Positions 1 through 60,541 of a stretch of DNA of 60,541 nt are shown in pieces. Location of the stretch: contig JAKSOL010000018.1 in assembly GCA_024405635.1 (NCBI GenBank), positions 1 through 60,541 on the forward strand, given 5' to 3'. The stretch comes from Salinivirgaceae bacterium (GTDB taxonomy: Bacteria > Bacteroidota > Bacteroidia > Bacteroidales > SZUA-534). The first letter of the stretch is position 1. Each line of letters opens with the position of its first letter. The notes under the pieces are model-generated. The model saw only the letters and a list, made by a program, of their open reading frames with translations, made no database searches and was not told where the DNA came from. The translations under genes and the position numbers were made by a program.

Positions 1-293
1 CGGCTTCGGCAAGCTCAGCCACCCAATGTACCCGGTGCCTGAGCCAGTCGAAGGCGCGGTTCGTTTGTTGAATCGTTGATTTGTTAAACCGATAACCTAA
101 AACGTAGAACTTACCACGTATTAATCTCTAATCATTAAACATTCCAAAGGCGGCTTCGGCAAGCTCAGCCACCCAATGTACCCGGTGCCTGAGCCAGTCG
201 AAGGCGCGGTTCGTTTGTTGAATCGTTGATACGTTGAACAGATAACCTAAAACGTAAAACTTACCACGTATTAATCTCTAATCATTAAACATT
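1..293. repeat. Tandem repeat with a 150-bp unit (copies 1-143 and 151-293), each carrying a REP-like imperfect palindrome; may extend left of the window
   Basis: 138/143 identity between copies by hand alignment; arms 2-23 (GGCTTCGGCAAGCTCAGCCACC) and 34-55 (GGTGCCTGAGCCAGTCGAAGGC) are 17/22 complementary. Confidence 0.9.
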
Positions 294-368
294 AAACATT
301 AACTCGAAGACACATCGCATCAACGATTAAACAAATCAACGCATCAACAACTTACAACCGTAGAAAAA

Positions 369-1343
369 TTACCCCCATCGTTCAGCAATATCGTCAAGAA
401 TTTGAAGAATAACTTTAGGGTCCTTTTCGGTAACTAAACGAGCGCGAGTCTCTTTAAAATTGGGCAAACCTTTGAAATAGTTTGAAAGGTGGGTGCGCAT
501 TTCAAACACTCCAACCACATCGCCTTTCCAGTCGAGCGAGTATTGCAAATGACGTTTTATTAGTTCTACACGTTCAACCACGCTAGGTTGTGGCAACAAT
601 TCACCAGTTGCTATGTAGTGTTTGGTTTGACTAAAAATCCAAGGGTTGCCAATAGTTGCACGTCCAATCATCACAGCATCAACACCATAACGATCAAACA
701 TTTGCACAGCTTTTTGAGGGCTATCAATATCGCCGTTACCAATAACAGGAATGTGCATGCGAGGATTGTTCTTCACCTCGCCAATTAACGACCAGTCGGC
801 CTCACCTTTATACATTTGGCTTCGTGTGCGGCCATGAATAGTAATAGCCTCAATGCCTACATCTTGCAGGCGTTCGGCAATATCAACAATAGGTTTATCG
901 GTGTCGTCCCAACCAAGACGGGTTTTAACTGTTACGGGTAAATTCACTGCATCAACCACTCGGCGAGTTATTTCAACCATCAGAGGAATGTTTTGCAACA
1001 AACCAGCGCCAGCGCCTTTGCCTGCAATTTTTTTAACGGGGCAACCAAAATTAATGTCAATCAAGTCGGGTTTTGCCTGCTCAACCATCTGAGCAGCGGC
1101 AACCATCGATTCGGGATCTTTTCCGTAAATTTGAATACCAACAGGGCGTTCACTGTCGGCAATGTCGAGTTTTTTTACTGTTTTTGAAGCTTCGCGAATC
1201 AATCCGTCAGCCGATACAAATTCGGTGTACATCAAGTCGGCACCTTGCTCTTTGCAGATGCGGCGAAACGACGGGTCGCTTACGTCTTCCATTGGAGCAA
1301 ATGCTACTGGTCGGTAACCAAAGTCGATGTTACGTATCTTCAT
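369..1343 (-). CDS. dusB: tRNA-dihydrouridine synthase DusB/NifR3 family
   Basis: APMEDVSD, DINFGCP, TVKTRLGWD, HGRT and GNGDI motifs; likely start MKIRNIDF at 1343. Confidence 0.93.
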   Translation of the reverse strand: MKIRNIDFGYRPVAFAPMEDVSDPSFRRICKEQGADLMYTEFVSADGLIREASKTVKKLDIADSERPVGIQIYGKDPESMVAAAQMVEQAKPDLIDINFGCPVKKIAGKGAGAGLLQNIPLMVEITRRVVDAVNLPVTVKTRLGWDDTDKPIVDIAERLQDVGIEAITIHGRTRSQMYKGEADWSLIGEVKNNPRMHIPVIGNGDIDSPQKAVQMFDRYGVDAVMIGRATIGNPWIFSQTKHYIATGELLPQPSVVERVELIKRHLQYSLDWKGDVVGVFEMRTHLSNYFKGLPNFKETRARLVTEKDPKVILQILDDIAERWG

Positions 1344-1352
1344 ATCAAAAAC

Positions 1353-1381
1353 AAAAAAAGCACTCACATTTGTAAGTGCTT
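1353..1381 (-). terminator. Intrinsic terminator-like hairpin directly after the tRNA 3' end
   Basis: Minus strand AAGCACTTAC-AAAT-GTGAGTGCTT followed by a T run. Confidence 0.7.
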
Positions 1382-1459
1382 TGGTGGACCCAGCTGGGCT
1401 TGAACCAGCGACCCCCTGATTATGAGTCAGGTGCTGCTAACCAACTGAGCTATGAGTCC
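1382..1459 (-). tRNA. tRNA with CAT anticodon, most likely tRNA-Ile2 (lysidine type)
   Basis: GGACTCATAGCTCAGTTGGTTAGCAGCACCTGACTCATAATCAGGGGGTCGCTGGTTCAAGCCCAGCTGGGTCCACCA folds as a cloverleaf with encoded CCA; lacks the fMet C1 mismatch and GGG/CCC anticodon stem; resembles E. coli tRNA-Ile2 in the T arm. Confidence 0.9.
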
Positions 1460-1481
1460 AGTTTCCCGTTTTTTGGGACTG

Positions 1482-1489
1482 CAATATTA
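1482..1489 (-). promoter_or_regulatory. Putative -7 promoter element for the tRNA
   Basis: TAATATTG(C), one mismatch to Bacteroidota TAnnTTTG, about 22 nt upstream of the tRNA. Confidence 0.5.
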
Positions 1490-1965
1490 CAATATGCTTT
1501 TTACTTTATCAATAGTTGAGGTTGAAATAATGCAGAACAACACAAAAACTAATTATTGAGCCGTTCATATTATATAGGTGTATAAAAGTTCATGTTTTCA
1601 ACATAAATCTGTTTACAAACTTGAATGTTTGACGTTCGTCGCGCATAAAAATGACAATAAAAAGCAGAGGTATAGTAAAAAATAATGTAAAAGAGGTACT
1701 GCAATGAGTTGTTGAACAAAGAATGATGTGTATATTGTAATGCATTGTATTACAATCTGATACAGGTGTAATAATGTGGGATAATTGAAGAGAAAAACGG
1801 GAAATAAAGGCAACCGAAAAAATATATTGGCAAAATGTGTTGTTCTTAATTCTTTTTGTAATTTGCCGACCGATTTGCTAAAAGGGTAGAGCGCTTGCAC
1901 TCTGCGAGAAAAGCCGATTGTTAAACTATTAAATAAACTATAACTAAAAACAAATCAAAAAGGCT

Positions 1966-2769
1966 ATGAAAAAACTATTTACGTTATTAGCTATGACGAT
2001 GATGCTAGCTGTAGCATCAGTTAGTGTGAAGGCTCAAGATTCAGTTGCTTCTGCCGACACAAACAAAGTTGAACAAGTTGCTGCAACAAACGACGCTGCA
2101 GCTCCTGCAGCAGCTGAGGATGAAATCCAAGGCAATGCAGCTCACCAAGCAATTAAACAAAAATTCATCGAAGGTGGTGTGGGCTTTATGACCTCCGTTA
2201 TCCTTTGCTTGATTTTAGGTTTGGCTGTTGCAATTGAGAGAATTATCTTCTTGAGTCTTTCGTCAACCAACACCAAAAAACTTTTGGTTAAAGTTGAGGC
2301 TGCTCTTAACGAGGGTGGTGTTGAGGCTGCAAAAGAGGTTTGCCGCAATACTCGCGGTCCTGTTGCTAGCATCTTCTACCAAGGTCTTGATCGTGCCGAC
2401 GAAGGCATTGAGATGGTTGAAAAATCAGTTATCTCTTACGGAGGTGTTCAATCAGGTTTGCTTGAGAAGAACCTTACCTGGATTGCATTGTTTATCGCTC
2501 TAGGCCCAATGTTGGGATTCTTGGGAACTGTAATCGGTATGGTGGCTGCGTTCGATGCTATTAAAGTTGCAGGTGATATTAGCCCCGCATTGGTTGCTGG
2601 TGGTATTTCAGTGTCACTTATCACAACAATGGCAGGTTTGATTGTAGCTATGATTCTTCAAGTGTTCTACAACTACTGCGTATCAAAAATTGATGCTATT
2701 ATCAACGATATGGAAGATGCTTCTATCTCTTTGATTGACATTCTTTACAAATACAATAAAAACAAATAA
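1966..2769 (+). CDS. exbB: MotA/TolQ/ExbB proton channel family protein
   Basis: Signal peptide, TM segments, PMLGFLGTVIGM and GGISVSLITT motifs. Confidence 0.9.
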   Translation: MKKLFTLLAMTMMLAVASVSVKAQDSVASADTNKVEQVAATNDAAAPAAAEDEIQGNAAHQAIKQKFIEGGVGFMTSVILCLILGLAVAIERIIFLSLSSTNTKKLLVKVEAALNEGGVEAAKEVCRNTRGPVASIFYQGLDRADEGIEMVEKSVISYGGVQSGLLEKNLTWIALFIALGPMLGFLGTVIGMVAAFDAIKVAGDISPALVAGGISVSLITTMAGLIVAMILQVFYNYCVSKIDAIINDMEDASISLIDILYKYNKNK

Positions 2770-2771
2770 TC

Positions 2772-3179
2772 ATGACCAAAATAGCTAACTATGTACTTTA
2801 TGTTTTACTAGTAGTATGCGTATTGGTCGCAGTACTATTTGGTATGGGTAAAGTAACAGAAGATGCACTTTTGTACTTGGCATATGCTCTATTGGGCATT
2901 GCTGCTGCAACTGTTGCTGTTCTTATGATAGCTGGCATGTTCAAGTCAAAGCAATCGATTATTCGCTCTGGTATTCTTGTATTGATAATTGGAGCAATTC
3001 TAGGTATTGCTTACTCATTCTCGTCAGGTGTAATGCCAAATTTCTTTGGTGCTGAGAACTATGAGTTGACTGCTAGCTCGCTTAAGTTTATAGACACAAT
3101 GTTGTACACTTTGTATATTGCATTCGTTGGTGCAGTATTGAGCATAGTATTCATTGAAGTTAAATCATCAGTTGAATAA
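2772..3179 (+). CDS. Hypothetical 4-TM membrane protein of the exbB-exbD cluster
   Basis: Four hydrophobic segments; starts 2 nt after the exbB stop. Confidence 0.8.
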   Translation: MTKIANYVLYVLLVVCVLVAVLFGMGKVTEDALLYLAYALLGIAAATVAVLMIAGMFKSKQSIIRSGILVLIIGAILGIAYSFSSGVMPNFFGAENYELTASSLKFIDTMLYTLYIAFVGAVLSIVFIEVKSSVE

Positions 3180-3207
3180 TTTTCGCTACTACTAAAACGG
3201 AATTAAT

Positions 3208-3783
3208 ATGGCAAAGAAAACACCAGCGGTACCTTCATCATCATTGGCTGATATTGCTTTCATGTTGTTGATTTTCTTCTTGGTAACAACAACAATGGAT
3301 ACCGATGCGGGTCTTTCGCGTATGTTGCCGCCTCCAGTTCCAAAAGAACAACAAAGCGACGACATGAAGATTAAAGAAAGAAACGTATATGTTGTCCTTA
3401 TCAATAAATATGACCAATTGCTGGTTGAGGGTGAGCCTATGAATATCAAGGACTTAAAAGAGAAGACTAAAGAATTCATTGCAAACCCAGCAGATGACCC
3501 AGAGTTGCCAGAAAAAGAAGATAAAGAAATTCCATTCTTTGGCGTTTATCCTGTGTCAAAACAGGTTATATCGTTGCAAAACGACCGTGGTACATCTTAT
3601 GGCTTGTATATTCAAGTTCAAGACGAGTTGGCGGCAGCTTACAATGAATTGAGAAATGAGCTAGCTCTTAAAAAGTTTAGTAAACCTTACGATGATTTGG
3701 ACAAAGAAAGACAAGATGCGATTAGAAAAATCTATCCGCAAAGTATTTCTGAGGCTGAACCTAAAAACTATGGAGACAGATAA
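3208..3783 (+). CDS. exbD: Biopolymer transporter ExbD
   Basis: SSLADIAFMLLIFFLVTTT TM motif with conserved Asp. Confidence 0.9.
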   Translation: MAKKTPAVPSSSLADIAFMLLIFFLVTTTMDTDAGLSRMLPPPVPKEQQSDDMKIKERNVYVVLINKYDQLLVEGEPMNIKDLKEKTKEFIANPADDPELPEKEDKEIPFFGVYPVSKQVISLQNDRGTSYGLYIQVQDELAAAYNELRNELALKKFSKPYDDLDKERQDAIRKIYPQSISEAEPKNYGDR

Positions 3784-4253
3784 TGGGAAAGTTTAGAGAA
3801 AAAGGCGGAAAAGAAACTCCAGAGATTTCTACCGCATCGTTGCCAGATATCGTTTTCATGTTGTTGTTCTTCTTTATGGTTTCAACAACTATGAAAGAGG
3901 TTGACTTGAAAGTACAGATTAACACTCCTTTAGCTTCTGAGATTAAGAAGTTGGAGAAGAAATCATTGGTAAGCTACATTTATATTGGTAAACCAAAACA
4001 AAAGTTTGTTAAAGCTTACGGTTCTGAGCCTCGTATTCAGTTGAATGATACTTTTGCCGAAGTTAAGGATATTCCTGACTACATTGAGGCTGAGCGTCAA
4101 CAACGCGACGAAAAAGAGGTTCCTTTGATGACAACTTCTCTAAAGGTTGATGAGAAAACTAAAATGGGTATTGTTACCGACGTTAAACAAGAGTTGCGTA
4201 AAGTAAGTGCCCTTAAGATTAACTACTCAACCAAAAAGGCTGTAAGACAATAA
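3783..4253 (+). CDS. exbD: Biopolymer transporter ExbD (second paralog)
   Basis: SLPDIVFMLLFFFMVSTT motif; TAATG stop/start overlap. Confidence 0.9.
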   Translation: MGKFREKGGKETPEISTASLPDIVFMLLFFFMVSTTMKEVDLKVQINTPLASEIKKLEKKSLVSYIYIGKPKQKFVKAYGSEPRIQLNDTFAEVKDIPDYIEAERQQRDEKEVPLMTTSLKVDEKTKMGIVTDVKQELRKVSALKINYSTKKAVRQ

Positions 4254-4272
4254 TTTTTATTGTTACGATATC

Positions 4273-4305
4273 AAAAGGCTGTTGTTTATTCAACAGCCTT
4301 TTTTT
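4273..4305 (+). terminator. Intrinsic terminator after the exbBD cluster
   Basis: AAAAGGCTGTTG-TTTATT-CAACAGCCTTTTTTT. Confidence 0.85.
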
Positions 4306-4411
4306 GTTTGTATGCTATTGTTACTCACAAATGCTTTAACGTTAGTAAAACAAACCAACTTTAAGTCGAAAATTGATGTACACTTGCATAGTCTTTTTAC
4401 AATAAATGTGT

Positions 4412-4858
4412 ATGAAAGTATTGCGTAAATTATTCATGTTAGCAATAGCAATGTTAATGTTGCAAAGTTGCGGTGAGTTTAAGGATCTTGAACTTGTAAC
4501 TATCAATTCGGTTAATGTCAATAAAGTGAAACTCTCGGAAGTTGTTGCTACTGTTGAATTGACAATTCATAATCCCAATTCGCATAAAGTGGTTGTTTAC
4601 AATGCTGATCTTGATTTATTGGTTGACAACAAGAAGATTGGCACAGTGAAGGTGTCGGAAAAAATTATTATGCCTGCAAAAAAGGATGCTAAGTGTAAAG
4701 GTCAAGTTACAATCTTAAATCGCGAAACTTTTAAAGTTGGGTCTTCTTTAGTTCAGTCGTTAGATTTTAATAAGTTGAAATTCAAAATAAAAGGAGATGT
4801 TCAGGGAAAGTATTTAATTAGAAAAACTTTACCTGTTGAGTTAGAACTTAAACGTTAG
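4412..4858 (+). CDS. LEA type 2 / WHy domain lipoprotein
   Basis: LQSC lipobox and IHNPN motif; alternative start 4406. Confidence 0.75.
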   Translation: MKVLRKLFMLAIAMLMLQSCGEFKDLELVTINSVNVNKVKLSEVVATVELTIHNPNSHKVVVYNADLDLLVDNKKIGTVKVSEKIIMPAKKDAKCKGQVTILNRETFKVGSSLVQSLDFNKLKFKIKGDVQGKYLIRKTLPVELELKR

Positions 4859-4863
4859 TATGC

Positions 4864-5727
4864 ATGAAAAGCAAAGTTCAAATGTCCGAAAGACGTAACC
4901 ATATACTAGTGCCAATCAACTTTTCGCAATGTTCTGAAAATGCGTTGAAACATGCTATTGTGTATGCTAATGCCTTGAATTGCGACGTGAAGATGATTTA
5001 TGTAAAGCGCAATAATGCCGATTATGATTATTCAGTTAGTCGTGAGGATTTTGATGAAGTAGTAAAGTCAAGGGTTATTGAAGATTTTAAGCAACTAATT
5101 TCAACTTATCAGTCGCGGTTAAATGGGAGTTTTGAATATTGTTTTCGCGAAGGAAGTGTTTATGCTGAAGTTTGTAACCAGGCGCTATACGGTGATGCTG
5201 AAATGATTGTTGTAGGAACAAATGGAGTTGATGGTTTTAAGGAGAAGTGGTTTGGAAGTAATGCTTTCAGAATTGTTAGTTATGCCGATTGCCCAACAAT
5301 ATCAATCAATCAAAGTTTTGGTTTAAAGGAGGTTAAAAGAATATTATTGCCTATTGACTTATCTGCAAAATCGAGAAATAAGGTGTCGATGGTGGTAAAC
5401 TTGGCTAAGAAATTTAATGCGCAGGTTGTGGTGGCGGCAATGTGTACTAGTAAACGCGAATCGGCGTTACGTCAACTGGACAAGAGTTTGAAAGAGGTTT
5501 CAAGTTTTTTAGACCGTCATAACGTTGATTATTTACATGAGCGTATTCATACTACAAAAAGAAAAATGGCTCAAACTATTGAGCAGTTTGCAGAAACTCA
5601 TGATATTGATTTAATGGCTGTAGTGGTTGATAAGACTACAAGCAGTTGGCAAGAGTTATTTGGGAATGCAGTTCCTCAAATGTTGGTTAATCATTCAAAA
5701 ATACCGGTTATTTCGGTTAAGATTTAA
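4864..5727 (+). CDS. Tandem-domain universal stress protein
   Basis: ILVPINFS...ALKHA, IVVGTNG...FGSNA, and a second ILLPID domain. Confidence 0.85.
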   Translation: MKSKVQMSERRNHILVPINFSQCSENALKHAIVYANALNCDVKMIYVKRNNADYDYSVSREDFDEVVKSRVIEDFKQLISTYQSRLNGSFEYCFREGSVYAEVCNQALYGDAEMIVVGTNGVDGFKEKWFGSNAFRIVSYADCPTISINQSFGLKEVKRILLPIDLSAKSRNKVSMVVNLAKKFNAQVVVAAMCTSKRESALRQLDKSLKEVSSFLDRHNVDYLHERIHTTKRKMAQTIEQFAETHDIDLMAVVVDKTTSSWQELFGNAVPQMLVNHSKIPVISVKI

Positions 5728-5774
5728 TAAGTAAGAACTACTTAATACAGTGCATTAGTAGTACTTACTTATTA
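5725..5774. terminator. Long AT-rich hairpin between convergent genes, probable bidirectional terminator
   Basis: TAATAAGTAAG...CTTACTTATTA outer arms with further inner pairing. Confidence 0.55.
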
Positions 5775-5784
5775 TAAAAATTCA

Positions 5785-8700
5785 TTAAACGTTAACAATC
5801 GTTTGTTTAAGTGGATACCATACAAATCCGCTAACTTTTTTACCATTGCTTAGTTGCTGCAAGGCATCCATATATCTCTTTACTTGATTTTTGTGATTCT
5901 CGGTTTGTGTATGGGTAAACTTGTAGTCAATTACAATTAGTTGGTCGTTAGTTTCAACAACACGATCAAGTCTAATAACTTCGTTATTATGCAAAATAGG
6001 TTGCTCAGTCATTATTTTGTGGTCGGCAAACCATATTGGGGGAGCTGTTGTTATTTGTTTATTTATGATATCAATTAGTTTGTCGCGTTGGCTTGGTTGT
6101 ACTAATCCTTCGTCTATTACAACATCAACTGCATATTCAACATCCGATGGGAGTATTATGTTTTCGTAAATTGAATGGAGTAGCGTACCAAAGTTAATGT
6201 CTTGATTTTTGTCAAGGTTCTTGAAATACTCTTGGTTGCTAGTGTATATGTTTATGTTTGCAGTTATTTTTGAATTGTTGCTTGCAAGTGGTAGGTATTC
6301 AATATCGTTATTGGAGATGCTTGCTTGCGTTAACGAACCTAATGCAAATGTTGTTTCATCTTTTTTTGAAAGGCACAATTCTTCGTCACCAGTGGTTGGA
6401 GTTGTGTTAGTTGCTATTGAGTGAATCAGGAACGATATTAGCGAGTTGCCATGTCCGTTTTGTGGTTTTTTGTAGTTGCAGCAAATATAAAGACCATTAA
6501 CGGCGCGAGTCATAGCAACGTATAATAAGTTCAAATCGTCAATGCACGCCATTAAAAGTTCGTTTTTGTATAATTCAGCGTATTGCGTTTTTTCAAGGTC
6601 TTTGCTCAGTGTTATTGGAATGAGGCTGTTTGGAAAGTTGAAAGGAGCATTGTTAAAAGGTTCTTTTTGTGGGTTAACCCAAACAAGTTCAGATGCATTG
6701 CTTTTCTTTTCCCAATAAGTGAATGGCAGTAACACTATTTTGTATTCCAAACCTTTCGATTTGTGAATTGTAACAATGTTAATGGCGTTTTGCGCGTCAC
6801 TCAACCGAATAGTTTTTTGTGAGCCTTTTTCGTCCCACCAATCAATAAATGACTGAAGATTGGCTACATTTTTTGAGTAAAAGTTAAACACTTCGTCCTC
6901 AAAAGCTGTTATAAATGGGAAGTCGCTTCCTAGTTCGCTACGTTGGCCAATTAGTATTTCAATAAGTTCGGAGGTGATTTGGCTAATGCTTTTGAAAGTG
7001 TAGTTTTCGGTTAGTTCGCGTAGGCCATTAGGCAAGTTGTTGAAAAACGAGTCGCCCTCAATTTGTTGCAAGCTAATGTTTGGTATATAGTTTGGATTGT
7101 CGCTGTTTTTCAGTTTGTTGTATAGTAAATAAACCTGTGCGCGGGCCACACTTTGTTCTTCTTCTTTTAGTGAACTCGACAGAATGAATTTCATTGTGGC
7201 AATAATGAGCTGCAGTGCAGTGTTGCTGCCCAAGACAACCGAATCGCTTGATGTAAATTGGTAGCGTTCTTTGTGGTCGGGATGGTCAAGTTGTGCCTTA
7301 CACAATGCTTTAATAATTGGCGTAGCATCGCTTTTTCGTCTAATTAAAATAGCAATGTCTTTGGGTTGGTAGCCTTGTTGCGCAATTGTGTCAATTGTTT
7401 CAACCACATATTGTGCTATGTCGTCTGTAGAGTCGGTTTTATTGTCATCGGTGTCGAACAATTTAACTTCAACATAGCCGTTGTCTATTGAGGTTTTGTT
7501 TTTGGGCACTCGTTGATGAGCATCGGTGCCGTATATACTGGCAATTGAGTTTAGTGTTGGAGTTCCTTTTCCGTCCATAAATGATTCAACAAATGGAATG
7601 CAAGCGTTGAAAAACCAGTTGTTGAAACATATAATATTTCGGTCGCTACGCCAGTTGGTGTTGCTAAAATTGGGGTTCTCTTCCCAAATGCCAGGAAAGT
7701 CGTGTTTCTGAATGGTGTTGGCTAACAGGTTCCAATCGCCGTTGCGCCATCGATAAATAGCTTGTTTAACGTCGCCAACAATTATTGATTTATTGCCATT
7801 TCCTAAAGCGTTTGCAACCAAAGGTTTAAAATTCTGCCAGTTTATGTTTGATGTGTCTTGAAATTCGTCAATCATAAAATGGTTTATTGTGGTTCCAATT
7901 TTCTCGTAAATGAACGGGGCGTCATCTTCGCCAACCATTTTTTTCAGAAACGGCATTGAGAAATTTAGAGGGAATACGTTTTGCTCGTTACAATAGTTGC
8001 GCACGTATTGGTAAATGCTTACTAGCAATGCATAGCTACTTATGTTTTTCAAAATGATTTTGGCGGTGTAGTAGTCGGAACTCGTTTCGCCCAAAATCAA
8101 ATTGTAAATTTCAGTTGTACAAGTTGTAATTCCGTCATTAATACAAGCAAGTTTGCCAACTGCATCAGTATCTCTTTTTGAAACCCATTTGCTATAATCG
8201 TTGCTTGTTACAGCATCTTTTATTCTACTTCCTAATTCATATTTTTTCGATTCGTTTTTGCCAAGTTTCACCAATGATGAAATGGCGCTACTTTCGTTGT
8301 ATGCGAAATCGTTAGGCGAATAACCATGTTTTGCAACTATGGCTGCAATTTGTTCCGATAATTCGGTAATGCGACTTTCAGTTTTAGAAATTAGTTTTTT
8401 TAGAGTTTCGGCATATTTGTCAAATGCCTTAAAATCTGACAGTTGCTCAATTTCATCATTGTCCATCGACAAAAAATAGTCGTTGATGCTTTTGTTAGCA
8501 AAACTTTCAAGGTCGCCTTGAATGTCCCATTGTTTTCCGTCTTCGGTACGGCTGTCAATAAACTTTTTAATCCACTTGTAAGTTTCCTTGTTGTTGGGAT
8601 TAGTTTGGTAGTCGTTTATCAGTTGCGCAACTGCATTTGACAAAATGTACTTAAAATCGAGTTCAACATTGTATCCAGAGGCAAGGTTCATTTCGTAAGT

Positions 8701-9054
8701 AAATGCCTTTATTATTGACTGAAAAAATGTGTCGATGGTGTTTATCTTCAACATTCCGTAGTTGTTCAGAATGCTGTCTAATAATAAAGTTGCGCGTTTT
8801 TGAATGTCTTCGTCAGGAAAATCTTTTTGCAGAATTTCAACGTATCCGTCGTACTTCGGTTCTTTAGTACTCAACCCATAAAGAGCGGCCAAAATGCGGT
8901 CGCGCATTTCGTTGGTGGCCTTGTTTGTAAATGTTACGGCAAGTATGTTGTAAAATTTAACACCAGTGCGAAATAGAAGTCGCAGGTATTCAAGCGTGAG
9001 AGTATATGTTTTGCCAGAACCGGCAGAAGCTTTATAAATAGATAGGGTTTTCAT
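5785..9054 (-). CDS. UvrD/AddA-type SF1 helicase with C-terminal PD-(D/E)XK nuclease
   Basis: ASAGSGKT, DEFQDT, VGDVKQAIYRWR, TIHKSKGLEY, LYVAMTRA and C-terminal RLDR...IDYKF. Confidence 0.9.
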   Translation of the reverse strand: MKTLSIYKASAGSGKTYTLTLEYLRLLFRTGVKFYNILAVTFTNKATNEMRDRILAALYGLSTKEPKYDGYVEILQKDFPDEDIQKRATLLLDSILNNYGMLKINTIDTFFQSIIKAFTYEMNLASGYNVELDFKYILSNAVAQLINDYQTNPNNKETYKWIKKFIDSRTEDGKQWDIQGDLESFANKSINDYFLSMDNDEIEQLSDFKAFDKYAETLKKLISKTESRITELSEQIAAIVAKHGYSPNDFAYNESSAISSLVKLGKNESKKYELGSRIKDAVTSNDYSKWVSKRDTDAVGKLACINDGITTCTTEIYNLILGETSSDYYTAKIILKNISSYALLVSIYQYVRNYCNEQNVFPLNFSMPFLKKMVGEDDAPFIYEKIGTTINHFMIDEFQDTSNINWQNFKPLVANALGNGNKSIIVGDVKQAIYRWRNGDWNLLANTIQKHDFPGIWEENPNFSNTNWRSDRNIICFNNWFFNACIPFVESFMDGKGTPTLNSIASIYGTDAHQRVPKNKTSIDNGYVEVKLFDTDDNKTDSTDDIAQYVVETIDTIAQQGYQPKDIAILIRRKSDATPIIKALCKAQLDHPDHKERYQFTSSDSVVLGSNTALQLIIATMKFILSSSLKEEEQSVARAQVYLLYNKLKNSDNPNYIPNISLQQIEGDSFFNNLPNGLRELTENYTFKSISQITSELIEILIGQRSELGSDFPFITAFEDEVFNFYSKNVANLQSFIDWWDEKGSQKTIRLSDAQNAINIVTIHKSKGLEYKIVLLPFTYWEKKSNASELVWVNPQKEPFNNAPFNFPNSLIPITLSKDLEKTQYAELYKNELLMACIDDLNLLYVAMTRAVNGLYICCNYKKPQNGHGNSLISFLIHSIATNTTPTTGDEELCLSKKDETTFALGSLTQASISNNDIEYLPLASNNSKITANINIYTSNQEYFKNLDKNQDINFGTLLHSIYENIILPSDVEYAVDVVIDEGLVQPSQRDKLIDIINKQITTAPPIWFADHKIMTEQPILHNNEVIRLDRVVETNDQLIVIDYKFTHTQTENHKNQVKRYMDALQQLSNGKKVSGFVWYPLKQTIVNV

Positions 9055-10071
9055 TTAGCACAGCAAAATTTTTATTGTCATTTCGCGTAGCAATTCTTCG
9101 TCGCCGATGCTTGGTGCATCTATGCCTTTTGAGTATGCGTCAAACTCGCGTAATATGCTCATTACTTGTGCACATTGGGCAAGCGAGTAATTGCGTGCGG
9201 CAATTTTATAATCCATTAAAAAGAACCTATTTGCTCCAATGTAGGCCAATAATGACGCATCGTCTTTGCTTGGACTTTCGTGATAGAGCATCACTTTATA
9301 GAAAAACGTGAATAGTAATGCAATATTTGGAATAATGCTGTTTTTAGGGTTGCGGCCTAAATGTTGGGCAATTTGTATTGATTTAAACATATCGCGTGCG
9401 CCAATAGCTTTTTGCAATTCAAAAACGTTGAATTCTTTGCTAATGCCTACGTTTTCTTCTACCTCTTTTGATGTAATTGTTTTAGCCGAAGACAAGATAA
9501 GCAACTTGTCAAGCTCGTTGGTTACGATAGTTAGGTTGTTGCCAAGTTGAGCAGCTAGCAATTCGGCAGTTTGAGGTTCAATGATGCGATCTTTATCTTT
9601 CAAATAATTTGTAATCCAAGCTGCCATGTTTCGGTCTTCAAGCGGAGAACTCTCAAATAGAATGCAGTTTTTTTCAATCTCTTTGTAAATCTTTTTGCGC
9701 GAATCGAGTTTCTTTTTTACGCAAAAAACCAAAATGGTCGATTCGGTTGGGTGGTTTATGTATTTTGAAAGTGCATCGTTTCCTGCATCTTTATCAAAAT
9801 CGCTAAGGTTTTGTGCTTCTTTAACTACAATTACATTGTGCTCCGACATCATAGGTAGGCGCAAAGCCGAGTCAAGTACGTTGCTCATATTGCTGTCTTT
9901 GCCATAAATAACCGATAGGTTAAAGTCTTTCTCGTCGTCGGGCAAGACATTTTTTTCTATATAGTTGCTAATGCAGTCAATAAAGTAAGGCTCCTCACCG
10001 CAAAGCATATACACTGGGTGGTACACACCTTTTTTTAGCTCGGCAAGTAGGTTGTTAAACTCAACTTTCAT
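9055..10071 (-). CDS. holA: DNA polymerase III delta subunit
   Basis: PVYMLCGEEPYFID, DFNLSVIYG, LPMMS and GISKEFNVFELQKA motifs; start MKVEF at 10071. Confidence 0.9.
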   Translation of the reverse strand: MKVEFNNLLAELKKGVYHPVYMLCGEEPYFIDCISNYIEKNVLPDDEKDFNLSVIYGKDSNMSNVLDSALRLPMMSEHNVIVVKEAQNLSDFDKDAGNDALSKYINHPTESTILVFCVKKKLDSRKKIYKEIEKNCILFESSPLEDRNMAAWITNYLKDKDRIIEPQTAELLAAQLGNNLTIVTNELDKLLILSSAKTITSKEVEENVGISKEFNVFELQKAIGARDMFKSIQIAQHLGRNPKNSIIPNIALLFTFFYKVMLYHESPSKDDASLLAYIGANRFFLMDYKIAARNYSLAQCAQVMSILREFDAYSKGIDAPSIGDEELLREMTIKILLC

Positions 10072-10134
10072 AAAGTAAAAATTTGCCTTAAAGATATTCA
10101 AAAACAACCGAGGCTCAACTTGTCAACAATCTTT

Positions 10135-10142
10135 TATATTTG
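10135..10142 (+). promoter_or_regulatory. -7 promoter element
   Basis: TATATTTG, exact TAnnTTTG, upstream of the 10167 ORF. Confidence 0.55.
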
Positions 10143-10166
10143 TTTTAAACAAACAACCATTTGACT

Positions 10167-10628
10167 ATGAAACGTGTATTCCTATTTTTTACCCTTGTTT
10201 TTGTGCTATTTGAGTCGTGCAGCATTAACATGAACGAGGGATATGTTTATTTTGTTGGTAACGAAACCGATGCAACTTTGTTTTTAGATATTGAATCGAA
10301 TGACAATGTGGCCAAATATACTCTTGCGCCATACGAGTCGGTGTATATAGGCAATTATATTGACGAAGGAACTAACGAGATAGGTTCAAACTATGGCGAC
10401 CAGTTTTTGCGCTATGAGTTTGATGAAATTAGAGTTTATTCTGATTCAAACCGAAAACACATGCTTATGTCCGATAATTGGGAAAACGAAACCACGGCAA
10501 GTTGGTTCTTTGGAGGTCAGTGGCAGCGCCGCGAGGTTGATGCAGCAACCTATATCAAAAAATATTGGCGCAACAATGAACAAGACATTGACCATGTGTA
10601 CAAACTTACTTTCATATTCAGTAAATAA
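10167..10628 (+). CDS. Hypothetical lipoprotein
   Basis: MKR + hydrophobic stretch + FESC lipobox. Confidence 0.7.
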   Translation: MKRVFLFFTLVFVLFESCSINMNEGYVYFVGNETDATLFLDIESNDNVAKYTLAPYESVYIGNYIDEGTNEIGSNYGDQFLRYEFDEIRVYSDSNRKHMLMSDNWENETTASWFFGGQWQRREVDAATYIKKYWRNNEQDIDHVYKLTFIFSK

Positions 10629-10658
10629 GATTAAAACATATTTGGCTAGAAAAAAGCA

Positions 10659-10666
10659 TAAATTTG
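10659..10666 (+). promoter_or_regulatory. -7 promoter element of gmd-fcl
   Basis: TAAATTTG(C), exact consensus. Confidence 0.65.
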
Positions 10667-10710
10667 CGCCATAAAATTCAGCAGATAAGTTATTATAGAA
10701 TATTTAACAA

Positions 10711-11790
10711 ATGAGTAAAAAAGTTGCACTTATTACTGGAATCACAGGTCAAGATGGTTCTTTTTTGGCCGAATTCCTTCTTGAAAAAGATTATGAAGTT
10801 CACGGTACAATTCGTCGTTCGTCAAGTTTCAACACAGGCCGCATCGAGCATCTTTACATCGACGATTTGATTGAAGATATGCACAAAGGCCGCAAAATTT
10901 ATTTGCACTATAGCGACCTTACCGACAGCGAAAGTCTTATTCGCCTTATTCGCGAAATAAAACCCGACGAAATATACAATCTTGGTGCACAAAGCCATGT
11001 TCAAGTTAGTTTTGAGGTGCCAGAATACACTGCCGATGCCGATGCTGTTGGTGTGTTACGTATTTTGGAGGCCGTTCATTTCTTAGGCATGGAAAAGAAA
11101 TGTCGCATATATCAAGCTTCAACATCAGAATTGTTTGGCTTGGTACAAGAAGTGCCACAAAAAGAAACCACACCATTTTATCCACGTTCTCCATACGCAG
11201 TTGCAAAAATGTATGGCTTTTGGATTATGAAAAACTATCGTGAGAGTTACGGAATGTTTTGTTCAAATGGCATTTTGTTTAACCACGAGAGCGAGCGTCG
11301 CGGCGAAACTTTTGTTACCCGTAAAATAACTTTGGCTGCTAGCCGAATTGCTAAAGGATATCAAAAATGCCTTTACTTGGGCAACCTTAATGCCTTGCGC
11401 GATTGGGGATATGCAAAAGATTATGTTGAATGTATGTGGTTGATTTTGCAACAAGACCAACCCGACGATTTTGTGGTTGCAACTGGTGAGCAACACTCGG
11501 TTCGTGAGTTTTGTCAACTAGCTTTTAAAGAGGCTGGCATTGATATTGAATTCCGCGGCGAGGGTGTTGATGAAAAGGGATATGACAAAGCAACTGGCAA
11601 AGTAGTTATTGAGGTCGATCCAAAATATTTCCGTCCTGCCGAGGTTGAAACATTGCTTGGCGACCCTTCAAAAGCAAAAAAAGTGCTTGGTTGGAACCCT
11701 ACCAAAACTAGTTTTGCTGAACTTGTTAAGATAATGATGCAACACGACATGAAGTACGTTGAAAACGAACGTACCGCTAGAAACCGATAG
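10711..11790 (+). CDS. gmd: GDP-mannose 4,6-dehydratase
   Basis: [40 protein letters not shown]. Confidence 0.97.
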
Positions 11791-11792
11791 AA

Positions 11793-12761
11793 ATGGAAAC
11801 TAACGCAAAAATATATGTAGCTGGGCATCGAGGATTGGTGGGTAGTGCCATTTGTCGCAATCTTGCTAAAAAAGGATACACTAACATAATTACTCGCACA
11901 CATAGCGAACTCGACTTGCTCAATCAAGCAGCAGTAAATGATTTTTTTGAACAAGAAAAGCCTGATTATGTGTTTCTTGCAGCTGCTCATGTTGGTGGTA
12001 TAGGCGCTAATTCAACATATCCAGCCGATTTTATCTATCAGAATATGATGATAGGTTTTAATGTGGTTGAGGCAAGCCGCAAAAACGGTGTTAAAAAACT
12101 AATGAATCTTGGTTCAACTTGCATTTACCCCAAAATGGCGCCACAGCCAATTCAAGAAGAATCGTTGCTCACAGGCCCGCTTGAGCCAACTAACGACGCC
12201 TATGCCTTGGCCAAGATTAGTGTAATTAAACTTTGCACAGCATATAACAAGCAATTTGGCACCGACTATCTTTCGGTTATGCCCACAAATTTATACGGAC
12301 CTGGAGATACATACGAGTTACAAGGAAGCCACGTTTTGCCAGCAATGATTCGCAAATTTCACGAGGCAAAAATAAATGGTACCGATGTGGTTAATCTTTG
12401 GGGCGATGGTTCACCGTTGCGCGAGTTCCTTTATAGTGAGGATTTGGCAGAAGCTGTAGTTTTCCTAATGGAGAATAAACATGCTAACGATGTACGTACA
12501 CCAACAGGCGATTTTGTAAATGTTGGTAGTGGTAAAGAATTAACAATTAAGCAATTGGCCGAAACAGTTCGCGATATTGTTTATGAAGGGACCAACCGTA
12601 CGTGCAAAATAAATTGGGACACAACTAAGCCAAACGGTACTCCTCGCAAATTGAGCGATATTACACGGTTGTTGTCTCTTGGTTGGAAACCAGCAACAGA
12701 ACTCCGCGATGGCATTAAACTATCATATGCCGATTTCCTCGCTGGAAATGTAAAAATGTAG
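11793..12761 (+). CDS. fcl: GDP-L-fucose synthase
   Basis: YVAGHRGLVGSA, LGSTCIYPK, YALAK, MPTNLYGP, WGDGSPLREFLY. Confidence 0.96.
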   Translation: METNAKIYVAGHRGLVGSAICRNLAKKGYTNIITRTHSELDLLNQAAVNDFFEQEKPDYVFLAAAHVGGIGANSTYPADFIYQNMMIGFNVVEASRKNGVKKLMNLGSTCIYPKMAPQPIQEESLLTGPLEPTNDAYALAKISVIKLCTAYNKQFGTDYLSVMPTNLYGPGDTYELQGSHVLPAMIRKFHEAKINGTDVVNLWGDGSPLREFLYSEDLAEAVVFLMENKHANDVRTPTGDFVNVGSGKELTIKQLAETVRDIVYEGTNRTCKINWDTTKPNGTPRKLSDITRLLSLGWKPATELRDGIKLSYADFLAGNVKM

Positions 12762-12774
12762 TTTTTGAAGAAAG

Positions 12775-12818
12775 AAAAAAAGACAGAGCCTTACAATGTT
12801 GAGACTCTGTTTTTTTTT
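12775..12818 (+). terminator. Intrinsic terminator after fcl
   Basis: ACAGAG...CTCTGT stem followed by a long T run. Confidence 0.65.
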
Positions 12819-13070
12819 GAATTATACATTCATGAATATGTATAATGGTGAGCAAAATGTACAGGAGATATCCTTTACTCAGCCAAGTAAAAAACGCAGA
12901 TTTATTTAACTGTCGTTTAAAGCTATATAAGGCAAAGAGTTTGCCAATAATCAACGAATTACAATCATTTCGCCAAAAAAAATAGTGTGCATGTATAACA
13001 AATAAATAGTTTTGAATTGCGAAAATGTATGTAAAGTGCAAAGAAGCAATTGAGACAAAAAAAGTAGCAG

Positions 13071-14045
13071 ATGAATATCTTAATTACAGGCGGAGCGGGA
13101 TTCATTGGATCTAATTTGTGCGAGTTTTTTCTAGCGCAAGGACATAATGTTACTTGTCTCGACAATTTTTCAACTGGCAAGCGCGAAAACATACAACCAT
13201 TTTTTAGCCAATATCCATCTGCATTCCAATTGATTGAGGGCGACATTCGCAATCTCGAAACTTGTCGTCGAGCAGTTGTTGGAGTTGATTATGTGTTGCA
13301 CGAAGCTGCACTTGGGTCAGTGCCACGCTCAATTAACGACCCAATTACCACTAACGAAGTGAATATCAGTGGATTTTTGAACATGCTAGTTGCCGCTCGT
13401 GATGAAAAAGTGAAACGTTTCATATTTGCAGCTAGCTCATCAACCTATGGCGACTCAACAGCATTACCAAAGGTTGAGGAGAATATAGGTCGTCCATTGT
13501 CGCCATACGCCATTACAAAGTATGTAAACGAGCTATATGCCGATGTATTTTGCCGTACTTATGGTATGGAGTACATAGGTTTGCGTTACTTTAATGTGTT
13601 TGGCCGTCGTCAAGATCCTAACGGAGCTTATGCAGCAGTAATACCTTTGTTTGTAAAGTTACTAATAGAGCATAAACAACCTATTATTAATGGTGATGGT
13701 GAGTACTCGCGAGACTTTACATACATTGACAATGTGCTGCTAATGAACAAGTTGGCTATTGAAGCTAAGGTGGGTTCTGATGCGGTAAACCAAATATATA
13801 ACACAGCATTTGGAGAACGCACAACACTTAACCAATTGTTAGGCGCATTAAAGGAACTATTAAGTCAGTTTGATCCTGAAATTCAAAATATTGAACCAAT
13901 TCATGGCCCCAACCGTTCGGGCGACATTCCACACTCACTTGCTAGCATCGACAAAGCAAAACATTTGTTGGGATATGCTCCAAAATTCTCAATGTATGAA
14001 GGGTTGAAAAATGCGGTTGATTGGTACTGGAAACAAAATAAATAA
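13071..14045 (+). CDS. UDP-GlcNAc/UDP-GlcNAcA 4-epimerase, WbpP/TviC-like SDR
   Basis: GGAGFIGSNL, HEAALGSVPRS, SPYAITKYVNELYA, LRYFNVFGRRQDPNGAYAAVIP. Confidence 0.9.
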   Translation: MNILITGGAGFIGSNLCEFFLAQGHNVTCLDNFSTGKRENIQPFFSQYPSAFQLIEGDIRNLETCRRAVVGVDYVLHEAALGSVPRSINDPITTNEVNISGFLNMLVAARDEKVKRFIFAASSSTYGDSTALPKVEENIGRPLSPYAITKYVNELYADVFCRTYGMEYIGLRYFNVFGRRQDPNGAYAAVIPLFVKLLIEHKQPIINGDGEYSRDFTYIDNVLLMNKLAIEAKVGSDAVNQIYNTAFGERTTLNQLLGALKELLSQFDPEIQNIEPIHGPNRSGDIPHSLASIDKAKHLLGYAPKFSMYEGLKNAVDWYWKQNK

Positions 14046-14048
14046 CCT

Positions 14049-15320
14049 ATGGAATTAAAAGATGTAAAAATTGCGGTAATTGGTTTAGGCTACGTTGGTT
14101 TACCTTTAGCCCGTTTGTTTTCAACTAAATACAAAACAGTAGGATTCGACATGAATCCTAATCGCGTACAAGCTCTTATGGCTGGTCACGATGCAACATT
14201 TGAGGTGAGCGACGAATTGCTGCAATCGGCATTGAAAAATGGTTTCGTTTGCTCGTCAAACATTGAAGATATACGCGACTGCAACTTTTATGTAGTTGCC
14301 GTACCAACTCCAGTTGATAAGAACAATGCTCCCGATTTGGCACCGCTTTATGGAGCTAGCACCACAGTAGGAAAAGTTATTAGTAAAGGCAATATTGTGG
14401 TTTATGAGTCAACAGTTTATCCAGGTGTTACTGAAGACGAGTGCTTGCCAGTGGTTGAACAAGTATCGGGGTTGAAATTCAACGTTGATTTCTTTGCTGG
14501 TTATTCGCCTGAGCGTATTAATCCAGGTGATAAGCAACATACGGTAGAAAAAATTAAAAAAGTTACATCTGGATCAACTCCAGAGATAGGACAATTTATC
14601 AATTCGGTTTACTCATCGGTCATCTCAGCAGGAACTCATCTTGCGCCATCAATTAAAGTTGCCGAAGCAGCAAAGGTTATCGAAAACTCGCAACGCGACA
14701 TCAACATTGCATTTGTTAACGAACTATCAAAAATATTCACACGAATGGGCATTGACACCAACGATGTACTTGAAGCCGCATCTACTAAATGGAACTTTTT
14801 GCCATTTAAGCCAGGTTTAGTTGGTGGTCACTGCATCAGTGTAGATCCGTATTATTTGGCACAATGTGCGCAACGTTTGGGATATAACCCTGAAATAATT
14901 TTGGCAGGCCGCCGCATGAATGACGGTATGGGCGAGTACGTTGCAACCCAAGTAGTTAAACTGATGATTAAGAAAGGGATACGAGTGCTTCATGGTAAAA
15001 TATTGGTAATGGGTTTCACCTTTAAAGAGAATTGTCCCGATGTGCGTAACACAAAAGTTGCTGATATAGTTAAGGCTCTTAAAGATTTTGGCCTCGATGT
15101 TGAGGTTTATGATCCTTGGGCAAATTCGCAAGTAGCCGAGCACGAGTACAATATTAAAGTGAGCAACCAAATACCAACCAACAAATATGATGCTGCCGTT
15201 GTAGCAGTTGCCCATAACGAATTTAAAAACATTGATATAGTATCAATGATGAACGCAAATCATGTGATTTTTGATGTTAAAGCGTTCATGCCTCGTGACA
15301 TAATTGACGGACGTTTATAA
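14049..15320 (+). CDS. UDP-N-acetylhexosamine 6-dehydrogenase, WbpO/TviB-like
   Basis: GLGYVGLPLA, YSPERINPGD, GLVGGHCI, FKENCPDVRN. Confidence 0.9.
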   Translation: MELKDVKIAVIGLGYVGLPLARLFSTKYKTVGFDMNPNRVQALMAGHDATFEVSDELLQSALKNGFVCSSNIEDIRDCNFYVVAVPTPVDKNNAPDLAPLYGASTTVGKVISKGNIVVYESTVYPGVTEDECLPVVEQVSGLKFNVDFFAGYSPERINPGDKQHTVEKIKKVTSGSTPEIGQFINSVYSSVISAGTHLAPSIKVAEAAKVIENSQRDINIAFVNELSKIFTRMGIDTNDVLEAASTKWNFLPFKPGLVGGHCISVDPYYLAQCAQRLGYNPEIILAGRRMNDGMGEYVATQVVKLMIKKGIRVLHGKILVMGFTFKENCPDVRNTKVADIVKALKDFGLDVEVYDPWANSQVAEHEYNIKVSNQIPTNKYDAAVVAVAHNEFKNIDIVSMMNANHVIFDVKAFMPRDIIDGRL

Positions 15321-15447
15321 TATATATATTGGTGTGGCAATGTCGCACGTGCGCGCGAACAATATAGCAAAAGGTTAATACACAAAAACTTTTATTCAAA
15401 AATTGTATTTGCTTTACTTTGCGCGCAAATCAAAAACAATTTGACAT

Positions 15448-17778
15448 ATGCAGAAGAATTTGGTAATCGTAGAGTCCCCTGCAAAGGCTAAAACAATTGA
15501 AAAATTTTTGGGTAAGGACTATACCGTGATGTCAAGTTACGGCCATATTCGCGATTTGGCGAAAAAGGGATTTGGTATAGATATTGAAAAGAAATTTTCG
15601 CCCAACTATGAAATTTCGGCCGATAAGAAAAAGCTTGTAGCCGATTTGAAAAAAGCCACAAAAGAAGCTGAAGTTATATGGCTTGCATCCGATGAGGACC
15701 GCGAGGGAGAGGCAATTGCTTGGCATTTGTATGAGGTGCTTGGTTTAAAAAACAAAGAAACAAAGCGTATCGTTTTTCACGAGATTACTAAAGAAGCAAT
15801 TCTGCATGCTATTGAAACGCCTCGCGATATTGATATCAACTTAGTCAATGCACAACAAGCTCGTCGAGTGCTCGACCGTTTGGTAGGCTTTGAACTTTCG
15901 CCTGTGTTATGGAAAAAAATTCGTCCATCGCTTTCAGCAGGTCGTGTTCAGTCGGTTGCAGTGCGCTTGATTGTTGATCGTGAACGCGAGATAATGGACT
16001 ATACTCCTGAAATTTCGTACAAAGTTACAGGTAACTTCACAGCAGATAAAAATGTTGAACTTAAAGCAGAACTGAACCACAGATTCGATTCATCGGCAAG
16101 CGCAAAAAAATTCCTAGAAGATTGCAAAAACGCATCATTTAGTGTTGCTGATATAAGCCAAAAACCAGTAAAACGTAGCCCTGCACCACCATTTACAACA
16201 TCAACATTGCAGCAAGAGGCTAGTCGTAAATTTGGGTTCTCCGTATCGCAAACAATGTCTATTGCGCAAAAACTTTACGAAGACGGAAAAATAACCTATA
16301 TGCGTACCGACTCGGTTAACCTTTCTGATGCTGCCGTTGCTGCCGCTTCTGAGGCAATAACCAACTTGTACGGCAAAGAATATTTGAAAGTTCGTCAATA
16401 CAAAACCAAGACAAAAGGCGCTCAAGAGGCTCACGAGGCTATTCGCCCAACCTATTTAAGCAAAGAAACTATCTCGGGTACTGCAAGCGAAAAACGATTG
16501 TACGAACTTATATGGAAACGCACAGTTGCTTCGTTAATGAGCGATGCAGAACTAGAGAAAACAACCATTGCACTTAATATTTCAAATTCAAAATACCAGT
16601 TTGTAGCTCAAGGCGAAATGGTAAAGTTCGATGGTTTTTTGAAAGTTTATATTGAATCAACCGATGAACAAGACGATGAAGAGGCAGGATCATTGATGCC
16701 AAAATTATCAATAGGTCAACTAATGGATTACAAAAACATTTTGGCTACTCAAAAATTTTCGTTGCATCAGCCTCGATACACAGAAGCATCACTTGTTCGT
16801 AAACTTGAAGAGTTGGGCATTGGCCGCCCATCAACATACGCACCAACTATATCAACAATTCAAAACCGCGAATATGTTTTGAAAGAAGATCGCCCTGGAA
16901 AAACTCGCGTTATTGAGGAAATGACCTTAAAAAACGGAGTGGTGAATGTTGAAAACAAAAACGAAAATTATGAGGTAGAGAAAGGAAAACTATTCCCAAC
17001 CGATATAGGCATGGTTGTTAACGACTATTTGGTTGAAAATTTCCCTTCAATACTTGACTATAACTTTACTGCCGAAGTTGAAAAGGAACTTGACGATGTG
17101 GCAGAAGGTAGCATGGTATGGCAAAATATGATTGAGGAATTCTATAATCCATTCCATCAAACAATTGAAACTGCAGTTGAAACATCTGGTCGCAAAGTAG
17201 GCGAACGCGTATTGGGCACCGATCCTCAATCGGGAAAACAAATTGTTGTAAAGATTGGTCGTTATGGTCCAATGGCTCAAATTGGTGGTGCCGACGAGGA
17301 CGAAAAACCTCAATTTGCAGCCTTGCGCAAGGATCAACACATTGAAACTATAACACTAGAAGAGGCTCTAGACTTGTTTAAATTGCCACGTACTTTGGGC
17401 AATTATGAGGACAAAACAGTTGTTGCAGCAATTGGACGATTTGGTCCATATATTCGCCACAACAATGCATTTTACTCACTCAAAAAAGGAATCGACGATC
17501 CCTATACTGTTACATTGGACCGCGCAATTGAATTGATAGAAGAAAAGCGCCTTGCTGATAAAAACAAAGTGATTAATGTTTTTGAGACAGATAAAGGACA
17601 AATTCAGGTTTTAAACGGACGATTTGGTCCTTATGTGGCTTTTGATGGCAAAAATTACAGAATACCTAAAACTGTTGATGTAACAACACTTACAGCTGAA
17701 CAATGCAAAGAAATAATTGCAAAAGAAGGTTCAAAAACATCAACAAAATCATCAAGCAGAACCACTAGAAAAAAATAG
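15448..17778 (+). CDS. topA: DNA topoisomerase I
   Basis: LVIVESPAKAKTI, DEDREGEAI, SAGRVQS, ITYMRTDS, and C-terminal GRFGPY repeats. Confidence 0.97.
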   Translation: MQKNLVIVESPAKAKTIEKFLGKDYTVMSSYGHIRDLAKKGFGIDIEKKFSPNYEISADKKKLVADLKKATKEAEVIWLASDEDREGEAIAWHLYEVLGLKNKETKRIVFHEITKEAILHAIETPRDIDINLVNAQQARRVLDRLVGFELSPVLWKKIRPSLSAGRVQSVAVRLIVDREREIMDYTPEISYKVTGNFTADKNVELKAELNHRFDSSASAKKFLEDCKNASFSVADISQKPVKRSPAPPFTTSTLQQEASRKFGFSVSQTMSIAQKLYEDGKITYMRTDSVNLSDAAVAAASEAITNLYGKEYLKVRQYKTKTKGAQEAHEAIRPTYLSKETISGTASEKRLYELIWKRTVASLMSDAELEKTTIALNISNSKYQFVAQGEMVKFDGFLKVYIESTDEQDDEEAGSLMPKLSIGQLMDYKNILATQKFSLHQPRYTEASLVRKLEELGIGRPSTYAPTISTIQNREYVLKEDRPGKTRVIEEMTLKNGVVNVENKNENYEVEKGKLFPTDIGMVVNDYLVENFPSILDYNFTAEVEKELDDVAEGSMVWQNMIEEFYNPFHQTIETAVETSGRKVGERVLGTDPQSGKQIVVKIGRYGPMAQIGGADEDEKPQFAALRKDQHIETITLEEALDLFKLPRTLGNYEDKTVVAAIGRFGPYIRHNNAFYSLKKGIDDPYTVTLDRAIELIEEKRLADKNKVINVFETDKGQIQVLNGRFGPYVAFDGKNYRIPKTVDVTTLTAEQCKEIIAKEGSKTSTKSSSRTTRKK

Positions 17779-17779
17779 T

Positions 17780-18925
17780 ATGGCGTTCGATAAAGATTTC
17801 TTGCTTCATTTTAATACCCAGCGTAGCGAAGTATTGTCTAAATTCAGCTCAGAATCTGGATATTTAGGCGAGCAGTTGTTTGCTGATCCTGAAAAAAACT
17901 TATCGCAAGCAAACATTGCTATTTTTGGTATTGACGATACTAGAAATGCTTTTCCAATGCCATATTCAGCAAGTTCCGACTATGTTCGCTACTGGTTATA
18001 CCAACTATCGGCATTCAACAATCTTAAAGTGGTTGATTTGGGAACAATGGTGCAAGGCAATACTATTATTGATAGCAAAATGGCATTGTCGCATATAGTT
18101 GAAACACTGATAAGCAATAATGTTATACCAATAATAATAGGTGGCACGCATGATTTTACTATACCAATGATTAAAGGATTGCTTGCTACGCAAAAAAGAG
18201 TAGAGTATTGTTTATTTGACTCTCGCTTTGATTTGCAATATGCCGATAAAGGCACAAACTCTCGATCGTTTTTAAAACAATTATTAATGGAAACGAGAGA
18301 AAAAGCACATGCAAATATAATGGGATACCAATCGTACTATGTTACGCAATCCCAAATTGATGAATTGAGCGATGCAGAGGTCGATTTATATCGTCTTGGA
18401 ATTGTTCGTTCTCAATTAAATCAAATGGAGCCAATTATACGCGATTGCGATGCTATTTCATTTGATCTTTCAGTAATCCGCCAGTCCGATATGCCTTCAA
18501 CAACAAATCCAGGCCCCAATGGATTATATACAGAAGAAGCATGTCAATTGGCTTTTTTCGCTGGAATGAGCGATTATACAAAAGCTTTTGCAACATTTGA
18601 ATTAGTATCAAAACATTCACCTCTTGATATTTCTGCACACTTGAACGCGCAAATAATATGGCATTATATGTATGGCATATCTCAACGTAAAGGTGATTAT
18701 CCAGTAGGGTCAATTGACAATTACCAAAAAATAATTGTCAAAATTGAAGGTTCAGAAGTCGATATGGTATTCTACAAAAGTCCATTAAGTGGTCGCTATT
18801 GGTTTGAGAATCCAAGTGTGAATGGTAAACATATTGAATTGATATCGTGCTCAAAAGAAGATTATGTAGCATTGTCAAATGGGGATATACCAATAAGAAT
18901 ACAGAAATGTTTATGTGGTTTGTAG
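17780..18925 (+). CDS. Arginase/formimidoylglutamase-family protein with degenerate metal motifs
   Basis: Ureohydrolase fold motifs appear as GGTHD, DSRFD, SFDLS and PGPNGL; start MAFDK 1 nt after the topA stop. Confidence 0.8.
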   Translation: MAFDKDFLLHFNTQRSEVLSKFSSESGYLGEQLFADPEKNLSQANIAIFGIDDTRNAFPMPYSASSDYVRYWLYQLSAFNNLKVVDLGTMVQGNTIIDSKMALSHIVETLISNNVIPIIIGGTHDFTIPMIKGLLATQKRVEYCLFDSRFDLQYADKGTNSRSFLKQLLMETREKAHANIMGYQSYYVTQSQIDELSDAEVDLYRLGIVRSQLNQMEPIIRDCDAISFDLSVIRQSDMPSTTNPGPNGLYTEEACQLAFFAGMSDYTKAFATFELVSKHSPLDISAHLNAQIIWHYMYGISQRKGDYPVGSIDNYQKIIVKIEGSEVDMVFYKSPLSGRYWFENPSVNGKHIELISCSKEDYVALSNGDIPIRIQKCLCGL

Positions 18926-19035
18926 CGAAACAATAGTCATTCTAAAAGAGAAACAAACCATTTTATTCACACTAAACTGTTGATTATTGTTTTTTTGTTT
19001 AATTTTAGCGCCGTTTCGCAAGAAAAAGGTATAGT

Positions 19036-19989
19036 ATGAGGTTAAAAAGCCTATTAGTAGTAACATTCAGTGTATTAGCACTAAACGTATTCGGACAAAC
19101 CGAGAATTTCTCGAGTCTGAATATGTTCAACTACATGTACTATAACCCTGGATATGCTGGTGATGGTAACGAAATTGAGGCAAAAGCATTAATTCGTAAT
19201 CAGTGGATGGGCTTTGAAGGAGCCCCTCAAACACAAACATTCAGTATAGATGCACCTTTTAAAATGTTTGGTAAACGCCATGGTGCAGGATTGACAATTA
19301 TAAACGATGAAATAGGCAACTTTAATAACCTAGGTTTAAATGTGTCGTATGCTTTTCGTACACCAATGGAGCAAGGTGAGTTGGGAATAGGTGTTGGTTT
19401 AAGCATTACAAACCAATCAATTTCAGGACAATGGATTTTCCCCGATGGAAGTTCTACAGATCCAGATGTGCCACAAAACACACAAGACAAACCTATGTTT
19501 TTTGATGGTAATGTGGGATTATATTTTAGTTCTGACAATGTATATATGAGTTGCTCAATGCGCAATATATTGCAATCCGAGATAAAATATGAAGGATCCA
19601 CAGCGGGAGCCTCAGCAACCGCAACGTATAATGCGCGACAACTGTTTTTTGGTGTAGGCTATAACTATCAGCTCAAAAATCCATTATTTTCAGTAAAACC
19701 AAACCTGTTTGTTGCATCAGATTTTTCTACTGCAAACTTCAGTATTTCTGGAATTTTGACGTATAATGAAAAATTTTGGGGTGGAGTTGCATATAAACCG
19801 ATAGATGCTATTACTTTTATGGGCGGTATTTTATTGCCTTCGGGTTTGAATGTGGCAGTGTCTTATGATTTAACAACTAGCAGTATAGCAAACTATTCTA
19901 CTGGTTCGTTTGAGTTTATGGTAGGATACTCGTTTAGCCTTGATAGCAATAAAGATAACCGTAAGTATAAAAGTGTACGCTATTTGTAA
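19036..19989 (+). CDS. porP: T9SS outer-membrane beta-barrel PorP/SprF family
   Basis: YYNPGYAG, RNQWMGFEGAP and GSFEFMVGY motifs; position before porK. Confidence 0.9.
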   Translation: MRLKSLLVVTFSVLALNVFGQTENFSSLNMFNYMYYNPGYAGDGNEIEAKALIRNQWMGFEGAPQTQTFSIDAPFKMFGKRHGAGLTIINDEIGNFNNLGLNVSYAFRTPMEQGELGIGVGLSITNQSISGQWIFPDGSSTDPDVPQNTQDKPMFFDGNVGLYFSSDNVYMSCSMRNILQSEIKYEGSTAGASATATYNARQLFFGVGYNYQLKNPLFSVKPNLFVASDFSTANFSISGILTYNEKFWGGVAYKPIDAITFMGGILLPSGLNVAVSYDLTTSSIANYSTGSFEFMVGYSFSLDSNKDNRKYKSVRYL

Positions 19990-20055
19990 AAATGATATTG
20001 GATATATTTAAATATTTTAGACTTTTAGTGTGTGAAAAATAAACAGAGAAAGACA

Positions 20056-21432
20056 ATGAAGAAATTATTTTGTTTAGGCAGTATTGCCCTTATGCTTGTT
20101 AGTTGCGGCGGAGGCGGCAATGGTGAGCTTATTGGCGTTCAAGGTCGAAACGCTAGTTATGATGCACCTCCTTATGGAATGGTTTTGGTGCCAAAGGGTA
20201 GCTATCGTATGGGTCCTAGCGATCAAGATGTTCCTTGGTCTATGACTTCTCAATCAAAAACAGTGTCAGTTCCTGCATTCTATATGGACGAAACTGAAAT
20301 TACAAACAACGAGTATCGCCAATTTGTATATTGGGTACGTGACTCTTTAGCTTATAGACTATTGGGCGAGCAAATCGATGCTTATTTGATTTCTGAAGAC
20401 CAATATGGAGAGGCTATTGATCCTCCATTTATTAATTGGGACGAGCCAATAGTATGGGATGGTGAAGAGGAGAAAACCATTCTTGAAGATTTGTACTACC
20501 CAGAGCACGAACGCATTAATCGTAGAAGAGAGTTTGACACTCGTAAGTTCGTTTACAATTATTTTTGGGTAGATTACAAACAAGCAGCTCAAAAATTCAC
20601 ATTTGAAAATGAAAATCGTCGCCATTATAACTATAAAACTGGTGTATATGATGGTGAAGTTTACAACTTGGAAGGCAAATTAGTCCCAATTAAAGACCGT
20701 TCATCGTTCATTATGTATGATCAAGTTCATGTTTATCCCGATACACTTTGCTGGGTAAGCGACTTCTCATACTCATACAATGAGCCAATGGCTAATATGT
20801 ATTTCTGGCATCCTTCATATGACAATTATCCAGTAGTGGGTGTTACTTGGAAACAAGCAACCGCATTCTGCGTGTGGAGAACCAACTTGATGAATAACTA
20901 CTTGATTAGAGAAGGTGGAAGTTTTGTTCAAGATTTTAGATTGCCACTTGAGGGTGAGTGGGAATATGCAGCACGTGGCGGAAATGATTTGGCCGTTTAT
21001 CCTTGGGGTGGACCTTACACTCGTAACGATAAAGGTTGTTTCTTGGCAAACTTTAAACCTTTGAGAGGTAATTATATAGGTGATGGTGGCTTATATACTG
21101 TAGCTGTTGCTATTTATGAACCAAACGATTTTGGTTTGTATGATATGTCAGGTAACGTTGCAGAATGGACAGCTAACGCATTTGATGAGAGCGAGTATAG
21201 CTATAGTCACGATTTGAGCCCTGATTATAAACGTAATGCTTTGCCTGATGATCTTCCAGTTATGAAACGTAAAGTGGTACGTGGTGGTTCGTGGAAAGAC
21301 ATAGCTTATTATATGCAAAATGGTACTAGAACCTATGAGTACCAAGATTCAGCAAAATCATACATTGGTTTCCGTTGCGTAAGATCTTATATGGGTCCTG
21401 ACGAAACCGGTGCAACTTCAAACGTATATTAA
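20056..21432 (+). CDS. gldK: T9SS/gliding lipoprotein PorK/GldK
   Basis: LVSC lipobox, FYMDETEITN, YPDTLCW, YPVVGVTW, RGGSWKD, IGFRCV. Confidence 0.93.
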   Translation: MKKLFCLGSIALMLVSCGGGGNGELIGVQGRNASYDAPPYGMVLVPKGSYRMGPSDQDVPWSMTSQSKTVSVPAFYMDETEITNNEYRQFVYWVRDSLAYRLLGEQIDAYLISEDQYGEAIDPPFINWDEPIVWDGEEEKTILEDLYYPEHERINRRREFDTRKFVYNYFWVDYKQAAQKFTFENENRRHYNYKTGVYDGEVYNLEGKLVPIKDRSSFIMYDQVHVYPDTLCWVSDFSYSYNEPMANMYFWHPSYDNYPVVGVTWKQATAFCVWRTNLMNNYLIREGGSFVQDFRLPLEGEWEYAARGGNDLAVYPWGGPYTRNDKGCFLANFKPLRGNYIGDGGLYTVAVAIYEPNDFGLYDMSGNVAEWTANAFDESEYSYSHDLSPDYKRNALPDDLPVMKRKVVRGGSWKDIAYYMQNGTRTYEYQDSAKSYIGFRCVRSYMGPDETGATSNVY

Positions 21433-21462
21433 TAAAAACGTAGAATAAATATTTGTAAAGCC

Positions 21463-22518
21463 ATGAGTATTGCAGAATTAACCCAGACCAAAGGTTACAA
21501 AAACCTCATGAAGTATGTGTATGGATGGGGTGCGGCAGTCGTGCTAGTTGGAGCATTGTTTAAAATCCAACACTATCCAGGTGCATCAATCATGTTGGTG
21601 GTTGGTTTGTTGACAGAGGCGCTTATTTTCTTCTTGTCAGCTTTTGAGCCTTTGGCAGAAGAATTGGACTGGACTCTTGTTTTCCCTGAGTTGGCAGGTT
21701 TAACCGATATTGGTGAGGAGGCTATGCCAAATTCGTCGGGACATGATAAGGTTAATAAGAGGAGAGAATTTACTTCGGTTGGTGAGGTTCAAAATTCTGG
21801 CAGCCAATCATTTGCAGGCTCAGGCTCTGTTGTTGTAGGTGGAGCCCCAGTTGCGGGACAACAAATTGTTGTTGCTGGTGGTAGTGGTTCAGCTCTAGCT
21901 AAGTTTGATGAAATGATTGAAAAAGCCGAGATTAATCCTGGAATGTTTGAAAAACTAGGTAAAGGTCTTGCTAACTTGAATAAAACAGTTGAGGCTTTGA
22001 GTGATACTTCTTCAGTTGGAGTTGCTGCACAAGAATTTGCAGCAAAAGTTAAAACAGCAACTGAATCGGTATCATCATTGAGTGATTCATACAACAAATC
22101 AACTGAAGCTATTAAAGAGTCGGTAAATGTGCTATCAAACGCATACGTTTCAACAGCAAATTCATTTAATGAGGCAAATAGCCAAGTTGCAGAGGCTTAC
22201 GCTCAATTCTCAAGTAAACTTGTTAGTGAGATGAATAGTGTTGGCAACCTTGGTTCTGAATATTCACAAAAGTTAGGTGGTTTGAATGGTAATCTAGCAG
22301 CATTGAATTCAGTGTACGAGATGCAAATACAGAATATGAAGAAACAACTAGAAGCTTCAGATGCTCATTTTAAAGGTCTTGATGCTATGGTTGAAAATAT
22401 TGGTAAATCTGTTGAGCAAACAAAACAATTGCACGAAAGTGTACAAAAACTAGAAAAGAATGTTGCATCGTTGAATGAAGTATATGGAAATATGCTTTCG
22501 TCGTTGAACATTAAATAA
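21463..22518 (+). CDS. gldL: T9SS motor subunit PorL/GldL
   Basis: YGWGAAVVLVGALFKI, GLLTEALIFFLSAFEP, C-terminal LNEVYGNML. Confidence 0.94.
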   Translation: MSIAELTQTKGYKNLMKYVYGWGAAVVLVGALFKIQHYPGASIMLVVGLLTEALIFFLSAFEPLAEELDWTLVFPELAGLTDIGEEAMPNSSGHDKVNKRREFTSVGEVQNSGSQSFAGSGSVVVGGAPVAGQQIVVAGGSGSALAKFDEMIEKAEINPGMFEKLGKGLANLNKTVEALSDTSSVGVAAQEFAAKVKTATESVSSLSDSYNKSTEAIKESVNVLSNAYVSTANSFNEANSQVAEAYAQFSSKLVSEMNSVGNLGSEYSQKLGGLNGNLAALNSVYEMQIQNMKKQLEASDAHFKGLDAMVENIGKSVEQTKQLHESVQKLEKNVASLNEVYGNMLSSLNIK

Positions 22519-22558
22519 GAAAGATTAAGAATTCTTACCTGATTAAGATAAAGGAACT

Positions 22559-24154
22559 ATGGGTCACGGAAAAGAAACGCCGAGGCAAAAAATGATTGGC
22601 CTGATGTACTTGTTTTTAACATGTATGTTGGCTCTTAACGTGTCGAAAGACGTTTTGGACTCGTTTGTACTTGTGAGTGAAGGTTTGGAAAAAACCGTAG
22701 CAAACTATCAAGCTAAAAATCAAAAAGTTTATGATGAGTTTGCCAAACAAATGACTATTAACGAGCGAAAAGTTGCGCCTTGGAAAGAGAAAGCTGATAA
22801 GGTAAAAGAAATGGCTGATGATTTGTCTCAGACCTTGAATGAAGATAAAATTGGCCTTTTGAAATGTGCTGAAGGAGAGGAAACTCCTTCAATTGTTGAC
22901 GGAGAAATTGTTCCAGCTAACATGACTTCAAAAGACAACATTGATAAAGGTGGTGAATATTTTATTCTTAACAAGCGAGGCGAAGCCATTAAAGAAAAGA
23001 TGGAAGCGTATAGGGAGTATTTGTTGTCAATTATTCCAGAAACAGAGGTTGCTCTATATGATGCTGTAAATTCAACTCTTAAAACTGAATCACATATCGA
23101 TGGTGAAGGGGTTGTTCATACATGGGAGCAAACCGTATTTGATCACATTCCAGTTGTGGCTGACCTTGTAATGCTTTCAAAATTGCAAACTGACGTAAAG
23201 AACGTAGAAACCGATGTTATCAACTATTTGCTATCTCAAGTTAGTGCTGACGATTTTAAATTTAATGCTTTGTCTGCAACTGTTATTCCTAACTCAAGTT
23301 ATGTGATGCGTGGTGGAGAGTACAAAGCAACAGTTTTCTTAGCAGCATTTGACTCAATGCAAGATCCTGAAATTTTAGTTGGTTCATACAAAAAAGTGGG
23401 TGTTGATAACTATGAGATGGTTGGCTCGTATGAAACTTTACCTGTAAGTAAAGGCAAAGGTGTATATACTAAAGCCGCAAGTTCACTTGGTGATAAAAAG
23501 TGGGGTGGTTTGATTCGTATTGTACGCCCAGATGGTTCATATTCAAGTTATCCATTCGAGGAATCATACCAAGTTGCTGAACCAAGTTTGGTTATTTCTC
23601 CAACCAAGATGAATGTGTTCTATTATGGTGTGGAGAATCCTGTAGCTATTTCAGTTCCTGGTATTCCATCTGATAAACTTAAAGTATCGGTTCAAGGTGC
23701 TACGTATAAAAAAGTGGCAAATGGTTACGAAATGAAACCTACTGCGCGTAGTGGAAATGCGACAGTTACAGTTTCGGCTGAAATTGATGGTAAGGTTAAA
23801 AATATGGGTAGTATGGTTTTCCGTATTAAAACAATACCTGAACCAAAGGCTAAAATTATGGGTAAGTCGAGCGGAACAATTGAGAAGAATGTTCTTTTAG
23901 CATCTCCTGGACTTATTGCAGCAATGGAAGATTTTGTATTTGACTTGAAATATAAGATTACTGATTACAACATATCTACTACAGTTAATGGTATGACTAA
24001 ATCGGCTAGTGTTAAAGGTAGTAAACTTAGCACTGAAGCTATTAATATCATTAAAAGTGCCAAGAGTGGAACCAAAGTTTATTTTGAGGATATTAAGGCT
24101 GAGGGTCCTGATGGCAAACGTGAATTGTCAACTATTGTATTAAAATTGAAATAA
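22559..24154 (+). CDS. gldM: T9SS motor subunit PorM/GldM
   Basis: TPRQKMIGLMYLFLTCMLALNVS; KMNVFYYGVENP. Confidence 0.94.
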   Translation: MGHGKETPRQKMIGLMYLFLTCMLALNVSKDVLDSFVLVSEGLEKTVANYQAKNQKVYDEFAKQMTINERKVAPWKEKADKVKEMADDLSQTLNEDKIGLLKCAEGEETPSIVDGEIVPANMTSKDNIDKGGEYFILNKRGEAIKEKMEAYREYLLSIIPETEVALYDAVNSTLKTESHIDGEGVVHTWEQTVFDHIPVVADLVMLSKLQTDVKNVETDVINYLLSQVSADDFKFNALSATVIPNSSYVMRGGEYKATVFLAAFDSMQDPEILVGSYKKVGVDNYEMVGSYETLPVSKGKGVYTKAASSLGDKKWGGLIRIVRPDGSYSSYPFEESYQVAEPSLVISPTKMNVFYYGVENPVAISVPGIPSDKLKVSVQGATYKKVANGYEMKPTARSGNATVTVSAEIDGKVKNMGSMVFRIKTIPEPKAKIMGKSSGTIEKNVLLASPGLIAAMEDFVFDLKYKITDYNISTTVNGMTKSASVKGSKLSTEAINIIKSAKSGTKVYFEDIKAEGPDGKRELSTIVLKLK

Positions 24155-24172
24155 TAAGGGAGAGGGACAGAT

Positions 24173-25030
24173 ATGAAAAAGTTATTATTTATTCCATTGC
24201 TTGTTGTTGCAGCATTGATGGGCAACACTAGCAGCGTTCAAGCTCAAGTGCTTGATGATGTATATGTTAAAGAGCATGTTCCAAGTCGCAAACCTGTTCC
24301 ATACAAATTTTTGCGTGAGTCTGATGCTATGTACAAGAAAAGAGTGTGGAGAGTTATCGATTTGCGTGAAAAAATAAATCATCCATTGTATTTTCCAACA
24401 ACACCTATTGGTGATCGTAGAAGTTTGATTGATCTTTTAATATGGGGTATAAATACTGAAGGATTGACAGCTTATAATACTGATGATGACCGTTTTTCTC
24501 AACCAATGAGTCGTACTCAAATTGAAACCAATATGGGTGGTGGTATGCAAACCATTACTATTCAAGATGAGGATGGAAATGATATGACAACAGAAGTTGA
24601 GTCAGAAATCTTGACATCTGAAGTTAAGCAATATTGGTTGAAGGAAGATTGGTTTTTTGATCGCCAACACTCAACAATGGATGTTCGCATTATTGGTTTG
24701 AGCCCTATTCGTTTCTATACTAAAGGTGATGGAGAAGGCGAGGGTTCTGAAGCTGCAGTTCGTAAATCGCAATGTTTTTGGATTTATTTCCCAGAGGTTC
24801 GTCGTATTTTGGCTAACCATGAGGTATTTAACGAAGGTAATGATGCTGAGCGTCGTACTTTTGACGATGTATTCTTTAAACGTATGTTTAGTAGCTTTAT
24901 CATTAAGGTGTCAAATGTTTATGATGATCGAGCTATTAGCCAATATTCACTTGGAGAGCAAAGTCTTTTGGAAGCAGATGCTTTGAAAAAGCAAATTACT
25001 GATTATGAACAAGATTTGTGGGAGTACTAA
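24173..25030 (+). CDS. gldN: T9SS protein PorN/GldN
   Basis: RVWRVIDLREKINHPLYFP, KEDWFFD, FWIYFPE, C-terminal EQDLWEY. Confidence 0.93.
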   Translation: MKKLLFIPLLVVAALMGNTSSVQAQVLDDVYVKEHVPSRKPVPYKFLRESDAMYKKRVWRVIDLREKINHPLYFPTTPIGDRRSLIDLLIWGINTEGLTAYNTDDDRFSQPMSRTQIETNMGGGMQTITIQDEDGNDMTTEVESEILTSEVKQYWLKEDWFFDRQHSTMDVRIIGLSPIRFYTKGDGEGEGSEAAVRKSQCFWIYFPEVRRILANHEVFNEGNDAERRTFDDVFFKRMFSSFIIKVSNVYDDRAISQYSLGEQSLLEADALKKQITDYEQDLWEY

Positions 25031-25055
25031 AAATCCGGTATAATCAATCGATATA

Positions 25056-25095
25056 AAAGAAGGGCGCTCATTTGGGCGCCCTTCTTTGTTTTTTT
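25056..25095. terminator. Bidirectional intrinsic terminator
   Basis: AAAGAAGGGCGCTCA-TT-TGGGCGCCCTTCTTT plus T run, between convergent genes. Confidence 0.88.
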
Positions 25096-25114
25096 AATCA
25101 ACAATTCTTTTTTT

Positions 25115-25741
25115 CTATAACCTTACTATTCCATTTTTAATAGCATAGCGTAATAAGTCAAGGGTAGAGTTTATCCCCAATTTTTTAAAAATGTTGTTTT
25201 TGTGTGTTTCAACAGTGCGGGGACTAATGTTTAGTAGTGTGCCCATTTCGCGGTAATTGTGACCTTCGGCACAGTACCTAATAATATCTAGTTCACGGTC
25301 GGTGAATGTATCGTCCTTTAGGTTTTGGGCAACTCTAATGTTGTGAATCATTTGAGCAACGTCAGTTCCGTAGTAGCGATTTCCTTGGTTTATAGTTATT
25401 ATGGCATTAATAATTTCTTCAACCGATGAGTTTTTGCTAATAAATCCGTCAAGACCAGCTTTTACTATGTCAATTAATGTTTGCTCATCAGTTTCGGCTG
25501 ATAGCATTAAAATTTTGGTTGATGCATTGTTTTGTCGCATTTTTATTGCCGCTTCAATTCCATTCATCTCAGGCATCATAATGTCAAGCATTACAACGTC
25601 GGGAGAAGTGTTGGCCGCCAATTCCACTGCTTCTTTTCCATTTTTTGCAGTTCCAATAATGTTGAATTGTTCCGACAGTGCAGTTTGAAGCCCGATTAAA
25701 AAAAGTGGATGGTCATCGGCTATAATTATTTTAATACTCAT
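25115..25741 (-). CDS. NarL/LuxR-family response regulator
   Basis: IADDHP, LDIMMP receiver domain; TDRELDII...ISPRTVETHK HTH. Confidence 0.93.
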   Translation of the reverse strand: MSIKIIIADDHPLFLIGLQTALSEQFNIIGTAKNGKEAVELAANTSPDVVMLDIMMPEMNGIEAAIKMRQNNASTKILMLSAETDEQTLIDIVKAGLDGFISKNSSVEEIINAIITINQGNRYYGTDVAQMIHNIRVAQNLKDDTFTDRELDIIRYCAEGHNYREMGTLLNISPRTVETHKNNIFKKLGINSTLDLLRYAIKNGIVRL

Positions 25742-25745
25742 CTTA

Positions 25746-27680
25746 TTATCCTTTTGTTATTCTGAACCCGAAGGTAGATCCATGGCCCTCAGCGCTAATC
25801 ATTTCAATTTCAGAATTGTTCATACGTAGCATTTCTGCACAAACTACAAGTCCAAGTCCTGTGCCGTGTTCTCCTGCTGTTCCTATTGTTGAACTTTGCA
25901 TATCGATTCGAAAAATATGCGGGAATCTGCTTGGTGCTATGCCTACGCCTTGATCAATTACCATTACGTTCCAAAAGTCAGTTTCGTCATTTACTTCTAT
26001 GTTTACGCAACTATTTGGATATGAAAACTTTATTGCGTTTGATACTAAATTGCGCAATACTGTTTCAATCATCATTCGGTCGGCAATGGCGTAGGCTTCA
26101 ATTTTTGGTATATTTATGGTAATATTTTTCTGTTGTGCTGACTGTTGAACTTGTTTGCAAATAGCGGTTATTGATTGTGTCAAATCAAATCGTATAGGTT
26201 TATATTCCATTCTTCCAGTTTCGATGCGAGCCCAGTCAAGTAGATCAAGTAGTAGATTGGCTTGAGTATTTGCACTTGCAAGTAGTTCTTCACATTGTTG
26301 CTTAATGGTATTTGAATCAAGTTGATTGTAGTAAGTAACAAGTTGCTTAAGCACATTTTGTTGTGCAATTGTTGGGTTTTTTAGGTCGTGAGAGATAATT
26401 GAGAAGAATTTGTCTTTTGTTGCATTCATTTGGGCAAGTTCTTGACTTCGTTGGCGTTGTGTTATGTATTGTTTATATGCTACTGCCAACATACAAATCA
26501 GCAAAACAACAAACAGAACAATAAAAATTTGTGTTTGTTTTTGTTGTTTGATAGTAAGTTGCTGTAATTCAATTTGATGATCTTTTTCGCGTGTTGTGTA
26601 TTTTACTTCAAACTCGTTAATTTGTTCAAGGGTATTAGCATTAAATATACTGTCTTTAATTTCGGAATATAGTTCAAAGTATGCAAGAGCCCGAGCTGGG
26701 TGTGTGGTTTTGTTTAGTTCGTAAAGTTGGTAATAAGCCTTTTGTTCTTGCACCATAATGCCCAGTTCTTGGCTAATTGTTAAAGCCTTAAGCAGATATC
26801 CTTCAGCCTTTTTAGGTTGGTTCAATTTTTGGTTTATAGTGCCAAGTTGTCGGTAGCAAATGGCAACAAGGGTTGGTCTGTTGTGTTGTTCAAATACTTG
26901 AAGTGCAGCTTGACTGCAACTGTCGGCCATTTCATATTCTTTAAGTTCAAAATATAAATCCGATAGTTGAGACAATCGAATAGCAACTTTTTCTTCGCGC
27001 CCAGCAGCGCGGTCAATATCAAGGGCTTCGTTAACGGCAGCAAAGGCATCTTCGTATTTACCTTGTTTAATACAAATATTGCCCCACATGCCAAGACGAA
27101 CCGCCAATTGTCGGTCGTGGTTATCAAACCGTCGTTCAAGGTTAATTGCCTTTAGAATGCATTCTTCAGCCATGTCAAGGCGTTCGGTTTGCAAATAAAT
27201 TGCCGATAAGTTACTAAGTGTAGAACTTTGGCGTTCTAAGTCGCCAAGTGCTTCTTCAATACTAAGCGATTGTTGAGCGTAGTCCAGTGCTTTGCTAAAA
27301 TTGCCTATGCGCTGGTAGCAAGCACAAATTGTAGATAAAAAATCTGTTTGTTTAATTGTGTCGTTAATAGAACGTGCTAATTCAACTCCGCGTTTTGATG
27401 CTTTTATGCAATCGTTAAAGCGCGAAGCATCAAAATAGTGGTTAGTTAGAGAATTTAAAAAGATAAGTTCAACCTCTTCTAATGGTTGTGAAGTAGTAAA
27501 GGTTGCATAATTGTCGGCTTCGCCCAGCTTGTTTAGTTCTGAAAATAAGCCATTTGCAGCCGCTAACTTGTGAGAAGGCAAGAGCGCAGTGTTGAATAGA
27601 TTATATAAGCTATCGATGGAGTTAGCATATAATCCAACCGACACAAGTATGCATAAAAAAAGTAAAAAGGGCTTTCGCAT
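25746..27680 (-). CDS. TPR-repeat sensor histidine kinase
   Basis: Signal peptide, TPR-like repeats, one TM, FFSIISHDLKNP, NLVSNAIKF, DQGVG, GTGLGL. Confidence 0.92.
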   Translation of the reverse strand: MRKPFLLFLCILVSVGLYANSIDSLYNLFNTALLPSHKLAAANGLFSELNKLGEADNYATFTTSQPLEEVELIFLNSLTNHYFDASRFNDCIKASKRGVELARSINDTIKQTDFLSTICACYQRIGNFSKALDYAQQSLSIEEALGDLERQSSTLSNLSAIYLQTERLDMAEECILKAINLERRFDNHDRQLAVRLGMWGNICIKQGKYEDAFAAVNEALDIDRAAGREEKVAIRLSQLSDLYFELKEYEMADSCSQAALQVFEQHNRPTLVAICYRQLGTINQKLNQPKKAEGYLLKALTISQELGIMVQEQKAYYQLYELNKTTHPARALAYFELYSEIKDSIFNANTLEQINEFEVKYTTREKDHQIELQQLTIKQQKQTQIFIVLFVVLLICMLAVAYKQYITQRQRSQELAQMNATKDKFFSIISHDLKNPTIAQQNVLKQLVTYYNQLDSNTIKQQCEELLASANTQANLLLDLLDWARIETGRMEYKPIRFDLTQSITAICKQVQQSAQQKNITINIPKIEAYAIADRMMIETVLRNLVSNAIKFSYPNSCVNIEVNDETDFWNVMVIDQGVGIAPSRFPHIFRIDMQSSTIGTAGEHGTGLGLVVCAEMLRMNNSEIEMISAEGHGSTFGFRITKG

Positions 27681-27698
27681 AACAGTTTATTGGTGTAG

Positions 27699-27706
27699 CA
27701 AAAGTA
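27699..27706 (-). promoter_or_regulatory. -7 promoter element of the kinase/regulator pair
   Basis: TACTTTTG(C) on the minus strand, about 20 nt before the ATG. Confidence 0.6.
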
Positions 27707-27980
27707 TGATAAATAATAGCCTTTTAAATAGAATAAGTATTATGATAGCAAATCTGTTGACGGACTGTGTGTTACAGACGATAAGATAACAAGATTCTTG
27801 TTTTCGATAGATGTTTTGTGTTGGATAAATGAGAATAGACAATTCTCGTTTAGTGTGAGCGATATAAAAGCATGAACATTGAAAAAGCAAAGCACGTTTG
27901 CTAAACATCTGTTGTTCTAAGTAAAATGCTTCAGATTTTGGGTTTTCAACAAAATGAACATTTAAGAGCGTTTTATCAAC

Positions 27981-28020
27981 AAAGTGGGTAAAAGTGGAGC
28001 AAAGTGTGTAAATGTGGGAG
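27981..28020 (+). promoter_or_regulatory. MraZ binding array: four GTG-core repeats at 10-bp spacing
   Basis: AAAGTGGGTA AAAGTGGAGC AAAGTGTGTA AATGTGGGAG directly upstream of the TACATTTG -7 element at 28030-28037. Confidence 0.85.
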
Positions 28021-28061
28021 ATTATGTACTACATTTGCCAAATGTGTATTAGTGACTGGAA

Positions 28062-28523
28062 ATGGCAAATTTTATAGGTGATTTCAAATGTAAGCTTGAT
28101 GCAAAAAACCGCATCTTGTTTCCTGCGGCCTTGAAGAAACGCTTGGCTGCTGGCGAGATTGGTTTTGTAGTCAAGAAAGACCTATTTGCTTCATGCTTAG
28201 TTCTTTATACCAGTCAAGAATGGGAGCGTCAAAATGCAATAATTAGAGCGCAACTCAATCCGTTTAACAAAGAGCACAATCGTTTTTTGCGTGGTTTTTA
28301 TCGCGGTACGGCCGAGGTGGAACTTGATGCAAGTGGGCGTTTGTTGATTCCAAAAGAGTTGCTTGTTGCCGCGGGTATTGATAAAGATGTGGTTATGCTT
28401 GCGCAAGATGCCAAAATTGAAATTTGGGCAGAGAGTGCATATAACGCATCGGAAGAAGATGCTGACGATTTTGCTGCGCTTGCCGAGAAAATTATGTGTG
28501 GTTCGAAAAATGTTGCAGAATAA
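28062..28523 (+). CDS. mraZ: Division/cell-wall cluster transcriptional repressor MraZ
   Basis: KLDAKNR and ELDASGRLLIP repeats, IEIW. Confidence 0.93.
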   Translation: MANFIGDFKCKLDAKNRILFPAALKKRLAAGEIGFVVKKDLFASCLVLYTSQEWERQNAIIRAQLNPFNKEHNRFLRGFYRGTAEVELDASGRLLIPKELLVAAGIDKDVVMLAQDAKIEIWAESAYNASEEDADDFAALAEKIMCGSKNVAE

Positions 28524-29425
28524 TGGAGCCATATCACACATCGGTACTGTTGCACGAGAGTGTTGACGGTTTGTCTATACGCCCAAACGGGGTTTATGTT
28601 GACGTTACTTTTGGAGGTGGCGGCCATTCGCGCGAAATACTTAAACGGTTAGGTCCTCAAGGTAGGCTTATAGCCTTTGATCAAGATAGTGATGCTTTGG
28701 CTAATGCTCCAGCCGATAATCGCTTGGTGTTAATACATGGCAACTTTCGCTTTTTGAAAAATTATTTGCGCTATGCAGGCTACCCTCAGGTTGATGGATT
28801 GCTAGCTGACCTTGGAGTGTCGGGGCATCATTTTGATAGTCAAGAGAGGGGGTTTTCTTTCAGGTTTGATAGCAAACTTGATATGAGAATGAATCAACAA
28901 GCCAAAACAACAGCAGCAACAATTGTTAACACATACACAGTAGATCAGCTTGCTAATTTGTTTCGCCTTTATGGCGAGGTTGATAATGCTGGTAGAATTG
29001 CAAAATTGATAGAAGCATATAGGTCTAAAAATCAAATTGTTACCGTTCAGCAATTAAAAGATGCTATAGCAGATGCAACACCTCAAAAAGCAGCGCCCAA
29101 GTATTTGGCAAAAGTATTTCAAGCATTGCGTATTGAGGTAAATAATGAGATGCTTGCGCTTAGAGAAATGATAGAACAAAGTGCGCAAGTGATTAAGCCA
29201 GGGGGAAAACTAGTGGTAATAACCTATCACTCGCTAGAAGATAGATTGGTAAAAAATTTTGTGAAAAATGGCCAGTTTGAAGGTCAGCCAGAAAAAGACA
29301 TATACGGAAATGTAAATACACCATTTCGGGCCGAAAACCGCAAGGTTATTGTGCCAAATGATGCGGAGTTAAACGAAAACAGTCGAAGTAGAAGCGCAAA
29401 ACTGCGCATTGCTGAAAAAGTGTGA
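28523..29425 (+). CDS. rsmH: 16S rRNA m4C1402 methyltransferase
   Basis: HTSVLL, DVTFGGGGHS, DLGVS, FQALRIEVN, YHSLEDR, RSAKLR; TAATG overlap with mraZ. Confidence 0.96.
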   Translation: MEPYHTSVLLHESVDGLSIRPNGVYVDVTFGGGGHSREILKRLGPQGRLIAFDQDSDALANAPADNRLVLIHGNFRFLKNYLRYAGYPQVDGLLADLGVSGHHFDSQERGFSFRFDSKLDMRMNQQAKTTAATIVNTYTVDQLANLFRLYGEVDNAGRIAKLIEAYRSKNQIVTVQQLKDAIADATPQKAAPKYLAKVFQALRIEVNNEMLALREMIEQSAQVIKPGGKLVVITYHSLEDRLVKNFVKNGQFEGQPEKDIYGNVNTPFRAENRKVIVPNDAELNENSRSRSAKLRIAEKV

Positions 29426-29438
29426 AGGAGAAAAAGAC

Positions 29439-29780
29439 ATGGCAAATGAGCAAAATTTTGGCGATGCAATTAGTCGTTTGATAATGAAATTCAAACGCGT
29501 TTCGTTTTTCGAAATGCTTATTACCAACAAAGGCGTGGTGGCTTTGCTTTTTGGATTGCTGATGGTTTACATAAGTTATGGTTATGTGGCTGAAAATCTT
29601 TTGCGCCGTACACAAAAGATACAAAAGGAACTTAAAGAACTACGAGCCGAGTCAATTACTCGCGCATCAAACTTAATGTATATAAGCAAACAAAGCGAAG
29701 TGTTTCGCTTGGTAAATGAACATAACCTAGGATTGTACGAGGCAGTTGAACCTCCGTTTAAGATAATTGTTGAAGAATAA
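29439..29780 (+). CDS. ftsL: FtsL-like cell division protein
   Basis: Single TM followed by a coiled coil; lies between rsmH and ftsI. Confidence 0.75.
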   Translation: MANEQNFGDAISRLIMKFKRVSFFEMLITNKGVVALLFGLLMVYISYGYVAENLLRRTQKIQKELKELRAESITRASNLMYISKQSEVFRLVNEHNLGLYEAVEPPFKIIVEE

Positions 29781-31930
29781 TGCCAACAAAAACACCAAAT
29801 AGTAACCAAAGTACCAATAAGCAGCCAAATGCTATTAAGGTAAAAGGATTGCATGGCAGGGTATTCCTTGTTTTTGCACTACTTGTGCTTTTGGGTGTTT
29901 ATATACAAATGCGCATTGTTGGGTTACAGTTCTTTGGCAACGAAAAGTGGGTAAAAATGATTAAGGACCAAATGCAACAAGAACGTTACATTGAGCCAGT
30001 GAGAGGTGATATTTGTGACGAGCATGGTCGCATTATGGCAACATCGTTTCCCATTTACGAAGTTAGGTTTGATACCCGATGCACCAGCAACGAAGTGTTT
30101 GACCGCAATGTTGATTCGCTAGCCATTTGTTTAGCAAAGTTGTTTGGCGACAAGTCTCGACAAGAATACAAGAACTTGCTTGTAAAAGCTCGCATTGAAG
30201 GCAAACGTAATTTGTTTGTTCACAGAGCCGATTATATTCAGCTAAAGCAAATGAAAAATTTCCCAATTTTTAGGTTGGGTCGATTTAAAGGTGGATTTAT
30301 TGCTAATGCTGAAAATGTGAGAAAAATGCCGTTTAAATCGTTGGCTCGCCGCACCATTGGGTATAAACTAAAAGACGGAACTCGCATTGGCCTTGAAGAT
30401 GCCTATGATAAAGAATTGACAGGTGAACGCGGAACATATTTCGCTTATCGTATTGAGGGCGGAACGTGGGTGCCCGTATATTCAGAAAATACCACTGAAG
30501 CAAAAGATGGTTACGATGTTATTACAACCATCGACATCGATTTGCAAGACGTTGCTCATTCGGCTTTGTTGCAACAATTGCGCAAACACAATGCAGGCTA
30601 CGGAACAACCATTTTAATGGAGGTGGCTACTGGCGACATAAAAGCTATTGTGAACCTTACAAAGGTTGATGAGGGTGAGTATGCCGAAACTTACAATTAT
30701 GCAATAGGCACATCAGCTGAACCTGGTTCAACAATCAAATTAGCCTCACTTATTGTTGGATTGGAAGATGGCTGCTTTGATTTGCAAGATACTGTGCAAA
30801 CGGGTAATGGAATGTATCGCATTTACAATCACGTAATTAGAGACACTAAACCCCACGGAACCATTACAGTTAAAGAGTCGCTTGAAATGTCGTCGAATGT
30901 GGGCGTTGCAAAGTTGATTTTGAAACATTATAGAAAAGACCCAAACCGGTTTATCGACAAATTATATCAAATGTCGTTGGGCGCACCATTGGGAATTGAA
31001 ATTAAAGGCGAAGGTGAGCCTATGATTATTCGACCATCAAACAAATTTTGGTCGGGAGTGTCGTTGGCACAAATGGCGTATGGCTACGAATTGCGACAAA
31101 CACCATTACAAATACTTACCTTTTACAATGCGGTGGCAAATGGCGGAAAAATGATGAAGCCTCGTTTTGTTAAACAAATTCAAGATCACGGACGAGTTGT
31201 GCGCCGCATCAATACGCAAGTTATTAATCCAAGCATTTGCTCAAAAAGCACAATAAAAAAAGCACAAGAAATGCTTGAAGGTGTGGTTGAAAACGGCACA
31301 GCTAAAAATTTAAGCAATTCGAACTACAAAATTGCCGGTAAAACAGGTACAGCACAAATTGCAAACCGCTCGGGTGGCTACATTCACGAGGGGCACAAAA
31401 CATATAATGGTTCGTTTGTGGGTTATTTTCCTGCCGATAATCCAAAATACTCATGTATAGTGGTAGTATCGGCCCCAACAAGTGGAGTATATACTGGTAA
31501 CCTTGCAGCAGGCCCAGTGTTTAAGGCAATTGCCGACCGAGTTTATGCAACAAACCGCGATTTAAACAATGGCAAGCGTATTACCGATTCAATCGCACCA
31601 AGCGAGTTTATTCCAGTGACAAAAGACGGTTGGGCAAAAGACACTCGTTTCCTTGTTAACAAACTTAACATTCCATACTCACAAGAGAATGCAAAAGGCG
31701 ATTGGGTATCGACAACCAAAACCGATTCGATGATAAGGTTGGCAACTCGTAACCAACCCGAAAACGCAGTGCCAAATGTTAAGGGAATGGGTTTGAAAGA
31801 TGCAGTCTTTTTGCTTGAAAACAAGGGATTGCGCGTTAAGGTAGAGGGACGAGGCGCAGTACGTCAACAGTCAATTGCGCCAGGTAGCCTTTATCGAAAT
31901 GGTGATGTAATAACACTAAAACTATCGTAA
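29780..31930 (+). CDS. ftsI: Class B PBP (FtsI) with C-terminal PASTA domain
   Basis: EPGSTIK, SSN, KTGT motifs; VPNVKGMGLKDA PASTA domain. Confidence 0.93.
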   Translation: MPTKTPNSNQSTNKQPNAIKVKGLHGRVFLVFALLVLLGVYIQMRIVGLQFFGNEKWVKMIKDQMQQERYIEPVRGDICDEHGRIMATSFPIYEVRFDTRCTSNEVFDRNVDSLAICLAKLFGDKSRQEYKNLLVKARIEGKRNLFVHRADYIQLKQMKNFPIFRLGRFKGGFIANAENVRKMPFKSLARRTIGYKLKDGTRIGLEDAYDKELTGERGTYFAYRIEGGTWVPVYSENTTEAKDGYDVITTIDIDLQDVAHSALLQQLRKHNAGYGTTILMEVATGDIKAIVNLTKVDEGEYAETYNYAIGTSAEPGSTIKLASLIVGLEDGCFDLQDTVQTGNGMYRIYNHVIRDTKPHGTITVKESLEMSSNVGVAKLILKHYRKDPNRFIDKLYQMSLGAPLGIEIKGEGEPMIIRPSNKFWSGVSLAQMAYGYELRQTPLQILTFYNAVANGGKMMKPRFVKQIQDHGRVVRRINTQVINPSICSKSTIKKAQEMLEGVVENGTAKNLSNSNYKIAGKTGTAQIANRSGGYIHEGHKTYNGSFVGYFPADNPKYSCIVVVSAPTSGVYTGNLAAGPVFKAIADRVYATNRDLNNGKRITDSIAPSEFIPVTKDGWAKDTRFLVNKLNIPYSQENAKGDWVSTTKTDSMIRLATRNQPENAVPNVKGMGLKDAVFLLENKGLRVKVEGRGAVRQQSIAPGSLYRNGDVITLKLS

Positions 31931-31932
31931 CG

Positions 31933-33387
31933 ATGGATAAAAATATATTGTTCGAAGACATTAAGATTAAGCAATGGATAGGAAAGCAAGACATTGCCGT
32001 AACCGAAGTGATTGCTGACTCGCGTAAGGCTGCTAGTGGTAAGTTATTTGTGGCAGTTCGTGGAGTAAATGTCGATGGACACACTTTTGTGCCACAAGTG
32101 ATTGAGAATGGTGTAAAAGTGGTGGTTTGCGAAGAATTGCCAGCCAACTGCCCTGCCGATGTAACTTTTATTGTTGTTGACGATTCGGCTCAAGCTTTGG
32201 GTCAATTGGCATCAAACTGGAATGGGCGTCCAAGCGAAAAACTAAAACTGGTTGGTATAACTGGCACCAATGGAAAAACAACAACAGTTACTTTGTTGTA
32301 TCAAATGGCGCAAAAACTAGGTTACAAGGCCGGTTTGTTATCAACCGTTCGCAATATCGTTGACCGAACAGTTTATCCTTCAACACAAACCACACCAGAC
32401 CCATTGTTGCTTCACTCGTTGTTGGCGCAAATGGTTGAGGTTGGTTGCGATTATTGTTTTATGGAAGTTAGTTCGCATGCTGCACATCAACGCCGAATTG
32501 CGGGGTTAAAATTTGCAGGAGGCATTTTTTCAAACCTTACACAAGACCATTTGGATTACCACAAAACATTGGCTGAATATTTAAAAGCCAAAAAGATGTT
32601 TTTCGATGGCTTAGACAAAGATGCTTTTGCAATAGTTAATGCCGATGACAAAAACGGACTTGTAATGTTGCAAAACTGTGCGGCTCATAAGTACACATAC
32701 GCACTTAAAACAATGGCCGACCACAATTGCAAAATTATTGAATCGGGATTTGAAGGAATGCAACTTAACCTTGACGGAACTGATTTGTGGACACGTTTCG
32801 TTGGCAAGTTTAATGCCTACAACTTAACTGCAGTATATGCAGCATCGCTCAAATTGGGATTCAATCGCGACGAGGTGCTTTCGGTTTTAAGCAACATGGA
32901 TTTTGTTGATGGCCGTTTTCAATGTTTCCGTTCAAAGAGCGGCAAAACAGCAATAGTTGATTATGCTCACACACCTGATGCATTAGAAAACGTGTTGCAA
33001 ACAATAATCGATATTAACGACGGAGAACACCATATAATAACAGTTACCGGAGCTGGAGGCAACCGCGACAAAACAAAACGTCCAATTATGGCTGCCATTT
33101 GTGCCAAAATGTGCGATAAGGTTGTTTTAACATCTGACAATCCACGCAACGAAAAGCCAGAAGATATTATTGCCGATATGCGTGCCGGAGTTTTGCCTCC
33201 GTTTGATAAAAAAGTGCTTTCTGTTGTTGACCGCACTGAGGCCATACGAACTGCTTGTATGTTGGCGCAACCTGGCGATATAATACTAATTGCAGGCAAA
33301 GGCCACGAAACTTATCAAGAGGTTAATGGCGTGAAACATCATTTTGACGACCGCGAGGTTGTTGCTCAAATTTTTGAAAACGAATAA
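31933..33387 (+). CDS. murE: UDP-MurNAc-dipeptide--meso-DAP ligase
   Basis: GITGTNGKTT, MEVSSH, DYAHTPD, DNPR (mDAP specificity), AGKGHE. Confidence 0.96.
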   Translation: MDKNILFEDIKIKQWIGKQDIAVTEVIADSRKAASGKLFVAVRGVNVDGHTFVPQVIENGVKVVVCEELPANCPADVTFIVVDDSAQALGQLASNWNGRPSEKLKLVGITGTNGKTTTVTLLYQMAQKLGYKAGLLSTVRNIVDRTVYPSTQTTPDPLLLHSLLAQMVEVGCDYCFMEVSSHAAHQRRIAGLKFAGGIFSNLTQDHLDYHKTLAEYLKAKKMFFDGLDKDAFAIVNADDKNGLVMLQNCAAHKYTYALKTMADHNCKIIESGFEGMQLNLDGTDLWTRFVGKFNAYNLTAVYAASLKLGFNRDEVLSVLSNMDFVDGRFQCFRSKSGKTAIVDYAHTPDALENVLQTIIDINDGEHHIITVTGAGGNRDKTKRPIMAAICAKMCDKVVLTSDNPRNEKPEDIIADMRAGVLPPFDKKVLSVVDRTEAIRTACMLAQPGDIILIAGKGHETYQEVNGVKHHFDDREVVAQIFENE

Positions 33388-33408
33388 ACAATTAACTTAT
33401 AACCAGTT

Positions 33409-34659
33409 ATGCTTTACTATTTTTTTAAGTATCTAGACACTATTGACATTCCAGGAGCAGGTATGTTCCAATACATTTCGTTCCGTGGAGTTTCGGCATT
33501 TATTCTTGCGTTGCTCATTTCAGCATTTTTTGGAAAGAGCATCATTCGCCTATTGCAACGAAAACAAATAGGCGAAGAAATTCGTGACCTTGGACTTGAG
33601 GGCCAAGTACAGAAAAAAGGAACTCCAACCATGGGTGGCATCATCATTATTTTGGCAACACTTATTCCTGTGCTGTTGTTTGCGCAACTTAATGTGTATG
33701 TTATTCTGCTAACAGTAACAATGCTTTGGCTTGGTGCCCTTGGTTTTGCCGACGACTACATTAAAGTTTTTAAAGGTGACAAAGAAGGAATGAGCGGCAA
33801 ATCAAAAATTATTGGTCAAGCTGGTTTAGGTTTGGTAGTTGGCTTAACACTATTCATGAGCGACGACGTTGTAATTCGCGAAGTGAACCGCGTGCCAGTT
33901 GAAACAACTGTTACCGACTCGGTAGGTAATGTTATAAGCACTGAAACCGATTATCAATATCAAATAGTTGATGTAAAAAGCACTAAAACAACCATACCAT
34001 TCTTTAAAAACAACGAGGGCGACTACGCAGGTTTGGTTTCGTTTCTTAATGCCGATTTGGCAAAACGTTGGGCTTGGGTAATATTCATCTTAGTGGCTAT
34101 GTTCATCATTATTGCAGTGTCAAATGCTGCAAACCTTACCGATGGACTAGATGGCCTGGCAACTGGAACTTCGGCTATTATTATGGCGGCACTTGGTGTG
34201 TTGGCTTATTTGGGTGGACATATTATCTACTCGTCGTACCTTAACATTATGTACATACCACACACCAGCGAACTAGTGATTTTTGCTGCAGCTTGCATTG
34301 GTGCTTTGGTTGGTTTCTTGTGGTACAACTCGTTCCCTGCACAAGTGTTTATGGGCGACACTGGTAGCCTTAGCCTTGGTGGAGTAATTGCTGTAATGGC
34401 CATTATGATTCACAAAGAACTACTTATTCCAATCCTTTGCGGTATATTCTTTGTCGAAGACCTTTCGGTTATCATACAAACATCGTATTTCAAATACACA
34501 AAAAAGAAGTATGGCGAAGGTCGCCGCGTTTTCTTAATGGCACCATTGCATCACCATTACCAAAAGAAAGGCATTCACGAGGCAAAAATTGTTACCCGTT
34601 TTTGGGTTGTGTGCATCATTTTGGCTGCTGTAGCAATTGCTACTTTAAAAATCAGATAA
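33409..34659 (+). CDS. mraY: Phospho-MurNAc-pentapeptide transferase
   Basis: [35 protein letters not shown]. Confidence 0.97.
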
Positions 34660-34672
34660 TCAGTAAATTGAA

Positions 34673-36022
34673 ATGAATAACAAAGGTTACATAGTAGTTC
34701 TTGGCGCAGGCGAAAGCGGCGTTGGTTCGGCAATATTGGCTCAAAAACAAGGTTTTGATGTGTTTGTGTCAGACTTTGGCACCATTGCCGAAAAGTACAA
34801 GAAGGCGCTAATTGAAAACAACATTGAGTGGGAAGAAAAGCAACACTCAATGGAAAAAATTTTGGCAGCCGACGAGGTGATTAAAAGCCCTGGCATTCCA
34901 GAAAAAGCACCAGTTGTGAAAGAATTACGTGCCAAAGGCATAAACATTATAAGCGAAATAGAGTTTGCCGGTCGATACACCAATGCAAAAACAGTTTGCA
35001 TTACTGGTAGCAATGGCAAAACCACAACCACATTGCTAACCTACGATTTGCTTAAACGTGCCGGACTTAACGTTGGTTTGGGCGGAAACGTAGGCAAAAG
35101 TTTTGCGTGGCAAGTAGCAACCGAAAACTTCGACTACTATGTGCTTGAACTTAGCAGCTTTCAACTCGATGGCATGTACAACTTTAAAGCCGATGTAGCT
35201 GTTCTTATGAATGTTACCCCCGATCACCTTGATCGCTACGAGTACAAGTTTGAAAACTACCTTAACTCTAAGTTCCGCATTATGCAGAACATGGACAAAG
35301 ACTGCTACTTTGTTTACTGCCAAGACGATCCTGCAACAATGGAAAAAATGGCAACCATTTGTTCAAAAACAAACCTTGTGCCTTTCAGCCTCGAAAAACA
35401 AGTTGAGGTTGGAGCATGCCTATCTTCTGACGAATCACAAATAAACATACACCTACAAAACAACGATTTTATTATGAACTACAACGAACTATCTCTACCT
35501 GGCAAACACAATGCCTACAACTCAATGGCTGCCGCTATTTCGGCCAAAGTGTTGGGAATTAAAAACGAGTACATACGCGAGAGCCTTACTTCTTTTCAAG
35601 GTGTTGAGCATCGTTTGGAGCACGTACTTAAAGTTCACAAAATTGATTTTATCAACGACTCAAAAGCCACTAACATTAACAGTACTTGGTACGCTCTTGA
35701 AAGCATGCACCAACCTACTATTTGGATTGTGGGAGGAAAAGACAAGGGTAACGACTACACAACCCTTTTGCCTTTGGTTCGTCAAAAAGTTAAAGCTATT
35801 ATCTGTCTTGGTGTTGACAATACTCCAATTCACAAAGTGTTTGATGGTGTAATAAAAGATATTATTGACACTCAATCGATGGAACAAGCTGTAAAATCGG
35901 CCTATTTTATGGGTGAGGAAGGCGATGTGGTTTTGTTGAGCCCTTGCTGTGCTAGTTTCGATTTATTTGAAAATTACGAAGACCGTGGTCGTCAGTTTAA
36001 AGCTGCCGTTCGCAATCTATAA
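34673..36022 (+). CDS. murD: UDP-MurNAc-L-Ala--D-Glu ligase
   Basis: ITGSNGKTTT, ELSSFQLD, NDSKATN, LLSPCCASFD. Confidence 0.96.
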   Translation: MNNKGYIVVLGAGESGVGSAILAQKQGFDVFVSDFGTIAEKYKKALIENNIEWEEKQHSMEKILAADEVIKSPGIPEKAPVVKELRAKGINIISEIEFAGRYTNAKTVCITGSNGKTTTTLLTYDLLKRAGLNVGLGGNVGKSFAWQVATENFDYYVLELSSFQLDGMYNFKADVAVLMNVTPDHLDRYEYKFENYLNSKFRIMQNMDKDCYFVYCQDDPATMEKMATICSKTNLVPFSLEKQVEVGACLSSDESQINIHLQNNDFIMNYNELSLPGKHNAYNSMAAAISAKVLGIKNEYIRESLTSFQGVEHRLEHVLKVHKIDFINDSKATNINSTWYALESMHQPTIWIVGGKDKGNDYTTLLPLVRQKVKAIICLGVDNTPIHKVFDGVIKDIIDTQSMEQAVKSAYFMGEEGDVVLLSPCCASFDLFENYEDRGRQFKAAVRNL

Positions 36023-36052
36023 ATAATTGTTTCAAACTTTTTTTTGAGCTGA

Positions 36053-37264
36053 ATGGACAACCTCAAAGAACTGATAAAATCAAAGTTTGCTGCTGAAATT
36101 AAAGGCGACAAGATAATTTGGGCAGTTGCTGTTTTTTTGGCAATTGTGTCAATGTTGGCGGTTTATAGCGCCACAGGAACACTTGCTTTCAAAAAAGGTG
36201 GCAGCACTCTGCATTATCTTTTCCGCCATGGAATTTTTGTTGTGGCTGGCTTTTTTGTCATGTGGCTTGTTCAGCGAGTTCAAGGAAAAGTGCTTATTAA
36301 ATGGCTGAATATTCTATCGCCCTTTTTGGTTTATGCCAGTGTGCCGTTGTTGCTTTTCACCTTGGTTAGTGGAGCATCGCTAAACTCGGCGTCGCGATGG
36401 ATTTCAATTATGGGTTTCACGTTCCAAACATCAGACTTTGTTAAGCCAGCACTTATTATATACGTATCAACCATGTTAGCCAACATTAAAAATGCCAGCA
36501 ACGAGGTTGAAATGCGTAAGCAGTTTTGGATAATGATTGGTTGGATTGCCATTATCTGTGCGCTTATTATGCCTGCCAACCTTTCAACTGCAGTAATGCT
36601 TTACGCCATTTGTTTGCTGCTAATTTTTATTGGCGAAGTTAAGATGGAGTTGGTTATGAAATTGTTAGGGCTTACTGCAGCGGCTGGCGTGTTGGTGTTG
36701 CTACTTATTTTCTTTGGTCCACAAGTGGGACGTGTTGCAACATGGAAAGCGCGCATTGAGCGTTTTGTATCAAACGACCCAAATGCTCACGATGCAGAGG
36801 AAAACTTTCAGGCCGACCGTGCAAAAATGGCTGTTGTAGGTGGCAGCCTTGTGGTGAGCGGTCCGTTTGGTCGCGGTCCAGGCAATAGCATTCAGCGTCA
36901 TAGTTTGCCACACCCTTATTCCGATTTCATTTATGCCATAATTATTGAAGAATATGGTTTTTTGGGCGGACTACTTGTAATGTTTGCCTATTTTACGTTG
37001 TTCTTTAGAGCCATAAAATGCGCCATAAAGTGCAGTAGTATGTTCCCGCAGATGATGGTTATAGGTTTGGCGCTTAGTATGCTCATTCAGGCTTTATTTA
37101 ACATGGGAGTTGCCGCTGGAGCTTTTCCAGTTACAGGACAAACCCTGCCTTTTGTTAGTATGGGCGGAACGTCAATTTTGTTTGTAAGTGTAATGTTTGG
37201 GCTCATTTTGAATATAACTGTAAACGGCGACATTCCTATTGAGACCGCCAAAAAAGCAAAGTGA
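36053..37264 (+). CDS. ftsW: SEDS peptidoglycan polymerase FtsW
   Basis: Multi-TM; SDFIYAIIIEEYG, PVTGQTLPFVSMGGTS. Confidence 0.93.
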   Translation: MDNLKELIKSKFAAEIKGDKIIWAVAVFLAIVSMLAVYSATGTLAFKKGGSTLHYLFRHGIFVVAGFFVMWLVQRVQGKVLIKWLNILSPFLVYASVPLLLFTLVSGASLNSASRWISIMGFTFQTSDFVKPALIIYVSTMLANIKNASNEVEMRKQFWIMIGWIAIICALIMPANLSTAVMLYAICLLLIFIGEVKMELVMKLLGLTAAAGVLVLLLIFFGPQVGRVATWKARIERFVSNDPNAHDAEENFQADRAKMAVVGGSLVVSGPFGRGPGNSIQRHSLPHPYSDFIYAIIIEEYGFLGGLLVMFAYFTLFFRAIKCAIKCSSMFPQMMVIGLALSMLIQALFNMGVAAGAFPVTGQTLPFVSMGGTSILFVSVMFGLILNITVNGDIPIETAKKAK

Positions 37265-37304
37265 CACATAAAAAGAAATTAGTTTGACTTAAAAATATAT
37301 TGAG

Positions 37305-38420
37305 ATGGGAAACAAGAAACGCTTTATTGTTAGTGGTGGAGGTACTGGAGGCCACATCTTTCCAGCTATATCAATAGCCAAAGCCATTATGCGAATCGAC
37401 CCCAACGCCGAAATAATGTTTGTAGGCGCTCACGGCCGTATGGAAATGGAAAAAGTACCAGCTGCTGGGTTCAAAATCATAGGTCTGCCTATTCAAGGTT
37501 TGCAGCGCTCGTCAATTTTCAAAAACATATCGTTTTTGCCCAAATTACTTATCAGCCTTTTTAAGTGCCGCAGCATTATTAAAGAATTTAAACCCGATGC
37601 TGTTATTGGTGTAGGTGGTTATGCAAGTGCGCCTTTGTTGCGAACTGCGCAACGTATGGGTATTCCTACTCTTATTCAAGAACAAAATTCTTATGCTGGA
37701 GTAACAAACAAATGGTTGAGCCGAAATGCAAATTGCATCTGTGTAGCATACGATGGAATGGAAAAATTCTTTCCAAAAGACAAAATAGTGTTTACTGGCA
37801 ACCCAGTTCGTCAAGATTTGCAAAGCCTAACAGCAAGCGCTACCGATGCTACAAATTTCTTTGGCCTTAACCCAAACCTACGCACTGTGCTTGTGGTAGG
37901 TGGTAGTTTGGGTGCTCGTACCATTAACGATAGCATTGTAGCAAACCTTGATTTGCTACTAAAGCAACGCATACAAATTATATGGCAAACTGGTAAAATA
38001 TATTACGATAAGGTGCTTACTGAGGTAGCAAAAAGCAATGTTGAAAACCAGCAAAACCTACACATCTATCAGTTTATAAACCGCATGGATTTGGCTTACA
38101 CAGCAGCCGACGTTATTGTGTCGCGTGCTGGTGCTGGAACCATCTCTGAGTTGTGTTTGGTAGGCAAACCAACCATTTTGGTACCAAGTCCAAATGTTGC
38201 TGAAGACCATCAGACCAAAAATGCACAAGCACTTACTCAACGTGGTGCCGCTGTAATGGTTCCCGATTCGGAGGCTGTTGCTTCTATTGGCGACAAGATT
38301 AAAATGATGCTCGAAAATGACGACAAAATGGTGTCGATGCGTATAAAAATGCGCGAAATGGGAATAAAAAATTCCGACGAACTAATTGCAAACGAAGTAT
38401 TTAAGCTTATAAAAAAATGA
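37305..38420 (+). CDS. murG: Lipid II GlcNAc transferase
   Basis: GGGTGGHIFP, GGYAS, EQNS, GGSLGA, SRAGA, HQTKNA. Confidence 0.96.
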   Translation: MGNKKRFIVSGGGTGGHIFPAISIAKAIMRIDPNAEIMFVGAHGRMEMEKVPAAGFKIIGLPIQGLQRSSIFKNISFLPKLLISLFKCRSIIKEFKPDAVIGVGGYASAPLLRTAQRMGIPTLIQEQNSYAGVTNKWLSRNANCICVAYDGMEKFFPKDKIVFTGNPVRQDLQSLTASATDATNFFGLNPNLRTVLVVGGSLGARTINDSIVANLDLLLKQRIQIIWQTGKIYYDKVLTEVAKSNVENQQNLHIYQFINRMDLAYTAADVIVSRAGAGTISELCLVGKPTILVPSPNVAEDHQTKNAQALTQRGAAVMVPDSEAVASIGDKIKMMLENDDKMVSMRIKMREMGIKNSDELIANEVFKLIKK

Positions 38421-39793
38421 AACTGACCGACTACAATAAAGTATTTTTTATGGGAATTGGCGGCATAGGTATGAGTGCCTTGGCTCGCTGGTTTCGCAAC
38501 GCCGGTTATGTTGTGGGCGGTTACGATCGTACAACATCAGAAATAACAAAAGCTCTTGAGGCCGACGGCGCTCAAATTATTTATACCGACGACGTGGCTT
38601 TGTTGCCTAACGATTTTGTATCAAGCAACAAGGCGCTTGTTGTTTACACTCCAGCCATACCAGCTAACAACGAGTTGCTTTGTTTCTTTAACAATAACGG
38701 TTTTTCGGTTGTAAAACGTTCAGTTGCTCTTGGCATCATTGCTCAGGCTACCACTGCAATATGCATATCGGGCACTCATGGTAAAACTTCGGTTTCAACC
38801 ATGGTGGCTTGCATTTTAGATCAAACCGAAATTGGTGTAAACGCCTTTTTGGGTGGCATTAGCAAAAACTTTAACTCAAATGTGGTAATTCGCCCCGAAT
38901 CGCCGCTCACAGTTATCGAGGCCGATGAGTTCGACCGCTCATTCCTTACTCTTTATCCGCAAGTGGCTGTTGTTACCGCTATCGATGCCGATCATCTTGA
39001 CATTTATGGCACCAAAGCTGAGGTTGAAAAAGCTTTTTCGGCCTTTGTGTCGCAAGTAAAACAAGGTGGTGTAGTTATCCTAAAACAAGGACTAGATCGC
39101 AGTTTGTTTACAAACACTGGCGTAACCTACTACACATACTCGCTCAACCAACAAGCCGATTTCTTTGCATCAGACATTGCAATAGTAAATGGAGAATATC
39201 ACTTTAACTTACATACTCCACGTGGTGTAATTGCCGATGTTTGTTTAGGAACATCATCACTTTATAATGTTGAAAATGCAGTTGCAGCAGCTGCAGCAGC
39301 AATGTCGGCAGGAGCAACCGATGAGCAAATTCGTCACGGAATTTTGTGCTATGCTGGTGTTCGCCGTCGTTTCGATGTTAAGGCCAAACGCGCCGACATT
39401 ATTTACATCGACGACTATGCACATCACCCCGAGGAAATAAAAGCTTGCTTGCGTTCGGTGCGCGATATGTTTCCAACTCAACAAGTTACGGTTATTTTCC
39501 AACCACATTTATACACTCGCACACGCGATTTTGCAGCCGAATTTGCCGAGGCTCTTGACCTTGCCGACCGCGTTATAGTTACCGACATTTACCCAGCTCG
39601 CGAAGAGCCAATTGATGGTGTTACTCCCGATTTAATTTTGAGTAAACTGAAAAAAGCCGACCACTCGTATGTAACTTACAGCCGATTGCTAGCTGAGGTT
39701 GAACGAATTGGCAACGGTGTGTTGCTTACTATGGGCGCTGGTAACATCGATATGCTTATTAATCCAATTCACCAAATGCTTATTGAACGATAA
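38417..39793 (+). CDS. murC: UDP-MurNAc--L-Ala ligase
   Basis: GIGGIGMSALA, GTHGKT, EADEFDRSF, DDYAHHP, FQPH. Confidence 0.96.
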   Translation: MKLTDYNKVFFMGIGGIGMSALARWFRNAGYVVGGYDRTTSEITKALEADGAQIIYTDDVALLPNDFVSSNKALVVYTPAIPANNELLCFFNNNGFSVVKRSVALGIIAQATTAICISGTHGKTSVSTMVACILDQTEIGVNAFLGGISKNFNSNVVIRPESPLTVIEADEFDRSFLTLYPQVAVVTAIDADHLDIYGTKAEVEKAFSAFVSQVKQGGVVILKQGLDRSLFTNTGVTYYTYSLNQQADFFASDIAIVNGEYHFNLHTPRGVIADVCLGTSSLYNVENAVAAAAAAMSAGATDEQIRHGILCYAGVRRRFDVKAKRADIIYIDDYAHHPEEIKACLRSVRDMFPTQQVTVIFQPHLYTRTRDFAAEFAEALDLADRVIVTDIYPAREEPIDGVTPDLILSKLKKADHSYVTYSRLLAEVERIGNGVLLTMGAGNIDMLINPIHQMLIER

Positions 39794-40636
39794 ATGAGTA
39801 ATAAAGCGGAAAATACCAGCCGAAGGGCTATCAACAAACAAAAAGTGCTTGCAGCAGTAAAGCACACACTATTATTGTGTGCCATTGTTGCCTACGTGCT
39901 TGTTGCTTACTCAATGACGGCCGACCGCATCAATACTCAAACAATTAGCAAAGTGGTGGTAAACATCGACAAATCGGGCAATCGCTTTATTGGCCCCGAC
40001 GACATTATAAATATGCTTTCCAATAAAGGAATGTCGCTAGTGGGACAAAACATGGAGTCGGTTAACATAAACACAATTGAACGCGAGGTGCGCAAAATGC
40101 CATCGGTGCGTAACGCCGAGGTTTACAGAACCATTGACGGCCGACTAGGAATACAAGTAACCCAACGACGCCCCATTTTGCATATCTACCCAACCAACGA
40201 TGTTGATTACTACATTGACAACGAGGGCAGAGTAATGCCAAGTAGTAAAAACTACACTGCGCACGTTATTGTGGTTAGCGGGTACATTAACGAACGATAC
40301 ATTGACCACAACGGCGAAAACATTGCAAAAATGGCAAAACAAGGCAAGTCGAGCGGCAAATTGCTACCCGATTTGTACACCTTGGTTAATTTTTTAAACA
40401 GCGATAAAATATGGGCTGCCCAGTTTGAACAAATTTACATTAATCAACAGGGCGACATTGAACTTGTACCACGCATTGGAAACCATGTGGTGCTACTTGG
40501 CGATATTGACAATCTTGAAAAAAAATTCAGAAACCTATATGCCTTTTACAAGCAAGGTTTTGACAAGTATGGTTGGAACAAGTATCGCACTTTGAACTTG
40601 AAATACGAGAATCAAATAGTATGTGTTAAACGCTAA
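39794..40636 (+). CDS. ftsQ: Cell division protein FtsQ/DivIB
   Basis: N-terminal TM, POTRA-like region, C-terminal YENQIVC; position between murC and ftsA. Confidence 0.85.
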   Translation: MSNKAENTSRRAINKQKVLAAVKHTLLLCAIVAYVLVAYSMTADRINTQTISKVVVNIDKSGNRFIGPDDIINMLSNKGMSLVGQNMESVNINTIEREVRKMPSVRNAEVYRTIDGRLGIQVTQRRPILHIYPTNDVDYYIDNEGRVMPSSKNYTAHVIVVSGYINERYIDHNGENIAKMAKQGKSSGKLLPDLYTLVNFLNSDKIWAAQFEQIYINQQGDIELVPRIGNHVVLLGDIDNLEKKFRNLYAFYKQGFDKYGWNKYRTLNLKYENQIVCVKR

Positions 40637-40641
40637 AACGA

Positions 40642-42093
40642 ATGATTATGGAAGAAAACAAACAAATTGTTGCTGCTATTGATGTTGGTACAACCAAAGT
40701 TGTAGCAGTTATAGGCCGAAAAAACGACGAGGGCAAAATTGAAGTTATGGGTTTTGCAAGCGTCAAGTCGGAAGGAATGATGCGCGGAACCGTGTCAAAT
40801 GTAATTAGCGTAACAAAATCAATAGGCGAGGCTGTTGAGGCTGCACAAAAGCAATCGGGTTTGCGCATAACCGAAGCTCATGTGGGCATTGCTGGTCAGC
40901 ACATTAACTGCATTCAGCAAATGGGCTATCACATTCGCGAAGGAAAAGATTTTAGCACCCCATTTACTGCCGACGATGTTAAAAAAATCACTCGCAGTAT
41001 GCTGAATATGTCGCTTAATCCAGGCGAACAAATCATTCAAATAATACCTCAAAGCTATTCGGTTGACAACGAAATAACCGAAAACCCAATTGGTATGCAA
41101 GGGTCGCGCCTTGAGGTAAACTATCATATTGTTACTGGCCGTCAGAGCTACATCAATATGTTAAAACAATGTGTTGAGGAAAACGGCATCAAGGTTCTTT
41201 CAATAACACTTGAACCAATTGTGTCGGCATGTTCGGTTTTGTCGGCCGACGAAATGGAACTTGGCGTTGCCTTGGTTGATATAGGCGGCGGTACCACCGA
41301 TTTGGCTATTTTCCACGGCGGCAAAATTTGCTACACATCGTCAATACCTTTTGCGGGAAATACTATTACTACCGATATTCAAAAAGGCTGCGGTATTCTT
41401 CCACGCACTGCCGAAGAGATTAAAATTAAATGCGGAGCAGCTGTATTAACCGACCCAAAAGATAAACAAACTTGCATCACCATTCAAGGTTTGCCAGGTC
41501 GTCGTGCTTCTGAAATTACACTCGACACATTGTCGCAAATAATAGGTTCGCGTGTGGGTGAAATTTTCGACGAGGTGAAACGCCAAATAGTAAATTCGGG
41601 TTATGCCAACAAACTACCTGGTGGCATTGTGCTTACTGGCGGTGGTTCGCAACTTAAAAACCTGAAAACATTTGTGTCGTTCAAATTCGGAATCGACGTT
41701 GTTTTGGGTGTCCCAAAAATTCCAGTAACCAGCGCAATGGGCGACGAATATGCTCAAAAAATACAATCGCCAGAAAATGCAACAGCCATCGGCTTGCTAC
41801 TTCGTGGTTTCAATGCGTTTGACAAATTGTCGGAACTTGAGTACAACATTGGCGAGTCGTTAGTTTACAACGAAGCTGAAGAGAAACTTGTTTCCGATAA
41901 AGCCGAAGAACTGAACGAGGTTAAAGCTGAGACCACTGCAAAAGCTGAAAAGAAAGACAAAAAGGGTCTTATTTCGTGGCAAAACTTCGGTTCAAAGTTC
42001 AAAAAAACAGCCGAAAATTTAGTAAATGCAGTGTTTACCGACCCCGATGAAGTGCCTTCGCAAACACCAAACGATAAAGAGACAAACAATTAA
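40642..42093 (+). CDS. ftsA: Cell division protein FtsA
   Basis: AIDVGTTKV, VDIGGGTTD, VLTGGGS. Confidence 0.95.
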   Translation: MIMEENKQIVAAIDVGTTKVVAVIGRKNDEGKIEVMGFASVKSEGMMRGTVSNVISVTKSIGEAVEAAQKQSGLRITEAHVGIAGQHINCIQQMGYHIREGKDFSTPFTADDVKKITRSMLNMSLNPGEQIIQIIPQSYSVDNEITENPIGMQGSRLEVNYHIVTGRQSYINMLKQCVEENGIKVLSITLEPIVSACSVLSADEMELGVALVDIGGGTTDLAIFHGGKICYTSSIPFAGNTITTDIQKGCGILPRTAEEIKIKCGAAVLTDPKDKQTCITIQGLPGRRASEITLDTLSQIIGSRVGEIFDEVKRQIVNSGYANKLPGGIVLTGGGSQLKNLKTFVSFKFGIDVVLGVPKIPVTSAMGDEYAQKIQSPENATAIGLLLRGFNAFDKLSELEYNIGESLVYNEAEEKLVSDKAEELNEVKAETTAKAEKKDKKGLISWQNFGSKFKKTAENLVNAVFTDPDEVPSQTPNDKETNN

Positions 42094-42115
42094 AACAATA
42101 TAAATCTTTACTGAT

Positions 42116-43603
42116 ATGGAAGACGAATTGATGGAATTTGACATGCCACAAGGCAAAGACTCAATCATTAAAGTGATTGGTGTTGGCGGTGGTGGTGGCA
42201 ATGCTCTTAATCACATGTTTGAGCGTGGCATCACTGGTGTCGATTTTGTTATTTGCAACACCGATAACCAAGCATTGAAACAAAGCCCAGTTCCAAACAA
42301 AATACAACTAGGATCAAATCTTACCAATGGATTGGGAGCAGGCAACAAACCCGAGCGTGGTCGTCAGGCTGCAATTGAAAGCCTCGACGACATTGCCGAA
42401 ATACTTTCGCACAACACTCAAATGGTGTTTGTAACTGCCGGAATGGGCGGTGGCACTGGTACTGGTGCTGCTCCAATTATTGCAAAAGAGGCTAAAGACA
42501 ACGACATCTTAACCGTAGGCATTGTTACTCTACCTTTCCGCGTTGAGGGTCCAAAACGCATGAAACAAGCTATGGAAGGCCTGAACGAAATGCGCGAAGT
42601 AGTTGACTCTCTTATAGTTATTGACAACGAAAAGCTCCGCGAGATTTATGGCAATTTACCAGCATCACAAGCCTTTGGTCATGCCAACGATGTGTTAGCC
42701 GATGCCGCAAAAGGTATTGCCGAAATTATTACCGTTCACGGTTTGGTAAATGTCGATTTTGCCGATGTTAAATCGGTAATGAGCAACAGCGGCGTTGCAA
42801 TTATGGGTTCGGCAATGGCATCGGGCGACAACCGCGCTTACGACGCTGTAACCGAGGCCTTGCGCTCGCCTTTGTTGAGCAATCACGATATTAAAGGTGC
42901 CAGCAACATTCTTATAAACATTGCTTCAAGTCCCGAGCACGAGGTTACTCTTGACGAAATTGGTATCATAAACGACCACGCACAAGCTGCATCTGACAAT
43001 AATGCCGACATTATTTGGGGCGACACCTACGACGAGTCGCTTGGCGAAAGCGTTTCGGTTACTATTATCGCTACTGGTTTCTCCGACAGCTTGTTGCAAG
43101 ATTTGCCAATGCCTACTGTTGTTTCAAAACCAACACCCAAGGTTGATCAACCTGTTGACGAGCAACCAACTGCTGACAAAAACGAGCCAATTGACTTTAA
43201 TTTTGACGATGCTGTTGAATCGTCAATGACCGACGAAATGGAGATTACAAGCGAGGCGGAAATGGAAACAAACCCAGTTATCTTCATTGAGCAAAATGTG
43301 GCTGAAACTGAAACTCAAGGTCAACTTGAATTGTTTACCATTGATCAAATTCCGCAAGTTGAAATTCCTGTTGCCGAGCGTCCAGCAAAACCTTTAGATT
43401 ACGATACCGAAGAGAAACTTAAGAATTTGGAAAACGTGCCTGCATACATGCGTGCTGGCATAAAAATCGATTCGCAAGTTAACAACGAGAACTATCAACC
43501 CGAAGACGAGAGCCAACTTTCGCGCACAACAATTTCAACCGACAAAGACGGTAACATAAAACTGCGCCAAAACAACTCGTTTTTGTTCGATAATGTTGAT
43601 TAG
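42116..43603 (+). CDS. ftsZ: Cell division protein FtsZ
   Basis: GMGGGTGTG tubulin signature, NVDFAD, Bacteroidota-type NNSFLFDNVD tail. Confidence 0.98.
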   Translation: MEDELMEFDMPQGKDSIIKVIGVGGGGGNALNHMFERGITGVDFVICNTDNQALKQSPVPNKIQLGSNLTNGLGAGNKPERGRQAAIESLDDIAEILSHNTQMVFVTAGMGGGTGTGAAPIIAKEAKDNDILTVGIVTLPFRVEGPKRMKQAMEGLNEMREVVDSLIVIDNEKLREIYGNLPASQAFGHANDVLADAAKGIAEIITVHGLVNVDFADVKSVMSNSGVAIMGSAMASGDNRAYDAVTEALRSPLLSNHDIKGASNILINIASSPEHEVTLDEIGIINDHAQAASDNNADIIWGDTYDESLGESVSVTIIATGFSDSLLQDLPMPTVVSKPTPKVDQPVDEQPTADKNEPIDFNFDDAVESSMTDEMEITSEAEMETNPVIFIEQNVAETETQGQLELFTIDQIPQVEIPVAERPAKPLDYDTEEKLKNLENVPAYMRAGIKIDSQVNNENYQPEDESQLSRTTISTDKDGNIKLRQNNSFLFDNVD

Positions 43604-43678
43604 CAATTGTTCACTCATATTGCCAAAATTAAAATTGAAAAGTGCCGTACAACGGTCAAAGCATCAAAAAACTAAAAA

Positions 43679-44713
43679 ATGAAAATTGAATTTTCAGCAA
43701 AGCAAATAGCCGAGGCTTTACAAGGTGAAGTTGTTGGCAACGAGGAAGTTAAACTTTATACTGTAGCCAAAATTGAAGAAGGCAGCGAGGGTGCTCTCTC
43801 GTTTCTTGAAAATCCAAAATACGAGCCATACATCTACACAACCAAATCGTCGGCTGTGTTGGTTAACCGCACCTTTAAGCCCGAACATCCAGTAACCGCC
43901 ACTTTGATTTACGTTGACAGCGCTCGCGAGAGTTTTGCATCGTTGCTCGATATGGTTGCCGAGGCTCTTGTGCCCAAAAAATTTGGCATTGAGCAACCTT
44001 CGTTCATCGACCCAACTGCATCTTACGGCGAAGGCATTTATGTTGGAGCATTTGCCTACATTGGCAAAAACGTAAAAATGGGCAACAACGTTAAAATTTA
44101 TCCTCAAGTTTATGTTGGCGACAACGTTGTTCTTGGCGATGACGTTGTATTGATGCCTGGCGTTAAAATTTACTATAACTGCGTGTTAGGTAGCCACGTA
44201 ACCATTCATGCTGGTACCATTATTGGTGCCGATGGCTTTGGTTTTGCTCCAAACTCTGAAAACAACTACAAAAAAGTTCCGCAAATAGGCAATGTGGTTA
44301 TTGAAGATTATGTTGAACTTGGCGCAAACACTTGCGTTGACCGTGCTACAATGGGATCAACCATTGTAAAACGTGGCGTAAAACTCGATAACCTTGTTCA
44401 AATTGGCCACAATGTTCAAATTGGCGAAAACACTGTTATGTCGGCTCAAACTGGCATCGCTGGTTCAACTAAAATTGGTCGCGATTGCATGTTTGGCGGA
44501 CAAGTGGGCGTTGCTCCCCATATTACAGTTGCCAACGGTACCAAACTTGGTGCCCAAAGTGGGGTTAACTCATCGCTTAAAACCGAAGGCGCCGCTCTTA
44601 TCGGCTCTCCAGTTCAACCTTTTGCCGATTGGACCAAAAGCTACGTGCACTTCCGTCGTTTCCCCGAAATTGTGAAACGCATTGATGCCATTGAAAAGAA
44701 ATTAAAGGAATAA
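43679..44713 (+). CDS. lpxD: UDP-3-O-acylglucosamine N-acyltransferase
   Basis: LSFLENPKY, hexapeptide repeats, GADGFGF, KLDNLVQIGHNV. Confidence 0.95.
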   Translation: MKIEFSAKQIAEALQGEVVGNEEVKLYTVAKIEEGSEGALSFLENPKYEPYIYTTKSSAVLVNRTFKPEHPVTATLIYVDSARESFASLLDMVAEALVPKKFGIEQPSFIDPTASYGEGIYVGAFAYIGKNVKMGNNVKIYPQVYVGDNVVLGDDVVLMPGVKIYYNCVLGSHVTIHAGTIIGADGFGFAPNSENNYKKVPQIGNVVIEDYVELGANTCVDRATMGSTIVKRGVKLDNLVQIGHNVQIGENTVMSAQTGIAGSTKIGRDCMFGGQVGVAPHITVANGTKLGAQSGVNSSLKTEGAALIGSPVQPFADWTKSYVHFRRFPEIVKRIDAIEKKLKE

Positions 44714-44735
44714 TAAACAAATTCTTTAATGTTTT

Positions 44736-44767
44736 GCCCAGCAAGCCTTGGTTTGTTGGGCTTTTTT
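44736..44767 (+). terminator. Intrinsic terminator after lpxD
   Basis: GCCCAGCAAGCC-TT-GGTTTGTTGGGC followed by TTTTTT. Confidence 0.8.
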
Positions 44768-44813
44768 GTGCGAAATAGAAACTACTTGTAGGCTTATTGT
44801 GCGGAATATAAAT

Positions 44814-44821
44814 TAAGTTTG
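44814..44821 (+). promoter_or_regulatory. -7 promoter element
   Basis: TAAGTTTG(C) upstream of the Lrp gene. Confidence 0.6.
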
Positions 44822-44862
44822 CCTTTTATATATAAGAATATAATTCCAACAATAAACTATTT

Positions 44863-45333
44863 ATGGCACACACATCAACACTTGATGAAACCGACATTCT
44901 TATTTTGCGCGAATTGCAGCAAAACAGCCGTTTAACCAACAAAGAATTGGCGGCACGTATTCATTTAAGCACCACTCCAACATTTGAGCGTACTCGCCGG
45001 CTTGAGCGCGATGGCTACATTAAACTCTACACCGCCATTATTGATGCCGACCGCATCGACCGCGGGTTTACTGTGCTTTGCAACATTAGTACAAACAACA
45101 TTTTCAAAGATAAGATTGAAGATTTTCGCGAACAGGTTTCAAAATGGGACGAAGTTACCGAGTGCTTTAACGTAAGTGGCGAGTTCGATTTTGTAATGAA
45201 AGTTAGCGTAAGCAGCATGAAAGCCTATCAAGAATTTATAATTAACAAGGTTGGTGCCATTCAATACATTTCAAAAATCCAATCAACATTTATTATGGAT
45301 ACACTTAAAATGTCGTATGGTGTAAAATTGTAA
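44863..45333 (+). CDS. Lrp/AsnC family transcriptional regulator
   Basis: LDETDILILRELQQNSR HTH; ECFNVSGEFDF RAM domain. Confidence 0.92.
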   Translation: MAHTSTLDETDILILRELQQNSRLTNKELAARIHLSTTPTFERTRRLERDGYIKLYTAIIDADRIDRGFTVLCNISTNNIFKDKIEDFREQVSKWDEVTECFNVSGEFDFVMKVSVSSMKAYQEFIINKVGAIQYISKIQSTFIMDTLKMSYGVKL

Positions 45334-45336
45334 ATT

Positions 45337-45852
45337 ATGAGAAAAGAAAGCCGCCAAATGAGTGCCGAATGGGCGCTCGAAGTACTAGATAAAGCACCTT
45401 ATGTTACTGTGAGCATGGTAGATGCAAACGGATTACCATATTCAGTACCATTGTCGTTAGCCCGAATCAATGCCAACACATTTTATTTTCATTGTGCAAC
45501 CGAGGGCAAAAAACTCGATATTTTGCAGGCCAATCCAAATGTGTGCCTAAGTGCTGTTTCAAAATGTAAACCTACGGTGGGACCAAAAGATGGCAGTTTT
45601 ACGCTCGAATTTAAATCGGCCATTGCTTACGGAACCGCTCAAATGGTTACCAGCGAAACCGAAAAAATAGAGGCACTTAGGTGCATCTGCCAGCGTTTTT
45701 TGCCTAACCACATGGATGCGTTCAACACGTCAATTGAGCGCAGTTTGGCTCGCACTGCCGTTGTGCGCATCACGTTAACTGAACCGCCTGTTGGTAAACG
45801 CAAACAATACGATGCCAATGGCGACGAAATGAAATGGCAGCGAATGGAGTAA
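45337..45852 (+). CDS. Pyridoxamine 5'-phosphate oxidase-like / NimA-family flavin-binding protein
   Basis: PYSVPLS, FYFHCATEGKK, NPNVC, FKSAIAYG motifs. Confidence 0.85.
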   Translation: MRKESRQMSAEWALEVLDKAPYVTVSMVDANGLPYSVPLSLARINANTFYFHCATEGKKLDILQANPNVCLSAVSKCKPTVGPKDGSFTLEFKSAIAYGTAQMVTSETEKIEALRCICQRFLPNHMDAFNTSIERSLARTAVVRITLTEPPVGKRKQYDANGDEMKWQRME

Positions 45853-45902
45853 AAAACATAAACAAACAATAATCAGTCATTTTTACGCATAAATCATTCA
45901 GT

Positions 45903-47924
45903 ATGAAAAAAATAGCAATCATTGCCGTTGCAGCATTTGTAGCTTGCTCGTGCAGTAAACAACAAATCGAAAATCAAACCGAATCATGGAGCATCGACCG
46001 TTTTGCCGACATTGAAGTGTTGCGCTACGAGGTCCCTGGTTTTGAAAACCTATCGCTTAAACAAAAAACATTGGTTTACTATCTTACCGAGGCTGCACTT
46101 TGGGGCCGCGATATTTTGTGGGACCAAAACTGCCGTTACAATTTGCGAATTCGTCAACTATGCGAAATGATTTTTACCAACTACAGCGGCAGCAAATCCG
46201 ATTCAAACTGGATTGCCTTTGAACAGTACACCAAGCAAATTTGGTTTGCAAATGGTATTCATCACCACTACAGCTCGGCCAAATTCAATCCAAAATTCTC
46301 AAAAGAGTGGTTTGCTGCGCAAGTAAAGACACAGCTTGGCATTACACTTAATGCCAACGGCGAACTAATGCGTGCAATTTTCGACAACACTTATTTGCCA
46401 ATCAAAGTAAACCAAGCCGATGGCGTTGATGTGATTGCCCAAAGTGCTGGAAACTTTTACCAAAACCTTACTCAAACCGAAGTTGAACAATACTATGCCG
46501 CAGCCAAAAACTCGGCCGACCCAAATCCCATAATGTTTGGTCTAAACTCGCAACTTGTAAAAACCGATACTGGCATAGTTGAGAATGTGTGGCGAGTGGG
46601 AGGTATGTATGGCGAAACAATTGAACGCATTGTTTTTTGGCTCGAAAAAGCATCGCAAGTTGCTGAAAACGAACAACAAAAGGCTTCAATCGACAAACTG
46701 ATTTCGTTCTACAAAAGCGGCAACCTTACTGAATTTGATGAATATTCAATTCTGTGGGTAAAAGATTTGAATTCAAAAGTCGAATTCATAAACGGATTTA
46801 TTGAAAGTTACAGCGATCCGCTTGGAATGCGCGGTTCGTGGGAGTCAATAGTTAACTTTAAGGACTCGGCCAACACTGCACGCACCGAACTTATTTCAAC
46901 AAACGCCCAATGGTTCGAAAACAATTCGCCTATCGACAACCGTTTTCGCAAAACCGAAGTTAAAGGTGTTACCGCAAAAGTTATAACAGCCGCCATTCTT
47001 GCCGGCGATAGCTATCCTTCAACCCCAATAGGCATCAATCTGCCAAACTCAAACTGGATTAGGGCGCAACATGGTTCTAAATCGGTTTCAATCGACAACA
47101 TTACTGCGGCCTACGATGCAGCATCAGCCGGCAGTGGCGCTGGTGCAGAGTTTATGTGGAGCAACCAGGAACTAAACATGGCCGACAAGTATGCTCACTA
47201 TGTTGATAATGTTCACACCGATTTGCACGAGTGCTTGGGCCATGCTAGCGGCAAGTTGCTGCCAGGGGTCGATCCTGATGCGCTAAAAGCTTATGGCTCA
47301 ACACTTGAAGAGGCTCGTGCCGATATTTTTGCACTTTACTACATGGCCGACCCTAAACTTGTTGAACTTGGTGTTATGCCCAACGCCGAGGCATACAAAG
47401 CTGGCTACTATCAGCAAATGATGAATGGTTTAATGACTCAACTTGTGCGCATTTTGCCAGGCGATAACATTGAAGAGGCTCACATGCGCAACCGCGCTCT
47501 TATTGCTTATTGGACTCTTGAACGTGCTCAAAAAGATGTTGCTGAAAATGGTGGACTGCCTGCTGTGGAGTTTGCTCGTCGCGATGGCAAAACTTTTGTC
47601 AAGATTAACAACTACGACAAACTTCGCTCATATTTTGGCGAACTGCTTGGCGAATTGCAACGCATAAAATCGGAGGGCGATTATGAGGCTGGCCGCAATT
47701 TGGTTGAAACATACGGAGTTAAAGTTGATACTGCCTTGCACAACGAGGTGCTTAAACGTTACCAATCGCTTAATCTTGCTCCTTATCGTGGCTTTGTTAA
47801 CCCACGTTATGTGGCAGTTCGCAACGATTCGGGCGATATTATTGATGTTAAGATAGTTTATGGCGAAAACTACGTTAACCAAATGTTGCGTTATTCAAAA
47901 AACTATTCAGTAATGGCACAATAA
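45903..47924 (+). CDS. Dipeptidyl peptidase III (peptidase M49), lipoprotein
   Basis: HECLGH zinc motif, EEARAD, GINLPN, EAHMRNR; N-terminal lipobox. Confidence 0.92.
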   Translation: MKKIAIIAVAAFVACSCSKQQIENQTESWSIDRFADIEVLRYEVPGFENLSLKQKTLVYYLTEAALWGRDILWDQNCRYNLRIRQLCEMIFTNYSGSKSDSNWIAFEQYTKQIWFANGIHHHYSSAKFNPKFSKEWFAAQVKTQLGITLNANGELMRAIFDNTYLPIKVNQADGVDVIAQSAGNFYQNLTQTEVEQYYAAAKNSADPNPIMFGLNSQLVKTDTGIVENVWRVGGMYGETIERIVFWLEKASQVAENEQQKASIDKLISFYKSGNLTEFDEYSILWVKDLNSKVEFINGFIESYSDPLGMRGSWESIVNFKDSANTARTELISTNAQWFENNSPIDNRFRKTEVKGVTAKVITAAILAGDSYPSTPIGINLPNSNWIRAQHGSKSVSIDNITAAYDAASAGSGAGAEFMWSNQELNMADKYAHYVDNVHTDLHECLGHASGKLLPGVDPDALKAYGSTLEEARADIFALYYMADPKLVELGVMPNAEAYKAGYYQQMMNGLMTQLVRILPGDNIEEAHMRNRALIAYWTLERAQKDVAENGGLPAVEFARRDGKTFVKINNYDKLRSYFGELLGELQRIKSEGDYEAGRNLVETYGVKVDTALHNEVLKRYQSLNLAPYRGFVNPRYVAVRNDSGDIIDVKIVYGENYVNQMLRYSKNYSVMAQ

Positions 47925-47946
47925 ATTTAGCATAACATAATTTTGC

Positions 47947-47976
47947 AAAAAGAGCTCGCTGCGGTGGGCTCTTTTT
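47947..47976 (+). terminator. Intrinsic terminator
   Basis: AAAAAGAGCTCGC-TGCG-GTGGGCTCTTTTT. Confidence 0.85.
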
Positions 47977-48033
47977 CGTTCTTTGTGTTTTTTATCTAAT
48001 TTTGGAAGAGAAAAACCAACACATTACTCTGAA

Positions 48034-48498
48034 ATGAAAATTGAAAACTCAATAGCGGCAAATTTTATTCGTAACCTTTATTTGGGAATTTATTTCTTCA
48101 TTGTGGGCGCAACTGCTTCATTTGCCATCATTTACAAGAGTTTGACTTTATTTTACATCGGTTTAGCTTTGTTTGTGCTAACTTGTATTATCATATCGTT
48201 GTTGAGCTATCAGTTTTTAATTGTAGTGGTTGAGCCCGAGCGCATTTTTATTCGCTACAAAGGGCTTAATCCGTTGTTTTCCGAAAACTCGTCTATCGAA
48301 ATTTTGGCCACTAATTTTGCTGGATACAAAATTCAGCCAGCAGTGTTTGGCTTACGAAAAAATTTGCATCTGTTTGTAAACACTCATGGCGGTGTGGCCG
48401 AATATCCAACCATTAACCTTAATCTGTTGGAACAAACTCAAGTTGAAAAGGTTGAAAAGGCTCTAACTCTTTTACAAACCACAACAAGCGCAAAATAA
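48034..48498 (+). CDS. Hypothetical 2-TM membrane protein
   Basis: Two hydrophobic helices then a soluble domain; TAATTTTG promoter motif at 47997-48004; start MKIENS. Confidence 0.7.
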   Translation: MKIENSIAANFIRNLYLGIYFFIVGATASFAIIYKSLTLFYIGLALFVLTCIIISLLSYQFLIVVVEPERIFIRYKGLNPLFSENSSIEILATNFAGYKIQPAVFGLRKNLHLFVNTHGGVAEYPTINLNLLEQTQVEKVEKALTLLQTTTSAK

Positions 48499-49605
48499 AT
48501 GGACCAAACAACGCCTTCAACTCGCGATTGCCTTGCTCTTTGGGCTGTACCCAAAGTTGGAATACTCACTTTTCGAAAATTGCTTGCTAATGCTGGCAAC
48601 ATTCAAAATGTGTTCAAGTTTACGCGCACCGATTGGCAAAAATTTGGAGGAATAACCGATTCGGTTTACAAAGCCATTACCAAAACCGATTATTACAAAG
48701 TTGCCGACCAAACCTTAGAGTTTGCACAAAAATTTGGCATTCGCATCATCACTTGGTTCGATGACGATTATCCACACCGACTAAAGCAATGCGACGACGG
48801 ACCGCTTGTTTTGTTTGTAAAAGGCGATGTAATTGAGAACAACCGCAAGTATATAGCAATGGTTGGAACACGCAACTGTACAAAATCGGGTGCGTCGTTT
48901 TGCGAGCATTTTGTTAGCGAGGTTAGCAGTCGCTATCCCGATGCTTGCATAGTAAGCGGTTTGGCTTACGGTGTTGACATTGCAGCTCACAAGGCGGCTC
49001 TCAATTGTGGGCTGAAAACATACGGAGTATTGGCTCACGGGCTCGATACCATTTACCCGCCAGCGCATCGCGATTATGCGGCAAAAATGGTTAAGTGTGG
49101 GGGATTGGTGTCTGAATTCTTGCCTGGAGTTTTTCCCGACAAAAGCAACTTTGTTCGTCGAAACCGCATCATTGCTGGTTTGAGCGATTTGGTTGTTGTT
49201 GTTGAGTCTGATGTTAAAGGAGGTTCGCTTATTACAGCCGAGTATGCCAACGACTACAATCGCGAGGTTTTTGCCGTTCCTGGCCGCTTCAATGATCAAA
49301 TGTCGGCAGGTTGCAACTTGCTCATCAGAAACAATGCTGCTCATTTGGCATCAAATTTTGCCGACGTTGAGTACATAATGGGTTGGGACACCGAACGTAA
49401 ACCTGTTCAAACCAAAATTGTTTTCGACCTTCAACCCGACGAGCAACGCATAGTTGATACTCTAAAAAAAGAAAACGAGATGCCAATTGATGAACTATGT
49501 AGGTTGCTTGGTATGCCAATGTCAAAACTATCGAGCATTTTGCTCACCATGGAACTCGATGGCTACATTAAATGCCTGCCAGGTAAGGTTTACACACTGA
49601 GTTAG
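48499..49605 (+). CDS. dprA: DNA-processing protein DprA
   Basis: MVGTRN, IVSGLAYGVD, RRNRIIAGLS, GGSLITA, C-terminal winged helix. Confidence 0.94.
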   Translation: MDQTTPSTRDCLALWAVPKVGILTFRKLLANAGNIQNVFKFTRTDWQKFGGITDSVYKAITKTDYYKVADQTLEFAQKFGIRIITWFDDDYPHRLKQCDDGPLVLFVKGDVIENNRKYIAMVGTRNCTKSGASFCEHFVSEVSSRYPDACIVSGLAYGVDIAAHKAALNCGLKTYGVLAHGLDTIYPPAHRDYAAKMVKCGGLVSEFLPGVFPDKSNFVRRNRIIAGLSDLVVVVESDVKGGSLITAEYANDYNREVFAVPGRFNDQMSAGCNLLIRNNAAHLASNFADVEYIMGWDTERKPVQTKIVFDLQPDEQRIVDTLKKENEMPIDELCRLLGMPMSKLSSILLTMELDGYIKCLPGKVYTLS

Positions 49606-50312
49606 TTGCTGGCAAAGGCTATTGCTGCAACCGATACTTTCACGTCTTTTATTTGTTTAAGAACCGATGCGCAGCCATCAATGGTAGCACCGGTGGTAAG
49701 CACATCGTCAACCAACAAAACGTGGTGACCGGCAAGTTGGTCGGTGTTGTGAGCTGCAAATACGTTTTGCGTGTTTAGTGCTCGTTCGTAGCGGCTTTTG
49801 CGAGTTTGGGTTTCAGTGTACTCTGCGCGATATAGCACGGTTGTATTAACTGGAATTCCAAGTACGTTAGACATTCCAATTGCAATCATTTCGCTTTGGT
49901 TGTACCCGCGCACCTTCATTTTCTTTTTATGTAAAGGCACCGGCACAATAAATTCTATTCCATTAATAAAATCGGAATCTTTTATATCGTTGGCAAACAA
50001 TTCGCCAAGTTTTATGCCTATTTCGGTTTTGCCTTTGTATTTTAGTTGATGCACAAGATGTTGCACCATTCCCTCTTTAGCAAAATAGGTAAATGCTGTA
50101 GCTCGCTCAATTTTTGTTTTGCCCCAAAATGCTTGTTCAATAACATTGTCGGGCACCTTGTGCAAATTTGTTCGGGGCAATTTGTATTGACACTCAACGC
50201 AAATAGTGTCTTCGCCTTGCACAAGAGCGTTGCCGCAAGCATTGCAATTGTTTGGAAAAAGCAAGGCCCACAAATCGAGGCAAGTTTGTTTTACGAGACT
50301 TATAATCTTCAC
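49602..50312 (-). CDS. comF: ComF family amidophosphoribosyltransferase-like protein
   Basis: CNAC..CVEC zinc finger, VPVPLH, RGYNQS, LLVDDVLTTGAT; GTG start overlaps the upstream stop. Confidence 0.92.
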   Translation of the reverse strand: MKIISLVKQTCLDLWALLFPNNCNACGNALVQGEDTICVECQYKLPRTNLHKVPDNVIEQAFWGKTKIERATAFTYFAKEGMVQHLVHQLKYKGKTEIGIKLGELFANDIKDSDFINGIEFIVPVPLHKKKMKVRGYNQSEMIAIGMSNVLGIPVNTTVLYRAEYTETQTRKSRYERALNTQNVFAAHNTDQLAGHHVLLVDDVLTTGATIDGCASVLKQIKDVKVSVAAIAFASN

Positions 50313-51211
50313 TTTTCAAAAATCAATTCTGATGCCGATTGATTTACATTAAGTTGAGCGCAACGTCCAAAAATCAGTGGGTAATTTGGGCGCTCGTGGC
50401 CTGCTGCAAAGTTGAATGCAATAGGGTAAGATTGGTTGCCAACAGCATCAAGCACAATTTGTTCAACTCCCATTTCAAACGACGGGGTACTGTCTTCGAC
50501 GTTTGTAAAGTAACCCACAACAAGGCCGTTAAGTTTGTTTAAAATGCCGCCCGATTTTAGTTGCTGCATCATTCGGTCGATGCGGTAAAGAGGTTCGCAC
50601 ACATCTTCAATAAACAAAATTTTGCCAGCAGTGTCAATCTGATAAGGAGTGCCCATAAGCGAGCAGATGATGGAAAGATTACCTCCACATAGTTCACCTT
50701 TTGCGCTGCCTATGCGATTAAATTTGTTCGATTGCCAGTTATACTTCAAGTTTGCGTCAGTAAGCACGTCAAATAATTTGTCAACATCGCAATTGTTTGT
50801 TTGCGAAGTAAAGTTAATGGGCATTTGGCCATGTATGCTTTCAATGCCCATCAGGTTTAGTTTTGAGTGCAGAACAGTAATGTCGCTAAAGCCGATTATC
50901 CATTTTGGAAATTTTTGTAGTGCCGAAAAATCAACTTTGTCAACCATTCTAATAGCGCCATAACCGCCTCGAACGCAAAAAATTGCACTAATCGTTTCGT
51001 CGTCAATCATACGTTGCAAGTCGGCAGCACGTTGAGAGTCGGTTCCTGCAAAAATGCCGTGCTGTAAGTAAGTGCTTTCGCCGCGTATAACACAAAATCC
51101 TTTGTTTTCAATTTGTTGCACAATTGCAGCGTATTTGTCTTGGTCAATCCATCGCGAAGTAGCTACAATGGCCACGCGGCTTCCCACTTTTAAGTACTGA
51201 GGTGTAAGCAT
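50309..51211 (-). CDS. LD-carboxypeptidase, S66 family
   Basis: RGGYG, GFSDIT, GGNLS, FIEDVCE, AGH. Confidence 0.92.
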   Translation of the reverse strand: MLTPQYLKVGSRVAIVATSRWIDQDKYAAIVQQIENKGFCVIRGESTYLQHGIFAGTDSQRAADLQRMIDDETISAIFCVRGGYGAIRMVDKVDFSALQKFPKWIIGFSDITVLHSKLNLMGIESIHGQMPINFTSQTNNCDVDKLFDVLTDANLKYNWQSNKFNRIGSAKGELCGGNLSIICSLMGTPYQIDTAGKILFIEDVCEPLYRIDRMMQQLKSGGILNKLNGLVVGYFTNVEDSTPSFEMGVEQIVLDAVGNQSYPIAFNFAAGHERPNYPLIFGRCAQLNVNQSASELIFEK

Positions 51212-51268
51212 AGTTTAATGTGCGTTTTTGCCAAAATTATAAAACAATACTAAATGGAGTTTAGGTGC

Positions 51269-51308
51269 AAAAAAAAACGGCTGCCGAACTTTATGAGTGG
51301 CAACCGTT
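51269..51308 (-). terminator. Intrinsic terminator on the minus strand
   Basis: AACGGCTGCC...GGCAACCGTT stem preceded by an A run on the + strand. Confidence 0.7.
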
Positions 51309-51332
51309 GTGATATTTTTTTGCGACAATTTG

Positions 51333-51578
51333 CTATTCTGCAACTTCTTCGTTGTCGCTTTCGCTTGCTGTTTTGCTTTTTATTTGGCTACGAATCTCTT
51401 TTCGAAGATTTTTAATGTCGCGGCTTAATGTTGATTTTGTACTCTCAAGCATTAGTTGGTATTCTTCGGTAGCAACGGCGCTATCGCGATGAAATTTTAC
51501 CGATAAGCGAATTACAAGCAGTAGTGCAACAATGGATATTAATAATGCTAATGTTGCAATTAAAGTTAAACAGTTCAT
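51333..51578 (-). CDS. Small membrane-anchored coiled-coil protein
   Basis: N-terminal TM helix and charged helical tail; followed by a terminator. Confidence 0.65.
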   Translation of the reverse strand: MNCLTLIATLALLISIVALLLVIRLSVKFHRDSAVATEEYQLMLESTKSTLSRDIKNLRKEIRSQIKSKTASESDNEEVAE

Positions 51579-51611
51579 TTCTTATAGTTGATAATAATGG
51601 TTTATATAATC

Positions 51612-52826
51612 TTATTTGTAGTTGCCATAGGCATCGGCTACAATTAGAATGGTATTGTTAATTTTTTCAGATTTTTCGTTTACGCGTGGCATAAATACTT
51701 TGCCAACAAGAGCAATGCTTCCGTTTTTCATTTCAACTGCAGCTTGCAAGTCAGAACTTGAAGTAAAGTTGTAATCAAAGTCAGAGTCTGGTTTGTCGCT
51801 CGACTCCAAAGTTTTGTGAGTTTGAACTGAAAGTTGTTCGTCAAGAATAACATACGAGCCTTTTGTAACAACTTGGCGAGCGTCAACATAAAAGCACGAA
51901 CCAAACAACAAAAGTTTTTTCGACGACAACCATATAATGCCGTTAGCGCTAAAGTCGTTTATGCTTGATGATGAGCGAACGTCACCATTTGGATTTAGTC
52001 GGCTTACTTTGGTTTGTGATGTTCCAACGGCATTTTTAGCATGGCAAATGTGGAAAATTTCGCCTTGTGGGTTCACTGTTATGCTTTGGGTGTAAAAGTT
52101 TGCTGGCATATCAAATCCGCTCTTTTTCCACAATACAGTTCCATCGGCTGTTGTTTTGTATATCACTGGTACATACTCGTTAGCACGAGTGTCGCTATAT
52201 TTTTTACCAGCAATAATCACATCACCTTTAGCGTCAACCACCATAGCATCGGCCGATTCGTTGGTTTCGCTCGACACTTTTTTAATCCAAAGTTGGTTGC
52301 CTGTAGCATCAACACAAGCAAGTGTTATGCAGTTTTCGCCTTTCGATGTTTCGGTAACCAATTGCAAAATTTGGTTATCGTTCTTTTTGTAGGTAGAAAT
52401 TAAAATAAACGAACTTTCGTGAGCTCCAGTAACCTCGCCAAGTTTGTTTAAACTGGCTGATAGTTGTAGTGTGTAGTTTTCAAGTTTATCGGTTTCGATG
52501 CTTGAAAAAACACTCACTTTGCCGTCTGCTGAAGTAGTTGCGCCTACAACGTCATACAAATTTTCAACAGGATAAAGGCGCTCAAGTGTACGCACTCCCT
52601 CTTTGTTCATTCCAATAAGTTGAATGGCATGGTTGCGGTAGCGCAAATCAGAACATTTGGAAACAACTAACAACGAGTTGTCGGGTTGCGCAATAACATT
52701 TGATACTTTAGTGTTGATGTATGTAGCATCGGTGTTTACGTAGTATGAAATGCCACGTTGTTGAGCATTTGCTGTAAAGAACATTGATGCGCAAAGCGCT
52801 GATGCTAAAACGATTCTGAGTTTCAT
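51612..52826 (-). CDS. Hypothetical secreted protein, beta-propeller-like repeats
   Basis: Signal peptide (ANA-Q); repeats such as DATGNQLW, DAKGDVIIAG, TADGTVLW; TATATTTG promoter motif at 52854-52861 (-). Confidence 0.75.
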   Translation of the reverse strand: MKLRIVLASALCASMFFTANAQQRGISYYVNTDATYINTKVSNVIAQPDNSLLVVSKCSDLRYRNHAIQLIGMNKEGVRTLERLYPVENLYDVVGATTSADGKVSVFSSIETDKLENYTLQLSASLNKLGEVTGAHESSFILISTYKKNDNQILQLVTETSKGENCITLACVDATGNQLWIKKVSSETNESADAMVVDAKGDVIIAGKKYSDTRANEYVPVIYKTTADGTVLWKKSGFDMPANFYTQSITVNPQGEIFHICHAKNAVGTSQTKVSRLNPNGDVRSSSSINDFSANGIIWLSSKKLLLFGSCFYVDARQVVTKGSYVILDEQLSVQTHKTLESSDKPDSDFDYNFTSSSDLQAAVEMKNGSIALVGKVFMPRVNEKSEKINNTILIVADAYGNYK

Positions 52827-53054
52827 ATTCAATTAACTTTTTTTAACAATCGGCAAATATAGAAAATCTAAAAGTTTTGAGACCTATTTTTTATGTAGCG
52901 TAGCTTTTTTGGCGAGTTGGTTTAGCAAGTTCAAAATATATGAGCAAATTATTTAGCCATCGTTGTGGGAACAATGCCTTAATTATCAAACTTGATTATT
53001 AACTACAATAAACAAGAAAATGAGAGGAGCAGTTTTGTCATTAGGTAAAAATTG

Positions 53055-53062
53055 TATCTTCG
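53055..53062 (+). promoter_or_regulatory. Putative -7 element of rplY-pth
   Basis: TATCTTCG(C), one mismatch to TAnnTTTG. Confidence 0.6.
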
Positions 53063-53087
53063 CGCCGCAAAATTTTTATTGTCTAAC

Positions 53088-53118
53088 GTGTGATGGGTGA
53101 CTATGTCACAAGTAGCAC
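53088..53118 (+). ncRNA. Candidate L25 autoregulatory leader hairpin (5S rRNA loop E mimic)
   Basis: GTGT-GATGG-GTGAC-TAT-GTCAC-AAGTA-GCAC; internal loop GAUGG/AAGUA compared with 5S loop E GAUGG/GAGUA; ends 15 nt before the rplY ATG. Confidence 0.6.
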
Positions 53119-53133
53119 ATAATTTATGTAGAA

Positions 53134-53709
53134 ATGAAAACTGTAGAAGTTAAAGCATCAGTTCGTAAAGAATTGGGCAAAAAAGCAACTCGTGCTTTGA
53201 GAGCAGAAGGTAAAGTTCCTTGCTCGTTGTATGGTGGCGAATCGGCACAATCAATCGCAGTGCCAGTTGAGTCTTTCCGCGCTTTGATCTACACTCCAGA
53301 CATCTGCACAGTTAATCTTGATGTTGATGGCAAAGTGTGCAAAGCTATCTTGAAAGATGTTCAATACCATCCAGTAACTGACGAAATTGAGCACGTTGAT
53401 TTCCTTGAGGTTAGCGACTCAAAACCAGTTGTTATGTCAGTACCAGTTGTTTTGAACGGTTTGGCTGATGGTGTTAAAAAAGGTGGTAAGCTTGTTCTTA
53501 AGCTTCGCAAAATCAAAACCAAAGGTTTGATTAACGCTATCCCAGACACTCTTGACATCGACGTTACCTCTCTTGACCTTGGTAAGTCAGTTAAAATTCA
53601 AGACCTTAACTATGAAGGACTTGAACTTATGGAGGCTAAAAACGTTGTTGTTTGCACCGTTAAATTGACTCGTAACGCTATTTCAGCTGCTCAAGCTGCA
53701 AACAAGTAA
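53134..53709 (+). CDS. rplY: 50S ribosomal protein L25/Ctc (bL25)
   Basis: GKKATRALR, VPCSLYG, VQYHPV...HVDF, GVKKGGKL. Confidence 0.96.
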   Translation: MKTVEVKASVRKELGKKATRALRAEGKVPCSLYGGESAQSIAVPVESFRALIYTPDICTVNLDVDGKVCKAILKDVQYHPVTDEIEHVDFLEVSDSKPVVMSVPVVLNGLADGVKKGGKLVLKLRKIKTKGLINAIPDTLDIDVTSLDLGKSVKIQDLNYEGLELMEAKNVVVCTVKLTRNAISAAQAANK

Positions 53710-53720
53710 TTTAACTGCAA

Positions 53721-54284
53721 GTGAAATATCTGATTGTTGGCTTGGGTAATATAGGCGACGAGTACGCCGAAACCCGACATAACATAGGATTTAAAGTATT
53801 GGACGCCTTGGCTAAGGCGTCCAATATTTCTTTTTATGAAGATCGTCGCGCTTTTCGTGCCGAACTAAAACACAAAGGCCGCACGCTTATTCTTATTAAG
53901 CCTACAACTTATATGAATCTTAGCGGCAAAGCTGTTGCTTATTGGATGCAACAAGAAAAAATTCCTCTTGAAAATCTTTTAATTATTGCCGACGATTTGG
54001 CTCTTCCGTTTGGCAAAATTCGCATTCGAGCTAAAGGTAGCGAGGGCGGACACAATGGTTTGAAGAGCATTACCGAATCGCTTTCAACTCAAGATTATGC
54101 GCGCCTGCGTTTTGGTGTGGGCAACGATTTTGCTCGTGGCAAGCAAGTTGATTATGTGTTAGGCGAGTGGAGCGATGAGGAAAAAGCGCAAATTGACGAC
54201 CGCATCAAAGTTTGTACTGGTGCTATTTTGTCGTTCCCATTCGTTGGCATAACTGGCATCATGAACCAGTTCAATAACAAGTAG
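53721..54284 (+). CDS. pth: Peptidyl-tRNA hydrolase
   Basis: LIVGLGN, TRHNIGF, KPTTYMNLSG, GGHNGLKS; GTG start. Confidence 0.96.
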   Translation: MKYLIVGLGNIGDEYAETRHNIGFKVLDALAKASNISFYEDRRAFRAELKHKGRTLILIKPTTYMNLSGKAVAYWMQQEKIPLENLLIIADDLALPFGKIRIRAKGSEGGHNGLKSITESLSTQDYARLRFGVGNDFARGKQVDYVLGEWSDEEKAQIDDRIKVCTGAILSFPFVGITGIMNQFNNK

Positions 54285-54308
54285 TTAAAATACTATTCCC
54301 CTTTTTAA

Positions 54309-54728
54309 GGCTCTTCATAAAAATGCGTAGATAGCATCAAATAAAGAAGCCGGTCAAAACGTTTATAATGTACCACCAAAAGTAAACGTTATGCAGACCT
54401 AGCCACATCATACTATCTGAAAGAAGAACTGCGCAGGGTGTGGAACCAGGCTGACAAAGAATCTGCCACGACCATCCTGCACAATTGGGTCAATGAGGCC
54501 CGTGAATCCGGAATAAAGAATATGAAGAAGCTTGCCGACACGATAGATCTGCACAGGGACGGTATCTTGGCCTACTACGACTATAGGATTTCCAGTGGGA
54601 AGGTCGACGGTGTCAACAATAAGATCAAGACCATCAAACGGCAGGCGTATGGCTTCCGTGATGACAAGTATTTCATGCTGCGCATCCTTTCGATGCATGA
54701 CGACATCTATGCAAAATTATGATGAACC
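54309..54728 (+). mobile_element. 420-bp internally deleted ISL3-family element
   Basis: IRL GGCTCTTCATAAAAATGCGTAGAT; IRR ATCTATGCAAAATTATGATGAACC (18/24 complementary); contains the transposase C-terminus. Confidence 0.9.
54391..54722 (+). pseudogene. ISL3 transposase remnant (start codon plus out-of-frame C-terminal about 108 codons)
   Basis: DLATSYYLKEELRRVW...ISSGKVDGVNNKIKTIKRQAYGFRD matches the ISL3 C-terminal motif; ATG at 54391 reads MQT-stop. Confidence 0.88.
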
Positions 54729-54760
54729 TAAAAATCGGGTCCGATTCCGCGCGACCCGAC
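54729..54760 (-). terminator. Intrinsic terminator of the cargo operon
   Basis: Minus strand TCGGGTC-N11-GACCCGA followed by TTTTTA, abutting the IS right end. Confidence 0.7.
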
Positions 54761-54845
54761 ATCAGTAAAACACATTCGCAAAGGAAAGAATGTGCTTCAC
54801 TTCAAAACAATCTATATTTAACTTTCAAAACATAACACCACTTTC

Positions 54846-56057
54846 TTATAGCACAATGACCAAAATCTGCGCAATCAGCACTCTCAGAAACATTGTTAGC
54901 GGATATACCGTAGAATAAGCAACGCTTGCCTGCCCATCACTGCACAAACTATTGCTGTAAGCCAATGCTGGAGGGTCAGTCATTGATCCAGAAATCAGTC
55001 CCGCTATAGTGTAGTAGCTCAGGCGACAGCAAAATCTCGCCACCAATCCCACAGTCAAGCAAGGCACAACCGTGATAATAAATCCAAAAATCACCCATAG
55101 ATAACCCCCACCAACAATTGTCTCAACAAAACCCTGGCCAGCGCCAATTCCCACAGCCGCCATAAACAAGCTGATGCCTATTTGTCTGATCATCAAGTTC
55201 GCAGAAGGTGTCGTGTGTGTTGGAATGTGCAAGCGAGGACCAAAATAAGACAAGAGTATTGACACAATAAGCGGCCCTCCCGCAAGACCCAAGCGAATAG
55301 CAATCGGTATCCCCGGAATATGGATGGGGACCATGCCCAAAATGACGCCCATAGCAATACCCATAAAGATAAAAAACAAATGTGGCTCATTGTCAGTTAT
55401 TGTGCTCGCCTCATTGATGGCATTGACCTTCTGCAAGTTAGAACCATTTCGATCAGCATTCTCCTCAAAAAGGACATCTTCGGCATCGTTGTTTACTTTA
55501 AAAATGCACCTTAGCACCGTTATGCTGAGAATAATGCCCACCACAGCAAGCGGATAAGCCACTGCATAGCCCTGAGCAAATAAGGAATTTGGCGTCCCAT
55601 TATGTATGTCCGCAAAAGTCTGTTGAGCAGCCCCAAGGCCAGGAGTATTAGTCACCGCTCCATACAAAACACCCACCATCGAAGCGGGATCTTCCTTAAA
55701 TATCCGTTGAATGCCAACCGTCATCCCACACCCCAGCATCACGATAGCAGTTGCCAGCACATTCAGCAGCACACCTCCTTTTTTAAACGACCGGAAGAAT
55801 CCAGGGCCCACCTCAATACCAATAGAATAAATGAATAGTATCAATCCAAACTCCTTGATGAAATGAGCAGTCTCCTCATCAAGATTAAACCCCAACTGAC
55901 CAAACACAATACCCACGAACAATATCCAAGTCACACCGAACGAGATGCTCTTGAAACGAATACGGCTGAGCACTATACCTATTGCAATGACCAACGCAAC
56001 GAGTAGCACCGAATGCGCCACGCCTTGCTGGATGAAAAGATTTTTGAACCAATTCAT
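54846..56057 (-). CDS. AspT/YidE/YbjL-family transporter lacking the central TrkA-C (RCK) domains
   Basis: KEFGLILFIYSIG, GAVTNTPGLGAA, GYAVAYP, RLGLAGGPL, GSMTDPPALAY, YSTVYPLTMFLR. Confidence 0.9.
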   Translation of the reverse strand: MNWFKNLFIQQGVAHSVLLVALVIAIGIVLSRIRFKSISFGVTWILFVGIVFGQLGFNLDEETAHFIKEFGLILFIYSIGIEVGPGFFRSFKKGGVLLNVLATAIVMLGCGMTVGIQRIFKEDPASMVGVLYGAVTNTPGLGAAQQTFADIHNGTPNSLFAQGYAVAYPLAVVGIILSITVLRCIFKVNNDAEDVLFEENADRNGSNLQKVNAINEASTITDNEPHLFFIFMGIAMGVILGMVPIHIPGIPIAIRLGLAGGPLIVSILLSYFGPRLHIPTHTTPSANLMIRQIGISLFMAAVGIGAGQGFVETIVGGGYLWVIFGFIITVVPCLTVGLVARFCCRLSYYTIAGLISGSMTDPPALAYSNSLCSDGQASVAYSTVYPLTMFLRVLIAQILVIVL

Positions 56058-56111
56058 AGCGAAAAAAAATAATAATAAATATTTGATTAAATAATTGCGA
56101 GACGGGACAAC

Positions 56112-57011
56112 CTATAGGTCAAACTTTCTCAGGCATAGTTCCTTCTCCAAGTTGACAGTTCTGATAAATTCCCTCGCAGCACATTTCATATACACGCCGC
56201 TTTTGATGTGATAGCAACCATCCATCTGGCAACCATCGCCCTCAATCGGAATTGTGACCAAACTTTGTCCTCTTTTTATCGTGGCGTGCGAAACCAATGT
56301 CACCAAGTGCGATGAGGCCACCAAATCGAGCAGAAGCGATATATCGTTCACCTCAATCTGCACATTGAACTTGTTCCCGCCTCGCGAAATCATCTCGTCA
56401 AAAACACTACGCGCCTGCATGCCTTCCGACGGAAGAGCAAGCTGACATCGACTCAAGTCAGCAAGTGTCATCGTCCGATGATTCGACATCGGATGTGTGT
56501 CCGACATCACTGCGCTTAGCCGATTGAAAAACAAAGAGTACGACTCAATGTCGTTGTATTCCTCCAAAGGTCGATAACTAAAGACAAGGTCCACTTCTTG
56601 TTTTCCAAGCATAGTCATCAACTCATCAACGGGATGGCAAAAAATATTCACCTTCACACCCGGATATTTTCGGATGAATTGCAAGAGCACATCGCTCAAA
56701 ATAGGCGAGAAAGTATAAGTTGTGCCAATATTGAGCGTCCCCGAAACAAGACCTTTCACATCTCGGATGCGATCTATGCAAACGCCTGCTTCTAGCAACG
56801 TTTTCTTTGCCGTAGGGAGAAATGCTAAGCCAACATCAGTGAGTTTCACATGCCGATTATCTCGTATCAGAAGAACAGCATCGAGTTCTTCCTCTAGCTG
56901 CTTAATCTGCTGCGAGAGGGTGCTTTGTGTGATGTTCAGTGCCTTTGCGGATTCCGAGAAGCTGCAAAGTTCTGCCACCTTGACAAAGTATTTCAACTGT
57001 CGTAGTTCCAT
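56112..57011 (-). CDS. LysR family transcriptional regulator
   Basis: MELRQLKYFVKVAE..SFS..A..L.ITQSTLSQQIKQLEEEL HTH; start at 57011 gives 299 aa. Confidence 0.94.
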   Translation of the reverse strand: MELRQLKYFVKVAELCSFSESAKALNITQSTLSQQIKQLEEELDAVLLIRDNRHVKLTDVGLAFLPTAKKTLLEAGVCIDRIRDVKGLVSGTLNIGTTYTFSPILSDVLLQFIRKYPGVKVNIFCHPVDELMTMLGKQEVDLVFSYRPLEEYNDIESYSLFFNRLSAVMSDTHPMSNHRTMTLADLSRCQLALPSEGMQARSVFDEMISRGGNKFNVQIEVNDISLLLDLVASSHLVTLVSHATIKRGQSLVTIPIEGDGCQMDGCYHIKSGVYMKCAAREFIRTVNLEKELCLRKFDL

Positions 57012-57018
57012 TGTCCTT

Positions 57019-57138
57019 CTATCGTTTGTTATCCCTGTCGATGTTGAATTCTTTAATCTTGAAATATGCGCTGAAGACAAAAGCCAGCAGCAGAACAACA
57101 AGAATAATCGGCCATACGGTAATCATTAACATTTTCAT
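57019..57138 (-). CDS. Unannotated 39-aa single-TM peptide
   Basis: MKMLMITVWPIILVVLLLAFVFSAYFKIKEFNIDRDNKR*; AGGAAGG upstream; stop 7 nt before the lysR ATG. Confidence 0.6.
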   Translation of the reverse strand: MKMLMITVWPIILVVLLLAFVFSAYFKIKEFNIDRDNKR

Positions 57139-57240
57139 AACGTGCCTTCCTTTTTTTTATTGTGTTTCACTTCTGATTATCGGCTCCGGAACCGATTTTG
57201 CCTTTGGGAAGATTTTCTACTTTCCGTCCCATTGCGGATG

Positions 57241-57248
57241 CAAAATTA
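57241..57248 (-). promoter_or_regulatory. -7 promoter element of the peptide-lysR-transporter operon
   Basis: TAATTTTG(C) exact consensus on the minus strand. Confidence 0.7.
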
Positions 57249-57486
57249 CAGTCGTTCGCCCTTGTGGCAAACAATCAGCATACGATTCTATCAATAGCAA
57301 CTATCGGTAAAATCGTACAATGCAAATACACAATCCAATAAAGTTATTTTTCCCATCCTCCAATCTGCCCCTCAACCCGACAAAAATTCCCAAGAGAGAT
57401 TCTTCAAGGCCGAAAAATCCCAGAGTCTCCACCCCAAAAACAACATTTTCCCCCAAACCAATCTCTCAAGAATAAATCTCTAGAGT

Positions 57487-57546
57487 TTATGCCAACTTTA
57501 TGCCAGTCTTATGCCAAAAACCAAAGTTAATGCCAAGTTTATGACA
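57487..57546 (+). repeat. Five copies of TTATGCCA-like octamer, mostly at 11-bp spacing
   Basis: Copies start at 57487, 57498, 57509, 57528 (TAATGCCA) and 57539 (TTATGACA). Confidence 0.8.
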
Positions 57547-57553
57547 TTTTTAA

Positions 57554-57630
57554 GGTTCTTCATAAAAATGCGTAGATAGCTGCGCATCCTTTCGATGCAT
57601 GACGACATCTACGCAAAATTATGATGAACC
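57554..57630 (+). mobile_element. 77-bp minimal ISL3-derived MITE (left end fused to right end)
   Basis: First 27 bp match 54309-54335 (1 mismatch); last 50 bp match 54679-54728 (1 mismatch). Confidence 0.9.
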
Positions 57631-58371
57631 TTTTTTATTTCTTAGTAGAGGCGACGAGAATAGAAAGTCGTTTAGTTCTGCGTTGTCGGTTTTGGTTAAT
57701 TGGTTGCGCGGGCCGTTCCACCAAAGTTGACCTTGGTATATGAATGCTACTTGGTCCGAAACCTCAAAAATTGAGTTCATGTCGTGAGTATTCATCACTG
57801 TGGTGATGTTGTATTCTTGCGTTATCTCTTTAATAAGTTGGTCAATAACCATTGATGTTTGTGGGTCAAGTCCTGAGTTTGGCTCGTCGCAAAAAAGATA
57901 TTTTGGGTTGAGCACAATGGCGCGCGCTATTGCCACACGTTTTTGCATGCCGCCACTAATTTCGCTTGGAAACAGGTGATTTGTGTTTGGCATATTCACC
58001 CGTTCAAGACAAAAATTGACGCGTTTCAACTTTTCGGCACGCGTTTGAGTGGTGTGAATGTCAAGCGGAAACATTACATTTTCTTCAATGGTGAGTGAGT
58101 CAAATAATGCACAGCCTTGAAATAGCATACCTATTTGTTTTAATAGGTTTTTGCGATCGTTTTTTCTTAAACCAATTAGATTGGTATCGTCGTAAAAAAC
58201 GTTGCCAGAGTCGATAGAGTGCAGGCCAGTTACCGATTTAATAAGCACCGACTTGCCCGAACCACTTTTGCCAATAACAGCATTTATTTGTCCAGCATTG
58301 AATGTTGTGCTGACATTGTTCAAGATTTGTCGGCCATCAAAACTTTTGCAAAGGTGTTCAACTCGTATCAC
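57619..58371 (-). CDS. mlaF: MlaF-type ABC transporter ATP-binding protein
   Basis: GKSGSGKS, LFQGCALFDS, ISGGMQKRVAIARA, CDEPNSGLDP, THDM; GTG start overlaps the mlaE stop. Confidence 0.9.
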   Translation of the reverse strand: MIRVEHLCKSFDGRQILNNVSTTFNAGQINAVIGKSGSGKSVLIKSVTGLHSIDSGNVFYDDTNLIGLRKNDRKNLLKQIGMLFQGCALFDSLTIEENVMFPLDIHTTQTRAEKLKRVNFCLERVNMPNTNHLFPSEISGGMQKRVAIARAIVLNPKYLFCDEPNSGLDPQTSMVIDQLIKEITQEYNITTVMNTHDMNSIFEVSDQVAFIYQGQLWWNGPRNQLTKTDNAELNDFLFSSPLLRNKKGSS

Positions 58372-59111
58372 GATAGTAAAAGTTGGGTTAACATTAAATC
58401 GGCTACAAGAATCAGAATAACCACACTCACAACGGTTTTGGTGCTTGCTTTGCCCACTTCAATTGCTCCGCCTTCAACATAGTAGCCATAATATGCTGAT
58501 ACGGTGGAAATTATGAACGCAAAAAACACCGACTTTATTATTGAATATGTAATGTAGTAAGGCTCAAATGCAAATTGTAGGCCGTTAACATAATCGGTCA
58601 TGGTGGTGTTTGCCGAAAAGGTTATAGACATTGCGCCGCCCAATATTCCAGTAATCATACTTAGCAAAACCAACACAGGCATAAAAGCCATAAAACTTAT
58701 CACTTTGGGTAGCACAAGAAATTGGGCGCTGTTAACTCCCATCATTTCCATTGCGTCAATTTGCTCCGACACGCGCATCGATCCAATTTCAGAAGCAATG
58801 TTTGACCCAACCTTGCCAGCCAAAATGATGCACATAACGGTACTCGACAATTCGAGCAACAATACATCGCGGGTTGAAAGACCAACCAAGTAGCGTGGAA
58901 TAAGTGGGTTGACAATGTTGTACGACATTTGGATGCAAATAACCGCACCAATAAAAAACGACACTATTACAGTGATGGCAACCGAGTTTAGCCCAGTTTT
59001 TTGCAATTCTTTTAAAAATTGCTGGCCCCATAGGCTGTTGCGTTGCGGGCGCTCAAAAACAGTGGCCAAAAATGCCAGATATTTGCCTAGATGTAAGAAA
59101 AAGTTGCGCAT
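58368..59111 (-). CDS. mlaE: MlaE-type ABC transporter permease
   Basis: AGKVGSNIASEIGSMRVSEQIDA, GGAIEVGKAST; start MRNFF at 59111. Confidence 0.92.
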   Translation of the reverse strand: MRNFFLHLGKYLAFLATVFERPQRNSLWGQQFLKELQKTGLNSVAITVIVSFFIGAVICIQMSYNIVNPLIPRYLVGLSTRDVLLLELSSTVMCIILAGKVGSNIASEIGSMRVSEQIDAMEMMGVNSAQFLVLPKVISFMAFMPVLVLLSMITGILGGAMSITFSANTTMTDYVNGLQFAFEPYYITYSIIKSVFFAFIISTVSAYYGYYVEGGAIEVGKASTKTVVSVVILILVADLMLTQLLLS

Positions 59112-59208
59112 TGTGTTATAAAAAACGCGTAAAATTAGAAAAATAGGACAAGGTGTTGTCAATTTTATATTTTTACACTCAATCGAAAACTTAACGAACC
59201 ATTTTATT

Positions 59209-60300
59209 ATGAATAAAGATTTATTCTGCGTGATTATGGCTGGAGGTGCTGGCACACGTTTTTGGCCAGTTAGCCGTTCGTCTTTTCCAAAACAATTTAT
59301 TGATATTCTTGGCGTTGGAAAATCGCTTTTGCAAATAACCTTTGAGCGCTTTGCTCGCATTGTGCCACAAGAAAATATTTTTATTGTAACCAGTAGCGAG
59401 TACAAAGAACTTACACTAAAGCAATTACCTCAAATGAAAGAGGAAAATGTGTTGCTTGAACCAGCGCGCCGCAACACTGCACCTTGCATTGCCTATGCAA
59501 ACTTCCGCATACAGCAAATAAACCCAAATGCAAAAATAGTGGTAGCTCCGTCAGATCACCTAATTCTGAACGACAGCATTTTTATCGACACCATAAACGA
59601 AGGATTTGGATTTGTGGCTGAAAACGACTGCTTGCTAACATTAGGCATTAAGCCAACCCGCCCCGACACTGGTTACGGTTACATTCAGTTCGATAGTTCA
59701 ATTCAGTTTGATGGTTTCCAAAACCTAAGCGGAGTAAAAGCTTTTACCGAAAAACCAAACTACGACCTTGCTAAGTTTTTTGTCGAAAGCGGCGAATTTT
59801 ACTGGAATTCAGGCATTTTCATTTGGTCGTTGCAAAGCATACAGCAATCGTTTAAAGAATTTTTGCCCGATGTTTATAGCTTGTTTAACGACAATGCTGA
59901 CAAATTTGCAACTCCAGACGAGGCTGAAACAATTGCTAAAATTTACCCTGTTTGTGAAAATATAAGCATTGACTATGGCGTGATGGAAAAAGCCAAAAAC
60001 GTGGTTGTACTTGGCGCAAACTTTGGTTGGAGCGACCTAGGAACATGGAATTCGCTATACGAAAATCTTGATAAAGACTGCGATAACAACGTGGTTGATG
60101 GCGAAAACATTCTGCTTTACGACACCAAAAACTCAATAGTAAATGCTCCAAGCGACAAACTAGTGGTAGCAATGGGACTTGACGGCTACATTGTTGTTGA
60201 TACAAAAGATGCCTTGCTGATTTGCAGTAAAAGCGATGAGCAAAAAGTCAGAACCATTGTAAACGACATTAAAACAAAAACAGGCGACAGATTTATTTAA
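59209..60300 (+). CDS. manC: Mannose-1-phosphate guanylyltransferase
   Basis: IMAGGAGTRFWP.SR...PKQF, EPARRNTAP, PSDH, TGYGYI, FTEKP, WNSGIF, WSDLGTW. Confidence 0.94.
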   Translation: MNKDLFCVIMAGGAGTRFWPVSRSSFPKQFIDILGVGKSLLQITFERFARIVPQENIFIVTSSEYKELTLKQLPQMKEENVLLEPARRNTAPCIAYANFRIQQINPNAKIVVAPSDHLILNDSIFIDTINEGFGFVAENDCLLTLGIKPTRPDTGYGYIQFDSSIQFDGFQNLSGVKAFTEKPNYDLAKFFVESGEFYWNSGIFIWSLQSIQQSFKEFLPDVYSLFNDNADKFATPDEAETIAKIYPVCENISIDYGVMEKAKNVVVLGANFGWSDLGTWNSLYENLDKDCDNNVVDGENILLYDTKNSIVNAPSDKLVVAMGLDGYIVVDTKDALLICSKSDEQKVRTIVNDIKTKTGDRFI

Positions 60301-60326
60301 TCTTAACGCAGTTTATTCAGCAAAAT

Positions 60327-60361
60327 AAGGGCTTGAGAGGTTTGCTTCTTAAGCCTTTTTT
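60327..60361 (+). terminator. Intrinsic terminator after manC
   Basis: GGCTTGAGA...TCTTAAGCC followed by TTTTTT. Confidence 0.75.
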
Positions 60362-60370
60362 AGTGTGCAC

Positions 60371-60413
60371 AAAAAACCGCCAACAACCTCTTTTTGCTTG
60401 GTTGTTGGCGGTT
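60371..60413 (-). terminator. Intrinsic terminator for a gene entering from the right
   Basis: AACCGCCAACAACC...GGTTGTTGGCGGTT perfect stem, with an A run on the + strand. Confidence 0.8.
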
Positions 60414-60442
60414 AAAGTTTTATTTAATTACTCATGTACTTG

Positions 60443-60541
60443 CTATTGAACTATTGTCCAAACCTCTCCACATTCAAACTCAATTTTTGATATTCCTACT
60501 CCTTCGGTTATCGTCATTGATTGTACGACAGAGTAAATAGA
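60443..60541 (-). CDS. 3' end of a hypothetical protein truncated by the window edge
   Basis: Open frame ...SMTITEGVGISKIEFECGEVWTIVQ* ending just before a minus-strand terminator. Confidence 0.5.
   Translation of the reverse strand, partial: SIYSVVQSMTITEGVGISKIEFECGEVWTIVQ

What the first reader, a model, noticed from the sequence alone, without database searches (positions are those of the whole stretch)
53055..53133. Candidate Bacteroidota L25 autoregulatory leader that mimics 5S rRNA loop E
Seen: between the putative promoter (53055-53062) and the rplY ATG (53134), 53088-53118 folds as GUGU-[GAUGG]-GUGAC-uau-GUCAC-[AAGUA]-GCAC, a symmetric 5x5 internal loop with oppositions G.A, A.U, U.G, G.A, G.A closed by two stems. 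Established: bL25 binds loop E of 5S rRNA, whose E. coli pairs G72.A104, A73.U103, U74.G102, G75.A101, G76.G100 correspond to GAUGG/GAGUA, so 9 of 10 loop nucleotides match in register. r-protein leaders often mimic their rRNA sites, and L25 autoregulation is known in Gammaproteobacteria. Inference: free L25 binds its own leader and represses rplY(-pth). I am not aware of a described Bacteroidota L25 leader but could not search for one.
Basis: partly seen in the sequence, partly recalled or inferred. Interest (0 to 1): 0.82.

Follow-up and report, generated by a model that had tools for sequence, protein, structure and literature searches.

The report
Loop-E-like leader hairpin before rplY
A small RNA hairpin just ahead of the gene for ribosomal protein L25 copies part of the 5S rRNA site that L25 binds and is kept across many families of one bacterial order, so it is probably a feedback switch for L25 synthesis that has not been described.

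Summary
The hairpin is exactly as written at 53088-53118. It is a real conserved element. The same design, a 4-bp basal stem, an internal loop RAUGG over NRGUA and a variable apical stem, lies upstream of rplY in 25 of 25 genomes of the window's family and in at least 81 of 147 rplY-bearing genomes sampled about one per family across the order. Both stems covary: 94 sequences are 98.8% paired, 6 of 9 pairs change on both sides, and 0 of 500 shuffles reach this. A covariance model finds one hit per genome, and 73 of 75 hits sit directly upstream of rplY. The loop consensus GAUGG/GAGUA equals the helix-V half of loop E in the relatives' 5S rRNA. A -7 box precedes the hairpin in 81 of 89 loci, and the hairpin ends 12-22 nt before the ATG in 80 of 89. 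Rfam 15 has no match, and five literature searches found no Bacteroidota L25 leader. Outside the order I found no credible copy. L25 binding and repression remain untested inference. It is a new, order-restricted ribosomal-protein leader candidate.

The parts
53034..53037 (+). TTTG, possible -33 promoter element
   Evidence: Read. It lies 17 nt before the -7-like box. The Bacteroides -33/-7 consensus is recalled, not tested.
53055..53062 (+). -7-like promoter box TATCTTCG (TAnnTTTG with one mismatch)
   Evidence: An exact TAnnTTTG lies 9-41 nt upstream of the hairpin in 81 of 89 motif-bearing loci, and the window has a one-mismatch box 25 nt upstream.
53067..53070 (+). probable transcription start region
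   Evidence: A 271-nt contig of RNA run X2 ends at 53070, and depth is zero over 52850-53066 in 3 RNA-library runs. Contigs cannot prove a start.
53088..53091 (+). basal stem, 5' arm (GUGU)
   Evidence: Pairs with 53115-53118. In 94 aligned sequences the pairs are GC 93 (1 gap or N); UA 90, CG 3, GC 1; GC 94; UG 47, UA 34, CG 7, other 6.
53092..53096 (+). 5' strand of the loop-E-like internal loop (GAUGG)
   Evidence: In 80 distinct hairpins: GAUGG 54, AAUGG 22, others 4. It equals the RAUGG of the relatives' 5S loop E.
53097..53109 (+). apical stem-loop (GUGAC-UAU-GUCAC)
   Evidence: All five pairs next to the loop change on both sides across relatives. The apical part is 13-69 nt long in relatives.
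53110..53114 (+). 3' strand of the loop-E-like internal loop (AAGUA)
   Evidence: In 80 distinct hairpins: GAGUA 42, AAGUA 16, AGGUA 11, UAGUA 11. The 5S rRNA reads GAGUA here.
53115..53118 (+). basal stem, 3' arm (GCAC)
53119..53133 (+). 15-nt A/U-rich linker to the start codon
   Evidence: The linker is 87% A+U. The mean is 88% over the 13 nt after the hairpin in 89 loci. The spacing to the ATG is 12-22 nt in 80 of 89 loci.
53134..53709 (+). rplY, two-domain bL25 (191 aa)
   Evidence: Pfam PF01386 at 1.8e-25 and PF14693 at 5.5e-20. The closest solved chains are bL25 of ribosome entries 9i5t and 7jil.
53721..54284 (+). pth (peptidyl-tRNA hydrolase), probably co-transcribed
   Evidence: Pfam PF01195 at 6.4e-64. 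It starts 11 nt after the rplY stop. The RNA contig of X1 runs 53109-53739, across the junction.

Best explanation
This is a cis-regulatory leader in the 5' UTR of the rplY-pth operon. Transcription starts a few bases after the -7 box. About 20 nt into the transcript the RNA forms a hairpin whose internal loop reproduces five consecutive non-Watson-Crick oppositions (R.A, A.U, U.G, G.R, G.N) of the helix-V half of 5S rRNA loop E, the site bound by bL25. When bL25 exceeds free 5S rRNA, it binds this decoy. The hairpin ends about 15 nt before the AUG, inside the A/U-rich stretch that ribosomes without Shine-Dalgarno pairing need to load, so bound bL25 would block 30S entry and lower translation of rplY and probably pth. 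Shown here: the structure, its conservation, its covariation, its exclusive link to rplY, its fixed position and its identity to the 5S loop letters. Inferred: L25 binding, repression and the competition mechanism.
For: (1) Conservation. The motif lies upstream of rplY in 29 of 30 relatives' loci, 25 of 25 in the window's family. In an order-wide sample of 151 genomes, 147 with rplY, the strict pattern lies just upstream of rplY in 66. The other 23 hits equal the 21 hits of the reversed-pattern control. Model R2 adds 10 more and visual inspection adds 5, giving at least 81 of 147. (2) Covariation. In alignment A4 (94 sequences) 98.8% of cells pair, 6 of 9 pairs change on both sides (113 cells), and 0 of 500 shuffles reach any of the five measures. 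Slid controls pair in 15-67% of cells. (3) Specificity. R2 gives exactly one hit per genome in 75 of 151 genomes, and 73 are directly upstream of rplY on the same strand. The window's own genome gives one hit at E<=10. (4) Mimicry. The loop oppositions in 80 distinct hairpins are G.A 56/A.A 24; A.U 80; U.G 80; G.A 69/G.G 11; G.G 42/G.A 27/G.U 7/A.U 3/U.U 1. The 5S rRNA of the order reads RAUGGUA/GAGAGUA in 64 genomes. (5) Position. TAnnTTTG lies 9-41 nt before the hairpin in 81 of 89 loci. The hairpin lies 12-22 nt from the ATG in 80 of 89. RNA-library contigs begin at 53070. (6) Precedent. L25 represses its own translation in E. coli (Aseev 2015, PMC4408793, abstract and section 11 read).
Against: No binding or reporter data exist. 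Only 5 of the 7 loop E pairs are kept, and the two pairs next to helix IV are replaced by ordinary pairs. Passages of PMC1976436 report that an L25 amino group binds near U80 in helix IV, so part of the natural contact surface may be missing in this register. R2 does not detect the 5S genes at all, so the likeness is limited to ten loop letters. The fifth opposition is variable. The G/A choice at the first loop position does not track the same position of 5S: by my hand count, the leader has A in 2 of 5 genomes whose 5S has A there, against 10 of 45 whose 5S has G. The element was not found in 66 of 147 sampled genomes of the order (45%), of which 39 were screened only by the pattern and R2 and not read by eye, and in essentially all other orders, so it is dispensable. 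In E. coli, purified L25 did not shift its own mRNA in vitro, so L25 feedback need not be a simple two-part interaction. The hairpin's folding energy alone is unremarkable.
Confidence: 0.7

Rival explanations
1. It is a conserved structured leader with another job that does not involve bL25. Examples are a 5' stabilising hairpin, an RNase processing site, or the site of another protein or RNA that happens to use a loop-E-type module.
For: Structure and conservation are shown, but the ligand is not. Loop-E-type modules recur in many RNAs (recalled). R2 sees no overall likeness to 5S.
Against: The element occurs once per genome and only before rplY. The ten loop letters equal the bL25 site of 5S in register. 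A generic stabiliser would not need invariant A.U and U.G oppositions (80 of 80).
Confidence: 0.17
2. bL25 binds as proposed but in the flipped register. Loop E is nearly two-fold symmetric, so the GUA/RA half next to the basal stem could stand for the helix-IV-side half. The almost invariant GUG/CAC basal stem would then be the surrogate of helix IV, and the apical stem would be only a clamp.
For: The basal stem is far more conserved (GC 93 of 94, UA 90 of 94, GC 94 of 94) than the apical stem, where all 5 pairs covary. In the relatives' 5S the helix IV strand leading into loop E reads GUGG or GCGG, compared with GUGY in the leader. L25 contacts the loop E/helix IV junction (further details recalled).
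Against: In this register only about 6 of 10 loop letters match 5S, against 10 of 10 in the direct register (my comparison). The helix IV strand is not invariant in 5S (GCGG in many genomes). The symmetry argument rests on recalled pair geometries.
Confidence: 0.15
3. bL25, or something else, acts on transcription (attenuation or Rho) rather than on translation initiation.
For: Some ribosomal-protein leaders in other phyla act by attenuation (recalled).
Against: No terminator-like site lies between the hairpin and the ATG. The linker is 12-22 nt in 80 of 89 loci, too short for a terminator, and its fixed distance to the AUG points to initiation.
Confidence: 0.05
4. It is a chance hairpin or neutral family-level sequence conservation.
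For: Single-sequence energy z -1.84, and the loose pattern is not rare in one window.
Against: There are compensatory changes in both stems across about 80 families, one hit per genome at rplY, and the shuffled and slid controls fail.
Confidence: 0.01

Closest known systems
Gammaproteobacterial rplY (L25) leader of E. coli and relatives (Aseev, Bylinkina, Boni 2015, PMC4408793)
   Same: Both are 5' UTR elements of rplY with a hairpin just upstream of the ribosome binding site. In E. coli the element gives negative feedback by L25 on translation, which is the function proposed here.
   Different: The authors state that the E. coli hairpin HII does not resemble loop E. That element depends on an atypical GAGA(G) Shine-Dalgarno-like sequence and is reported only in species with short one-domain L25. 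Here the protein has two domains, there is no GAGAG, the loop copies 5S loop E, and the phylum is different. They are not homologous.
Loop E / helix IV of bacterial 5S rRNA, the natural bL25 site
   Same: The five consecutive oppositions RAUGG over GAGUA are the same in the same register next to a helix, including the G/A alternation at the first position.
   Different: 5S has seven non-Watson-Crick pairs. The leader keeps five and replaces the two next to helix IV with G.U/G-C and A-U pairs. The flanking helices differ in sequence, and the covariance model of the leader does not score 5S.
rRNA-mimicking ribosomal-protein leaders in general, including the Bacteroidia L13 and S4 leader candidates (Eckert and Weinberg 2020, PMC7247131)
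   Same: Narrowly distributed, lineage-specific hairpins upstream of a ribosomal-protein gene, found by comparative analysis, with the encoded protein as presumed ligand.
   Different: Table 1 of that paper (passages read) lists no L25 leader outside Enterobacteria. The authors note that their Bacteroidia S4 motif shows no likeness to rRNA, whereas this one does.

Membership tests
Autoregulatory ribosomal-protein leader (r-leader) | Conserved structured RNA in the 5' UTR directly upstream of a ribosomal-protein gene | tested here: met
   At least 81 of 147 order genomes; 73 of 75 model hits adjacent to rplY; a -7 box upstream in 81 of 89 loci.
Autoregulatory ribosomal-protein leader (r-leader) | Secondary structure supported by compensatory changes | tested here: met
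   A4: 6 of 9 pairs change on both sides, 113 cells, and 0 of 500 shuffles reach this.
Autoregulatory ribosomal-protein leader (r-leader) | Resemblance to the protein's rRNA site (common but not obligatory) | tested here: met
   The loop consensus GAUGG/GAGUA equals 5S loop E positions in register, covering 5 of 7 pairs.
Autoregulatory ribosomal-protein leader (r-leader) | The encoded protein binds the RNA and represses expression | not testable with these tools
   No RNA-protein modelling or experiment is available here.
Gammaproteobacterial L25 leader (Aseev 2015) | Hairpin HII plus conserved GAGA(G) Shine-Dalgarno-like element, in species with short one-domain L25 | tested here: not met
   The linker AUAAUUUAUGUAGAA has no GAGAG. 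L25 has two domains.
Bacterial loop E motif | Seven consecutive non-Watson-Crick pairs in two near-symmetric halves around a central G.A | tested here: not met
   Only one half, the central pair and one more opposition are present. The other half is Watson-Crick or G.U. Pair geometries cannot be tested from sequence.
Any Rfam 15 family | Score at or above the gathering threshold | tested here: not met
   The only window hit is a tRNA. At E<=10 over 52830-53250 there are five weak matches far below their thresholds.
Kink-turn / sarcin-ricin modules | Tandem sheared G.A pairs beside a 3-nt bulge, or an asymmetric AGUA/GAA loop with a bulged G (definitions recalled) | tested here: not met
   The loop is symmetric 5x5 with no tandem G.A and no bulge.

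The most novel reading that the evidence does not exclude
An undescribed, order-wide Bacteroidales leader in which two-domain bL25 shuts down rplY-pth by binding a five-pair half copy of 5S loop E. This would be the first L25 operator with clear rRNA mimicry. It would show that L25 feedback is not confined to short-L25 gammaproteobacteria, and it would define a minimal RNA determinant for bL25, possibly read in the flipped, pseudo-symmetric orientation with the conserved GUG/CAC stem standing in for helix IV.
Probability: 0.6. Interest if true: 0.72.

Novelty: new variant of a known kind. Interest (0 to 1): 0.66.

Why it matters
Feedback control of ribosomal proteins by rRNA look-alikes is a classic idea, but for L25 the only studied operator (E. 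coli) shows no likeness to loop E and did not bind L25 in vitro. A 2024 review states that the control features occur only with short L25. This element offers a clean, small (31-nt) and phylogenetically well-sampled test case. It comes from an order that named relatives indicate is Bacteroidales, which includes genetically tractable gut bacteria that start translation without Shine-Dalgarno pairing. It could show how a repressor blocks such initiation, which loop E features bL25 really needs, and whether pth is tied to ribosome assembly.

Tried and rejected
- **Rfam.** The gathering-threshold scan of the window and the E<=10 scan of 52830-53250 gave nothing relevant.
- **Model R1.** R1, built on the window's family only, was too narrow. 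It found 9 of 151 order genomes and missed loci that carry the motif by eye, so I replaced it with R2.
- **Strict pattern at class level.** In 301 genomes, hits outside the order had no stems and looked like chance or a conserved coding stretch. I did not check each one against rplY.
- **R2 at phylum level.** There were two weak hits outside the order (E 0.004 and 0.03). Neither lies near an L25 match nor folds as the motif.
- **One locus of another order.** L128 (G181) carries GUU-GAUGG...GAGUA-AAC (16.9 bits, E 0.006), but its family relative G229 has nothing similar. I treat it as isolated and unproven.
- **Co-variation of the first loop letter with 5S.** No association was seen, and the numbers are small (hand count).
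- **R2 against 5S genes.** No hit.
- **Read laying on raw-read run X18.** No reads were laid, so this was no test.
- **Papers on L25-RNA contacts.** Lu and Steitz 2000, Leontis and Westhof 1998 and Reblova 2003 are not held. The pair geometries and most contact details are therefore recalled.
- **Closed supplements.** The TSS tables of the B. thetaiotaomicron transcriptome papers and the additional files of Eckert and Weinberg could bear on the TSS and on novelty, and I could not see them.

Full report
**The observation.**
- The rplY start is at 53134. The 191-aa product carries the L25 N-domain and the TL5 C-domain. pth follows 11 nt after the rplY stop.
- RNAfold returns the hairpin as the minimum-energy fold of 53086-53120 (-11.6 kcal/mol, z -1.84, 9 of 200 shuffles as good).
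- The rest of the 78-nt leader adds no significant structure (z -0.58).
- A single sequence therefore proves little, and a loose pattern is not rare in one window. No ORF of 50 aa or more overlaps the element on either strand.

**Conservation.**
- A six-frame search with the window's L25 found the gene in 40 of 41 related genomes. In 29 of the 30 loci returned, and in 25 of 25 from the window's own family, the 130 nt before rplY hold the same design. This design is a basal stem GUGY/RCAC, an internal loop RAUGG over NRGUA, and an apical stem that changes by compensatory substitutions.
- Four loci from other families have much longer apical stems.
- In a sample of 151 genomes spread over about 148 families of the order, rplY was found in 147.
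  - The strict pattern GTGYRATGRN{12,42}RGTARCAC gave 89 hits. Of these, 66 lie on the rplY strand just upstream of the gene. The other 23 match the 21 hits of the reversed-pattern control (the control sum is my hand count).
  - I fetched 40 of the 81 pattern-negative upstream regions. Thirteen carry variants, 12 complete and one with only the 3' half visible by eye (L052, which R2 later matched over a long apical insert). These include basal-stem covariants GCGU/GCGC, GGGU/GCCC, GCGC/GCGU and GGCGG/CCGCC, and apical inserts over 42 nt. The other 27 have nothing.
  - With the second covariance model, the union is at least 81 of 147 genomes. Of the 41 pattern-negative regions I did not fetch at first, only three (G095, G134, G152) were recovered by model R2, so 81 is a lower bound.

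**Structure statistics.**

| Alignment | Sequences | Cells paired | Pairs changed on both sides | Shuffles reaching it |
|---|---|---|---|---|
| A1, family level | 18 | 100% | 4 of 9 | - |
| A3, model-aligned | 68 | 99.3% | 6 of 9 | - |
| A4, model-aligned | 94 | 98.8% | 6 of 9 (113 cells) | 0 of 500 on any of five measures |

- In A4, sliding the 3' partners by 1-3 columns drops pairing to 15-67%. A3 and A4 are fitted to the model's structure, which favours it, and the sequences are related.
- Even so, every apical pair shows three to five standard pair types. The basal stem shows UA/CG/GC at one pair and UG/UA/CG at the closing pair.

**Specificity.**
- The family-level model gives one hit in the window's own 2.66-Mb assembly at E<=10.
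- Model R2 on the 151 order genomes gives 75 hits at E<=0.1, never more than one per genome.
  - 73 lie directly upstream of rplY.
  - One lies at a contig end, in a genome whose rplY upstream region is masked.
  - One weak hit (E 0.027) lies elsewhere.

**Distribution.**
- I read the rplY upstream regions of 51 other families of the class. There rplY almost always follows prs directly (at least 38 of 51 by a simple peptide test), and there is no hairpin.
- R2 with filters off scores only L128 (16.9 bits, E 0.006), and a genome of the same family lacks it.
- Among 146 phylum genomes outside the order, R2 gave two weak hits that are not near L25 and do not fold as the motif.
- Named public records that carry the motif are two Salinivirgaceae MAGs, one "Bacteroidetes HGW-4" MAG and one Bacteroidales MAG, 4 of 23 loci. 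Flavobacteriales and other Bacteroidia records do not carry it.
- Inside the order, 22 of the 27 motif-negative loci have rplY 16-81 nt after prs with no promoter box. Several motif-positive loci also follow prs, but with a 90-141-nt spacer that holds TAnnTTTG and the hairpin.
- My inference is that the leader accompanies a promoter placed between prs and rplY.

**Likeness to 5S rRNA.**
- The window's assembly has no 5S gene.
- Eight 5S genes of relatives read CC-RAUGGUA-CUGC...GUGG-GAGAGUA-GG. A pattern search found the same loop E in 64 of 151 order genomes, with no control hits.
- In 80 distinct leader hairpins the oppositions are as follows:

| Position | Oppositions (count of 80) |
|---|---|
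| 1 | G.A 56, A.A 24 |
| 2 | A.U 80 |
| 3 | U.G 80 |
| 4 | G.A 69, G.G 11 |
| 5 | G.G 42, G.A 27, G.U 7, A.U 3, U.U 1 |

- That finder required the loop words and mostly paired stems, so invariance at positions 2 and 3 is partly by construction. The unbiased loci show the same.
- The consensus GAUGG/GAGUA equals five consecutive loop E pairs on the helix-V side. The window matches 9 of 10 letters. The G/A alternation at the first pair also occurs in 5S (7 of 64 genomes have A).
- Loop E has seven non-Watson-Crick pairs around a central G75-A101 (passages of PMC1976436) and contains bifurcated G.U pairs (PMC6617799 passage). The individual pair geometries and E. coli numbering are otherwise recalled.
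- The leader replaces the two pairs next to helix IV by G.U/G-C and A-U pairs.
- R2 does not score the 5S genes, so the likeness is local.
- The first loop letter of the leader does not track that of 5S (hand count: leader A in 2 of 5 genomes with 5S A, against 10 of 45 with 5S G).

**Position and transcription.**
- An exact TAnnTTTG stands 9-41 nt before the first stem base in 81 of 89 loci. The window has a one-mismatch box 25 nt upstream.
- The hairpin ends 12-22 nt before the first open ATG in 80 of 89 loci. The following 13 nt average 88% A+U.
- Contigs from two metatranscriptome libraries cover 53070-53340 and 53109-53739 with one mismatch each. Nothing covers 52850-53066.
- Contigs cannot prove a start, and DNA may contaminate RNA libraries. 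The data are still consistent with a start just after the box and with the hairpin lying inside the mRNA.
- No terminator-like site lies between the hairpin and the ATG.

**Mechanism.**
- The best-supported reading is translational feedback. Free bL25 binds the loop-E-like hairpin and hinders 30S loading on the short A/U-rich linker, and 5S rRNA competes for bL25.
- The E. coli precedent shows L25-mediated translational repression, with arguments for competition with the 30S subunit.
- Points against are given in full in the Against line.
- A sub-hypothesis is that bL25 reads the half motif in the flipped orientation, with the nearly invariant GUG/CAC basal stem acting as helix IV. It rests on the contrast between basal and apical stem conservation and on recalled symmetry of loop E.

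**Novelty.**
- Rfam 15 has no match.
- Five full-text searches found no L25 leader outside Gammaproteobacteria: L25 + "ribosomal leader" + Bacteroid; rplY + "loop E" + mimic; Bacteroidetes + "ribosomal protein leader" + L25; B. thetaiotaomicron + leader terms; rplY + Bacteroid + leader.
- Table 1 of Eckert and Weinberg 2020 (passages read) lists only L13 and S4 leaders for Bacteroidia.
- The 2024 review PMC10931766 (passages read) says the L25 control features are found only in short-L25 species.
- The B. thetaiotaomicron transcriptome paper PMC7366714 does not mention rplY or L25 in its main text.
- Supplements were closed, and subscription journals are not searchable here, so prior description elsewhere cannot be excluded.

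**Verdict.** This is a real, conserved, rplY-specific structured leader restricted to one order of Bacteroidota. It very likely acts as a bL25 operator by partial loop E mimicry. It is a new variant of the known class of ribosomal-protein leaders.

Noticed in passing
L060 (G109:C71:3565-3703): In one genome of the order, rplY lies about 70 nt downstream of the 3' end of a 5S rRNA gene, whose loop E/helix IV sequence is visible in the fetched stretch. A hairpin followed by a T-run separates them, and there is no leader hairpin.
   Followed up: no
G044:C34:37663-38295, G129:C6:7874-8512, and probably G051, G103, G158: The L25 match is split: residues 1-37 and 39-187 are separated by about 78 nt in an open frame without stops. 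This suggests an in-frame insertion of about 26 aa in the N-domain of bL25 in several families. These loci still carry the leader.
   Followed up: no
window 54438-54722 (+): A 94-aa ORF matches only the C-terminal third of the ISL3 transposase profile (PF01610 positions 158-240 of 240, E 1.3e-25). It is a transposase remnant just downstream of pth.
   Followed up: partly
L051-L090 and L121-L171: bL25 comes in two N-terminal flavours. Most leader-bearing genes start MKTxExKG..., while genes that follow prs directly mostly start MKTVSxSGS.... This may mark co-evolution of the protein with the leader or simply two clades.
   Followed up: no
L055, L056, L082: Three families of the order have a TAnnTTTG box between prs and rplY but only a 36-40-nt leader with no hairpin. 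They either lost the element or never gained it.
   Followed up: no
class-level hits (G240, G439, G328, G436): The leader pattern hits a near-identical 39-nt stretch in four genomes of other orders. This looks like a conserved coding sequence and not an RNA motif.
   Followed up: no
window 51612-52832 (-): The divergent upstream gene encodes a 406-aa protein with a signal-peptide-like N-terminus and no Pfam family above threshold.
   Followed up: partly
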